DNA from: Phyllosticta citribraziliensis
Taxonomy: Eukaryota
Reading direction: 5' to 3'
Length of the DNA: 64,000 nt
NCBI RefSeq assembly: GCF_038025025.1
Contig: NW_027117339.1
Span: 62,001-126,000, forward strand
In this document: in pieces, positions 1-64,000 of the stretch
Position numbering within the stretch: the stretch's first letter is position 1
Layout: each line of letters starts with the position of its first letter
The notes under the pieces: model-generated
What the model was told of the DNA's origin: nothing
The model's database searches: none
The model's input: the letters and a program-made list of their open reading frames with translations, nothing else
Position numbers and translations under genes: made by a program

Positions 1-1559
1 CGGGACGCCGGCAATCTGTGGATGGACGATGGATGGAATGGCTGATGTGTCTTGGCCTGCCTGGGATGAAAGGCATTTGGATGGACGAGTGCAACCACCC
101 ACTCTCTCTCCGGCGTTGGTTGGAACATGCGACTTTGCGGGGAAAGGCTGGTCTCATCGTCTGATGTCTCTCCCCGCAGTCTGGAGCGGTTTCAAAAGGT
201 GGCTCTCACGTCACGGTGGTGTGACGGGCTCCATGGGCGTGGATGGGTGGGTGGATGGCCGCAACGCAACGCAACGCAACGAACGCAACCCAATCGGTCG
301 ACGTGGACAGATATGGCAAAATTGCAAAACACCACCACCGCATGGCAAGGAATGCGCATGCCGACTCGCCAAGATCAGCCACGGCCTTCCCCAGATCATC
401 TTCTCCACCAAAAAAAAAAAAAAAAAGTGTCGCGGCCGATCTTGCCAAGAAGGTGGAAATGGAAGTGGAAGGTCAAGGGCGATTACTATGGGTCGGGGTC
501 GGGGTCGGGGTCGGCCGATGGACATGTAAAATCTCTGCAGCTTGAGGCGTCCGCCTCATTTTTGGGCATTTGCCATTTGCGTGCGTAGGTGATGATGCGG
601 TGCGGTGGATTGCAGGTGAGGCGGAGGGCGACGAGGGCGAGGGCGAGGGCGCGGGCGCGACGAGGGCAGTGTCGTGCGAACGGTGGAGGGAGGGTGGAGG
701 CCCGCAAAATGCCAAATCCGAGCAGCGCAACGAAGACCGCCGGGAGCTGAGTGGTCGGGCCAAATGCCGGCGAGAAAAGACGTGCGAAAGAGGGAGTGTA
801 GGGGAAGGGAAGTGGACAAAAAAAAAAGAAAAAAGGAAAAAAGGATTTGGTTTCGGACATGCCTCGGCCAGGGCCCAATTCGGTCGTTGGGATCTGTTGA
901 CCTCGAGCTGCTGCAACGGGGCTATGGTCGCTAGAGGTTGGTCGCTCCGCCGCACCATGGATGGTACGATGAATGGCTTTGGTGTGCTCTGCTTTGAGCG
1001 GGCCGGCCGGCGTCTTTTCCATCCATCCAGGCACCTGCACTGTCCGGCTTCCCCCGTGCCTCGCCCAACGGTGACATGGCCCTCCCATCCATGCCCCATG
1101 CCCCATGCCCCTTGCAGGCGACATGCCAAACAGGGACAATTTGACAGACTTGTTGGTGTTGAGGAGCGGCGGGCCCGGTCGTCGTCAGCTGCCCTGTCCC
1201 GGTCTCTCCCTGATGGCACAGGCAGGACCCGACAGCGGATGCGGACCTCGGCTTCGCCGAAAAGACAGTCAGAGGGTCTGGGAGTGGGAGGAGCCGTCAG
1301 AAGATTAAAGCGGGGGCCAGAGCACGAGCGAATGCGGCACCTGTGGAGATAACAGCAGCAGGTTGCGACAATAACAATAATGCGCCGGATCGAGAGGTGG
1401 TCGTCTCGCATCGCCTGTGCGACGGCGACTGGGGAAGCGTGAGAAAAATAGGAGAGGGTGCAGCGGCAGTCCGGCAGTGCAGAGGGGCAGGAGCTTGTGC
1501 GACGGACATGGAGGCTTTATCTCGCTGGCTGGCGTCAGGTCTTTTTCTGATTTCGATGT

Positions 1560-2170
1560 GGAAAGCGGAGCCCCCACGCCTGGCGCCGCCGTGGCTTTGG
1601 TCTCATCAGCCCACGCAGGGCCGGACATGTACGCAGGGACACGGCAGTCGATCAAAATTCTAGGGGCAAAGGGACAACGACGAGAGGTCGACTTCACCGA
1701 CATTTGACACGGGGAGGGAGGTCAGCGGTGATGCAGGAGGGAAGAGGACGAGGGAAAGGCTCAGCTGCCATGATGTGAGATGGGCGAGGAGAGGAGAGGA
1801 GAGGAGAGGAGGGTGGTGGTCTTTGGGGGTTCGTATTTGGGGTCCCCGACCCCGGATGACAGAGGCCCCCCACATCCGGAATCGTCAGATGGTGGTGTTG
1901 ACCTGAGTGCCCGATGAGGCTGAACGGGAGGAAGGAAGGGGTGAGGCGGTGCAGCGGGCATTACGTTAGTTTCGGTACGGTACCCCTGCTTATCACGCCC
2001 ACCCCCCGGTAAAAAACCAATCGCGCCTAGTCTGGTTCGGGCTTGGCGTGGGCTCCTGGATTCCGGCTGATCCTCGTCTCTGTCTTCGGCTCCTCGTCTC
2101 GTCCCTCGTCGTTCCCCACGTTTCCAGGCGTCGACTCTGCGTCACTTTGGGCCCTTGAGCTATAAGATTT
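1560..2170 (+). promoter_or_regulatory. creA promoter with TATA-like box, CCAAT, GATA site and several SYGGRG (CreA-type) motifs
   Basis: TATAAG at 2161, ~130 nt before the ATG; CCAAT at ~2017; TTATCA (GATA, minus strand) at ~1990; SYGGRG matches at 1565, 1572, 1850, 1868, 2004 and 2114. The motifs are short and degenerate. Confidence 0.4.
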
Positions 2171-2291
2171 TCGCCCGCCCTCCCCCTTCCTTCTCCGGCT
2201 TTCGCTCGCATTGCATCGCCTCGCCTCGCCTCGCCTCGCCTCCCTCGCCAGACTTGCCCATCTCTCCATCCCGCACCACACCACCTTTCAC

Positions 2292-3560
2292 ATGCAACAA
2301 TCAACCTCTGCCGTGGATTTCAAAAATCTGCTCAACCCCCAGGCAGACTCAGCCTCTCCATCCCCCTCCTCTTCGGCCCCCTCGACCCCAGCTTCCATGG
2401 CCGCTGCCGCTGCCGTCCGTCCTGTCGGTCTCATGGGCTCCATGCTTCAAAACGCACAACCTCACCAGGACGACCACCGCTCCGACCTGCCTCGCCCTTA
2501 CAAGTGTCCCCTGTGCGACAAGGCCTTTCACCGTCTCGAGCACCAGACCAGACACATCCGCACTCACACGGGCGAGAAGCCCCACGCCTGTCAATTCCCC
2601 GGCTGCACCAAGCGCTTCTCGCGCTCCGACGAGCTCACCCGCCACTCGAGGATACACAACAACCCCAACTCCAGGAGAGGAAACAAGCAAAATGCCGCTG
2701 CCGTCGCCGCTGCACAGGCCGTCGCCAGCGCCGGCGTTCTCGAGTGCGGCCAAATCACCCACATGATGCCCCCGCCGACAAAACCCATTTCTCGCTCTGC
2801 CCCGAGCTCAAACCTGGCCTCGCCCAACGTCTCTCCTCCTCACTCCTACTCGAGCTACTCCAACCTGTCCAACTTGGCCGCCTACAACCGCTCCAACCCC
2901 AACACCTCCATGGGCATCCTGGCCACGGCCGCCTCGCAGATTGAACAGCAGCAGCAGCAGCAACAGCCGCCCCAATACCCACCGAGGCAACACATGGGCT
3001 CGCACCAGCACTTTGGCCACAGCAACCGTCTGCCTGGCGTCACTGGCCTGGCTGCCTACGCCTACTCGTCGCAGCCCATGTCGCGGTCGCACTCGCACGA
3101 AGAAGACGACCAGTACGCACACCGAATGACCAAGAAATCGCGGCCAGGCTCTCCCCTCTCAACCGCACCCCCCTCGCCCACCTTTTCCCACGACTCGTAC
3201 TCGCCGACCCCGGACCACACTCCCCTCGCCACCCCTGCGCACTCGCCTCGCCTGCGTCCTCACGGCCTGAGCGACGTGCAACTTCCTCACATCCGCCACC
3301 TGTCCCTGCAGCACGTCCCGGCTTTGGCCCCGATGGAGCCGTCGGCAAACGGAGAGACGCCCTACGTCCCCCAGCAGCCGACCGGCTTGAGGATAGGCGA
3401 CATCATCTCAAGACAGGACGGCGCCCAAAGAAAACTGCCCGTGCCGCCGGCTCCCAAGGTCGCAGTGCAAGATCTGCTCAATGCCGGAAGCGGCTTCTCC
3501 TCTGGCAATTCTTCGGCCAACGCCTCTGTGGCCGGCAACGACCTGCATGAGCGCTTCTAA
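2292..3560 (+). CDS. creA: Carbon catabolite repressor CreA/Cre1 (C2H2 zinc-finger transcription factor), single exon
   Basis: Two Mig1/CreA-type fingers ([56 protein letters not shown]), Ala and Gln tracts, conserved [27 protein letters not shown] block and C-terminal RKLPVP..VQDLL. The first in-frame ATG is at 2292; the ORF track started at an upstream TTG. Confidence 0.97.
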
Positions 3561-4605
3561 ATCATTGTCTCGTTCTTGGTCCGCACTACTTCCAAACACA
3601 TCTGCATGATGGTGGGCGTTTCGGGGATTCATGTGTACGACACGGTTGCTTTTTTCTCTATATTTCTCGGGACTGCGTCATGAGCGAACTTTGTTCTCCA
3701 CTTCAGGGTTTTTTAACCTACAACCAACAACTATAGACGGGGGGCCGGTTAAACGGAATGCGTTTTCTTTTTTCTTTCTTGTCCTCGTGTCTTTTCAGGA
3801 ACAAGTAATGCCAAAAAGCTGGATGTGCTGCGCGCTGTCTCTGTCTCTGTCTCCTTGTCTCCACACTTTTCCTTCTCCACGCCGCGGCATGCACCGCCGC
3901 TGCCGCCGCTGTTTTTCTCAACTCGACCGCCCACCTCTCCATCCGGACAGCAGCCGTCACATCGGCGGCGGGCAGGCAGGCCGGCCGGCACACGTTTTTG
4001 CTTCGTTTCTTGACATGAGGGGGATTCACTAGGGTCGTGGGACTTCAGGGCCGGGCAAAAGGAAAGAGGGACGACGGGAAAGAGGGAAAGAAAGACGGGA
4101 AAGCCAAATGGGATGGGAACTGGAAATGGAAATGGAGTCTTGTCGTATCTTGTTTGCTGCAGGTGCTGCGTTTTGTGCGCTCGATAGACTATCTTCTCTT
4201 CTCTTCTCTTCCTCTGCTCTACTCTTGTCTTGTCTGGGGAGTTGGGGCGGTGATGATGCTTCACGGAGTACGGTATGAACGCTATAGACGGCGGAACGGT
4301 GTTTGGTTAGGTACTTCTACTAGAACTTGCTATCCTTCTGTCAATCCTCCTATCCCCCACCTCGCTCCTCACCTCCGTCCCCATCATCGTCTGGCGTCCT
4401 ACCCGCCGCAGCGCAGCGCATCCATCCATCCCATCACGTACACACCTACCTTCCTACCAGGCAGGTCGTCGTGAGGTGGATGGATGCGCGGATGGCGACA
4501 TCGGCGCCTCCCCGGACGGAACGTGGAACGCGCCGGCAAGCCGCGGCCGGAGGATTCACCCACCTCTCCCTCCCTCACCCACCGCACTCGTTCACTGGTG
4601 CCTCT

Positions 4606-4800
4606 CGGTCGGTCGATTCGGTCGGTCCATTCGGTCGGTCGGTCGGTCGGTCGGGCGAAGGTGCGATTTGTCATCCACACTTACGCCGTCACGGCCGCCC
4701 TATGGAGACGACTACGCTGCGCTGCGAAAGAAGGAAAGAAAACCATGTGCGTGACGACCAACGAGCGAAGTAGCCGCGCGCGCGCGCGCGCGTGCGCGTC
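4606..4800. repeat. (GTCG)n tetranucleotide array and alternating (CG)n run
   Basis: tcggtcggtcg... at 4606-4653; cgcgcgcgcgcgcgcgcgtgcgcg at ~4774-4797. Confidence 0.85.
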
Positions 4801-5496
4801 CGTCTGCTTTCTCTCTCTCTCATCAATTGCGCTCTGTTGGCTGTGGCTGTTGCTTGCAGGTAGGTCTGTCTGTGTGCCGACCCGACGAGACGAGTGTTGG
4901 TGGCCAACCAGCGCCTCACGTGCGTCGTTCGTTTGAAGAGCAGGGCAGCGGAGGGCAGCACCGCAGTCTCCCAGGTCGGAGGCGGAGGCGGAGGCGGAGG
5001 AGGAAGAAATTTTCTGCTCTGCTCTGCTCTGCCGTCTGATGGATGGTTGGCTGTGTGTGGTGGTCTAGCCCTCTACGGATGTGTCTCGATAAAGATGAAA
5101 TGAGCCGTGAAATGAGTGTGGGGAAAAATTGGTCGTGGTCGTGATTGTGGTGGTGTGGGGGTGCGGCTACTTACCTACCTTACCTACACGGGGAGCGATT
5201 GGTTCCTAGGGTGGGATGGAGGGAGCGCGATGCCGAAATGCTGGGGCTGTGCCTATGTAAATATTCGTATGTAGGTAGGTAGGTAGATAGATAGAGTACA
5301 TAGCTATCTACGCGCCGCCTTGCCTTGGTTTTCTCCCTGCTGCTCGTTATCTGCATCCATAGAGCAGAAGAAGACAAGACCGGCGGCGCATGGGTGCTTT
5401 ACTTTCCCTCTCCACTTCGCAGCTGCATCCACATCCACGCGTGACACAGCGGTGTCGGCGACGACGTTGTCGGCGGATGGGTAAACTGACTGCCGG

Positions 5497-5530
5497 CTAT
5501 GTATGTATGTATGTATGTATGTACGTATGT
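5497..5530. repeat. (GTAT)n microsatellite
   Basis: tatgtatgtatgtatgtatgtatgtacgtatg seen directly. Confidence 0.9.
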
Positions 5531-6468
5531 CCCGTGTGTGTGGGTGTGTGGTGGGTGTGTATGCAGGCATGCCGCCGGACATGGAGGTCTGGTGGAGGTG
5601 GTGGAGTGATGGTCACGATACATGCGCACCTGCTCGTCTACCAGGTACTTATCTACATATCTTACCGACCTCTGAGGTGTACCAACTGACATGACCATTT
5701 TTCGGCGTGCGTCTGTGTATCTACACTGGAGCTATCGATTTGTACGAGTCGTGTGCAGACGAGGCACGTCATAGCCATTTATACCATGAACGCGTTGCCA
5801 TCTTGGCGCAGTGCAGTCAGTCAGTGTACATACGTACATACAGCCATCGGACGCACACCTGCCTGCCTGCCTGCGTGCTTGCCTTTACATATGCCGTAAT
5901 CGGCGCGGCGCGGCGCGGCGCAGAGCGTCGCCGGTGGTGCTGGGCATGTATGTACTGTTGTACATCAGTCAGCGGCGCCTTCTTCACCGCTCGTTCGGGC
6001 GAGGGGAGCAGCAGCAAGACGAAGCCACTGGTGGGTGGATGAGGCGGAGAAGAAATGAGGAGGAGAAATGAGGAGGGGGGAGCATCGGCGACGATCTCAC
6101 AGCGGGTGCGGTGCGGGCGTCCGGCGCGCGTGTGAGAGCGCGCTGTGCTGGCTGGCTGGCTGGCCTGCCGCTTGGTCTGGGCGGCTGGAGAGTATTGGAC
6201 ACGGGGAAAGAAAGAAAAAACTAATCAAAGAAAGATTCGTTAGTGTGGCAGGGAAGCGCCGGGGCGACGATCTGTGAGAAAGTTTTCTTCTTCTTCTTCT
6301 TCTTTTTGGAATGGTCCCTTGCTCGTTGAGGATGAGGCGCGAGGTGGTGGAGTCGCGGCCGGCCTGGATTGGATTATTGGACACCTTGTTGGCAACGCTC
6401 CGCAACGCACCGCGCGAGACGCACGCACATCACACATTGATCACTCTACATGTGTAGCTCCAGGAAGC

Positions 6469-6494
6469 AGACGCAGACGCAGACGCAGACGCAG
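6469..6494. repeat. (AGACGC)n hexanucleotide microsatellite
   Basis: agacgcagacgcagacgcagacgcag seen directly. Confidence 0.9.
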
Positions 6495-9400
6495 AGGAAG
6501 AGAGGCGAGGCGGATTGACGTAGGTGGATCAGGGGGAGCGGAGGGCCTGAACGTGGAGAGGGAGCCGCCAGCCAGGTCTGGTCGCTACGGCGGCGAATGA
6601 AGGTTGTGGGGTGCCTTGGTCTCCAGTGTCTCTCACGGCCAGCCAGGTCGTCGGGCGCTTTGCGTTGCCCTCTTGAGTCTTGACAGGAAGATTCGTCGTG
6701 GCATCCAACAGCGCATGCGAACGGCAGCAGATGACCAGGGTCTTGTCATTCCCCACAATCAATCGCAATACCAAAGGCGGCGGCGCATGGACAACCCATC
6801 AGGTGCAGCCGGCGCACGGTTGCTGGTGGTGGAGGGAGGGTGCAGGCCATGGTCGGAATCCGAAAAGCTCCATGTCCTTTTCTTTTGCTGTCCGCATGAC
6901 GGTCCAAGGGAACAAAGGGTCCGGAGCGTTGGCCGGCAACGTTGCCAAGCAGGTCGGGTCTGTGGTGTGGAGGATGATGTACACACAGTACAGCTGTTTG
7001 CCCCTGTGGAGATGGAAAGGAAAAATGCGGAGAGCATCCGTGGCGTCATGGCGTCTCCGCCTGGACCTGGAGAAAGCTCGGGGACTGGATTCCAGCGTCT
7101 CCATCCCATGTCTCGTCCACCGTGTCCGCGTCGCACTGGGTGTAGTTACATCCGGCGCTGGAATATTTTGTTCCATGGCCCTCCTATTCCCGCCGGAAAA
7201 TCCTCTCGTGCTTCGTTTCGCGATACGATGGATGCATGGGGGCAGAGTGTGGAGCCCCGGCTTCCGGCTCCAGACGTGCGCTGCAGCCCCCAGCTTCTGT
7301 GCTTCTGTGCTTCTGTGCTTCTGCGCTTCCGCTTCCGCAGCAGGCAGGTATCCACGCTGCGTTGCCGAGTTATGCGCGTTCCGTGGAGAGAGGGTCGAAT
7401 GATCGTGTTGCGACCAAGCCGGTTGTGCCCCTTGATCCAGCACGGAGCCCACACTCCACAAGCCAGCCTCACTCTTCCACCTATTGTATCCAGCAGCCGG
7501 CCTTCTCTCCAGATGTCCAGTCAGCCTCTTCTTATCGCTGCGTCAGCTCCGCCGCCGCCCCTGGCATTATTTCCGATGGGCCTCCGCCAGCAGATTCTGG
7601 AGCTGACAGTGACGCTGAACAGCGCCCCCTTGGTCGTCTCTGACGTGTGGCCCCATCTGACGCAGTCCAGTCGCAGCAAGCAGCAGCAGAAACAGTCGCG
7701 GAGCCCAGGCATCAACACGGCCGTCTCGACTGCTCAATCTGGAATCTTGAATCCGGATCACCGCATGGAATCTTCCACCACGATCGAAGCCCGCCCGGGA
7801 GGGAATTTTTGGAAAAATTTCCCCACGCCGACCCTCTCTCGCTGCCCTTTGCTCCACCTCTTCCGTTGCCTCTGGCCCTGACAGCTGTGGCGCAGCAGAG
7901 GGCGGCGGAAAGAGATGGCATTTAGCCTGAAGTGGGGGACGCCGGCGCTGCGGGCAGCGAAAGCCCCTGTGGCGCACCCGCGCTATTCTTGCCCTCGTCG
8001 TCCTCCGTCCTCCCAAGATGGGTCGGGTCTGGGGAAGTCGGTCGGCCGCCGCTAGCTAGACTTTGGCCCGCAGGATTCTGGGGAAACCCAAGCCTCCAAG
8101 TCTTGACGCTCGTGGCTTTCACATGCCAGATCAGATGAAAGCGCTGATTTTCTTTGTTTACTTCTCGCTCTGCCCGCGACACCCATCCGCTCGCTCACTC
8201 CACTCGACTGACTCGACTCTGCCTCGCCAGCCTCGACTCGCGGACGGTTTGCCATTATCCTGAGCAAACGTAATGATTGCGAGCAAGTGCCAAGAGCAGC
8301 ATCATAGGGTTGCGTCACTGGCCTGTGGTCAAGCATTCAGCAGCGACTCAGGCGCCTGCGGTTATCCAGCGCGACGACGTCAGGGACAAAAGGCCCTTTT
8401 TGCAAGGGAAAGTTCCGCGACTCTGGGCCAGACTCTTGGTCTCGCAAAAAGCAATTCAGTTGCCGACATCATCGGCGCCCCCAGGAGACACGCAAGCGGG
8501 CAGGGCAGTGCGGCCATGGCCCAGCTCCGGCGTCTGATTAGCGGCACCAGGCATTGCGTGATGGGATCGAGCATTGCCAAAATCACCAATTGCTTTTGCC
8601 GGCCACGGCGGCGACCTGTGGTACTCGCTCCACTGGCGGTACATGGCCTGGCAATCAGTTAGTAACATGCTTTCGATCCGTCTCCTGCAAGCCTGCTCGA
8701 CCATCCCTCGCAGATTTACGACAGCATAACGTTGGATCGACGAGGGGATGCGCCTCCCGCCAACCTTGATTTGAAAGAGAAACCCATGCCGCCAGGACCC
8801 GGCCCAGCGGCGACGAGCGCACGTCGGCACCTGCTGTCGCGAGATGCGAACACCTCGAGCAGCCGACACGAAGCCATGACGGCCTCGACTGGTGGTGCAG
8901 ATGGATGGTCTACGTCAGTCAGATGCAAGGCGTGGCGACTGGATTGTTGATTGTGGGGTCCCCACATTCCGCTAGCGGCTCTCCCTGCACCGAGCCGAGC
9001 ATTGCAACAAACACCAACTTATCGTCGCGCTGCACGCCCAGCTGGATGTGATAAGGAATCGACTCATCATCACAATGCCAGGATGCCCGGCGCCATTCCT
9101 GTCCATCGGGCGATACCGGTACCTGCGTTATCATCACTCTACTCCACACCAGCTAGCACTATTGCTCCGCCCACGACACGTACGAAACGCTTTTGCTGCC
9201 CCGGCCTCTGCCCTACCCGCCGCGCCGTCGCTCTCCTGACACCGATCCTTCAGGGCGAACGGGACGAACGCGTGCGTGCATGCCCAGCATGTGAAAGTCT
9301 TTTTTTGCTCTCCCTTTCGACTCAACTGTTGCATGTGACAGCGCCAATGAAGAAAAAAATATTTTGGGGCATCCCCAACAAGGGAAAAAGGAAACAATCC

Positions 9401-12400
9401 AGCCCAGAGGTCTGGAGCATGGCGGGCAAGGACTCAAGGTTCCAGCCAGCCAGCCAGCCTGTGATCCTTTTTTCCGTCTGCTTGTCTCTTCTCAATCACC
9501 AGCGCCTGGTCACCTACCGAGCCTACCAGCCGGGCGCTCTGCTCGCCATTTGCTGGACCTGAGTCCGGCAGAGACCACTTGTCCTCCTCGACCAATCCGT
9601 CGTATCCATGGCATCCCATGGCATCCGCGGCATCACAGGGGCTTGTGTGGCTGGCGCAGCCTCCCAGGCTGCAGATAAGATTGAAGCCTGTCGCGGGACG
9701 ATAGCAGCACTTGCGCCTCGTCTCGCGGATGATCCGGTGGGCACTCAAATTCGAGCGCTACCGTGCGACCGGTAAGATGATACCATAGTCGATGTTCTCG
9801 ATGTGTCCTCCCGCCCGCACCCTCCTGCCTCATCGGGCGCTTCCGACGGGCTTTGATTACATGTATCTGATTACATTTTGCATTGTCTACTTGTGTAGTA
9901 GCGCAGAACGGAGACCGAGACATAGTCAATTGTCGTGACTAGACTGGAGAGGTAGGTACGAGGAACCAAGTACCCAGCAACTCTGATAACCATCGGGCAC
10001 ACCGAGCAGAGCCAACTGAATGCCGATATCGCGATTGGCGTCGTCCAGCACCTCACCGTCGACGAACCATTCGACGCGGAAGAAGCGCCAAACATGTGAT
10101 GATGGTACATATTTACGTACGCTCGCTCGCGCCAACCGTCTGTTTTTGAATTTACTGCCTCTGCGTTTCATGTCGAATGCCGACAATCGTGCCACGACCA
10201 AGCCGACGCAGAGAGACAGAGCCAACACCATCTGCCGCTTCCGGTATTCCGTACAGTACCCAGACCGACGACCAGCTGGCATCAACGATCGATTGCCCAC
10301 ACCCCGAGTCGATGTACATGTCTCATGGTTTTGCTTTTTTGTCTCATCTGTCACGTCAATGATGCCATGAACGGTTCATCTCCAGTCCCAAGAGAGAGCT
10401 CTACGCCAAAATCTGGTTTCCCTATTTTTTACTTTCCCTTTTTCACCCCTCTGCCAAACAGCATACCCCGCCCCCGCCCCCGTCCCCGCTCCCGTGTCTC
10501 CATTCCCCCCATCCCCATTCCCGTCCTCCGCATCCATCCCTTCCTCGTTAGTCGGTCAGTCCACCCCCACGTCTTGGGTTTCCCGTGGGGTAGGTACAAC
10601 ACGGTACAACGCAAACCCCCTAATCCCTCCAATTCTTCCACCGCTTTCTCTTGTTCTTTTCCTTTGCTCCCCGACCGTCGGCCATTGAAAACCGACAATC
10701 GACAATCGACAATATACCATGCCCTTTTTCGCGTTTGCATGCCCCTTCGCTACAAACGTACTGCATGGTACTGTTCTCTCCGCGAGTACCCTGCTGTCTG
10801 CTTGTAATTGTTCCGTCCTGTCCGCGCCGTCTATCTGCCGCGCCGTCTGCCGCCGCTCGTCTATTTCCTTGCCTGCCTACTCATCCGTCCACCTACTTCT
10901 AGATCCCGTTCCGCCGCGCAGCGCGGCTCGTTGTGTCGCTCGCCCCGCGCCGTCTCGCCCGCTTCCCCGGCTTGGCTTGGCGTGGCTTGGCGTGGCTTTG
11001 CAAGTGTTATCAAGGCATACATGCTTGTATGCATGGATACTGCTGTGGCGGCTTTTTGGCAAAGAGGCAGGGCAGCAGGAGAGCTGGCGGGGAGGCGAGC
11101 GGCTGGCTGGTACGCGTGCATATGTGCGTGTGATAGGCGGGTTGTTTGGGCACTGTGTAAATGAATGGACAGGTAAGTGATTGAGAAGGTAGCAAATATG
11201 GTGCGACGGATGTTTGTGTGCTACTGAGCGTCGACGGTGCGGTTGAGTAGATGCGTTGGTGGAGTACAGAGGGTGTGTGATGGTTGCTACTGCTGCGTGC
11301 GTGTCGTCGAGGCTGTGAACAGGTGGGGAGAAAGAAAGTCCTGATCCAGAGCGAGTGGACGGTTGAGGGAGTTGATGGCAGCACTCGGAGAGGAGGGAGG
11401 TAGGTAGGTGAAATATCAAACTACAGTCAAAGGTTTCCTGCCCTCCTCTTCTTTCCCACTGCTTCTCCATCTCACTCAATTGGCAGCCTCTGGACCTTTT
11501 CTCTTTCTTTCTCTCTTTGCCCTTTGTATTTTTCATAAGCCGTATCAACTCATTTCAGCTGCCCCTTTTCCCCGTCATTTATTCACCGTTGCCGTTGCCC
11601 ATGTTGAACAAATCATGAAATTCTACCAATATTTCCTCTCTATACATCGAAAACCCCATGCGGCTTTCTCTTTTCCTTCCCCCTTTCCTGTTCAAAACAC
11701 ACGCCACAGAGCCCATCAATGGCAAAGCAGTCGTCAGCCTCTTCTTCTTCGCCGCGCAGCAGCACCACCACCACGATCATCAGCATCGCCCCCCTCTATC
11801 CGTCCGTCTGTCCGTCACTGAGCCGCTTCCTGCCACCCAGACATCTTCCGGCACGGAGGCGGACGAACCTGCCTCGCCGAAAAGAAAAGGAGAGAAGAGA
11901 AGGGAAGAGAAAAGAAAAAGGAGAGGAAAGGGGAACCTCTATGTATATGGTGGCTGGCCGCAAACGTGCGCATTCGAAGTCCAAGCTATCACCTGCCCCG
12001 GTCCAACAGACCGTCGTGAGATGCTGAGCACGCGTACTTGATCAGTGATGCTGCCGCTCTTCAACGCGTTGCTCCTGTCAAATGACTGAAATGAGCCGCG
12101 CTGCTGCGACTGTTTGACGCCTTCGTTCCTGGGGCTTCCATTATTCTTTTTCGCTTTTCTCCTGCTTCCTCTCTTTTCTCCTCTCATGCGTTGCTGCCAT
12201 CCGACACTATACTCACGACATTGGCGTGGGGTGGTGTTGTGTAGATGGATGTGGTTGTTGGTAGCTGCCGCTGTCGCCGCTGCTAATGCCATACACAGTG
12301 CGGCGAAGCAATTGAATGTCGATTGACAGGATGAGAGGAAGCAGAGTGATCTAGCAGGAAGGTCAATCGGAGACTGCGTCAGACATCCCAGTCAGTCCAG

Positions 12401-13545
12401 CTACATGCCATACTCACTCGCGTCAGCACCTCTCTGCCGCACAAATTTCCATGCGTTCATTGGATTTTTTCTATCTCCTATCAACTCGTCAGCCTGACTG
12501 TAAGTCAGCCAGTCCGTCAGTCAAATGTGCAGTCACTCCACTTCTTTCCGCCCGCAACGAACGCCACGAGACCACGATTCCAAGATACGAAATGGCCACG
12601 TGCATGTCATCTTCCCATCATCCCATGCTCGTCTTGGAGTACAGCAGCAACCAACAGTAATGAACCCACCAACCGACCAGCCAGCAAACCAAGCAACCAA
12701 CCAGCAGACACGCGGATAGACAGCGTGAACAACGTACCAACCTACCCACCTACCAACCTACCAACCCATTGGGCTAGACAGGCAGATAGACAGACCGACG
12801 AAGGGACAGCCGTCTTGGTGCAGACCGCAGACGGAATACTCAAGAAACGCGGACGCGGTTTTTCTGGCGCATTTTCACAAATGATTCTGATTCTATTTTT
12901 GGCTGCCGTGGGACGAAGAAAGGAAGGAACACCTTCCGTGTTTTCCCTTCCATTCGTGGTGAGCACTGGCTTATTGGTGCTATATTACCCATGATTTGAT
13001 GAAGAAGTGCTGCTGCTAACATGAACGGGCTGGCTGGCTGGTTGTCTGGCTCCTCGCAGAACCAGACGGCGAGAGTGCTGGAGGCGATGGGTTTAGTCTA
13101 TAAAGTAGAGCAGAGCAGGGCAGAGAAGCGTCCGTCCGTCTAGGCGTGGGTGCAGTCAGTGATGCGGTCGAAATGAAAGACTCTAGCCGGATCGAGTAGC
13201 AGAAAAATTGGACCAAGGCATGTTGTGTTAAGTCGGAAGCAAGAGCTGATCGATTTCTGGCCGTTCATTGACCCCAGGAGAGCAGCAGCACATCACGATG
13301 CACCACGGCGCAGGCATGAAGCCTATTTGCTTCATATACGATTTGATTCAACAGACTGATCCGAGAGAGGCTTGCAAACGACGACGACACAAAGCGACCA
13401 TCACCACACCACAGCAGCGACATCTACTGCCTACAGTCGTTGGCCGTAAAAGTCGGCGTGCGTGGGGCGTGCATGCGTGCCACAATCTGACAACTCCCTT
13501 CTCCCTTCCTCATTCTTCGTTCTTCTTGCTTCTGAAGTGCGTCGC

Positions 13546-14151
13546 CTAGTCCTTCAGGCCGTTCCTGTTCTTGAGCTCGGTGAACAGCTCGACGTACTTC
13601 TTCTCGGCCTCATCGGGCGAGGTGCCCTTGTCTGCCTCCTCCTGCCACGCCCGCTTCATGGCCTTCTTCTGTAGGTGGGCGGTGTGTTAGCATCGTGTGT
13701 GTGTTTTGAAAAGCGACAGCGACGGGGAACGCATCATCCCTCGACGTGTGGGGACTCTGGCGGTGGCCGTCGAGGAGAGACGTGAAAGATGGGCTGTTTG
13801 AATATGACGACGGGACCAGCCAGCCATCCATCCAGCAAGCAAATCAAGCACCGCCCAAGGAGATCGAACGACGTACCGCAAACTCGGTGAAGCCAGGGTT
13901 GGGCGCGTCCTTGACGTTGTAGCCGCGGGCAATCTTGGCGTATGCGTACAGCTGTAGCGAAAAGACGTCAGTCGAGCCGTCCGCGTGTCAAAAGGAGAAG
14001 CAGTAGCAGCAGCTGCTGCGTTCTGGAGGAGTGGATGACGCACCTGGAGCTGCTCGCTCTGCGAGGCGTCCTTGAGCTTGCCGGCCGTCTGGAAGGCCTG
14101 GCGGAACTCTTCGCCGGTCTGGCGGGGGTCGTCCTTGAACTGGTCGGCCAT
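13546..14151 (-). CDS. Small acyl-CoA-binding protein (ACBP)-like, ~101 aa, 3 exons (14151-14044, 13951-13877, 13668-13546)
   Basis: Spliced product MADQFKDDPRQTGEEFRQAFQTAGKLKDASQSEQLQ|LYAYAKIARGYNVKDAPNPGFTEFA|KKAMKRAWQEEADKGTSPDEAEKKYVELFTELKNRNGLKD*. GT..CAG introns; ACBP pattern (LY..K, PG, AW, A...YV.L). Not recovered as one ORF in the track. Confidence 0.8.
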
Positions 14152-15155
14152 GATGTGTGTGATGTTGTTGTACGGTAGAGAGGGTGTGTGCAAAGGGTTG
14201 TGGTGAGAGTGACGGAAGGTGGTGAGAGCTGAGCTGAGAGTTAGTTGAGAGAGGCGAGGATCTGATCTGTTGGCCCGCCGGCAGCAAGCAGGTGTGGGGT
14301 TAGCGGGGCACGCTGAAGCTCTGGCGTCATGAGCGACCCAACAAACATGTCATCCCCGGCTGTCAGCAGCATGTGAACGACCAGACAAGCCACAATCCAC
14401 CTCACCTGCTCAGCGCTCGCTCCCATTGCACTGGGCTGTCGAATTGGTCACACTCCATGCTGGCTGGCTTCATGGTCGCTCCAGGTCGGCGCCGTGCGTG
14501 CAGAGAAGAGACCTGCAGAGCTTGCATTCCGACGACGAACCTGCCAGGACAGCAGGGCAGTTTTGAGAATGCGGTCGGCCACTTTGAACAGGATGTCTCC
14601 GACGAAGGATCGATTCTCAGGTCGTGGCTGTTTTGCTATGTAGGACTGACTCACAGAGCATTTATTGTCTGTCCGCGTACTCCACCCATCCTGAGGGTTG
14701 AAAGCTGCTCTCCTTGAAGCTCTCACATCATCGCTCGAATGGCACACTATGTCTAGGGCCAGGAGATGGCAGCGTGCGGCGCTGACAACCCTCCTCGTCT
14801 GTTCCCGATATTTCCGTACTCAGACTGCAGAGACTTCCTAAAAGATGACAGCCCAGCCCAGCCTCAGGAACATTAGATCAAAGGTGGGAAACACATTGCA
14901 CGCGGCACACGGCACTTGGGAAACTAGGATCACGGGCGAGAGAGAAGAGACAAGAGAAGAGCTTGCGTGAGCCAAAATACCTACGATCCAACCCGCAGTA
15001 CGATACGACGACAACCACTCAATCCCACATTTTCTCTGTCCAAGTGATTGCTGTTGGAAAAAGATCGCGGCGCACATGCCTGCTGCTTGCCTCTCACTCC
15101 CTCTGCTTCAGTCGCCCACTCCACAGCCTTGCCCACATACCTCAACACGCAGAAC

Positions 15156-18100
15156 TTACAACTTGGGCTTGCTTGCCTCGAGCAGCTCCGCGCCCGCACC
15201 CGCAATCGCCAACCGGCCCGTCTCCTTGACCTTGACCTGGAAGACGACCGTCTTGCCCACCTTCCACATCTCGGTCCGGAGCGTCTCGCCCGGGATGACG
15301 GTGCCGGCAAAGCGCACCTTGATGTTGCGGTACGGGCCGAACGTGTTGAGGATGTGCTTGCCCGCAATGCCAAACGAGCACAGCCCGTGCAGGATGGGCT
15401 CCTTGAAGCCGCCCACCTTGCTGAACTCAGGGTCGATGTGCAACGGGTTGCGGTCGCCGCTGAGCCGGTACAGCGCCGCTTGCTCGTCCGTCGTCTTCTC
15501 CTCGACGACCACGTCCGGGCTGTTTTCCTTGCCCTTGGGCGGCGCGTGCACCGCCGTCGCCGCGCCCCGGTTGGTTCCCTTCTTGGGCCCGCCGAAGCCA
15601 CCGGATCCGCGGATCACGACGGCCGATTCGTTGTAAAAGACTTCCTCGCCCGTCTCCTTGATGGTCGTGATGGAGCCGTACGACACGACGGCCGACTTGC
15701 CCTTGTCGACGACTTCGACGAGGAACGGCGTCGCGACGAGCGTGGCGGCCGTCGGGATCGGGTACTTGCGGATCTCGAGGAATTGCTCGCCGTGCAGCAG
15801 CATCATTGGCGAGAAGTTGGGCACAATTTCGTCCCAGGAAAAGGGGAGCACGGCGTTGAAGGGCGGAATCACACCAAAGGTGGGGACAGGGCCAAAGGAG
15901 TCGTGGTTTTCGTACACGAGGTGGAGATCCGTACGCTTGGCACCAATTCCGAGGTCTAAAAGAGTCAGACACGGTGTAGAGAAGATATACAACCAACTTA
16001 CTGTAGAGGATGACGTCCCGGTCGTCGTAGGGGAACTCGGTACCCTGTCCCTTGGTCTTCTTCGCAACTTCAATGGCTTGGAGAATTTCGTTGCCCTCGC
16101 CTCCAGACTCTGACGCTGTAATTTGGTTATTAAAGATCCAAAGCTGGGGAATGGCGGATTGATGGTTGAGTAAACGGGTATACATTGAAGCTATTCACAA
16201 AATGTGCCAAAGAGGAAAGATGCGCCGCAAGATTGCCAAGCTAAAGCTTCGACTTACCCGCCGCTCCGCCAGAACGGTTGTTCATGTTGGCCATGATGCT
16301 CTTGAGACCGTCATTTCCGTCCTCGGGGTGGTCCGCACGACCGTCGTCGAAGTTGATAATCTTCTGCCATACTCCCTTTACGGCCTCTGGGGTAAGGGGG
16401 ACGTCGACCGGGAAGCCGTGGCCTCCGCTGCGTTGCCATCTGGTGCGTGCTTGCCAACCAGAGCCGACTTCAAAGAGACCGCCAGTCGGGGGGTCAGGGA
16501 CCTTGTCAGAGCAAAGAGCAACGACGAGCGGTGCCACGTAGTCGGGCTTGAATGCCTGGACAAGCTCCTCTGGCAAAATTGAGCGGGTCATGTTGGTTCC
16601 CGCATTCGGGGCGATGGTGTTGACAAAAATGTTGTACTTGGCTCCCTCACGCGCGAGCGCTCTGGAGAATCCGAGGATACCACACTTGGCCGCCGCGTAG
16701 TTTGCCTGGCCGAAATTGCCGTAAATTCCGGAGGTGGATGTCGTGTTCACGATACGGCCGTATTTTTGCTTGAGCATATAAGGCCATGCCGCTTTGGTCA
16801 CCTTATAAGTTCCCCTGAGATGAACATTCATGACCTGATCCCACAGGCTGTCGTCCATGTTGGCAAAGGCCTTGTCGCGGAGGATACCGGCATTGTTGAT
16901 GATGATGTCGATCCGGCCATAGGCGTCAATGGCAGACTTGACAACCTTTTCACCCTCCTCAGCAGAAGCCTTGTTGCCAACAGCAGCACCACCTGCGCTC
17001 TTGATTTCGTTGACAACGTTGTCGGGGTTGACGAGATCGTTGACAACCACCTTGGCACCGTGCTTGGCGAACAACAGAGCGTATGAGCGACCCAGTCCGC
17101 CACCGGCGCCAGTGATCAAGACCACCTTGTCCTTGAACTCGAGCTTCTCGGCTGGTGGGTTGGGGGGAAGCTTTTGCGCCTCTTCCAACAACTCCATGAA
17201 ATTGGCGGGGCCGGTGGGGAAGCTGGGCTGCGAAAAGTCGTTGACGTCGTTCCACTTGGCGAGCACGCCTCCGGGGGTCATGGAGTCGTCGGCCTTGAGA
17301 AGACCACCCTTGGCGCGTTCCCACCGCAGCTTCGCAACATGTCCTCCGCCAACCTCGAAGATGGAACCAGTTTCCTCAGTATTCGACGAGTGTACGAGGA
17401 CAGCCACGAGAGGGACTACCCAGTCCGGCTTGAGGTTCTCGAGCATGTCCGGAGGCATGACTGTTTGGGTCATGCGGCTAGCGGCGATGGGCGCAATGAC
17501 ATTGGCGATGATGTTATACTTGAAGCCCTCCTTGGCGAGGGTCTCGGTGAAGCCGACCTGAGCAAGTTTGGCAGCTGCAGACCGTCAGTTGGCGTCACTA
17601 CCCAGGCGTCGATCAACGTACCAGAATAGTTACACTGGCCAAAGCTTCCAAACAATCCGGCGGAGGATGCGGTGTTGATGACTCGGCCGTACTTTTGCTT
17701 CCGGAAGTGTGGCCAAGCCGCTCTTGCGCACTGCCAGAGTCAATTCCAACTGTCCCATTTGCGACTACGATCCGATCCGTACCTTGTATGCGCCCTTGAC
17801 GTGCACCTGGTTGATCAAGTCCCAGTCTTGGTCGCTCATGTTCTTGAAGCTCACGTCGCGAAGGATTCCGGCATTGTTCAGCAGCACGTCGATGCGCCCA
17901 AAAGCCTTGATGGCGGTTTCGATAATCTTGTCGCCATTCTCGACGCTGTCGTAATTTGCGACGGCCTTGCCACCGGCCTTTACGATTTCATCAACGACGA
18001 CGTCTGCGGCCTGAGGAGTTCACATGTCAGTCTCGGGGACCGAGAAGCGGTGGGAGATGACAGCTGCCAAACGCACCTTTGTCGAAGTGCCTTCGCCCTT

Positions 18101-18235
18101 GAAAGATCCGCCCAGGTCGTTGACGACAACGTTTGCGCCGCGGCTGCCAAAGAAGGTCGCGTATGCCTTGCCGAGACCGCCGCCAGCACCGGTGACGACA
18201 ACGGTCTGGCCGTCGAACCGCAGCTTATCAGCCAT
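15156..18235 (-). CDS. FOX2: Peroxisomal multifunctional beta-oxidation enzyme MFE-2 (two 3-hydroxyacyl-CoA dehydrogenase domains plus hydratase 2), 6 exons (18235-18077, 18010-17783, 17730-17622, 17574-16258, 16115-16002, 15955-15156)
   Basis: Two SDR domains ([21 protein letters not shown]); hydratase-2 motif [14 protein letters not shown] and [11 protein letters not shown]-terminus ..ASKPKL (PTS1-like). All introns are GT-AG and restore the frame. Confidence 0.96.
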
Positions 18236-18569
18236 GGTGGGGAGAGAAGAGTGGGAGACAAAGAGGCTGTGACGACGCTAGCTTGCGCTCAGATGCGATA
18301 GAGGGGTCGAGTAGGGGAGAAGAGGGAGAGAATGGAGAGGAGATCAAGTCTGTGGAGGGTATCGAGGAGTAGTATGCATGTTCCTGGAGCAAAGCCGAGC
18401 TCTAGACGGCTAACGTCGTCAGTGAGCCTCGGTAATGATCCGGCCCGCGCAGCCATTGGTCGACCCGTGGGGCTCCCGGATTTTGCGGGCAAGGTGCACG
18501 TGCCACCTTGGGGTAGCCCAACACTTGGCACTTCACATGCGCGCTAGAGACTACACCATTCTGCCAGCC
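18236..18569. promoter_or_regulatory. Short bidirectional promoter (FOX2 / kinase) containing a CCTCGG FarA/FarB-type element
   Basis: 334-nt divergent gap; CCTCGG at 18427-18432 matches the known Aspergillus fatty-acid induction core. Confidence 0.55.
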
Positions 18570-19722
18570 ATGATTGTCGACGACAAATCTGACCACGTTG
18601 TTCCTTTTCTGCTCCGTCTGCTTGACCGGCACCGCAATGCTCCGCGCCCGGCTGGAGAGCCTGTCCGCCCCTTTGTCGTCGGCCTGAACGGCGTGCAAGG
18701 CGCGGGGAAGACGACACTGGTATGCTCCACTGTAACCACCAAGAGTCTAAGACCCTCAATTCTCACTCTGCGACCAGGTCTCGGCTCTCCAACGCACCCT
18801 CCGCTCTCCGCCATACTCACTGCCCACCGCCGTCATCTCCATTGACGAATTCTACCTCACTCACGCCGACCAAGAGCGCCTGGCCGCCTCTGACTCATCC
18901 AACCCTCTCATCCAGCACCGCGGACAGCCGTCGACCCACGATCTGCCTCTGGCACGCGACACTCTTGCTGCTTTGTGCAATCGCCGCTCCAACGTTCCCA
19001 TCCCCGTATATGACAAGTCGGCCTTCAATGGTGCGGGGGACCGTGCGCCCAAGGCCCAGTGGGAGGTGGTGAACGAGGGCGAGGAGAGTGTCGACTTCAT
19101 CCTGCTCGAGGGCTGGTGTGTCGGATTCCGCGCGCTGGAAGACGGAGATCTGGAGCAGAAGTGGAGCGAAGCCAAAGACAAGGCTGAGCGCCATGGCGAA
19201 GCGTACAAGGGCCGCCTGGGCAAGGAGCGCTCGGAGCATGTGAGGTTCGTCAATGACAAGCTGAAGGATTATGACGAGTTGACAAAGTAAGTTCGTTTTG
19301 TCGATCGTGGTGCGTGACAACAGAGATCGGTGGTTGTGTCACGACCCCGCCTCGTACTGACAGCCGGGCTGGGTTTTTACCGCCAGATGCTGACCCTGCC
19401 CGCAAGCATATTTGATGCCTTTGTATTTATCGACGCCGAGGACACGCAGTACGTCTATGACTGGCGTCTGCAGCAAGAGCGTGCCCTGCGCGCTGACAAG
19501 GGCACTGGCATGACGGATGACCAAGTCATCAACTTTGTCAATGGATGTACGTGCCGTGTGACCTCCCTACCCTCGCTCAATATTGACAACTGCAAAGATT
19601 ATCCTGCATACGAGCTTTACTCCGAAACTCTTCGTCAAGGCGCTCTCCCGGGAAAACAGGGAGTTCAGCTGAACTTGACTGTGGGTAAGGACCGCCGTGT
19701 CAAGCATGTCGAGGTTCGCTAG
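18570..19722 (+). CDS. P-loop kinase of the TDA10 / D-glycerate 3-kinase / uridine-kinase-like family, 4 exons
   Basis: VVGLNGVQGAGKTTL Walker A, SIDEFYL, HRGQPSTHDL, PVYDKSAFNGAGDR, ILLEGWCVGF, YVYDWRLQQE. Introns ~18720-18777, 19287-19406 and 19547-19597. Confidence 0.85.
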
Positions 19723-20149
19723 GCTTCTCAGGTTCCGACTCTGACCAGGCAAACGATGTGCTGATCAGCCACTGTAAATACATGTAAGTAAGCATTGAGG
19801 GGGTGGATTTCGGCTACCTACCAAATAGATGCTAGAATGACTTCTGAGCGAATTCGACGCATCTCGTCATTGTGACAAGAACCAAACACCTTCTGGAGAA
19901 ACAGCTTCGATTGTTGAATCAGGTCCACCGGGAAGACATGGTATGAAAGCCTTGATACGAAGTGGGAGTGAGAGAGACAAAATAAGTCCGCCCAGTCAAG
20001 CACAGCCAAAAGTGATGCCCCAGACGACCGTGTTTCGGTTTGGGTCCGAGGTGATTTTGCCGTCCTTCATCCCACCATCTATTGCGCCGATCATACCACA
20101 AAAAAGAGGAGGCCGTAATCCTAGTGAAGCGCTGGGACAGACACTCCGG

Positions 20150-22205
20150 GCGCCACATTCGATATACAGTAGCCATGTGCCACATGTGGACATTACTTGA
20201 TCTCCCTCCTCCCAGCACGTCTAAATGTCTACCTCCAGGATAACGACAAGAAGCTTCATCCGCCCTCGTACTTGCAGACGCGAAGCAAGCCACTGTTGCA
20301 AGAGCGACACTTGGCCCACCCAGCATCATCTTGGCCGCTACAACCGCCGCGCCCCTCTTTGAATGCTAATCACTTATCAGCCAGAACAAGAGCAAGCCAA
20401 CAGGCCCAGTCAGCAAGCAAGTCAGAAGAAGCTTTAAAGTTGCAACACAAAAGACGGCAAACTCGAAACTCGTGCCCTGGCCAGCACATGGCGCACGCCG
20501 AAAAAGTGGAATCTACAGAGCAATAAAGTAAATAAACAACCAACGCCCTAACCTACACCACGCCAGCAGGTGGTCCAGCCAAAGAGTCTAGACTCTGTTG
20601 ACGGAAGTCCCCGCCCCGCCGTTGGCAACAACCCTACCTACCTTGCAACTTACCTCACCGAACCGTCCTTTGCCAGTCATCGAAACCAACACATTGATAC
20701 GCACGCATACAAACTCCGTCACAGGAAACCCACGATAAACAGTCTGAACTACCTATCAGCCAACTAGCAAGAAAGCAAGCAACGAAGAAGCACCACCACA
20801 AACTCTCCCCACAACTCCTATCATCCCTGCTCAAGCCACGGCAAGCAGCCAGACAGCGTCCTCCCTACCTCACTCAAACAAATTTCGCGCCTGTCCATCC
20901 ACCTGATTGGCCGCCCTCGCTGCCTTTTTCGCAAAAATCAGAAGCGTAAATGTATTTTAGTGAGACAGGGATCCTCCCCAATCTATTCTCGACGCCATGC
21001 CGAGGCAATGTGGGCAGCATTCGGTGTACAGTGAGATGCTGGCCTGCGCTGTTTGTTCGTGTATGAATGAGGTTGCTGCCTGTGTTGACCATGGGTTGGG
21101 GTGTTGTTTGTTGGCGGCGGGTTTGTAGTCAGTGAACAGCGGCAATGCTGGATGCTGGCTTTACTGCTGCTGCTGGTTTTACTGCTGCTGTTGCTGCTGC
21201 TGGCAAGAAGCTCGCTCACTGTTCCCGTGCTTCGTGCCCGTTTTGGTTGCTCGTGCGGTCCGAGGCCGAACCCGCGAAGCAGTTAACTTACGCAGAGCAA
21301 GCAAGCAAGCATGCGTGCATGGATGGAAGCTACGGATCCTAGAAACCACGTAGAGGCGCCCGCCCGAGAGACCGCCAATCCAGTACAAGGCAAGGCAGAA
21401 GGAAAGGACTGGGGCTGGATTGGGTTAGTATGGCGCGCTCGCTCGCTCACTCACTCACTTGCTCATGTAGAGTGAGTGAGTGAGTGAGTGGGTGGCTGGC
21501 TGAACAAGTTACTCACCGGTATGGAGGGGGTATTCACCCTATTTCGCCCGTTGTATTGTAGCAGGCAAAAAGACTGGCGGAGTCCGGCGCCCCTCTTTGT
21601 CTATATGTGTCTCTGTCCGCCGCCACCGCCGCCGTCGCCCCCGCGCCACTGCGATGCTTGCGGTGCGGCAGAGGTTGTTGCGGTCCACTGCGCCGACGGC
21701 GAGTACTGCTGCAGAGATCGAGGGTTCCAGACGCTTCATGGTCGTGGTGGAGGGGAGAGTCGCGTCCAATTCCAAGCGCCCGTGTACTCTATGCAGACTG
21801 ATGGCGCCATCACCAATCAACGCACCAGAAGCGCGAATGGTGCGCACGACGTGGTGTTGGCGTTCTAGTCCGTAGTCTTCTTCACGCCGATCGGCACCGC
21901 CACCGAGCCATCCATCGGCATGGATGCGAGCGTGCCCGCCGTCCCGGTCGCTTGGGAGCCGTGGTAGCCAAGGAAGCGGGTGCGTTGCAGGTGAAATCAA
22001 AACGGGGCGTGGCTAGTCTGCTGGCCGGTCGGGGTGGCTGGCTGGCTGGTCAGGTGGAACCACTGGGTGCTGGGTCTGAGACGGAGACAGGCGGTGGTGA
22101 GGGAGGTAGAATGTCGAGTCGGCTGTCGGGTGCTGGGTTGTCGGCGGCGGCGACTCAGGCGTGCCGACTCCATGGTGTCTCGATGTGTGAGCTGTGTGTT
22201 TTGAT
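20150..22205 (+). ncRNA. Candidate telomerase RNA (TER/TR), ~2 kb structured ncRNA
   Basis: Template-like CCCTAACC at 20546-20553; more than ten nested complementary stems, including 5'/3' end pairing; candidate pseudoknot; U-tract plus GTGAGT at 22199-22211; no credible ORF. Boundaries are approximate. See findings. Confidence 0.62.
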
Positions 22206-22823
22206 GTGAGTAGGGGGGAAATACCGAGCACGAGGAAGGGGAGGGAGGAGAGACAGCAGAGGGAGGAGGCATGTGCAGAGCAGGCATGGATTCGGGCGGC
22301 CAGGGTCAAATGGTACATTGCAATGCTGTACTCGTAAAACATTCTTCCACTGCTCACGCCTTTACAGATCAGCCTGTCGAGATTCATCTTGCTACCATTG
22401 TCGGCGCACAGAAGCATCGTTCGTGGCATGACTGCTGTGCTCGTGTCTCCCTTGCTTTCGCGTCGAGCCTGGTCAAGCCTGTGTTCCGCCGTGTCCCTGA
22501 CCTACCTCCCGCATGTACGTATATATGTCTCTGCGCCACCAGCTCATCAAGATCCAGATCTTTCATGCAGCGTCTTGGTTCTTTCCGTTGTTGGCCAGCT
22601 GGCTGTGTAGGTGCATATGCCGCGCGGCCTGTCTCGATCGCTCCTGTTGTGCTGCTTCCTCCGTCGCTGGAGCTGACGACTTCTGTCGAATAGTACGCCA
22701 TACGTCGTCCCAAGACTAAATTTTGTTCCACTCAAGTCGTCGTGTACCGACTCGCTCCAAAAGGCCGGCGTTGTAGTCGCTAAGCAGTGGAACAGCCAAC
22801 AGACCTGTCTGTGAAGATCGTGT

Positions 22824-25800
22824 TCAAATTGAGGACGAGGGAGATCGAGTAATGGATTCATTCAAGGTCGGCATGGTAATAATGGATCTGTATAGATTGG
22901 AAGCGAGAAAGGCCGCCGACGTTGCAAAGTTGAAGCGGCAGAGCGGAGAGGCGGAGAGAGAGCGATGTCGAGAATCCGCTCGGTGCGCGAACCACTTACT
23001 CATTGTACCCTTTGTGCAGCTCCTCAACGCGCGAGACCATGCGAAAACCCTTTCGAGCATGGTACACCTCCTTCTGATCATGTTGGCAAGGCATGAAGCC
23101 GTCCTTCATTGTTGTTGCAATCGAAGGCTGGGTTGAAGGGCGGGGCAGACAAGACGTGTAGGTATCGCAGTGACCGTCTCGTGGATTCTGCGGCAGTTGC
23201 CGTTCATCGAACCGCTTCAGTAGAGATCCAATTGTGCTCAGTGAGGCATGAGCTGTGTGGGGTGGTCGCACAGCCTGTTGTTGTAGGTCTGCACTGACCG
23301 CGAGAATCCTCCATCGTCGGCATCACGGCTGTGCGCCCATCACAAGTGTCTCCGACAGGTCAAAAACAATATTGCTGCGGCGTAGCATACGTAATGGCGA
23401 GCGGGGTCCATCGTGGATCTATCGGGGATGGCGGAGTCGTTGTTTCTGCTCCACTCTGGCGACCTCCTTGTATCTTCCGTCGCAGTCTGACGATATGAAG
23501 CAGCAGTCGAACAGATTCGACAGAGCTAACAGCGTCCGTGGTGTCACCATGGAGGAAGGTGACAGCATGGTGGGCGAACACAGATGGGCTTCTCGGGGAG
23601 CATATGGAGGAGGTCGAAGCGGGAAAATTTGCGTCGTTGATGAGGATGGATCGAGCTAGTGTCGGACTTGGTGGAGGCTCTCATCGGCAAAGACTTCAAA
23701 TGGGGTAGATGGAAGTTCTTCTCCGTCACTGAAGCCGAAGCTGAGAGAGGTAGCTGCTTGTTGTGGTGCGGAGGGCCCGGGATCAGCAGTGGGTAGCGAA
23801 AGGGGTCAGGTTCAGGGCGCCGTCCAAGCCTTTCCAGGCATCAAGTCCACCCTCTGCTTCAACAAAAGCGAATCCTGCTTCATAACAGGACAACTGTCAT
23901 ATCAAACATGTCGAATTGCGTCCAAAGTTTCCTCTTGACGCACTTCCGAACAAAAAAATCCAGTGGCAGCGCTCCGGCGTGGCACAGAAGGACTGCACTG
24001 TGGGTATAGACTGCAGGTCTTGATTGTTGAAGACGTTCTCGTCGATTCCTCCGACCTGCAGACAATCACTCGTCATTCCATCTCGATGGGCAGGTTCTGT
24101 GCGTCGAAAACGACGCTCCGTAGATACGGACTGATGGCAGACCAGCTGTGATGAGGCCCAACCATGTAAGAAAGCTGAGCGTGAAACAGAGCTCCAAATG
24201 TACTCGTCAGCTTCGTCAACAACGACAAGACTTCGTTGAGACTCGGTTGTCTCGGACCTGAAAAACAATGCTAGTGTACGCCACTTGCTCTGATGCCCAG
24301 GCGTCCGCATATTCGCGCTTATTCCACTCGTATCTGCCACTGCAGAGGTGGAGTGTGGGGCGCATCCTGTAGAGCACAACACCGTGCCGCTTGCCATTCC
24401 GAACTCAAGAGTAATCTCCTCTGATTGCCCGAAAAGAATGCCTCTGCATGTCCGGATATTCTGGAGAGCCTCATTTCGAGTTCATGTCCGAGCCTATGGC
24501 CTCAGGCCAGGTTGCTGAAGATGACCAAGCCGGGAATCTGCCAGATGATTCCTCAATGCTAGCCTACCGGACGGCAAGGGGAAGTCGGTCCGCATCCGAA
24601 CCTAGGCCATTCTGTCGGACGTCGCTTGTGATCTCCCCTCTGACTTTGTTGATACGCGGTGGTGTCCAAGGGGACCTGAAAAGTAAAACCCATCTACCAG
24701 TGATCGCGAGCAAGTACGAAGGCCGCTTACAGCTGTATTTGTGGCCTGCATATCCACGCAAAATCTTGGACATTGGACATAATTTGGTTGTCGAAGTCTC
24801 CACGGTGACGGAGACACTTTCTGACCTCGGCGATCTTGAACGCATGCCCTCCTTTGCTTCAGACAGCCAGAGCAAGATGGCGTGCGAAAAACTCTGACAG
24901 GGGATTCTGACGACGTGGCGATGTGAATATTGGGGTCTGCATGTCGAAACTCGCGGCATTCTACTGTCTTTGGCTCCAGCCATGGCTCGGGCGGAGCGGT
25001 TGGATATACGATGTTTGGCTGCATGCGCCATAAGCCATCCCCGCCATTACAAGCGTCATTTGATGGGAGGTCGATCGATGTTCCAAAAGATTTCAACAGA
25101 CCTTGGGCTGTGATGGCGACGGTGGTTGTGTCCATACGCATCGGGCGCGGCGTTGGCCGCACCGTACAGCAAGGCCTTGTCGACAAGGCAAAAGTGCCTC
25201 CGAGCGGTGGAGGGATTGGCCAAACACGGCTTTCAACCGGCCAACAAAGGCATATTGCACCAGGCCTGATCAAGACAACATTGTCAGCACATGAAAGATG
25301 CCCTAGCTGTTGATATTACGGCAACTTCGCGTTGCAAAGGCTTGAAAGGCGTCGCGGTAGTGACAGCGCTTCACAAAATGAGGCTCGGGAGAGACGCATA
25401 AATTTTGAACGCGTCCCGAGCCCGTGTCTTCGGGATTGACCGTTGAAAAGCCCTATCGGACTGCGTAGACCACTGCCTGGTCTTGTCTCACATGCAGTAA
25501 GGGCAATATGTAAGGCCAGTCCGCGTCATTCTAGAATCTCATTGTAACGGCCCCAGGTCCGGGGCTTGCTCTGTTGATTGCTGAGAGGTGATCGACGAGA
25601 TTTTCGATGACCAGCCACCAAATTCTCCCAGACTAGCAGCAGCTCCAAGCAGATTCTCTGCGACCATGCACCAGCAACAAAAATTGGTGTGATGTTTACA
25701 GTGGCGGACTCGTAGAATGGGGCTTCCCGTTGCCGAAACCTTGTAACAGCTCACAAGCTGCCCCTGGTTCGAGTTCAATTTCCCGATGACGTCCGTCAGC

Positions 25801-26072
25801 CGTTGAAACTTCACGCGACGGTCAAGGAAAATAATTATGTCCGTGATCCCGGTTGCATGTGGATACATGGTTCTGTCGGGCATGCGGAAATTCAGCTGTA
25901 AGGATTGGTCGTTTTTTTCCCGCGCCTGCTGGACACGGCGGCCTTTGTCCAACGACTTACATGAATCCTGACCAATGGAACTGCTTCCACAAGTATTGAC
26001 TCCTCCGGTCAGCTTCGCAATGGATGCGGAGCCTGCAGGCTTGGACGAAGATCGACAAAGTCTGGAGCCCAT
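22824..26072 (-). other. Possible fast-evolving or decayed hypothetical gene
   Basis: Microsatellite-free, balanced-GC sequence with several short minus-strand ORFs and a GTAAGT donor at ~22999 with a plausible TACAG acceptor at ~22887. No continuous frame or recognisable domain. Confidence 0.2.
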
Positions 26073-26758
26073 GGTCGATTAATTGGCGTTAATTTTCCAG
26101 ACGTGTGCGACCTAAGACGCGAAAACGAGGAGCCCGTGTCCGAATTTGGTCCCGATGCCAGCCAACTCATCCTTCTTCGAAGCATCGTCATTTGGACGAT
26201 GCTCACGACTCCTTGGCTTTGTCATTGGTCTGCTGCCATCAGAGCATGTCTCATTCGCTGAAGTTGCACCAAGAAGCAGCCGCGGTGGGTTTTCTGCTGC
26301 CAGAAGTTGCAAGGGTCGACATTATATGGGTCCTCCTTAGCCCCATAGTGGAGAGGAGAGTTGATTAGCACTGTGTTCGTCAGCATCTTGCGCAATAACG
26401 ACGAGTAAGTGGCCTCTCAAGCGCTGAAGTGAGGACAGCATCCTGAGTTGACGACTTTCTCCTAGCGCTCGTGGTGCTAGCTGCCCGGACTTTGTGTAAC
26501 ACGACGCACATGATCCTAATGCTCCTGTTTGCTTGGTCGAAGAATTCGGAGTACTTGTGTTCTTGCGGGGCTTTCCGGCGGCCGCTGCGTTGGGGAATCG
26601 TGTCCGCTCTGAAGCCCACCCACCCTATCCCGAGCAAATGGTAAAGCCCTGAATGTTCCAACCTGGTTCTGGGAATCCCTAGACAACTGCGTCGTACAAA
26701 GAGCCGCCACATTAGTTCAGGACACACATTGAAGGCGTTGCTTGAGGAGGAAATCAGA

Positions 26759-28106
26759 ATGTCAGACACGGCTTCGGGCGAATACTTCGAAATCCTCGAG
26801 CTGCACGACCGAGAATTCCAGAAACTTTCGGTCGAAAGTCAAATATACTGTGTACCAGTGGACGCGGTATGTATTCGAGTCCCTAGGCCTGTCGAAAAGG
26901 TTAAACCGCGGTGGATTGGTTCAGGTGGATTGGCAGGGAGAGGCTAAAGTGGCGGTGGTGCTTCTCATGGGCGAGCCAAGCTAATACCCGCACAGCTCGA
27001 AGAACAGAGGCTCGAGAATCAACATCAAGTCCTGCGCTACCTTTTCGACGACCGACTCTTTTTTCCTCCCATCAAATGTCCTCGAAGGGTTTTGGATTGC
27101 GGATACGGCCGCGGCCACTGGGCACTGGACATGGCTCTGAACTACCCGCAAAGCGAGGTGAGTTTTCAAGGAACTGACGGGCGGCGACTCGACTAGGTTG
27201 GTCTGAGACGACTGCGAATAGTGGCGGCGGTCCATTCGCACAAGCATCCGGCCAAATTGTCGTGTTCGGTACCATCGGCGGCTTCAAACTGAGACTAACT
27301 GTAGCGCTGACAGGTGACGGCAATTGATCTCTACCCAGCCCCAGAGCTGCCAGATGACCAGCCTGACAATCTCGAATGCGAAGTTTGGGACCTCAACGAG
27401 CCGCTTGTGCCGAGCTACAAGCCAAACACCTATGACTTGATCCACTCCCGATTCGTGGCCCCTGGGATCAAAAAGCACCGCTGGCCTGGATACATGAGGG
27501 ATATGTGTCGTCTTCTCAGGCCCGGTGGATGGGTCCAGACTGTCGAGTTGTACTATATCATCCAGTCGGATAGTGGCCTGTTGACAGACGGCCATGCGCT
27601 GATGCACTGGTCCAATGGGTACCGATACAGCATGGACAGCGATCGAGATCCTCGGGCTGGGCGCAACTTGGGCCAGTTGATGCGGAATGCAGGGCTGGCA
27701 GACATCCACGAAGTGACATATCCGCTGCCGATTGGGGGATGGTCAACTGGTGAGTTGGTGCAGTCTTCTCAAAGACCATTGCCTAGATTCTGCCACCCAC
27801 GAGGCAATCTTTTCCTGCTCTCCGCTGACAATCCATGTCTTAGATCCCAAAATGCGCCACGTCGGCGAATTGAACCTTAAGAACTTTGGCGCGATGCTCG
27901 ATTCGCTTGCCGTCTGGCCTTTTGTCGAAAAATTGAAATGGTCCAAGGAGCAAGTTGCGGCTCTCACGTGCAAGGCCCGGGAAGAGGCAAAGGACACTCG
28001 CTTAAAGCTGTATATGCCACTGTGAGTTTAAGGATCCCTCCAGATGATTGAGGTGGTGTCTGACTTGTTTCAAAGAACGGTTGTGTGGGGAAGAAGACGA
28101 TCCTGA
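26759..28106 (+). CDS. Class I SAM-dependent methyltransferase, LaeA-like (llm) family, at least 5 exons (26759-26866, 26996-27157, 27314-27749, 27844-28021, 28076-28106)
   Basis: YCVPVDA|LEEQRLENQH, SAM motif I VLDCGYGRGHWA, VTAIDL, YDLIHSR, LRPGGWVQTVE, PLPIGGW, terminal TVVWGRR. The true start may lie in an upstream exon. Confidence 0.85.
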
Positions 28107-29983
28107 CGTTTGCACGGCCATGTGCGGCGTTTGGGCAGCTTTTCAGCATGGCGAATTGACGACAACTTCCGGTCACTGCATTCTTCTTCCACTGATCAGC
28201 CATGTCCATGGCTGGCACCATTTCTCAAAAAAAAAAAAAAAATACTTTGTAATGCAAGGCATCCTCACCACAATGCATCGGGAGCATCGCCTCGGCTGCG
28301 GCTCAGCTTCCAGGCTCTGCGCAGCCAGCGAGGGTCTGTTTCGGACAGGCGGCGATGAAATCAACAGGATGGCGAAGAAGAGAGACGCCCCAAGAATGCA
28401 GGAGTCGGCGGTGGAAGCCGAGAGGCGAGAGTCTGGGCAGTGGTGAGTGGAGTCCTGAGGAACGGATGCAGTGCGGATAAGGTTTGGGGATTTTCTCATA
28501 GTGTACCAAGCGGCCGGCGAAGGCGCAAAGACAAAGCCATGATCTGGAAGGGGAATGAGCCGCAGCGACAGTTGATCCTTCCCTTGCGCTACAGACGACT
28601 GCGTTGGCCTTTACCAGGTTAATGGCGTGAAGGATGCAAAGCGTTCGCCGCCGCCGATTCTGCTCAACCACCACACCTCACCACCTCGGCGACGCTCATT
28701 TCTCGGCTCACTGCTCTCAACCACGCGCAGCCATCGTCATCAGAGACGCCGCTGTGCACGCTTTTCCCGCATCAGACTCGCCCAAGTCCAGCATTGCTTG
28801 AACTGGAACCGCCTGCAGCCACGTGATGGCCACCTCTCTTCCTGACTGACTGTGCTGTCTGCCTCAGAGCATGTCATCAAGACTGCGTGCCACCGTGCGT
28901 AAACAGCATGCCATCTGTTTCACAACAGAATTGCCCGCGTCGCTGCTGTCCACCTCACCGGAGGCGATTGTGGGTTTCACAAGGTCCAGCGCTGTTCGCC
29001 CAGCTCACCAACGCAGTCCATGTCGTCAGAGCCACGCCTGAAAAGAAGCTTCTTCAACTCTACCGTACTCTTTTTTCTTTAAAACCTCAGCCGGAAGCTT
29101 AGCAGAGGGCATGCAGCCTTGCGAACAGGCAAAATCGTCATCACGTGATGGCCAGCGACGCCAAATGGCCCTGCATGAACAAACAACTGACCCAAGACCG
29201 ACGCATGGCGATGGAAGGCCCCGCTCCGCCCATGGCCACCGCTTTTTGGGCACAATTGATGGCCACGTTGAGGCCAAACACGCGCCCAAAGCTGTCTGTC
29301 GAAGCTGTAGAACGTTCCCTGCAGATTCCCTCTCCACCAGTTCGGCAACCGAATCAAGCTTTTTTAATCTGTTAGCCGTATCGGGTGAGCCGAGCCAGCG
29401 CCACAGCAGTCGCTGCTTGCCCGGGATCTGGCGCAGCCGCCTCGTCACGGACAATGCTCTCTGGACAAGGTCATTTTCTCCGCCTCGACATGGCAAACAA
29501 GCCTTTCGGGCTGCTGCCACAGGGACGCTAAGGCGCCTGCTCCGCACTTGTTTAGCCTGTGTTGGGAAACATGGCACTGGTTTGCTCCCTCTCCCCAAAT
29601 GCTTCGTGCGCCTGATTACGAACACCGCCCCGCGCCTAAACACCTGCCTACAGCAGCTCACCTACACAGCATCACCGGATCAATAGCTCGCTCACCGTAC
29701 TTGCGTATGACCTGAGGGTAGCATTTTGCTGCAGACTCGCAAATGCCGGATGCAAGTCAGGTAAGTCAGAGTTGCGGGGGCATTCCCAGCTATAAACACG
29801 GCACGACGCGGGAAGCCATGATACTTTTTAAAGTTCTTGTGAATGGACTCAGTGCTGTCAAGTACAGCTAGCCACCTACTTTTCTAATAGCAAGAGTATT
29901 TGAGCTCTTGCACCCCTTTGTACTGCTTCTGCAGAGGCGGGCTCCTTTGCCATACCCCACATCCCTCTTTCCCATCTCTCAGA

Positions 29984-31320
29984 ATGCTGGTGCCTCTCAT
30001 TGGCCCGCTGTTTGGCACCCTCCTGGTCTCCTCCGTCCAGGCACAAACATTTCCACCTCCTGCATTGCCAGGCACGACGTCATGGGACCTCAAGAACTTC
30101 AAGTCATTGGTTTCTTTTGGTAACAGTTATACGGACGAAGGCCGTCTGAGGTACTTGGAAGAGCATGACGGACAAGTGCCGCCAGTCGGATGGATTGGGC
30201 CAGTGGTATGGCCGCCTTTTTCTTTAACTAGACAACCCGAAACTGATGCAATCGCAGAGAAGCGATACCTACTCAGGAGGACAGACCTGGCCGCGCTATG
30301 TGAATTATTACACTGGTGCCAAATCCTACAACTACGCCGTGGGTGGTGCCGTCTGCTCCAACAAACAAGTGACGCGCTTCTACGACAAAATCAATGGATC
30401 CTACCCGGACGTCGAAGGTTATGAGATTCCAGCATTCATTGCCGACAAAAACTTCAAAGACCCGGCAAATGGAGCCCCTGTACTCGACATTCCCGCCGAA
30501 GAAACCGTCTACTCCATGTGGGTCGGCACCAACGATGTGGGCGCCAATGCGTTCTTGACCGACTCGCAGGCGCCTGACCTGACTCTCGTCGACTATCTTC
30601 AGTGCGTGTACAACCAGTTCGACAGGTTGTATGTCGAGGGTGGCCGCTACTTTGTTCTGATGAACCTGATTCCGCTCCAACTGGCACCCATCTATGCGCT
30701 GCCCAACAAGGGCGGCATCGGCAAGTCGCAAAACATGACGGAGACCAGCTACCGCATGAAGGAGCAGGTCAACTTGTTGAACAACAATGCCAAGTTCCAA
30801 ACGCCGTACGAGTCGCTGCTCGCAAGAAGATACCCGGGAGCGAGGTGGGCGCTCTTCGACATGTACAGTTTGGTACGTCATTTTCTCCTGAATTTTGCAT
30901 CATTTCCCCGGGTGGTCTTGACGCCGCTTCAATTGTGTTTCAAGTCCAACTCCTCGCACTCTACCACACTTTTTGTCATACCCGACTCCTGCCAAGAGAC
31001 ATCCCCCCAACCCGTTTTTACATTGCCCCATTCGAACGGAATTTTGTCATGCGTCCAAAATGGTTCTCCTTTTACCCTTTCCCAAACTGATTTCTTCTCA
31101 GATCACCGATATCTACGTCAACCCGGCCTCCTATCTCAACGGCACAGCGCCCCTGAACGTTGAAGGCTACATCACCGCCAACCTATCCATGTCGCCTTCG
31201 GATAAGGACTCCTATCTCTGGTACGACAGCCTGCACCCGTCGGAGCAAACGGACCGCATCATCGCCCGCGAGTTTGTTGGTGTCGTGCGGGGCGGCAGCA
31301 GATGGGCCACCTACTGGTAA
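29984..31320 (+). CDS. Secreted GDSL/SGNH esterase (CE16 acetylesterase-like), 3 exons (29984-30205, 30258-30872, 31102-31320)
   Basis: Signal peptide MLVPLIGPLFGTLLVSSVQA; block I FGNSYTD, NYAVGGAVCS, block III WVGTND, block V YLWYDSLHPSE. TATAAA at ~29791. Confidence 0.88.
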
Positions 31321-34300
31321 TGGGGCATGGAATGGGAATGTGGAGGTTTAAGCGAGGAGATATTCCACCAACGACGCCCACGAAGATCCGGGGAAAAGAG
31401 GGGAAAGAATTGGAGAGGCTGCAAAAGGAGGGCGAACGACGTTCGCCTCGCCGTGCATATGACAGTCGCAGACCATGCCCAAAAGGGCAGGTAGCAACGC
31501 ACTCTCCCACACGAACCAAACAAAAAAGAATAATCTACCGGCATGCGTGCAGAAGAAGAGCTAGCTAGGTAGGTGGGCTGGCTGGGTCGGCGCCTGTTGT
31601 TCTTGGGACGCAGGACCAAGACAAAGCAGCGGGCGCTACCACGCTGCGCATCTTTCTACCAAGCAGCCTCCGTAGGTTGTAGCTACCTAGCTAGCATGCA
31701 TATACGGCTAGAGCAGCATGTAATGTTTTACCACCCATCCATCCACCGCGTACTTCTCATCACGCTCACCGCCCTCTCTACTCCTTTACATTATCTCGGA
31801 CATCTTCTTTTCTCGCTGCGCTTGCATGGCATGGCGTTGCGATGCTCATGCGATCCATACCACTTTCCTTTCTCTTCCCATCACTCTCTCACGACGCACG
31901 CGCGCATGTACGCTCTCTTACGTCCCCTTACGACTTGCATGCATGCATAGCTTCATTGTTCTTCCATAGAATTTTAGCTTAGGCGAGGCCTGGCCTGGTC
32001 TGGCCAGGCCAGACCAATCGATCCACTATTCAAAGCCCCAGTCCGCTCCACGCACGCAAGTGCCGTCTGTTCACTTGGCCACCAACCAGCCAGCCTGCGA
32101 TGCCTCTGCTCTACCCGCCCTAACCTCTTCCTCGATTGATCTGGCTGGGGCGGGCACGTGGCGGGCTGGCTGGTACGCTTGCACGCATGCGGGCACGCAC
32201 TCTACGTGACACCAAACAGCGCGTGAGCCGGCTTGCTGGCCAGCCAGCGAGCGCCGCATGCCAGACGCGGGACGACCGCGCCGTCGGGCGGCGGCGGGGC
32301 CGGCAGGTACGGGATGCAGAGTACAACACTGTACACACGGCACTCCACGTACCCTACCTATCCTACTGACAACGGCACAGGGCCAGAGCACGGCGCGTTG
32401 TACCGTAGATGTCGCTATTGTAATGGGCCGCGTCGACAATTGCTAGGTGCAAGACGCGAACGCCGAACGAACGAATGGACAGTGCCTGGCGTCGGCACTC
32501 AGGTGGGCCGAAGGACGAGGGGGCTGCAATGGAGCAATGGAATCAACACCAACCACCGAGCCCCGACAACGCCGACGCCGGCGCCGACGTTGCCTCTGCC
32601 CAATCAAGAGCGTGTTTGAACTGCGGCTGCTGCTGCTGCTGTACCAGTTCCAGCAGCAGCAGCAGCAGCACATCGCAGCAGCCAAGCAACGCCGCGGGCC
32701 ACAGCGCGGGAGGAGCGACTGAGGTGGTCCGTCAGTCACCCATCAGTCAGACGGGAGGTCAGGGATGTGCCTGTGTAAGACTAAACCGTGACGAGACAGG
32801 ATTGGATGGAGCAGGGCGGGCCGCGGCGGCTAGGTTGGCTGGGTCGGGTTTTATTTTGGCTTCGAGCGCTCGACGGGGCCGTTTGCTGGGACTGTGCCTG
32901 ACCACAGCAGACAGAGCGCTCCTTGGCCGCGATGACTTCATGGTGCGACGGGCGCGGAAGGCATCTCTGCCTGTCGTGGTCGAAAGGCGTGGTTGCGTGG
33001 ACGTCTTTCCTGCCGGCTGGCTGGCTGAGTTGCAAGGCATGCATGGCGGAGCTGAAAGCGTTGAGCTGGTGGGAGCAAACGCCGCTGTATCCAACACAGT
33101 GTCTCTGTCCAAACTGTGGTTGGCGCAGCACAGACTGCCTCGTGGGTGGTTAGGATTGAGTTTGCAGAGGTTGGTGCGGGCCATGGGGTGGAATGGGATG
33201 GGCGGAGGCTGCTGAGTTTATTCGACGCCGATTCCCCTCTCTGGCTGCGTGTATCAGCATGTATCAGCACATCCAAGGAGTGTCTGTATCCATCTTCGGT
33301 GCTGGAGGAGACAGCGAGTGGCATTTCTTCCAATGACGAGTCTGACAGCCCAAAGCCGCACTGTCAAGCTGACTGCCACTGCGTCATCGTTGGTCCAGTT
33401 TCATGTCCAGGCAATTGGAGTCGACGCCCGAACTACCATTACTCTGCTATTCCCCTGTTTCGCAGCCGACAGAGTTGTGGCAGCCGGCCAAGGCAGGTTT
33501 TGGTCAGTCTGGAAAGGGTATTTTTAAGCCTATTCCGCGCGCCCACGAACCGGGACCAGGGGCTTCGTGGCAAGCGCCAACGTCCGCCAGCCGCCGACAA
33601 GCAATGACATAAAATAAGCTTTGCAAAACAGATGGACTCGGCAACTCTGCTTCGGGTGCTTGTTGCGAACGAGCTGAGCGAGCAGAGCTGTTGGACTGTT
33701 CGTCGCTCTCTGAGCGGCCTTTGTGCTGGCTGTTGCTTTTTGCATCGAGATGGATCGGGATTGCCGCTGGGCGCGGGTCTTCCGCGTCGCAGAGTTGTTT
33801 TTGGTTCGCGTGGTTGGGATCTCCCCAGCGGGAGGGCGTTCGCATGGGAGTGGCTTTGTTGGACAAGGATGCGAGCTGTGGGCTGGCCGATCACCCGCGG
33901 CCGGGGTGAGCTTGTTCCTGCGGTGGCTGACGGATGGCGCAGGCTTTCGTCCACCAGACGCAGAGTCCGCGCTGCCTGCGCAGAGGCTGGTGGCGAGATA
34001 ATGTGGGAGGCTCTGGTGAAAACCGGGGAAAGAACTGATCCATTGACATGCTGAGTTGCCGACTTGTTCGCGGCAAAGTAAAATAGAGCAGTTGAGCCGT
34101 GGTAGCAATGCCCAACTGGTGTACTGCACATGACGGACCGCTACCCGACTGCCCGTCCGATGGACAGGCTAGACTGAACGATGATTTCAGCTCTGCGAGA
34201 GATGCAGCTTTACCGGGTCGATGGGATAGACGTGAGGGATTGATCACCGAACTCGTATTGTGCTGCACGCTTTGATCATTGGTGTCATTAAGCGGTCCAA

Positions 34301-34458
34301 CTTGGACGACTAGAAATATCTATGTCAACATGCAAGAAGAGCGACGGTCTGGTGTTGCTGCCAATGTGTATGCTTGTAAACCCCAAGAGAATGAGAGAGG
34401 TGATACATGGACAGACCTCGTTGATGTTCTAATGCTGCAGTGTTCTTTTGGAGTTGCT

Positions 34459-35388
34459 TCATTTGTCTTGGGCTCCGTCGGGTATGGTATCGAGCCATGC
34501 CCAAGTGACGTCGACGCGGCCGTCTCCCGAGTAGGCGATCTCATCAAACGCGCCAGGACTCATGTCAAGATCGGTCTTTTCACATCCAACACCTGCTCAG
34601 GGGTATCACAAGTCAGCGTGACATGCCCATGACCAACGCGGCATATGTGTGGAAAGGCCGGGGGTTGGATACACGGGTCATGAGATTGGTGGTTTCCAGG
34701 ACGCGGTATCATGACCAGGATTGAAGTGATCAAGGGGCTCGACTTACATCTATCAACCACCGTCACGTCTACACTCCGCTCCCCGCCCTCTTGTGCGTAG
34801 AATCGTCGCGCGCGAATCTTCAGACCGCAGAGCGGATTCTCATTTGGATTCGTGATTCCATACTTTTTGGCAACCTGGTCCCAAATCTTGAGAGATACCG
34901 CCACCACTTTATCGTTGTCTGAACTTGGTATGCCGCATGATCCCGTTGACGGATTGTAGAAGGTGAGTTCGCCAGACCAAGTCTGGGTGTTGGTAGGAAG
35001 AGGTAGGTTTTTGGCTTCATTCCCACTGGAAGACGAGAACGTCAGCTAATTGCAATTCGGCAGCGCTTTGGGGATATATTCCGCCATATGATAGTCGTCT
35101 TGCGGAATGTCGCAGGCCCACTTACCCTGCGCCAGCTGTCAATCCTACACTCAAGCCCACGATGAGGGCAATCAGGGAGAGGACAACTGCAGTCAAGGCC
35201 AAGAGAAAGATGCGACGTCGCATGCCCAAGTACTTGCGATTCGGCGGTACCACGGTATCCAGCTTGCTGCGCAGCATCTCGCCAATGGGTCGTTTGACGG
35301 CACCATTGGCACCCGCCGCCGCAGGCTCCCAGTCGGGGACCTGGTGACGCGCAGTCGGAAGGACTGGCTTGTCCTGTTTCTCGTTCAT
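34459..35388 (-). CDS. Membrane-anchored RlpA-like double-psi beta-barrel (expansin/loosenin-like) protein, 3 exons (35388-35126, 35025-34748, 34592-34459)
   Basis: N-terminal TM helix (RRRIFLLALTAVVLSLIALIVGLSVGL), then GELTFYNPSTGSCG...VVAVS...NPNENPLCG...VTVVDRCVGCEKTDLDMSPGAF...GRVDVTWAW. Confidence 0.85.
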
Positions 35389-35842
35389 GCTGGCGGTGTT
35401 CAAGCGGTGGACGGGGCGCGTTGGGACGAGCTGGGAGCGCGGAGATGAGAGCGCAGCGTGCCCAAGACCTGGCGCATGAAGGGCGAGGCTCGGCGACGGT
35501 TTAAAAGGTCAATTGGAAGCGGCAGACGGCAAAAGACGGGGTTGTGGAGGAGTAGGAGCGCATAGTGTATGTCGAGCGCAGCGCGTGGTCGAGGGCTAGC
35601 AGTTGTAGGCGCCCGAGCGAACCGAAAAGGATCGCCAACTTTAATGAACAGGCTTTTCCTGTAACGGTTAGAGACCGTTCCCCGCCCGCACGGTTCCCTC
35701 CGTCAAACATGAGGAAATCTTGACATCTGCAACTCTCTTTCTACACGTACAACTGAACGGCTTTTGAATTGAAATACAACCGGGCATAATGGTACAGTAT
35801 ATTGCAGTCCCTGAAGCAAGTAGGCGCTACAAGAAGAGAGTA

Positions 35843-37225
35843 TCAACTCTGCTTGATGTAGAAATGCTCTCCAACCTCTTCCACAACAACCTCGTCTCCC
35901 ACCTTGATTTCTTGCACTTCGTTGCTGAATGGCACCATCTGCATGCCCAGGCAAGCGTGAGGATTAGCTCCCTCGTCAATCACCCGGTACGCCTTCATAG
36001 TCTTGTTCGGCTCTGCGGGGTGCCGCTCTGCCGTCTCCGGGTTTACGTTTGGGAGCATACATCGCGCTGTGCGGCAGGCGACGTGGAACCTGGCCTTGCC
36101 GATGCGAATTACCTTCCAGTGGTCCTCGGCGAATGCTGGAGCGCCAGTCACGTAGATGTTTGCGCGGAAGCGGCGTGCGTCCAGCTTGTCGATTGCGTTG
36201 CCCACGCGCCCTGCGAGATCTTGCACCGAAGCAAAGTTCATAATGTGGAGCGGGTAAGCATCTTGCATGCCGACAATGGGTTGATAAGATACACCTTCGC
36301 CCTTGCGCGGGGCACAGCGAAAAACTTCACGATAGCGGTTGGGGTCGATTCGCATCAGGGTGACGGGGTTGGACATTCCGAGCGCGTAGCGCAGTTTCTC
36401 GAGGATCTCCGGATCAATTTCGATGCCCATGTTGAGGGCCACGGGGCAGTCGGTCCAGATTTTGACGCTCTCAAAGGTGTGTCCTTTTTCTTTTATTCTT
36501 TCCACGGAGGGATGGAACGGGACCCGAAAGTAAATCCTTGGACCGTGACAGTCCAGACCGCGCTGCCGGAGGAGATTTCTACGAATGTAGTTGCCCATTT
36601 GCTCCAATTTGAAAATGAGCGAAGACTTGTCGTCCTCGACATACGGGAATGAGACGACAATGCAGCCGTCATTCTTGACCCACTCCCCGTCCGGAGAATA
36701 GGTCGGAGAGGACGGGTCTGGCACCCACATCTCGGTTTTGATTTTGGTCATGTTGCGATTGGCGCGCTGCGTCATGAACGTCCATTGATGGCTGACTTTC
36801 GGGTCTTCTGCCTTTGGGAGCGAGCTTATCAGTTGAGCAAAGGTAAGCTGGCGATCATATCTCATGCCCTCTCCGACGACTTCGCCATGACTGAGCTCGA
36901 CTGGATAGCAGCTCTTGATGGGATGAATGGTAAGAGCCTTGACTCTGCAGGTTGCGCCATCGCCTTGAGCGAGCTTCTTGCCATATTTCGAGTCGAATTG
37001 GTCCCGGAAGTTTGATCGTTCTGGATCGATGCCCAGCCGGCGGCAGCCCGCAGGAGGTGGAGGTCTATTACTCCCCCGACGAATGTCCAGGTAAACAGCG
37101 GTTAGGGCCAGAGCGAGGAGAGAGAGCACAAGACTGAGCAATAGAGTACGCCAATCTTTCGCTTCACGAGTGGCTGCAAAGGAAGAGATTTTCGTAATAA
37201 AGTGGTCGACTTGTTGAGACGACAT
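35843..37225 (-). CDS. MOSC-domain protein (mARC-like) with N-terminal TM anchor, single exon
   Basis: HPIKSC, YDRQLTFA, DAYPLHIMN.ASVQDL, RRFRANIYVTG..AFAEDHW, RTARCMLPNV, ACLGMQMV. Confidence 0.9.
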   Translation of the reverse strand: MSSQQVDHFITKISSFAATREAKDWRTLLLSLVLSLLALALTAVYLDIRRGSNRPPPPAGCRRLGIDPERSNFRDQFDSKYGKKLAQGDGATCRVKALTIHPIKSCYPVELSHGEVVGEGMRYDRQLTFAQLISSLPKAEDPKVSHQWTFMTQRANRNMTKIKTEMWVPDPSSPTYSPDGEWVKNDGCIVVSFPYVEDDKSSLIFKLEQMGNYIRRNLLRQRGLDCHGPRIYFRVPFHPSVERIKEKGHTFESVKIWTDCPVALNMGIEIDPEILEKLRYALGMSNPVTLMRIDPNRYREVFRCAPRKGEGVSYQPIVGMQDAYPLHIMNFASVQDLAGRVGNAIDKLDARRFRANIYVTGAPAFAEDHWKVIRIGKARFHVACRTARCMLPNVNPETAERHPAEPNKTMKAYRVIDEGANPHACLGMQMVPFSNEVQEIKVGDEVVVEEVGEHFYIKQS

Positions 37226-37731
37226 GGCGCACTGAAAAGAGGGAATATGTGGACGACTGGATTTCCTTCTAAGCTCTCATTCCAGGAATCGGGCTCCGTT
37301 CGCGATTCTACGAGGTGTCAATGAATCAAGAACGCAATGTGGTCGAGAGGAATATAATGTTGGGCAGACTGACCAATGCGTTGGGTCTTGACTTGAATCG
37401 AATTTAGGCCCGACAATGATCTCAAGCGGGCGCGCGACCGACGACAACGTTTTGGCAGCACCGGCAGGCGATGATTGAATGCAATGCAAAGAAAGACAGC
37501 AGAGTGGGATGGATTGGATGCATCGTGAAGAGAGGAGTCAGAGCCGACCTCGGCCCCAACAACGTGCGCCCAGGATTCCGCCGTCGACGTCACTGAGGTG
37601 CAGGTGCCGACGCGCTTCCCTCTCGGCTTTTGTTTGCTTCACGCGTCGCCTGCAACGCGCCGTCAACAACTCTGCCCTCTCTGTCGCATTTTCTGGTGCG
37701 ACCCCGCCATCTCTGTCATGGCCATCTGACC

Positions 37732-39196
37732 ATGTCTACGTCGCGTCCCTCGTCGCAGTCTCGTGAGTAGCCTCATATTGCTTGTCTGCCAGCTGCTGAC
37801 CTACGCGTAGACAGACTGCCCACCGTCTCCGCGTCGCAAGCCTTCAATGCATTGAAGAACAAGGTCCCTCGCTCTCTCTCGACCGGCCTTACTCACCTTG
37901 ACGCCCTACTCAGCCCTCGATCCCTCGGCGTCCAGCACAATGCCTCGAGCCAAACAGGAGGTCTTCCGCGCGGCCAGGTGACGGAGATATACGGCCCACC
38001 AGGTGCTGGCAAGACGGCCTTTGGGTATGTAGATGAGGGCATTGGGTGCGATGCTGGTGGATCTCATACTGAGTGCTTGGGCAAGACTGCAGGTATCCAA
38101 ATCTGCTCTGGCGTCAGGAGGATCTGTCGTCTGGATAGGCAAGTTGGACACCGCCACACCCCCGACGGCGTTTACAGCTTCTCTAACGTCCATATCAGAC
38201 GCTGCCACGCTGTTGGCGAGGCCTCGTGTCGAGGATGTTCTCTGTGCGCCACCAGTCCCGACAGCACAACCATCTCGCCTGTCTGTGCCTGAGAATGGCT
38301 TGAGCTCATCTGCTAAAGACGAGCGCGCACCCCAGGATGATCTTGCTGGTCGCTTCCACCACATATTCGTCCCCACACTCGCCCATCTGCTTGCGCTGTT
38401 TGTGCGCCCCGCCTCCTCCTTTCCCCCTGACGGCACTGCCTTGGTCGTAATCGACTCCGTGTCCACCCTCTTCGATTATGCGTATCCGCGCACCGGCTCA
38501 AGGACGGGCAACAAGAACGACGACTCCAAATGGGCTGCCGGCCGTAGATATGCCGTGATGAACGACCTCGTATCCACACTCGGAAAGACGGCAACTCTGA
38601 AAGACATTCCCGTGCTCTTGACCAACCAAACCGTGACCAAGATGAGGCCCGGCGAGGGGGCGCTTTTGATGCCCGCCATGGCGGGCATAGAATGGGACAG
38701 CGGCATCGCGACGCGGCTGGTTCTATTCAGAGATTGGCCACCAGAGTCGAGTAAGCTGACGAATCTCGAAGAGCATCGGAGGAGCAAGGTGCGGTTCGTC
38801 GGAGTCGTCAAGATGAACGGGACCGCCCTGGGTGAAGCGAATAGCTTAGGGGCCGTTGTCCCTTTTACAATCGAGAAGGTTTGCCATCATCATCCTTCCA
38901 TTGAACAGCTTCCCGTTGACCGAAATCAGTCAGGATTATTCGACGTGGAACAGAAATCAGTGGAGGTGCCAATGCAGCCGCTGACGTCGCCCGCTCGCCC
39001 GACGACCAAGAGAAGGTATGCCGAAGTGGCAGACTCGGATGACGAGCTGAATTCGGACGAACTCTACGGCTGGGGAAACGAGGACGACATTGCGGCGGAA
39101 GGACTGATAGACGAATCTGACCTCGCCATTGGCCTCGCTCGCGAATCGTCCTCGCATCCCCCCCAACAAAAAAAGCAGGCTATCGACCAGGATTGA
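37732..39196 (+). CDS. RAD55: Rad51 paralog, Rad55/Rhp55-like
   Basis: HRLPTVSA N-terminus, STGL..LDALL, GGLPRGQVTEIYGPPGAGKT Walker A, VVWID, LVVIDS Walker B, VLLTNQ. Introns 37763-37810, 38025-38085, 38139-38198 (GC-AG) and probably ~38879-38929. Confidence 0.8.
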
Positions 39197-40654
39197 AATC
39201 GAAATCGATTGGAAACTGCCAATATCTTTCCCCCTGGCATCCAGTAGAATGCGGCCATGCAAGCCGGCTTTGGACAACACTTTCAGGATGCTGGACGGTC
39301 GGTCGCGGCGTTGCTGGACATGTTCTCCTTCGCGAAGGTCAGCGATGGAGCTCGTATCAGACTGATGCGAGTACGACAACTATCCGAAGACATCATCACT
39401 CGCGTCAAACCGCGATTGCGAACGGACAGTCATGGCCATCCACAATGACCGTAAGCCGGAGTCTTCCGAGGGCCTGCTGTCAAACGACTGCTCTTTTCCG
39501 GGGCCGTTGCTGACGATGCAGGAACCCCTTGGCTATGCGCCACAGCGTTGTCGGTGCCAGGGAGAGTCATACGGGCAATACGTCTATTTTGTGGAAAGCG
39601 CGGAAACAGACCGATCCAGGGGGGTTATGACGTCTTAACCGCAACAATCCGGCAGAGCAGCCAGCCCCTAGTGGTCTTCTGCACGACATATGTGCTTGGA
39701 AGCAGACACAACCGTTGGTTTAGACAGCGGCGCGTTGCGCGTTGGTTACATGACGAAGCGGGTCGCCGATTCGATTGGCTGGAGAAACGACGGCGTACGA
39801 GACGTGGAAAAAAGGTGCAGGACACGGCAGCGGTAGAATGAATAGAAGTTAGTATGTCAAGCAGCCTTCTAACACTGTTTCAATGAAAGCAATGGTGAAC
39901 TGCTTCAGTGCGCAAAATTCGAAATCACACATCGCCAAACCGTCTTATAGTTTTGGCCTCAAGCGCACTTGCGGTTTGCGGCTGTTTTTCCTGCTAAATC
40001 AAAGGGGAAGGAAGCCTCAGTGGAATAAGAAGCGGGAGTGACAATACAGAGGTGGTGGATTGATTGAATGAATTAAGCTCACGAAGAGTGATGCTAACCA
40101 ACAGGAAGGCCAGGAGGTGCGGATGAACCACACGTACAGCCCCCTTCTCTCTCCCCTGCTTTCTCCCACTCTCTCGCTCTCCTATAATTACCTGTAGCGT
40201 CGACAACACCTCCCTCCAACATTCGGCACATCAGTTAGCGTCAAAGCAAAGTAGCCAACGGTATCCCCGGAGGTCAGGTCAATCACTCAATGCGCCGACT
40301 TATGCTGACCAAAGCTTGAGTAAGAGCGCATGTGTACATATTGTGTGGGCGGCTGAAAGAATGGAGGATCATTTGACAGAAGTCATGGGATGGGTGGAGT
40401 GAGGAGACGACGCGAGTAAGGTTCCTGTCTACTTACTACCAATTTTCAGTTACCAGGACGATCGCAGCCTTCTTGTGAATGTCCGGCATGATTATTCTTG
40501 AGGACACAGGTGGCAGCGAATCATTGTTTGCGTACATTAGCCTATGCAGATATCTACGCACGCAGCAGTCAGTCAGTATAGCTGCGCAGAAGAGGGGTAC
40601 CGTAGAATGACACCAGACGCTCAAGACAATCAAATACAGGACAGCGTAGACAAT

Positions 40655-43600
40655 TCAATCCTCAGACTCATCTTTAATCACAACCGCCCCTTCGGCATCG
40701 CTTTCTGAGCCCTCGCTCTCCATACCAGCCGCAGTCTCAACAACAACCCTCTCTTTGCCGCCGCCCTCCCTCTTAATCTCGACCACCTCCACCCTCTTGC
40801 CTCTAGCCGGCCGCACCTCCGTCGCCGGCACGACCGTCTCAATGCCCATCGGCGCGCCCTCCTCGGGCCCCATGGGCAGCGCCTCGACGTCAATGTCCCA
40901 GTTGAGCAGGCAACGCAGAATGACCTCGGCGCCCGCCTTGCTCATGACGGCGTTGGCCTCCTTGCAGCGCTCGCTGCAGCAGCACTCGAGGCAGCCCTCG
41001 GCGCAGTGGCACGCCGCCAGCCGCTCGGCCGCCTGCCTTAGCAGCAAGTCGACAAAGTCGAACGCCTTGGTGCTGATGCCCGCGCCCGTGCTGCCGCCTT
41101 TGGCGTCGTAGAACGTCAGCCGCGCCGGCCGCTTGCGCGAGCTCTCGCGCGCCGCGAACTCCTTGAGCGCGTTCTTGCACTCGGTCCGCACGTCGTCTGG
41201 CAGGCTGATGACGAAGTTGGGCATCAGCGACAGCACCGCGTGCTCCGCTGCGTGGATTCCCGCCGCCACGTTGAGCCGCCGCGCCTGCAGTATCTCGAGT
41301 GCCCGCTTGGGTACGTCGAGCCACATGCCGCGCGAGTGCAGCACGATGGGTGGGTTGTCCACCGACACGGCGTCCAGCACCCGCCGCCGCTTGTCCACCT
41401 TGAAGAAGCCAAACACGACCTGCTTGATGCGGATGGGCCCGTAAAAGGCGCGGGAGGCCGAGCCGGGGATGCGGCGGATGGCCTCCGTCTCGATGGGGTC
41501 GACGTCCGTGTAGTCGCGCTGCTGCGTCGTCCAGTCGACCTTGACGTGCTCGACCTTGGCAATCATCTGCTCCTGCGAGAACTCCTTGACCAGATACGTG
41601 TAGCCCTGGTGCAAGAAGATGCCACCTTCGTAAATCGTGAAGAAGGCGCGCGACGCCTCGAGGTCTTCCAGGACGACGTTGCGATTATTGGTCGTGTCGA
41701 TGATGGCAAAGTGTTCCTCTTCCGTGTCTCGAATCGTTACGTGCTGAGATGGCCGCGGGAGGAATCGCTCATTGGTGTGGTAAAAGCCGAGGGGATCTTT
41801 GCGCAGCCGTTCGGCGGCGATGCTGGCAAGGCGTGGTCCAAAGTAGAATTCGTCTTCTTCTGGGCGGATTGGCATTTCGTGCGCTGCGCACTGGACATGT
41901 CCTTCCAGGCACAGCATGTTGTCGAGGTCGACCTGAAGCTCGGCGTTTGGCTTGGTAAAGATTTCGTCCGGATTCTGCATAAAGTACTGATCGGTTGGGA
42001 AGCTATCGCCCACCAATACTGATAATGAGTCTTTGTTTCGGCGTCCGGCACGACCACTCTGTTGCCGCAGGTTGGCAATGGTATAGGGGAAACCAACGGT
42101 GAGGACGGCGTCAAGGGATCCAATGTCCACTCCAAGCTCGAGAGCATTCGTCGCAACGATTCCCACGAGCTTCCCGTCAAACATTTCCTTTTCGATTTGT
42201 CTTCGATCCTGAGGCGTGTAGCCTCCTCGGTATGCCATGACTCTGTTCATGACTTCTGGCTTTTCGAGCTTGTTGAGCTCTGTCTTGACGGAGCTGATCA
42301 AGGCCTCGCACTGCTTTCTGACTCGGCAAAAAGCAATCACTCTCACACCTCTCAGGATGAGTTGGCAGAATAGCTTGGCCGCCTCCGCAAAGGTGTCTCC
42401 TCGACCAGAGGTTGGATCTCCGGGGTCTTTGTATGGCGTGTTCCAGCACAAGAATTCCTTTCGTCCAGAGGGCGAGCCATCAAAGTCGGTGAGCTTGACC
42501 TGGTCCACCCCGAAGATTGTCTTCATGTGCTCTTCGGGGTTGGAAACCGTCGCCGAGCAAGAAATAAACTTGACGTGCCGATTGCCCACCGCGGCGCAAA
42601 TCCTTCGAAGTCGTCTCATGATGAAGGCGACGTGTGATCCAAATAGCCCGTTGTAGACATGGAGCTCATCCACCACGACGTATTTCAAATTCTTCAAGAA
42701 CGTCCTCCAAGATTCCTCCTGGGGAAGGATGGTTATGTGCAGCATATCGGGGTTGGTAAAGATGATGCGGGCTGCGTCGCGAATATAGTTACGATCCGCA
42801 AAGGCCGTGTCGCCGTCAAAGGTTTCGACAAGAACATCCTGTAGTCCCGGCATGAATCGGAGCATCTCCTTCAAGCTTCGGCGTTGATCCTGAGCCAGTG
42901 CCTTGGTGGGGAATATGTACATGGCTCGTGTGTCTGGTTCTTTTTCCAATTCATGCAAGACCGGGATTTGATAAATGAGAGACTTTCCAGAAGAAGTCGA
43001 AGTGGACACTATGACGTTGTGGCCATCGTGCAAGTTGTTGATGGCTTCTGCTTGATGAGCGTACAACTGGGTAATGTTTCGAGTGTTGTACAAAGCGTTC
43101 ACCAAGTTTTGAGAGAGTTCAAACTTCAGGTCCCCGTAGAGTGGAGGCTGTGGATCAAAAACACGGTGACCGTCGGGTACAATCTGACTGGTATACCACT
43201 CGAGCGATTTGATTTCTGTTACAATTTCTGGAATCGTCTTGCGCTCCGATGGAATAATCGGTGGTAGCTTTGACCTGTCACTAGGGCCTGGAGTTGCACT
43301 TCGGCTCTCGGATGGGATGGGGAGGTAGGAGAGGTATTCGTCCTGTAGCTTGGAGACGGGATCAACTTCTTGCTCCGCGCAGTCGTTGAGAAACTGGTTG
43401 ACGGCGGATTTGAACTTTGTATTGCGTTTCTCGATCCAATTCATCATCTGTTTTTGGCTGAATACGGGCATCTTCAAGTCCTCTCCCCTGAGGGTCCGGG
43501 TGACCTTGGTTGGTTCGCCCGTCTTTTTGCTCTGGACTTGGCGCTTCATGTCGCCGTCCACAAACTCGAAGAGCAATACCTCACGGCCCTCTGTCTTTTC

Positions 43601-44173
43601 TCTCTCCGACGGATCCTCAATCCGGAACTCATTTGCCCTCCGCCCAGTCATGTTGTCCTCCGACCCCATCAGGTTGACCTGCAGCATCGCTTCGTCGACG
43701 TAGCCAAAGTTGATTGCACGTGGCACCAAAGCCTTGATCTGCGCAACATCATCGATGAGCAGCTCCCGCTTGATGTGTCCCTCGACCGTACTCTTGATGT
43801 TGTCCAAGGTTGTGGCGAATTGCTTGCGCGTGCAGCAAAAGGTGTAGACGAGGTTCAAGGCGCGGTAAACTTGTTGCAGCTTCGTGAAGTGCTCTGGCCA
43901 TGGTACCGTCGATTCGACGAAGCTCGAGGATTCGTGTCGGAGATTTGGGTTTGTGGAGTTTCCATCGCTCTTTTTGGAGCGTCGCGGTTTCTTGCCACCA
44001 TCGTCCGTCTTTGTGGGGACTGTCGTCGAAGTGGAGCTCGAGGCTGCGTCGGGCGCGTTGGTTTCCCCAGCCTGTACCTGTTCCTCTGTAGCCGTGTCAG
44101 GTTGCACCTTGCGCTTGCGCTTCCTCGGAGTGATGGTTTTGTTGGTGAGGCTTGCAGCTTGTAGCCTCACCAT
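40655..44173 (-). CDS. HRQ1: Hrq1 / RECQL4-like DEAH helicase with C-terminal DUF1998 Zn-binding domain, single exon
   Basis: LYAHQAEA, STSTSSGKSL, FPTKALAQDQ, TNPDMLH, VVDELH, SCSAT, ATNALELGVDIG, QQSGRAGR, C.C..GC..C motif. First ATG at 44173. Confidence 0.93.
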   Translation of the reverse strand: MVRLQAASLTNKTITPRKRKRKVQPDTATEEQVQAGETNAPDAASSSTSTTVPTKTDDGGKKPRRSKKSDGNSTNPNLRHESSSFVESTVPWPEHFTKLQQVYRALNLVYTFCCTRKQFATTLDNIKSTVEGHIKRELLIDDVAQIKALVPRAINFGYVDEAMLQVNLMGSEDNMTGRRANEFRIEDPSEREKTEGREVLLFEFVDGDMKRQVQSKKTGEPTKVTRTLRGEDLKMPVFSQKQMMNWIEKRNTKFKSAVNQFLNDCAEQEVDPVSKLQDEYLSYLPIPSESRSATPGPSDRSKLPPIIPSERKTIPEIVTEIKSLEWYTSQIVPDGHRVFDPQPPLYGDLKFELSQNLVNALYNTRNITQLYAHQAEAINNLHDGHNVIVSTSTSSGKSLIYQIPVLHELEKEPDTRAMYIFPTKALAQDQRRSLKEMLRFMPGLQDVLVETFDGDTAFADRNYIRDAARIIFTNPDMLHITILPQEESWRTFLKNLKYVVVDELHVYNGLFGSHVAFIMRRLRRICAAVGNRHVKFISCSATVSNPEEHMKTIFGVDQVKLTDFDGSPSGRKEFLCWNTPYKDPGDPTSGRGDTFAEAAKLFCQLILRGVRVIAFCRVRKQCEALISSVKTELNKLEKPEVMNRVMAYRGGYTPQDRRQIEKEMFDGKLVGIVATNALELGVDIGSLDAVLTVGFPYTIANLRQQSGRAGRRNKDSLSVLVGDSFPTDQYFMQNPDEIFTKPNAELQVDLDNMLCLEGHVQCAAHEMPIRPEEDEFYFGPRLASIAAERLRKDPLGFYHTNERFLPRPSQHVTIRDTEEEHFAIIDTTNNRNVVLEDLEASRAFFTIYEGGIFLHQGYTYLVKEFSQEQMIAKVEHVKVDWTTQQRDYTDVDPIETEAIRRIPGSASRAFYGPIRIKQVVFGFFKVDKRRRVLDAVSVDNPPIVLHSRGMWLDVPKRALEILQARRLNVAAGIHAAEHAVLSLMPNFVISLPDDVRTECKNALKEFAARESSRKRPARLTFYDAKGGSTGAGISTKAFDFVDLLLRQAAERLAACHCAEGCLECCCSERCKEANAVMSKAGAEVILRCLLNWDIDVEALPMGPEEGAPMGIETVVPATEVRPARGKRVEVVEIKREGGGKERVVVETAAGMESEGSESDAEGAVVIKDESED

Positions 44174-44615
44174 GATCAGGATGTGTGGTGTTGAAGGACG
44201 GAGCGTCGGCTCGGATGATGTAGCTTTGGGGCTAACAATCCCAGTCGGTGGCAAAGTTTGCGAGTCGTTTTGACTTTTCCCGCATCGAAAAATCGTGATA
44301 CTGACTGTTTTGAGGGTTCTGATGAAGCACTTGCAAGGTAGAAAGTCAGTCTAAGAAGTGCAGCTGGACAGCTGTCGCGGTCGCGCGTTCTCACGTGGGG
44401 AAGACAGGGATTCCCGTCGCGCAGCAGATCTGCCGCGAGCTGCGTTGCCTCGAGAGCTCTCCCAGACCGCAATCAAAACACACACTTTGGAACGGCAATC
44501 TTCTTCACCAACGCCTTCCCACCTTCACACGTCCAGAAACATGATCGCATAAGGCAACACATCCTTTCCGCCCAACCCCTCGCCGCACTCGTTGCCGACG
44601 CCGGTCCACACGACA
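44174..44615. promoter_or_regulatory. HRQ1-ORC4 bidirectional promoter with clustered CGCG (MCB-like) cores
   Basis: gtcgcggtcgcgcgtt at 44374-44389, CGCG at 44418 and 44434, CACGTG at 44392. Confidence 0.45.
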
Positions 44616-46967
44616 ATGGTCAACTCGCGATCCTCAAAGCGCAGAAAGTTGAGCCCACCTGAAGAGGACCCTCCTGCCACCACCAATGGCGCCTCTCCGA
44701 CTACCAGCACGCCAGGCACTGGAAAATTGAAGCGACCGACAAAGCGCAGCGGATTGTTGTCGAGGGAGGAAGAGAGAGAAAACGGAACAGCAAGCGCCTC
44801 GACGCCCAGGAGAAGATCCGGCAGACATTTGAACGATCCCGACATCTACGATGATATTGATGGCGCCTTCGGAGAGTCTCCTACTCAACAATTGTTGAGC
44901 GAGGCCAAAAGCTCTGCTTCGAAAAAGACCCCCGCGTACTCCAGAGCGCGCACCAGGACAACTCGCGCCAACACGAACGGATCGCGTGGTACGCCAAATG
45001 GTGACATTTTGGGAGAGGAAACTGAGAGAAAGGACCAAAAAACCCCATCCAAAACGCGATCGGGACCACAAAATGGCGAGCCTGGAAACTCGGAGGCTGG
45101 AACGGATAAAGTCGACAAGCAACTTAAAGAAGCACCATCTGGAGGCAGACGCAGTGGTGCACAGAAGTCTTCAGCGGGGAAATCGGCCAAGGAAACCCCA
45201 AGCTCCAAATCACAAAAGACCCCTTCGAAAGGCGACACATCGGCCAGGTCTACACGTTCAACCAAGGAAGAAACTCATACAAATGGAATCAGCTTGGGAT
45301 CTTCTGACGAATTAGAAGGGCCTCTCACCAGCCCCAAGGCGACGCCGAAGAAACAAACACCAAAGATAAAGCCAAGCCCGTCGAGAACTACATCCATCAG
45401 AAAAAGTTCAACAAGGAAGGAGTCAGCTATTTTGGGGCTTGTTGAAGATTCGGACAACGAGGTATCCACGACCACACCACGGGCCAGCGGGTTGTCGACT
45501 ACTCCGAAGAGAAAGAGTTCAGTGAAAAAGACTCCTGCTCGCGACTCGGGCAAATTGCCCTCCTTGGAAGACCTGACAGCTTTGAAGTGCCTTGTTTTGG
45601 ACAGGATATCGGGGAGAAACTCCATCCCATTGGTCGGACTTGAGGAAGAATACAAAAAAGTGTACTCGCTGGTGGAGCAAACCATCAACTCGGGCGAGGG
45701 CAACTCGATGCTCGTCATTGGCGCTCGAGGAAGCGGCAAAACAGCACTGGTCAACAAAGTGCTGGGGGAGATTTCCAAAGAGCAGAGGCAAGACTTTCAC
45801 GTCATTCGGCTGAGCGGCTTCGTCCACACAGACGACAAGCTTGCGCTTCGGGAGATATGGAGGCAGCTGGGCAAAGAAATGGACATTGAGGACGACAGCA
45901 TGGGCAAGAATTACGCCGACACGCTGGCCACGTTGCTCGCGCTGCTGTCCCATCCCTCTGAACTGGCAGGCGAGGAGTCAAATGAGATTGCCAAGGCCGT
46001 CGTCTTTGTCATGGACGAGTTCGACTTGTTTGCGTCGCATCCCCGGCAGACGCTCCTTTACAACCTGTTTGACATTGCGCAGTCGAGAAAGGCGCCCATT
46101 GCCGTTCTCGGTCTCACTACGAGGATCGGGGTTTCTGAGAACCTGGAGAAGCGCGTCAAGAGCAGGTTCAGCCACCGCTACGTGCATCTCTCGCTGGCCA
46201 AGAGCTTCACGTCGTTCCAGGAGATTTGCAAGGCGGCGTTGACGGTTGACGCTGAGGAGCTTGGTGGGTCCGACGCGGCGATTCCCAGCCGTTGGAACAA
46301 GTCAATCGAGGTAAAACCACCCTCCCCTTCTTTCACAAGATCTGCAGCTGACGAGCCCCAGACGCTCTTCTCGACGCCCGACTTTCTCACTTCGCAGCTG
46401 CTCCCGCACTACCAGCTCAACAAGTCGGTCCCCTCGGCCCTCTCCGCCTTCTACCTGCCCACGGCGTCCCTGACGCCAACGACATTCCCCCTGCAACCCT
46501 CACACTTTGCATCCAACGCCAACCTCACCAACACACTGCTGCTGCACGCGCCAGACTCGAAGCTCGCCCTGCTGCCCTCGCTATCGGAGCTGCAACTGGC
46601 GCTGCTCATCGCGGCGGCGCGCCTCGACGTCATCCACGACACGGACACGTGCAACTTCAACATGGCGTACGCCGAGTACGCGGCGCTGGCGGCGTCGGCC
46701 AAGCTCGCGTCGGCGGCTGGCGGCGCGCTGGCCAGCGGCATCAAGGTGTGGGGCCGCGAGGTGGCGCGCGGCGAGTGGGAGCGGCTGGTGCAGTGGGAGC
46801 TGCTGCTGCCCGTCGTCGCCAACGTGGTCGGGGGAGGCGGCGCGGCGGCCAGGGGCGGCGGCGTCGGCGACACGGCCATGGTTAGGTGCGACGTCGCGAT
46901 GGAGGAGATTGCGCCCAGTGTGCCGGGGATGGAGCGCGTTATGGAGAGGTGGTGTCGGCAGATTTAG
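44616..46967 (+). CDS. ORC4: Origin recognition complex subunit 4; one 51-nt in-frame intron (~46311-46361)
   Basis: Long low-complexity basic N-terminus, then GEGNSMLVIGARGSGKT, RLSGFVHTDDKLALREIWRQL, VMDEFDLFASHPRQTLLYNLFD, LEKRVKSRFSHR. Intron GTAAAA..GCTGAC..CAG. Confidence 0.95.
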   Translation: MVNSRSSKRRKLSPPEEDPPATTNGASPTTSTPGTGKLKRPTKRSGLLSREEERENGTASASTPRRRSGRHLNDPDIYDDIDGAFGESPTQQLLSEAKSSASKKTPAYSRARTRTTRANTNGSRGTPNGDILGEETERKDQKTPSKTRSGPQNGEPGNSEAGTDKVDKQLKEAPSGGRRSGAQKSSAGKSAKETPSSKSQKTPSKGDTSARSTRSTKEETHTNGISLGSSDELEGPLTSPKATPKKQTPKIKPSPSRTTSIRKSSTRKESAILGLVEDSDNEVSTTTPRASGLSTTPKRKSSVKKTPARDSGKLPSLEDLTALKCLVLDRISGRNSIPLVGLEEEYKKVYSLVEQTINSGEGNSMLVIGARGSGKTALVNKVLGEISKEQRQDFHVIRLSGFVHTDDKLALREIWRQLGKEMDIEDDSMGKNYADTLATLLALLSHPSELAGEESNEIAKAVVFVMDEFDLFASHPRQTLLYNLFDIAQSRKAPIAVLGLTTRIGVSENLEKRVKSRFSHRYVHLSLAKSFTSFQEICKAALTVDAEELGGSDAAIPSRWNKSIEVKPPSPSFTRSAADEPQTLFSTPDFLTSQLLPHYQLNKSVPSALSAFYLPTASLTPTTFPLQPSHFASNANLTNTLLLHAPDSKLALLPSLSELQLALLIAAARLDVIHDTDTCNFNMAYAEYAALAASAKLASAAGGALASGIKVWGREVARGEWERLVQWELLLPVVANVVGGGGAAARGGGVGDTAMVRCDVAMEEIAPSVPGMERVMERWCRQI

Positions 46968-47210
46968 ATGGGTGGACGTTGGGGATGAGGGACTGGTGCT
47001 TGCACACATTTTGGCATGGTTGGAGCATTGGCGGCGTTTGAAGTAAGCATTGAGGCTGCATACCTAGATATCCGGGCAGGCAGGCAAGCATAACCAAAAG
47101 CATGACAGAACTAATCAAGAAAGTAATTCAATTCGAAGACCAACCCACACCCCCTCCCAGTCCTCTCCCTTTTTCTCTCCCCAAAACAAACACCCGCTAC
47201 GCTACGGCAC

Positions 47211-47630
47211 TCAAATCTTGCTAACAGCGACGTTGCCGCCGACGCCCTCGCCAATCAAAAAGGTCGGCTCCTTGTTGGAGAAGTTGGCGACGTCGGCCAT
47301 GACGGGGCCGGCGGCCTGCGTGACGGCGTTGTCCCAGGCGGCGCGGTCCGGGAACTCGAGCAGGCACATGACGCTGTAGGGGGCGGGGTCGCCGGTGGCG
47401 GTGGAGAGGAGTCTGCGGTGGTGAGTTGGGTGACGTGAAGGTGGGAAGGTTGGGTGTTGTGGTGATGGGGGGAATGGGGAGAGACGTTACTTTTGCACGC
47501 GGTAGCCGATCAGGCCGTGCTGGCCAAAGTGCTGCTGCGCCAGCGGCATGTGCGTCTGCAGGTAGTATTCCATGTTGAAGGTTGCGTCTTGGACGTTGGG
47601 GTAGAGGACGGTGATGGTGACGGGCGCCAT
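47211..47630 (-). CDS. EthD-family dimeric alpha/beta-barrel protein, 2 exons (47630-47491, 47412-47211)
   Basis: MAPVTITVLYP....FNMEYYLQTHMPL, ...PYSVMCLLEF, VMADVANFSNKEP. C-terminus ..VAVSKI*. Confidence 0.85.
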
Positions 47631-50600
47631 GGTTGGTGGTGTTGATTGGTGGTGGGCTGAGCGCTGTGGATTGATTCTGCTCGTTTTTCTTTCTTTGATC
47701 ACGACGATGTGAAGGGACCCGACAGTTTTGTTTGCGCGTCTGGGGGTTTGGCTGAGATTGATGTCGAGTGGATGGCGGCGGAAGAGTAGGTGGGTCGTGA
47801 CGAAGAGGAGGAGGAGGGGTTATGGGGATGACCTCGCGGTGTCAGCCAATGTCAGCCGGTCGATCAATCAATCACTCAATCAATCAGTCAGTCAAGTAAT
47901 CAGTCCATCTAAGCTTCCGCCTTCCGTCCAACAGTCCCAGATGCGATCCGGATGGGCGAGCTTCTCCTCACGACGCGGTTTGCTCTTTGGGCGGGCACAG
48001 CCGCGGCACGACGAGGCTTCAGGTGGGGCAGCAAGCAGCTCGACAGCTCCCCTCGTCGTCGGCGCTGCGGGGTAGCTTGCTTGCTTGCTTGCTTGCTCGC
48101 TCGAGACGGGTTCAACCTTTCTCGCCGGCTGCAGGCGGCCAAGGGTCTTGATTTTGACTTTGAAAGTTTCATGGCGGGCGATGGATGCAGCTAGGTACGT
48201 ACATGGCGTTGGGTCGATGCGATTGCCAACACCATTGGTGAAGCGGCTACGTTGGCTCGACGGGGATTCGGCCAAGTCCGTCCCCCGACAAACCCACGTT
48301 GATGAAGGATGGATGGAGCGGAGACTTCAAGGTGTTTAACGGATAAATACAAGCACGCAAACTTTGACGCCATCATCTATCTCGCGATGGCTCATCTCCA
48401 CCCGCGATCAATCCCAGACGGGCGGACGCCAAGCAACTGCAGCTCCCGATCCGCCCTTGGCACCCGCTGCCCGCTCCGCCAGCCACCACATCATCCATCT
48501 CCCGTCCAACTTCAGCTCCGCGCTTAGTTGCCGCAAGCCACGACAAGTCACAGCATGCTTGAGACGACGATGACGACGACCTAAGTCCCCACCGCGCACG
48601 GCGAGCTGAACAGAAAACTGCCGCCGCAGCACCAACCCAACATGTCAAACACGCCCTTTGTTCGGCCGAGTCTGTGTCGGCGACCGCCATGCCATGGCAC
48701 CTTGGAGTCCTCGTAGCAGCCAACTAGCCAGTAGCAGCAGCATTGCCCACCGCACGGCACCCAAGCAAGACGGCGCGCAAGACACGGACCGAGGAGCAGC
48801 GAGACGAGGCAGAGACACTGCCAACACCGCAGCAGCATCACATCAGCATCAAATCAACATCAGGCAGACGGCTAAACTCATCCATCACCTATCAATCAAT
48901 CACCACCTCAGGTCCTTCACTTAGCACGCCCCATTGGTTGCACGACCCCAGCCTGGCTGCGTCGCACTTCCGATGGATGGCTTTGGTCGTTGCGTTTGCG
49001 TTCCTCGGTCGTGCATGCGCCTCCTTCGGTGCCACTTCAGCCACCACCGCCAGCACCACCACCACGCGCGCGCGTTGCTTGCCTGCCTTGCCTTAGCAAG
49101 ATCGCCGGGGGCTGAAATCTCCGTGTAATGGTGGCTGCAAGGCTACACCCGCCGCCGTCCGCTCCAGACGACGAAGTTTGCGAGCAACAACAAGGCGCGA
49201 TTCTGGCGGGTTGGCAAAAGAGCTAGGAGAAAATGTCTTGACAGAATGCGTGCCGGCTTCTCTCTCGTCCAATCAGTCCTATATTCCAAGGAAGTTTTCA
49301 ACGCCCCTTTTTTCTTTCTCTCTTCCTTCGTTCTAGTCTCGTCACCCCATTCCTGCACGCGACCATCCATCCACCTTGTTTTCCCCGTTCGTCCACCCAT
49401 CCATCCATTCATCGACACGGGCAAGCGGTACTCCCGTACCCCGCAGGATCTGACAGGACGGACAAACAGCCCCAGTACCCACACTCCACTGTCTTTCCCA
49501 ACCCCAACCAACAACCTCTCACAGCGTATGGTGATGGTCCCGGATACTCGGGGGGCCAAAATGCCCTCATGCCCATGCCCCATGCCTCTTGCCCCATGTC
49601 CTCCCCTTTCTGTCCCCCTCCCTGCCCGCCGCCCTGCCTCCCATCCATCCCTCCCTCCACAGCACCCCACACACGCCCCATGTGTGTATGTGTGTACCCA
49701 CCGCAGGATCACATTCTACGTCACAACGGCTCTGGCGCTCGCTGCTCGCTCTCAACTGCCTCGACCTGCGCCGCCAACGCCAATGCCGGCGCCAAGCGAC
49801 GCACAAGAGCACGCACGCACGCACGCACGGGAGCCAAGAATGCTTGCGCGCATGAACCACCGCGCTGAGAGACGATACACATGTCGCACCGAACCGCTTG
49901 CTTGCGCGCGTGTGCCACACAGCAATGGCAGTGTGTGTGAGGGACTACGTACACCAGGCTCGGCCAAGAGCTGCGCCGAGAGTGTGGCTGGCTGGCTGGC
50001 TGCCACGAACGGCGCTGCCGCTGCCGCTACCGGCGGGTGGGCGGGCGGGCGGCGCGTTGTTGTGCCACACCTACGTACTCACCACACACTCACCACTCAC
50101 AATCAGCCAGAGGAAAGCAAAGCTAAGCAAAGTGGAGATAGGATGGTCGACCTGACTGCCACCACGAGCGAGAAAACAAGCAAACAAGCAAGCAACCTCC
50201 GCAGCCCAGCCCAGCCCAGCCTAGCCCAGCGCAGCTCAGCTCAGCTCAGCTCAGCATAACGCATCGAAGGCGGCAGAAAGAAAGAAAGAAAGACAAAGAC
50301 AGATATGACGACGGACGGGCACTCGAAACATGACCAGTCTCCCTACCTACATCTACATGTCTGCCTCCATGTACTCTTCTGCTCGCAGAGACTCAGGCAG
50401 GCAGGCAGGCAGACAAACCTACCCACCTACCAACCAACCTACCTACATGTAGTAGTAGTCCGCACAACAACCACCATCTCCACGCCAAGAAAAAACTGGT
50501 GCTGCAAGACACGCACGCAGAGCTTCGTTCTGCTCAGCTTCGCTCAGCTCGGCTCGTTCGTTCGTTCGCTCGTTCGTTCGCTCGCTCGCTGTAGCCTTCT

Positions 50601-51061
50601 CTACCGCCGCCGCCGCCGCCCTGCGTGCATGCATTCGTGCATGCACACCTGCATTCATGACTATAATGCATGTTTTTGCTTGCTCGTTTCATCGTTTACC
50701 CCATGTACTGTACTATACCCCTTGCATACATACACACCCCATACATACATACATACCAATCAATCCATATCCATCAGTCAGCCCCCGCAGTCCCACACCA
50801 CCAACCATCTGGCATCCATCTTTCAGCCTGCCTGCCTGCCTGCCTATCCCCATACCCACTCGCCCGGTGCCAGCTCCGCTTCCCGCCCATCTACCCATGT
50901 ATCTGCCCTGTGCTGCCGCCGCCGCCCACAACCACAATCACCATCACATTCACACACGACGCCAAGACGAGACGACACACAGTGGTGGTGGTAGTCATCA
51001 TGACAAGCGTACTGCGTATGTAGTAGTATATGCATATGGCTTATCATTCCCCAACCATGGT

Positions 51062-51392
51062 CTACTACTACTGCTACTACTGCTACTACTACTACTACCA
51101 CCACCACCACCACTACCGCTCTGATGCTATCCCGTCCAATCGAACCCAATGATGACAATGACAATGATGATGATGATGATTATGCACAAATACAAGTAAA
51201 GCAGGATGATGATGATGATGATGATGATGACCACCACGGGGTACCACTGCTGGTGATGATGATGGAGGGCGATGATGAAGGGGGAAGGGGGGTATCTTGA
51301 CGAACGACAACTGACTTGACTGGCCGACTGGCCGACTAAACCAACAGCAACGAAACTAAAAAGGGAAAAGGAAAAAAAAAAAAAAAAAAAAA
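51062..51392. repeat. Compound microsatellite cluster: (CTA)n, (CCA)n, (ATG)n and poly(A)
   Basis: Seen directly at 51062-51112, 51147-51230 and 51373-51392. Confidence 0.9.
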
Positions 51393-52676
51393 GGCGGTGC
51401 AAGTCCAACAAGAAACACCCCACCAACGCGCGCGCGCACGCTATACTGTACAACTGTGACTACTGCCTGTCCTGTACGCTCCAAAGAAGAAGAATCGAAA
51501 GAAGAAAGAAGAGCGAGAAAACGCCCGCTTCGCCGTCCGCGTCAAGCACGCAGGCAAGTCCGAAAAAACAACCAACAAGGATACTATGTCTTGCGTGTTT
51601 CAAGTGAACAGCAGCACGCAGCAGGCATGCACGCAGGCAGGCACGCAGACGACGGCGGCGGCGGCGGCGCAATGTCAGGCGGAGAAATGTGGCTGTTGAT
51701 TGCTACAGCGCGCCCTGCTCTGCCCTGTTGGCGCAATAAAGCGCGATCGATGTGGTGTGGCGTGGCGCAGCGTGGCGCCGCCGACGATGGATGGGTACGG
51801 TAATGACTGCGAGAGCGAGCAGCGAGCCAGCCAGGTCAGCGCGTGGTGGCGCCTCGCAGCAGCAGCCGCAGCTCGCTTCAGGTACGCTTGCTGACCAACA
51901 AGGCGGCGGATAAGGCTGGCAGGCGGGCAGACAGGCGGGCTGGTTGGTCGTGTGTGTCGTGTCGTGTGTGGGCTGAGAGCAGTACCAAGGAGCAACCTCA
52001 GCAGTAAGCCAGGGTAAGCGAGAAAACGGAAAAGGCAAAAAATCCACAATCAAGCACCAAAGCCAAAACGGCCTGGCCCGTTGCAATCTTGCCCGATCTC
52101 ATCACCCTTTTGATTTCCGAAGATGTGACGCGGCCAGATTGTCTGCGAGACCAGTTGGCCGGGCTTTTGGCTTGCGGGCTTGCGGGCTTGCGGGCTTTTT
52201 TGCTTTTATGCTCTCGATGCCTGTGCCGCTGTGTCCCGCGTCCACATCCCGTGCTATAGGCAGCTCGCTCCCGCGTCGACTGAGGATTGAGACCAGCCAA
52301 AGGATTAGCGTGCCACTTTTCAAGGAGCTTGGTATTTGCGCGTCAGGCTCTTTTTTTCGCTGTGCAGGAAAATCAAAACAAAAGTACAAACGCCCCACGC
52401 TGTTTCTCTTCAGCCGGGGATGCTCGCTCGCTCGCTGAATCCATGCAGTGCGGGTTGTGAAAACACCAGGCCGGAAAGTTCCGTAGCGAAACGCCTCAAA
52501 ACTCCGGTCGTATGCAGAAATGATGCGGTAGGAGATGTCGCTCGAGGGATGCGGGTGGTCTAGTTTGGAATGGAAGCGGATGTGCGTGGGCCGTGCGAGT
52601 CAGACACGACGTCGCGTGCACTCGAGTGTGCTCTGCGGTGTCCGGAATTCGGGAGTGCTCTGCCTTGTCCGTCTAG

Positions 52677-54089
52677 TCAGACGAGCGGCAGGCCCTTTTC
52701 TTCGCCGTCTTCAAAGACCTTCTTCTCCAGGCGTTGCGTCAGCTTGGCGCAGTAGCTGTCGACGTAGGTGGTCCACAGGTGAGCCACGGTATAGACCACG
52801 GCCAGCCAAATGGGGATTGCAATCGAAAACGTCAGGGTGCCGGGGCCTGGAAGCCAGTTGCCGATGATTTCGCCCTCCTCGTTGCGCACCTCTTCAAACG
52901 GCTCGCCGGATATGCCGTACAGCATCCAAACGAGAATGGTGCGGAGCAGGGTACCATGAGTCAGGTACACGGCGAAACTGTTCTTGCCCAACCACATGAA
53001 GTACTTGTTGCTGAGAATGTCCTTGGCGCCCGAAGAGAGGAAGAGGCCGAGGACAACAATGTCGAGGCCTAGAGCCGTGTAGCGGCGCGGCACGTCGCTG
53101 CCTTCGGGGAAGAGGGAGTGGGAGAATTCGAGAAGCTGGCGCGACCAGGTGAGCCATTCGGGGCCATCGACGGGGTACGAGGCAAAGTAGAGGCCCAGGA
53201 CGACGAGGAAGGGGGCCATGATGTTGAGCGGTGTCCTGTGTTTGGCCATGAAGGCCTGGCCGGCGGGGTGGAGGGAGAAGTCGCAAAGGATCATGGCAAA
53301 GTAGAGTTGTTGGTAAAAGGTTTCTGTGCTGCTGTTAGCTGGGTTTGAAGGGCGAGGTGTTGACACTCACCGACTAGCTCATGGCTGTCCTGGAAAAAGT
53401 AGCAAAACATGAGGACGTATGCGATGAGGCGGTACTTGTACTTGAGGAAAATGGTTGCGCTCAGGCCGACGTAGGCCAGCATCGACTCCTTGAGCAGAGG
53501 CAGCATGGCCCACTGGTGGTCGTCGTAGGGCATGAAGCCGTTGGTCCAGACGGAGCGGAAGGCTTCCCAGAGATCGTATACGGCGCCCCACAGAGACTCG
53601 GCGGCGCGCGGGCTGGCCTCTCTGATCCAGACCTGGTCGGTGCGGTGGGCGACGTTGAAGGCGCCGATTTGGGCCAGGAACCAGGCGATTGCCATGGCGA
53701 TGGTGGAGGGCAGGATGAGCCTAGGCAGACGGCGAAAGGCCGACTTTGCAATGGCGGACAGGGCCTCGTCATACTGGCCGCCGCGAGCCAGGCGTAGGGG
53801 TTTCAGGGCGCAGACGAATCCGGTCAGGAATCCGAAGATGGTGACACCGATGCGGCCTTGCGGCAGGACGCGGAAAAATGGCATCTGGAGCAGTCGCGGG
53901 GGTGCGCCCTCGACATCGGCGGCGAGGAAGGCTTCAAAGTACCATGCGCGGCAGAGGTGGGTGATGATGACGCTGAAGGAGGCGATTCCGCGCAGGCCCT
54001 GGTGGTGTTAGTGGTGGGGGTGGGGGTGGAGGTGGAGGTGGGAGGGGACAAAGTACCTCGACCCATTTGACGTTTTTCTCATTGCCCAT
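52677..54089 (-). CDS. Membrane O-acyltransferase (acyltransferase-3 / OafA-like), 3 exons
   Basis: KWVE|GLRGIASFSVIITH, GRIGVTIFGFLTGFV, SAFRRLPRL..P, YDDHQWAM, WLGKNSFAVYLTHG; multiple TM segments. Introns ~54056-53999 and ~53370-53324. Confidence 0.87.
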
Positions 54090-55252
54090 GGCTAGGTTGA
54101 AGCCTCATCCAGCGAGGACCGATGTGGTGGTGGAGATGTTGTGGTATGCAAGGTGGTGGTCAAGGAGGGTCGCCAATCAGTGGGAGGATGGGCCGATGGT
54201 CCTGGGTGCTGTAGGTACTGTAGGGTGGATGGAGAAGCAGCAGCTGGAGGAGAGAGGATAGGACGCAACGGCGGGGAGGGTGGCTGGATAAAGTAGGCAG
54301 AGGACGAGGAGTGGTGGAACAAAAGGAAGGAAGAAGATGTGAAGTGAGAAGAGAGACGGAGACGGAGACGGAGACGAAGCGGCTACGACCCAAGACACTG
54401 GAGAGCGACAAGGGAAGGGCAGGGTATCGGCTTGGCAGGGCCTTGGCGGCGTCTGCCCTGGAACAGCGACCACCAGGAGAGCGCCATTCCCGACGCCAGC
54501 TGACGGCCCTTTTGTTCCTCCAAGCACGCACTTGGTGCCCGCCGACCCATGTCTGCGCCCACTCTTGTCCCTCTCCGCCGCCCATGACGCACTTGTTCGG
54601 CGTCGACTTCCGCTCCTCGTATGCCGCCTCCATCACCCATCAACCAGCTTCCGCGCTGCCGTCTTGGCCCAATTCCCCTCGTTCGTACGGCTGCTCGTCT
54701 CGCCCCCTTTCCGTCTCCTTTTCCCTCGCTTGTCCCACTCCTAGGGGGCCCAACGCCATTTCGTGCCATACCCATCTCGCCCGGCCCACTTCTGATCTTC
54801 GTCGCCCGGCGCTGCTCGAGATTCTGAAATTGAAATCTGATAACTAGATGAATTCCATGGCGAGCTCGCCATCGCCGCGCCCGCATTGCGCCACGTCCTC
54901 GCCTGCTGGTTGGCTGCTGGGCCCCCTGAAATGGCTTCGGTTGTGATGGGCTGCAGGACAGGCCAGGACAGCACATATTTTTGGCAGACGACCAATCCCT
55001 CGCACCCGAAACCACTTCAAACATGGCAAGACGCCTCCAAGCCTCGCTGAAACAACCTCTTTGCACCTCGACAGTATGCATACTCGTCGTGACTTTCAAT
55101 TCCTCGCCCATTCTCGACGCCCCCCTCCCCCCGCTCGAGCCAACCATGCAGCCTTTAACCGTAAACGTAACCTTGCGCCATAACCGCTGCTAATCGCGAC
55201 CACCGCCCATCCATTTCTCTGTGCTCTCCCTCTCCATTGCCAGCTTTCCATC

Positions 55253-56527
55253 ATGACCTCGTCGTCGTCGTCCTCCTCCAACCGACTGCAGAACAAGGCC
55301 GCCCTCATCACCGGCGCTTCGTCCGGCCTGGGTCGTGCCATTGCCCTTGCCTATGCCGCCGAGGGCGCCCGCGTCGCCTGCGTCGACCTGTTTCCAACCC
55401 CGCGCGATGCCACGCTGAACCAAGCGACGGGCAAAGCCCACATGTACGACCGGCGCGCCGACGACGGCATGCACACGCACGAGCTGCTGCGCTCGCGGCA
55501 CCCGCGCAGCGACGCCATGTTCGTGCAGGCCGACCTGACCAAGGCCGCCGACGTCGAGGCCGCCGTGGCCCGCGTCGTCGCGCGCTTCGGCCGGCTCGAC
55601 GTGCTGGTCAACAACGCCGGCATCAGCGTCGAGAGCTCCCACGAGCGCGTCACGCGCTGCCACGACACGTCCGAGGCCGACTGGGACAAGACGCTGGCCA
55701 TCAACACCAAGGGCGTCTTCCTGGGCTGCAAGTACGGCATCGCCCAGATGCTCAAGCAGCCGCCGCCTCCTCTGCCGCTAGCGGGCCCCGACGGCCACGC
55801 GGACGACCACCAACAACCCCCGGACCGGGGCTTCATTGTCAACACGGCGAGCATTCAGGGCTTGGTAGCCTATTACGGCACGCGTGAGTAACCCACCTTT
55901 GTCGTTGGCGCGTTCCCAATCCGGGGATACCAAGTCATCTATCCAGAGGCGGCGGCGGCGGTGGATGTATACTGCTGCTGCGTGTACGAAACAAAACACA
56001 CTGACGCGGAGGACGCACCGCACGACGAATGCAGCCGCCTACTGCGCTTCCAAAGGCGCCGTCGTCCAGCTGACCAAGCAGATTGCCCTCGACTACGCCA
56101 AAGACCGCATCCACTGCAACGCGCTGTGCCCGGGCTGTGAGTGGGATTGTTTCTTTCTTTCCTTCTCTCTTACCCTGCCTTCTCCTATCGTGTCCATCCT
56201 GGTAGTCGGCTAGTTCTTTGCTCTGGGTGGATGCCCCTTGGGGTTTTTGCTTCTTCGTCTGCCAACCTACCCTACCCCTGCCTGCACATCCCGACCCCGC
56301 GTGCCCCGGCGCCGCCTTGATCGCGCCGTGGAGCCCAGCCCAGCCCAGCCCAGGAACCAAGGCACAGCTGGCGAGGCGGACACCTGGTCCTGTCCTGGGG
56401 CATGCATGCACGCATGCACGTCCCGTCCCTTCATCATCAGACATCGACACCGAGCAATGTCATTTCTCCGTCCGTCCACTCATCCAAGGAAGAACACCAC
56501 ACCCTCTAATCTCGCGCCATCACTTCC

Positions 56528-56558
<31 letters not shown>

Positions 56559-56798
56559 CTTGCCCCCTCCCCCTCAAACAGCCTTATAACACCTACCGGC
56601 ACAGTCCTCCACACCCCCATGACGCTCAACCACCAAGACGCCGGCCCCGCCCAGGCCGCCGTCGACGCGGCGCACCCGCTCGGCGGCATGGGCTGCGCCG
56701 ACGACGTCGCCCGCGTCGCCGTGTTCCTCGCCAGCAGCGATGCCCGCTGGGTTACGGGGCACCCCATGGTTGTGGATGGGGGGTATACTATTGTTTAG
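55253..56798 (+). CDS. Classical short-chain dehydrogenase/reductase, 3 exons (introns 55884-56034 and 56137-56604)
   Basis: LITGASSGLGRAIA, LVNNAGI, IVNTASIQG, catalytic YCASK, CNALCPG, FLASSDARWVTG...VDGGYT. Confidence 0.92.
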
Positions 56799-57458
56799 TG
56801 TGAGTGGTAAGGGGGGGGGATGAAAAATAGGTGGGGAGGGGAGGGGAGGTGAGTGAGTTTTGCTTTGCTTCACTTTGCTTTGGCGTTGCGGGATGGCGAT
56901 GGCGATGGTGATGCCGTGGTGTCTGTCTGTCTGTCCCTCGTGCTGTGTGCTTTGCTTGTGCTTCACTCTGTCTGTCTGGCTGTATCCCCACACTCCTACA
57001 GTCCTACTGCTCCTGCCACGCATGTCCATCATTTCGTCGCTGCTGCTGCTGCTGCGCTCTAAAGGCAACGGAGGGAAAGGAAGAAAAGGTCCCAAATTGA
57101 TCAGAGCGGTAAAGTTGAGCCACAGATTGAGGACAGGTATCAACTCGTTTCGTCTTGGCTTCTTGTGATTTCTCCTTCTAGGTGCTCTTGGCGAGGTTAG
57201 AAAACTTGTTATATCTACTGTACGCTATCTTGCGCTCCTTTCTCCCCCGATGCTTTCTACCTTCCGCTGAACAGCACGGGTGCTCTCCACGTCCACTCGT
57301 CAATCCATCCATCTGCCGCAAAGCCATCATCGACAGGGAAGCGAATACTTACCTTGGGCAAACACTGCAAGCAAGAGAGCAAGCAAGCAAGCTACACATC
57401 CCCTTCCCCTTTCCTCAACACTTCACTCACCCACTTCCACTCCCTCCCGTGCCCACAC

Positions 57459-59657
57459 CTAAAACCCACCCCACACCCTGCCCCAGCGGTCCACCTCGCC
57501 ATACGCCGCCGACGCACACCACATGTCGTCACCAGCCGCATACCGCGCGAGGGGAAGCGAGTAAGGGAGACGCAGCCCGACGAGCACGTTGACAGGACCT
57601 TTGGGCTGATGCTTTCCTCTCTCTTTTTCCTTTGCTTTGCCTTTTCCCTTTGCCTTTGTTTCGTTCGTTTGCTCTTGGTCTTGGTCGTGGAGACTGCTGG
57701 CGTGTTGCACCGCCAGGGGACGGTCGGCGGAAAAGACTGGCGTCATGATGGCTGCGCCACTCTCGTTGCTGTTGTTGTCGTTTTCTCCAGGAGCAGCAGC
57801 AGCAGCAGCAAACAGACCCGACCACACACACACGCCGACCTCCCAGCTGCAGATGCGGACGTCGCTGCCACCATCACCCTCACCACTGTTCGTCGTCTTT
57901 TTCTTTCCACTGCCGGCAGAGTTAGGTTGAGTAGCCAGCGCGCCCCACGCTTGCGTCGACAGATTCGCCGACGTCAGGAGCGCCCACTCGACGCCGACGA
58001 CATCGTCTGTGTTCGCCCTCTCGTCGACACGCCGCGAGAAGCGGACGTACGTCTTGACGTGCGGCGCAGCGAGGCCGCGCTGGGCGTCGCCCCAGCCGCT
58101 CGTTTGACGAGATGTCTGCTGCTGCTGGCCCGGAGACGCCGCGCCATCCCAGCGGCAGATATAGGGGCGAAGATAGTCAGCCTGCTTCCTCTGCGTGGCA
58201 TTAGCCTGCGTCTTCGTATGGATAGAGCCGCCCGAGGCGTAGCCGTCGAGGGAGCGGCGGATCTCGGCCGGCGTGGGGAAGACGATGCGGAGGGGCGGCT
58301 TGTCGGCGTCTGCTGGCCGGGCAGCAGGACTGCTTGAGTTGGCTGACGACGATGGCGATGAGGAGGCGGCTGGTGTGGAGAGGACGCCGTGAAAGTGCTG
58401 CAGCCATTTGTCTGTTGCGCCGAGGCTGGCGATGGACGAGACTTGCGCGACCACCATGCCTTTGCCTTGGTTGTCTTCTTCTCTTGCTGCGCCTGTTGCT
58501 TTGGCGGAGTGGCTTTCAGGCCGCGCGGCGAGCACTTGTTGCAGTCCGACCCAGCCCCATGCCGTTCTGCGCGCTGCATCGCACTCGTTCAGTTTGACGC
58601 GCCCCGGCACGCTCGCCACGAGCGCAGCGCGCACGCTGCGGAAATCATGGCGCGCAATTCGATTAGCCAGCGGTCGAAGTCTAGCCCCATACGCCGAAAG
58701 GTACGCGTTCAGATCAGACCCAAAGCGCGGGCCAGACCCAATGGGATACCTCTGCTGGGATTCCGCGGAATTCGACAATGAAGTTGAGGAGTCGGGGAGC
58801 AGAGGTAGCAGTGGCGAGCGCCAGACCGCTTGCGTCATATTGGCCCAGTCCTGTGGAATCATGTTGGCCGTGTGGATGACGACCTGCGCCGTGTCATCGG
58901 CACGGAAGTGAATCAGCATCTTGGAGTGGTGGGTGCCAAAAGGCTCGGGCATATATGCCGTGATGACTTCAAGATTGGGGTATTGCTGAGCCCACACCTT
59001 TCAAAGTGTCAGCCAGGTCATGACTGAGACCCCATGGGACTCGTGGCGGAATTTGAAGAAGCGTGGGGGAGTAGATATTCCTCACCTCCATCCTCATCCT
59101 CTGCGGGTCCTCGCGCTTCCAGTTGCCGTGCACGACTTTGACTTGCGTCAAGGTCCGCGTGTCTGGATCCAAACAACTCCTAGCCAGTATCGTCAGTTTC
59201 GCCATCTCAGCGACAAGATGTTCTTCAAGCGATCGTACATGAGCCAGTCGACATCAAACATGTAGTTGAACACCCACGTCTCGGTGATTAGCGGATCGCG
59301 GAGTACGTTCTCAATGCCAACCGCATCGACATTGGCGGACGCAGGCAGGTCGCGGATGCGCGTGAGTTGAAACGGTGAGGGGACAGTTTGGGCCGTCTCC
59401 GCTGGCTTTCCATCGTTTGCCGGGGAAGTAGACGTTGTGTCGATTCGTTGTGGTGCCTCCGCCTCTGTCGCCGGTGGTGATGCCGCTTGCCGTCTTGCGG
59501 GCGGACTGACGCTGCGGTGCAAGCTCGCAATGCCACGACGCAGGCGCCGCGCTTCGGATGCGGCTGATTCGGGGCCCTCAGGCTCGACGCGACGCCTTTT
59601 GGGCGCTGGCGCATCTTGCGGAGATGCAGCGCCGGGATGCGCGGGATTTGAAGACAT
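57459..59657 (-). CDS. TDP1: Tyrosyl-DNA phosphodiesterase 1, 3 exons (introns 59238-59180 and 59085-58998)
   Basis: SPFQLTRIRDL, FNYMFDVDWLM, both catalytic HxK motifs (FGTHHSKM..HTAN; APHVKTY..LTSANLS.QAWG), QVSSIASLG, SWEVGV. Confidence 0.94.
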
Positions 59658-61266
59658 GGCGGTTGTGCTGGTGTCGGAGAGTCGACAGGCTAGTTGGCGT
59701 TTGACGAGCAGGAAAGGGAAGGGAAACTGAAAGCGATGGGTCCGCGGAGAGACTGGTGACTTTTCTGGGTGGTGACGGGAGTCAGAAAATGAGCGAAGGA
59801 AGGAAGGAAGGAACTGAAGGAAGGTCGACAAACGAAGACGAAGATGAAGCTGAAGCCCAAACAGGACAGGACGTCAAAAACACGAAATTAGCATGGCAAC
59901 AACAAAACACACAGCATCTCGAGCAAATCGTCTCTCTTTGTGGTCACACCCTCTGCAGTCCCCCTCTCAATGACCCATCGACACCATCAACCTGGCCAAC
60001 GCGCGATTCCTGTCCTAGCAAGAACAACCACAACCACCTCTTGACAGAGAAACAAAAACAGCGACGGACGACGAGAAAAAGGAAAAGCGACCAATCCCAT
60101 GTGTGCTCGCCTGCTGCTCCACGACATGTGCGTCCCCATTCTCTCCCTCTCGCGGGCACACGACGCCTCAGAGACTACCTTCCTACCTACCACCCGGTGC
60201 GCGGCGTGAAATGCCAAAGGACGTCAGACCACACACACACCCGACATAACTTAGCTGCCTGAGGTGTCCGGCCATACCGTACCGTACACGCGCAACTGGA
60301 GTAGCCACGTGCATCGAGCCCTGCCCAGGAAGGCCCTGAAAGTACCAGGTCTCGCCCTCGCCCTTCTTCCCCCCCCCCCCTCTTCCCCGATCCAAGATCC
60401 CCTCGACCCCAGTCCAGTCCGGCGCCACGAAAAAGAGAGATAAGAAAAAGGTTGAGAATGACGTACACCCCTTCCCTTCGTCGTCGAGTCGTCACCGTTT
60501 GCATGCAGCAAGGCGCCTAGGGTAGGTGATCGGTTGGGAAAAGCAATCAAGCGCGCAATCAAGGTCGCAGGCAGCTGAGAAGGTACGGTAGGTAGTTGAG
60601 CAAGCCACCGGGACAAAGAGCCAGCGAATGAGAGGGCAGCGAGCGAGCGAACCACCTACATCGGTACGGTACAGGTGCCGTGCGTGTAGTGGTCGGTGGC
60701 GGCGGGCGGCGGCATAACAAATCGTGGACGAAGGAGGATGAAGGATGCCGTCCGTCCGTCCGTCCGCCCGCCCGCCACCTGAGGTACCTAGGTACCTATA
60801 CTGCCTAACCTTGGTTAGCTGCGGGAGCGAGCCTGTGTGCACTACCTACGACCTTAATGGCACGTCAGGGACCGACCAACATTTCATAAATTCCACAATG
60901 GTGAATTCTGGTACTCATAGGGCCAAATCATCTGTCTGCACTAGTCAAAGGGACCGTGTCATATCGCATACGTCATTCATCATTTGCAATCTGAGCAACA
61001 ATTTCATGTCCAATTCAGAAGAGAAAGAACTTGTTCTTGTGGTAGCAATCATCACAAAACAGTCGCTGATTCTCGAGTCGTCAAGAAACAAAAAAGAAAA
61101 AAATATATCAAGAGAGACTTCTTCCCTCGCCCCGTTGTAACGCCTCATGGTGACTCTTGGTCGAGTCCCGCCTGGATCCCTGAAAAAAGCAAGAACCTCA
61201 TACCCCGCCCGTGTGATTGATGAGAGAACAATCTATGAATTTGCAAAACCCCACTTTTTGAACGAC

Positions 61267-62764
61267 TTATGCCGCGCCAGCGCTGACCATGGGCCGTGAA
61301 ATCCGAGTGGGCTGCTCGCCCGCACGGACGATGCGGTTGCCATAGTCGTCCTTGATGTACGCGCTGTCCTTGTTTTCGCGATTGGCCCGCTTCCAAATCT
61401 CGACCTCGCAACCGCCGCGGATGACGCCGATGCGCATCGTCGACAACAAGTTGTGGGCCGCGTTGGAGTGGTCGTACACACCGCCGTTGAACATGGCGGT
61501 GGCGTCCTTGCCGAGACCGGAGCGGATCATGGCTTTGCCACCGGGGTGGTCCTGAATGAAATCGGTGATGTCGTGAACAACGCCGGCGACGGCAATGAGG
61601 CCACGGCCATTCTTGGTCTGGTCAACGTAGTCGTCCCACTCCATGACGGGGAGCTGGTCGAGGGGCACGCCCCAGTCGAGCTTGGTGCGCTTCTGGTCGA
61701 GCTTCTTCTGAGCCTGCTGGATGCGACCCTTTTCGATTTCATTGGCACGGAACTGCTTGAGGTCGTAGGCAAGGCCGAGCTGCTTCCAGGACCAGATGCA
61801 CCACTTGGTGGGGTCGTACTGGAACCACTCGATGGCGTTGCGGTAGTCGCTGGGGAACTCGTGGTGGAAGTTGTGGTATCCCTCACCGAGGGTGACGAGA
61901 GCGGTGATGACGTGGTCACGGGGAGAGTTGCGGTCGTCAAAGGGCTGGTCGCCGAGCCAGTGGGCCAGAGAGTTGACGCAGAAGGTGGCCTGCTGGACGA
62001 AAAAGGTGCGCAGGATACCGGCGTAGATGAATCCACCCCACCAGTCACCCCAGCCAAGACCAGAAACCAGGGTGGGAAAGATGAGACTCATGAAGATGAC
62101 GACCTTGATGTAGTGGCGGTGCTGCCAGACAACGACGGGGTCATCGTTCAAGTCGGAGATGTCGGTCCTGCCAATACGCTTGGGGTTTTGCTTCATGACC
62201 ATCCAACCAAGGTGAGAGTACAACAGACCCCTGGAGCCGTTAGCTTCATGGTGCAACGCTGGTGATGTGGGAGAAAACATACTTGCGGACGGAGTAGGGG
62301 TCCTTGTCGGTGTCGGTGTAACGGTGGTGAGCACGGTGGTCCCTGGACCACCATCTGATGGAGCCCTCGACGGCGCCGCCACCAACGGCAGCGAGGAAAA
62401 TCTTGAGGGGAAGCGAGGCCTTGTAGGAGCTGTGGGCCCAGAGACGGTGGTAGCCAGCAGTGATGCCAAGACCGGTCCAGTAGTAGTAGATGATGGACCA
62501 AACGAGCGTCTTGAGGCAGAGAGGAGTCCAGAGGGCGACCAAGAGACCGGTCAAGGGAACACCGCCGATGAAGGTGACATTGAGCCAGTTGACGTGCTGA
62601 TACCAGTTTTCCCAAGTGATGGGGTAGTCGGTGATGTGCTTTTTGGTCGGGTCGTACTTGGGGTTGCGATTTGGCTCCGAGGGCTTGGCCATGGGCGAGG
62701 GCTGGGTGGAAGAGAATTCAGGCTTGATGGCCTGCTCGCCGGCGACGGCCTGGTGGGAGGGCAT
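61267..62764 (-). CDS. OLE1: Delta-9 acyl-CoA desaturase with C-terminal cytochrome b5 domain, 2 exons (intron 62282-62231)
   Basis: His boxes [15 protein letters not shown] and GEGYHNFHH; b5 HPGG motif. Confidence 0.97.
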
Positions 62765-64000
62765 GTTGTGGAGAAGCAGCAGCTGTCGAAGCTGGCGGGG
62801 GCGAGAAGTTGAGGACGGGCCCAGGTAGAGGTGTGTTGGTGAAAGGCGGGCGACGGGGGAGAGAAAAAGGGTCGCTGGGGAGGGGATTGGAAGGGAGGGG
62901 AGAGGGAGGGCGAGCAAGTGCTTTTGAGCGGCATCAGTCAATGACAGAAGAGATGGGTGGTGTGTTTGCAGTTCCCCGGTTTGGTTTGCCCCAACCCCAA
63001 CCGCCGAGACGAAGCCGGGATGCAACTTCTCAACGGAATTGGCGCACGGACCACTACTCGTCCTCCATCGCTCCAGGTCCGGCTCTCTCTCCCGTCCACC
63101 ACTACTGTACCTATGTACCATCACCACCACCACCACCACTACATCACCGATATGCGCCGACGTCTGCTCCATTCTCCTCACTCGGCCGATATCCACCCAG
63201 CTTCCAGCCATCCACCGGCACCCATTGGATTCCTCCCCGCCCGCCACCCACGGCACCTCTCAGCCCTCAGCCCTCACCTCAGCCCTACGCCCGGCCATAT
63301 GCACATGTCCCTGTCACTCGTACCCGACCTCGGCTGACGCTACAAATGTACAACATGTTGTTGAGATCCATACGCCGTACTCTCTGCTTCACATGGCTTG
63401 CAACACACGCCTTCCGACTGGTCCGCTACACTTTCCAACGGCCGAATGCGCCACGCCACACCCACGACTCTCGTCCACTCCTCAACCACATGCAACCTTG
63501 CCCATCATCTGCCCGCCACCTGATACGGACGACCACTTGGTTGGAACTTGGAGTGTGTAGGCAAAGTCACAGCGACTTGATACTTGCACATGCTGCTACC
63601 CCGTCCCAAAATGCCGGGTCCTGTCCGAAGCCTCCCGACTCCGAAACGGTTGAACTGGAGGCTGGCTTGGCTGCTCCAGCTTGACCTCGTGTGCTACCAT
63701 CGACACTCTACATGACCACCTGTCCCTCCTGTGAAATCACGCTCAACCTCTCTTGCAATGCTCGTGCCCTCGCTCCTTGCGCCGTCGCGCCATCGTGGCA
63801 ATGGTCACGGCGGCGGCAACGGCACGGGACGCCCCAGCCAGCCTGCGGTCCGTCACGCTGTCGCCCCCTTCGACCGAAGCAAAATTCGACGGCCCAACGG
63901 CAACAAGAAACGTAGCCTTGACCACTCTATTCCAACCTCCGGCCGAGAGTGAGACTTGTCAAAACCGTCCATGACGCCTTTTATCAACAAAAACAGCATC

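Follow-up and report, generated by a model that had tools for sequence, protein, structure and literature searches.

Intron 4 of a fungal FOX2 gene may encode the PTS1-like tail of a short, dehydrogenase-only isoform

Taken in aggregate, the sequence, transcript and comparative data suggest, at about an even chance, that intron 4 of the FOX2 gene in this window (the whole stretch of DNA analysed, 64,000 nucleotides) gives rise to a real short peroxisomal isoform. The proposed mechanism would involve: normal splicing of intron 4 in Botryosphaeriales-type FOX2, yielding full-length MFE-2; reading past the donor in a variable share of transcripts, which would most likely be cut and polyadenylated about 76 nt after an in-frame TAG, retention of the whole intron being the less likely route; translation of the resulting message of about 2 kb into a 609-aa protein, made of two (3R)-hydroxyacyl-CoA dehydrogenase domains and an intron-coded GKSKL; and import of this dehydrogenase-only enzyme into peroxisomes by Pex5, with GKSKL acting as the PTS1.

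FOX2/MFE-2 performs the second and third steps of fungal peroxisomal beta-oxidation. Growth on fatty acids depends on it, as does the virulence of several plant pathogens, and it is regarded as a one-gene, one-protein enzyme. The gene model in the window contains the following features.

15156..18235, minus strand: FOX2/MFE-2 coding region, six exons, 908 aa, C-terminus -PKL
18235-18077, 18010-17783, 17730-17622, 17574-16258, 16115-16002 and 15955-15156, minus strand: the FOX2 exons, from the model and its translation
16258..17574, minus strand: FOX2 exon 4, coding for the last part of dehydrogenase domain A, then domain B and the first part of the linker
15156..15167, minus strand: C-terminal P-K-L codons of the full-length protein and stop TAA

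The encoded architecture is that of an MFE-2: two tandem short-chain dehydrogenase domains, then hydratase-2 (MaoC). In Pfam, the exon-4 ORF matches adh_short (E 1.1e-51), and exons 5-6 match MFE-2_hydrat-2_N (E 2.6e-38) and MaoC_dehydratas (E 6.1e-33). Dehydrogenase domain A, spread over exons 1-4, is covered by full-length alignments to 2et6_A and to P0210. The latter, the FOX2 of B. dothidea (KAF4302819.1), shares 83% identity with the window protein over 908 aa, identifying the two as orthologs, and the protein tree places the window FOX2 as sister of the Botryosphaeria dothidea cluster. Translation of the spliced model ends in ...SKPKL, in agreement with the -PKL terminus given in a sequence-only reading that preceded this analysis.

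The intron itself and its signals are laid out as follows.

16116..16257, minus strand: FOX2 intron 4, 142 nt, phase 1, GC 0.42; joint 16115/16258 seen in four of four RNA runs
16252..16257, minus strand: intron 4 donor GTAAGT, with GT at 16257-16256
16126..16134, minus strand: branch-site-like TTTAATAAC
16117-16116, minus strand: intron 4 acceptor AG
16241..16258, minus strand: PTS1-like GKSKL read-through tail, G (16258-16256), K, S, K, L and TAG (16243-16241)

Intron 4 separates the second adh_short domain from the hydratase-2 N-terminal and MaoC domains of MFE-2, and its 142 nt compare with 66, 52, 47 and 46 nt for the other four FOX2 introns. The sequence-only reading had put it in the linker between second dehydrogenase and hydratase-2 and had contrasted its 142 nt with 46-66 nt elsewhere; the Pfam domains bear out the first point and the gene model the second. 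The branch site, which the same reading called poor, is off consensus, with ATAAC in TTTAATAAC versus CTGAC or TTGAC in the other four introns, but only mildly so. Rfam gave no RNA family at 15900-16500 (E up to 1), so no intron-hosted snoRNA is indicated.

On the minus strand, the exon 4/intron 4 border reads GCG GCG G/GT AAG TCG AAG CTT TAG, the slash marking the splice site, and re-translation reproduces the ...KSKL and stop (16243-16241) that had been claimed for donor read-through. Translation of an unspliced intron 4 adds 5 residues to 604 exonic ones, giving 609 aa with the end GKSKL. The PTS1 consensus is a C-terminal [SAC][KRH][LM] and is Pex5-dependent; -SKL directly before TAG fits this tripeptide pattern. 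The read-through tail is glycine-rich and has K just before SKL, and ...AGKSKL is the C-terminus of a genuine full-length FOX2 in another fungus (P0057).

One alternative, which we consider unlikely, is that intron 4 is an ordinary constitutive intron. The SKL-stop would then arise incidentally from a consensus phase-1 donor placed on a glycine/lysine/serine-rich linker, the read-through RNA would be noise, degraded or untranslated, and the likeness among relatives would reflect ancestry or RNA-level constraint. The donor does account for much of the tail: because it is a phase-1 GTAAGT, it dictates G, K and the initial base of S, leaving only the remainder of S and K-L-stop free of it. Moreover, read-through of intron 5 also begins Y-S-K-L without being a signal. 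GGKSK is common in the linker of intron-less relatives such as P0121, P0015 and P0029 and, together with the partly donor-forced G-K-S, this suggests that part of the GKSKL tail may be inherited linker sequence. Against a by-product stands the chance estimate: in 200,000 shuffles of intron 4 with the donor GTAAGT held fixed, the tail ended in SKL in only 0.036% and in [SAC][KRH][LM] in 0.28%.

Conservation also bears on this alternative. Compared at the protein level, which is compatible with constraint on RNA or on peptide, the tail is kept in relatives, in contrast to the read-through sequence of introns 1 and 2. In the B. dothidea cluster, the six members that are exon-4 ORFs (P0212, P0216, P0217, P0218, P0219 and P0220) all end in GGKSKL, preceded by three different linkers, and P0111 ends in GKSKL too, which makes seven of seven Botryosphaeria-type ORFs seen. 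Full-length proteins of the cluster read ...SKPAG before and (E/D)SSEGG after the corresponding point, indicating a phase-1 intron at the same place. As a control, the tails encoded past the donors of introns 1 and 2 were compared between the window and B. dothidea; donor-coded V-R is common to both, and the sequences then diverge at once. The presence of the donor-free K-L-stop in every Botryosphaeria-type sequence seen, set beside this divergence, argues against a constitutive intron. A second, more distant clade (69-75% identity to the window protein) ends in GGKSKL, GGRSKL, GGQSKL or GGHSKL, and this constancy of SKL-stop in seven sequences with position -4 changing among K/R/Q/H argues the same way, in a comparison whose depth comes from about a single ancient split in the family and from one clade whose gene structure is uncertain. 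The sequence-only reading had made its case depend on conservation of the SKL-stop in relatives, and the stop is kept both in the seven Botryosphaeria-type ORFs and in the second clade. Against the short isoform, no 609-aa ORF (exons 1-4 spliced plus tail) was found among 13 B. dothidea-cluster members, although a 904-aa full-length ORF occurs on 16 contigs. A second protein search added nothing to the short class, and the only additions from a third, with the 40 C-terminal residues as query, were P0231, P0246 and P0249.

The RNA evidence consists of assembled contigs of four runs (X1, X2, X4 and X13) aligned to the locus; presence in such contigs is informative and absence is not, rare variants being dropped, and strand is not carried. 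Spliced contigs in all four runs contain all five FOX2 splice joints. In X1, a further contig reads through the donor of intron 4.

16165..16287, minus strand (that of the gene): X1 125-nt contig, made of the last 30 nt of exon 4 and 93 nt from the 5' end of intron 4; its end is a candidate 3' terminus for a short mRNA

The X1 sequence is identical to the window. The contig ends at 16165, 76 nt past the TAG, and is followed by two unaligned letters; no poly(A) tail is visible at this end in the contigs of this one run. Its depth is 402; the spliced 3' contig has 1108 and the 5' contig 182.6. None of the three X1 contigs at FOX2 enters introns 1, 2, 3 or 5. A depth near exon level and above noise, confined to intron 4, is not what a constitutive intron would predict. 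Splicing in four of four runs with intron cover in one is what it would predict, and intron 4 has no contig in X2, X4 or X13, one of which is a very deep run from the same organism; this is weak evidence, as contigs drop rare variants. DNA contamination in X1 was rejected, the other introns being uncovered. An alternative donor inside intron 4 was likewise rejected: some 30 nt of exon 5 should then appear in the contig, where there are only two further letters. Antisense RNA starting near 16165 may be the source of the contig, which carries no strand.

The form of the X1 contig also bears on the fate of the intron. Because the contig halts 93 nt into intron 4 and none spans it, a message ending within the intron fits better than whole-intron retention. 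No contig in the four runs reaches the acceptor junction, and 16063-16169 shows exon depth only, so a retained intron is not seen. Of the retention or intronic polyadenylation for which an RNA check had been proposed, read-through of the donor is therefore present in one run of four, with no whole-intron contig and splicing alone in the other three.

The short isoform favoured here would require that MFE-2 tolerate loss of its hydratase. Exon 4 matches the 604-residue dehydrogenase-only chain 2et6_A (E 8.7e-174), and crystallisation of this chain suggests that a protein cut at intron 4 can fold. We take PDB 2et6 to be an engineered, hydratase-deleted yeast MFE-2, a laboratory construct that is presumably active. 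Its cut point is nearly the same (604 residues versus 604 exonic residues) and domains A + B are present in both; the difference is that the FOX2 short form is proposed as a natural product.

In most other fungi with intron 4, the border reads AAG/GTATGA, leading to -KV-stop, and by the consensus a -KV tail is not a canonical PTS1. The earlier proposal that one gene yields both full MFE-2 and a stand-alone peroxisomal dehydrogenase thus gains from the conserved tail and the X1 contig and loses from this -KV-stop and from the three runs with splicing only. Intron 4 is absent from 47 of 80 metagenome loci and from the Dothideales relative P0068, which favours a constitutive intron, and no SKL-type tail occurs among the 80 retained loci. 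These loci bring in a further alternative, in our view rather improbable: intron 4 would be an attenuator, in which regulated premature 3'-end formation sets the level of full-length FOX2 mRNA, the truncated product serves no function by itself, and the stop and SKL keep the by-product short and rightly sorted. Consistent with attenuation, the phase-0 intron 4 has an off-consensus GTATGA donor leading to V-stop in 26 of the 27 metagenome loci that carry this version; the 16 distinct, fully delimited introns are all 87-175 nt long and hold 32 TGTA against 6.9 expected; and the exception, L027, with a GTATGC donor and a 53-nt intron, lacks both early stop and TGTA. The other introns of the same loci mostly have GTAAGT donors (9 of 13 found by pattern), with marking gaps of 33-62 nt, and the non-canonical -KV tails point the same way. 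If attenuation were the purpose, any early stop would serve, which leaves the persistence of SKL in two clades unexplained.

Attenuation also fits the window poorly, where the donor of intron 4 matches the consensus and no TGTA element reaches significance. The one candidate is the following.

16178..16199, minus strand: TGTGAATAGCTTCAATGTATAC, which holds the sole TGTA of intron 4 (16184-16181), 20 nt before the contig end

By eye, TGTGAATAGCTTCAATGTATAC resembles the TGTA-rich element of intron 4 in other fungi, a likeness without statistical support: one TGTA in the window intron gives p = 0.37 against shuffles. The sequence-only element model R1, built from 16 introns of other fungi, has no match in the window intron 4. 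Elsewhere in the window its best matches have E 0.61 or worse, and the top one, upstream of a desaturase-like ORF, is uninformative.

A broader version of the short-isoform reading is possible, though we hold it only tentatively. Intron 4 would be an ancient switch, conserved among filamentous ascomycetes, giving full MFE-2 and a dehydrogenase of about 604 aa from an mRNA of about 2 kb, and several clades would have gained a PTS1 separately. The switch may comprise a long intron and an in-frame stop 1-5 codons past the donor, with GTATGA and a TGTA-rich element in many lineages. PTS1 gains may include SKL in the Botryosphaeriales type, SKL/SKI in powdery mildews and ARL in another lineage, and the short form may have turned into a separate gene in certain Dothideomycetes (-SRL, possibly the GG[KRQH]SKL clade). 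In favour of the short isoform itself, other fungi have ORFs with the upstream introns spliced and intron 4 read through, on contigs of only 1.84-2.2 kb. Annotations of Colletotrichum salicis, Truncatella angustata, Diaporthe eres and Podosphaera aphanis contain models some 605 aa long under the names 'Fox2' or 'short chain dehydrogenase'.

Several known systems resemble the proposed FOX2 form in part. Intronic polyadenylation is a general mechanism that produces truncated isoforms. It shares with the proposed FOX2 form a long or weakly spliced intron competing with an internal 3'-end site and an in-frame stop near the donor; the difference is that a 3' end in intron 4 is hinted at by one contig end. 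Inside peroxisomes, mammalian MFE-2 (HSD17B4) is split by cleavage into its dehydrogenase and a hydratase-SCP2 portion. It too yields a free peroxisomal dehydrogenase unit, by proteolysis after import and with a different domain make-up, whereas FOX2 would use a choice at the RNA level. In Ustilago and Aspergillus, glycolytic enzymes have cryptic PTS1s that are exposed by alternative splicing or by read-through of the stop codon, and there, as is proposed for FOX2, the signal reaches the C-terminus only after alternative processing of RNA or translation. Parts of Stiebler et al. 2014 (PMC4207609) treat such cryptic signals in fungi. The glycolytic cases give a full-size cytosolic enzyme a peroxisomal copy, whereas FOX2, a three-domain enzyme that is peroxisomal to begin with, would shed its hydratase, with the tail inside an intron directly after the donor. 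For malate dehydrogenase of Yarrowia lipolytica, sections of PMC3372373 and PMC3798809 describe alternative 3' splice sites 4 nt apart that decide on the PTS1. Here, as is proposed for FOX2, splicing choice determines whether the C-terminus is a PTS1. The Yarrowia enzyme relies on acceptor choice, with both products full length and dually targeted; in FOX2 the donor would be read through or the message would end early, and the product would be truncated.

A short FOX2 isoform was not found described in the open full-text literature searched, and the sections of the review PMC3798809 that were covered mention neither Fox2 nor 'multifunctional'. If the isoform is real, the balance between hydratase and dehydrogenase activity in the peroxisome could be set at the RNA level; a case would be added of an intron-hidden PTS1 that truncates an enzyme instead of re-routing it; and the recurrence of the models some 605 aa long in public annotations would be explained.

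Stand-alone FOX2-like dehydrogenases ending in -SRL occur in Mytilinidion and Lepidopterella (P0086, P0096 and P0222). They share with the proposed FOX2 short form a length of about 610 aa, two adh_short domains, the lack of a hydratase and a PTS1-type end. They differ in that their C-terminal extension is a conserved coding stretch of 20-30 residues with its own intron, and in their long tree branches; each is probably the product of a separate or split gene rather than an isoform.

The sequence-only reading held that intron 4 of FOX2 hides a peroxisome import signal (PTS1), unspliced message giving a dehydrogenase-only form that ends -SKL. The features concerned are:

15156-18235, minus strand: FOX2/MFE-2 gene, six exons, spliced product of 908 aa
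16116-16257, minus strand: FOX2 intron 4, 142 nt, phase 1, donor GTAAGT
15956-16001, minus strand: FOX2 intron 5; read-through starts Y-S-K-L (A/GT AAG TTG, slash at the splice site) and continues for 191 codons

The sequence observations on intron 4 (length, read-through, SKL and stop) were correct in every element. An in-frame TAG at 16243-16241 ends the unspliced exon 4/intron 4 reading after the tail GKSKL; the remaining four introns measure 66, 52, 47 and 46 nt. The branch site, described as poor, is indeed off consensus, but only mildly (ATAAC vs CTGAC/TTGAC). Pfam places adh_short on exon 4 and MFE-2_hydrat-2_N and MaoC on exons 5-6. Aligned from end to end, the protein shares 83% identity with Botryosphaeria dothidea FOX2 (P0210), and a tree built on the 244 residues preceding intron 4 makes it sister to the B. 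dothidea cluster, which suggests a Botryosphaeriales-type ascomycete.

Part of the tail is imposed by splicing: G, K and the first base of S are dictated by the phase-1 GTAAGT donor, and the intron 5 read-through demonstrates that GTAAGT donors alone generate S-K or G-K. With the intron 4 donor held fixed, 200,000 shuffles of the remaining intron produced a tail in SKL at a rate of 0.036% and one in [SAC][KRH][LM] at 0.28%. Given many introns in many peroxisomal genes per genome, this rarity is by itself a weak case, and the weight for a tail beyond chance rests on the fungal comparison and the RNA.

Protein matches (P-numbers) were searched with the exon-4 ORF, because gene callers that do not splice extend exon 4 of genomic contigs into the intron. 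Of 120 proteins listed, 36 end no more than about 40 residues from FDDGRADHP, a conserved motif. V-ending tails account for 23 of the 36 (SKV 11, GKV 4, AKV 3, NKV 2, RKV 1, KEV 1, SQV 1), a second set comprises SKL 4, SRL 2, ARL 1 and SKI 1, and the remainder are AGL 2, GAL 1, RVG 1 and KGT 1. A later protein search added one SKV and two SKL tails.

Conservation of the SKL-stop, which the sequence-only reading had proposed as a check, is found in three places: all six exon-4 ORF members of the B. dothidea cluster (representative P0073), which end ...ISNRSKPAGGKSKL, ...MQNRSKPAGGKSKL or ...FSNRSGSAGGKSKL; P0111, which ends ...IQNRSKPAGGKSKL; and a second group. Full-length proteins of the B. 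dothidea cluster read ...SKPAG/(E or D)SSEGGDNEIL, indicating the same phase-1 intron there. As controls, the intron 1 read-through is VRMIPALPELP... in B. dothidea, of which the window shares only the donor-coded V-R, and that of intron 2 is VRIGS-stop in the window vs VRLVVAFGLDSDGS in B. dothidea; both match in two donor-coded residues only. Since these controls diverge, the five-codon tail and stop of intron 4 are kept where other intron sequence is not.

Members of the second group share 69-75% identity with the window protein and end GGKSKL (P0084, P0250, P0251, P0252), GGRSKL (P0246), GGQSKL (P0249) or GGHSKL (P0253). Here, the SKL-stop is constant and position -4 varies by single-base steps, which would fall on donor +3 to +5. 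Judged from protein sequence, these tails could come from intron 4 itself, with a donor that tolerates such changes, or SKL could be the fixed C-terminus that a dehydrogenase-only gene has in these fungi. The Sordariomycete models of Colletotrichum salicis and Truncatella angustata, at ~79% identity, stand above this group.

Other observations run against the idea. P0120 has a tail that starts G-K and ends GKGT, P0095 and P0097 end AGL, P0045 GAL and P0113 RVG; the B. dothidea cluster holds a 904-aa ORF on 16 contigs and no 609-aa ORF; and intron 4 is absent from close relatives, among them the Dothideales cluster of P0068. Processing noise combined with a donor-shaped coincidence, to which the intron-less relatives and the donor-dictated residues point and from which the diverging intron 1 and 2 controls point away, is unlikely but a serious contender.

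Assembled contigs, rather than reads, from four RNA runs were compared with 15100-18300. Runs X1 and X2 share one organism label, and X1 contigs are identical to the window; X4 has a different label, some of its contigs matching at least 99% and the remainder far more divergent; X13, an RNA library from a plant metagenome, contains a relative, its contigs mostly 90-99% alike. In all four runs, splicing of all five FOX2 introns follows the predicted borders. X1 yielded only three contigs at FOX2: 1326 nt (depth 1108) with the 3' UTR, exons 5 and 6 and a 30-nt piece of exon 4; 1951 nt (depth 182.6) with exons 4 to 1; and 125 nt (16165-16287, depth 402), in which the final 30 nt of exon 4 lead into the initial 93 nt of intron 4, followed by two letters beyond 16165 that do not fit the window. 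None of the three enters intron 1, 2, 3 or 5, and no poly(A) run is seen at the end of the 125-nt contig. Of the proposed intron retention, donor read-through is seen in one X1 contig; the acceptor is reached by none of the three.

The X1 contigs suggest that a sizeable share of FOX2 RNA in this sample reads through the intron 4 donor and may end ~93 nt into the intron, 76 nt past the TAG. RNA ending there would have a short 3' UTR; full retention would instead leave more than 1 kb 3' of the stop. Contigs carry no strand, and the intron 4 contig may be antisense RNA. In X2, X4 and X13, bin depth at intron 4 exactly equals the exon parts of the bins; this does not prove absence, as minor branches are discarded when contigs are built. 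In a minor X13 contig (depth 5.74), 16113 and 16258 are linked by two other letters; it is probably from a second related organism, not an alternative acceptor.

A real minor isoform, arising mainly from message that ends inside intron 4 and giving a peroxisomal dehydrogenase-only enzyme in the window's clade, is in our judgement an even prospect. The openly accessible full-text literature searched yielded no description of a short FOX2 isoform, an intron 4 tail or an attenuator there, and the available part of review PMC3798809 has none either.

Metagenome DNA was scanned with the last 115 residues as an alignment, which gave 80 loci (L-numbers). The ORF runs straight through the linker, with no intron 4, at 47; ...K/GTATGA in phase 0, with the tail -KV-stop, occurs at 26 and K/GTATGC at one (L027); four end too early, one has no motif and one (L059) is unclear. 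In the 16 fully delimited distinct GTATGA introns (L009, L010, L024, L028, L031, L042, L049, L051, L053, L055, L060, L064, L066, L071, L073, L075), 87-175 nt long, the off-consensus V-stop donor is invariant and the sequence after it is not conserved. TGTA lies 20-78 nt in, in 16/16, often as TGTAYATYTGTAGTTGTAC or TGTATATTAG (32 seen vs 6.9 expected from shuffling). Between aligned exons of the same loci, other introns show up as 33-62-nt gaps, with GTAAGT in 9 of 13 donors found by pattern. The L027 intron is 53 nt, without immediate stop or TGTA; in these fungi, off-consensus donor, immediate stop, extra length and TGTA cluster therefore occur in combination.

In other systems, TGTA clusters act as signals for 3'-end processing. 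Premature 3'-end formation could itself be the function, intron 4 serving as an attenuator and its tail as no more than a safeguard; we consider this improbable for the window. In contrast to the GTATGA introns, the window's intron 4 has a consensus donor and a single TGTA (p = 0.37), and it gives no match to R1, a model of the TGTA-rich element built from other fungi's intron 4.

Short forms recur in other fungi as ORFs on contigs barely longer than themselves.

Truncated ORFs of ~600 aa, uninterrupted from Met1 to the intron 4 stop.
P0001: 604 aa, contig 2072 nt
P0002: 601 aa, contig 2164 nt
P0255: 601 aa, contig 1982 nt
P0254: 589 aa, contig 1840 nt
P0005: 607 aa, contig 2172 nt
P0007: 605 aa, contig 2012 nt
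P0016: 605 aa, contig 2165 nt
P0030: 604 aa, contig 1914 nt
P0045: 604 aa, contig 1908 nt
P0052: 604 aa, contig 1901 nt

L031, a genomic relative of P0001 (94% identity, last exon), has a 51-nt tblastn gap, read as an intron, that the P0001 ORF skips, and the clusters of P0007 (Coniochaeta) and P0030 (Podospora/Schizothecium) include genomic exon ORFs of 110-157 or 358-429 aa. These indicate that the long ORFs derive from RNA in which upstream introns had been spliced out. P0013 and P0265 carry 603 aa on 3182 and 4075 nt, lengths that would fit full intron retention. Annotated ~605-aa gene models exist in Colletotrichum salicis, Truncatella angustata, Diaporthe eres and Podosphaera aphanis.

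Two further sets were observed. P0086, P0096 and P0222 (Mytilinidion, Lepidopterella) are dehydrogenase-only FOX2-like proteins of ~610 aa with a conserved C-terminal extension of 20-30 residues ending -SRL, and look like a stand-alone gene; P0096 (a Logan ORF) is without a 24-residue stretch present in the NCBI model P0222, as if the latter had kept an intron. P0061 and P0052 (powdery mildews; Podosphaera aphanis) are 604-aa truncated FOX2 with SSSKL or SSSKI ends, nested in the tree among -KV lineages. A phase-0 GT donor cannot give L or I directly after K, so their gene structure must differ.

The exon-4 ORF matches chain 2et6_A (E 8.7e-174), a '(3R)-hydroxyacyl-CoA dehydrogenase' of 604 residues, the same length as the exon-coded portion of the short form. 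The C-terminus ...AGKSKL occurs in P0057, a genuine full-length FOX2 from a different fungus. Full-length C-termini among the matches include SKL, AKL, GKL, QKL, TKL, AKI, AKM, TRL, ARL, AML and GNL, a spread that puts the window's -PKL within the family range.

Two further genes of the window are:

62246-63259, minus strand: ORF with HRLWAH and a second, 16-residue motif
13549-14152, minus strand: gene directly downstream of FOX2, starting MADQFKDDPRQTGEEF

The first we take, by its motifs, to resemble a delta-9 fatty-acid desaturase; upstream of it, a TGTACATTTGTAG motif at 63340-63357 matches R1 without significance (E 0.61). A last-exon fragment of the second hits Pfam ACBP (acyl-CoA binding protein) with E 6.7e-5; a query of only 46 aa keeps this below the gathering score. 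The hit suggests that a lipid-metabolism gene adjoins FOX2.
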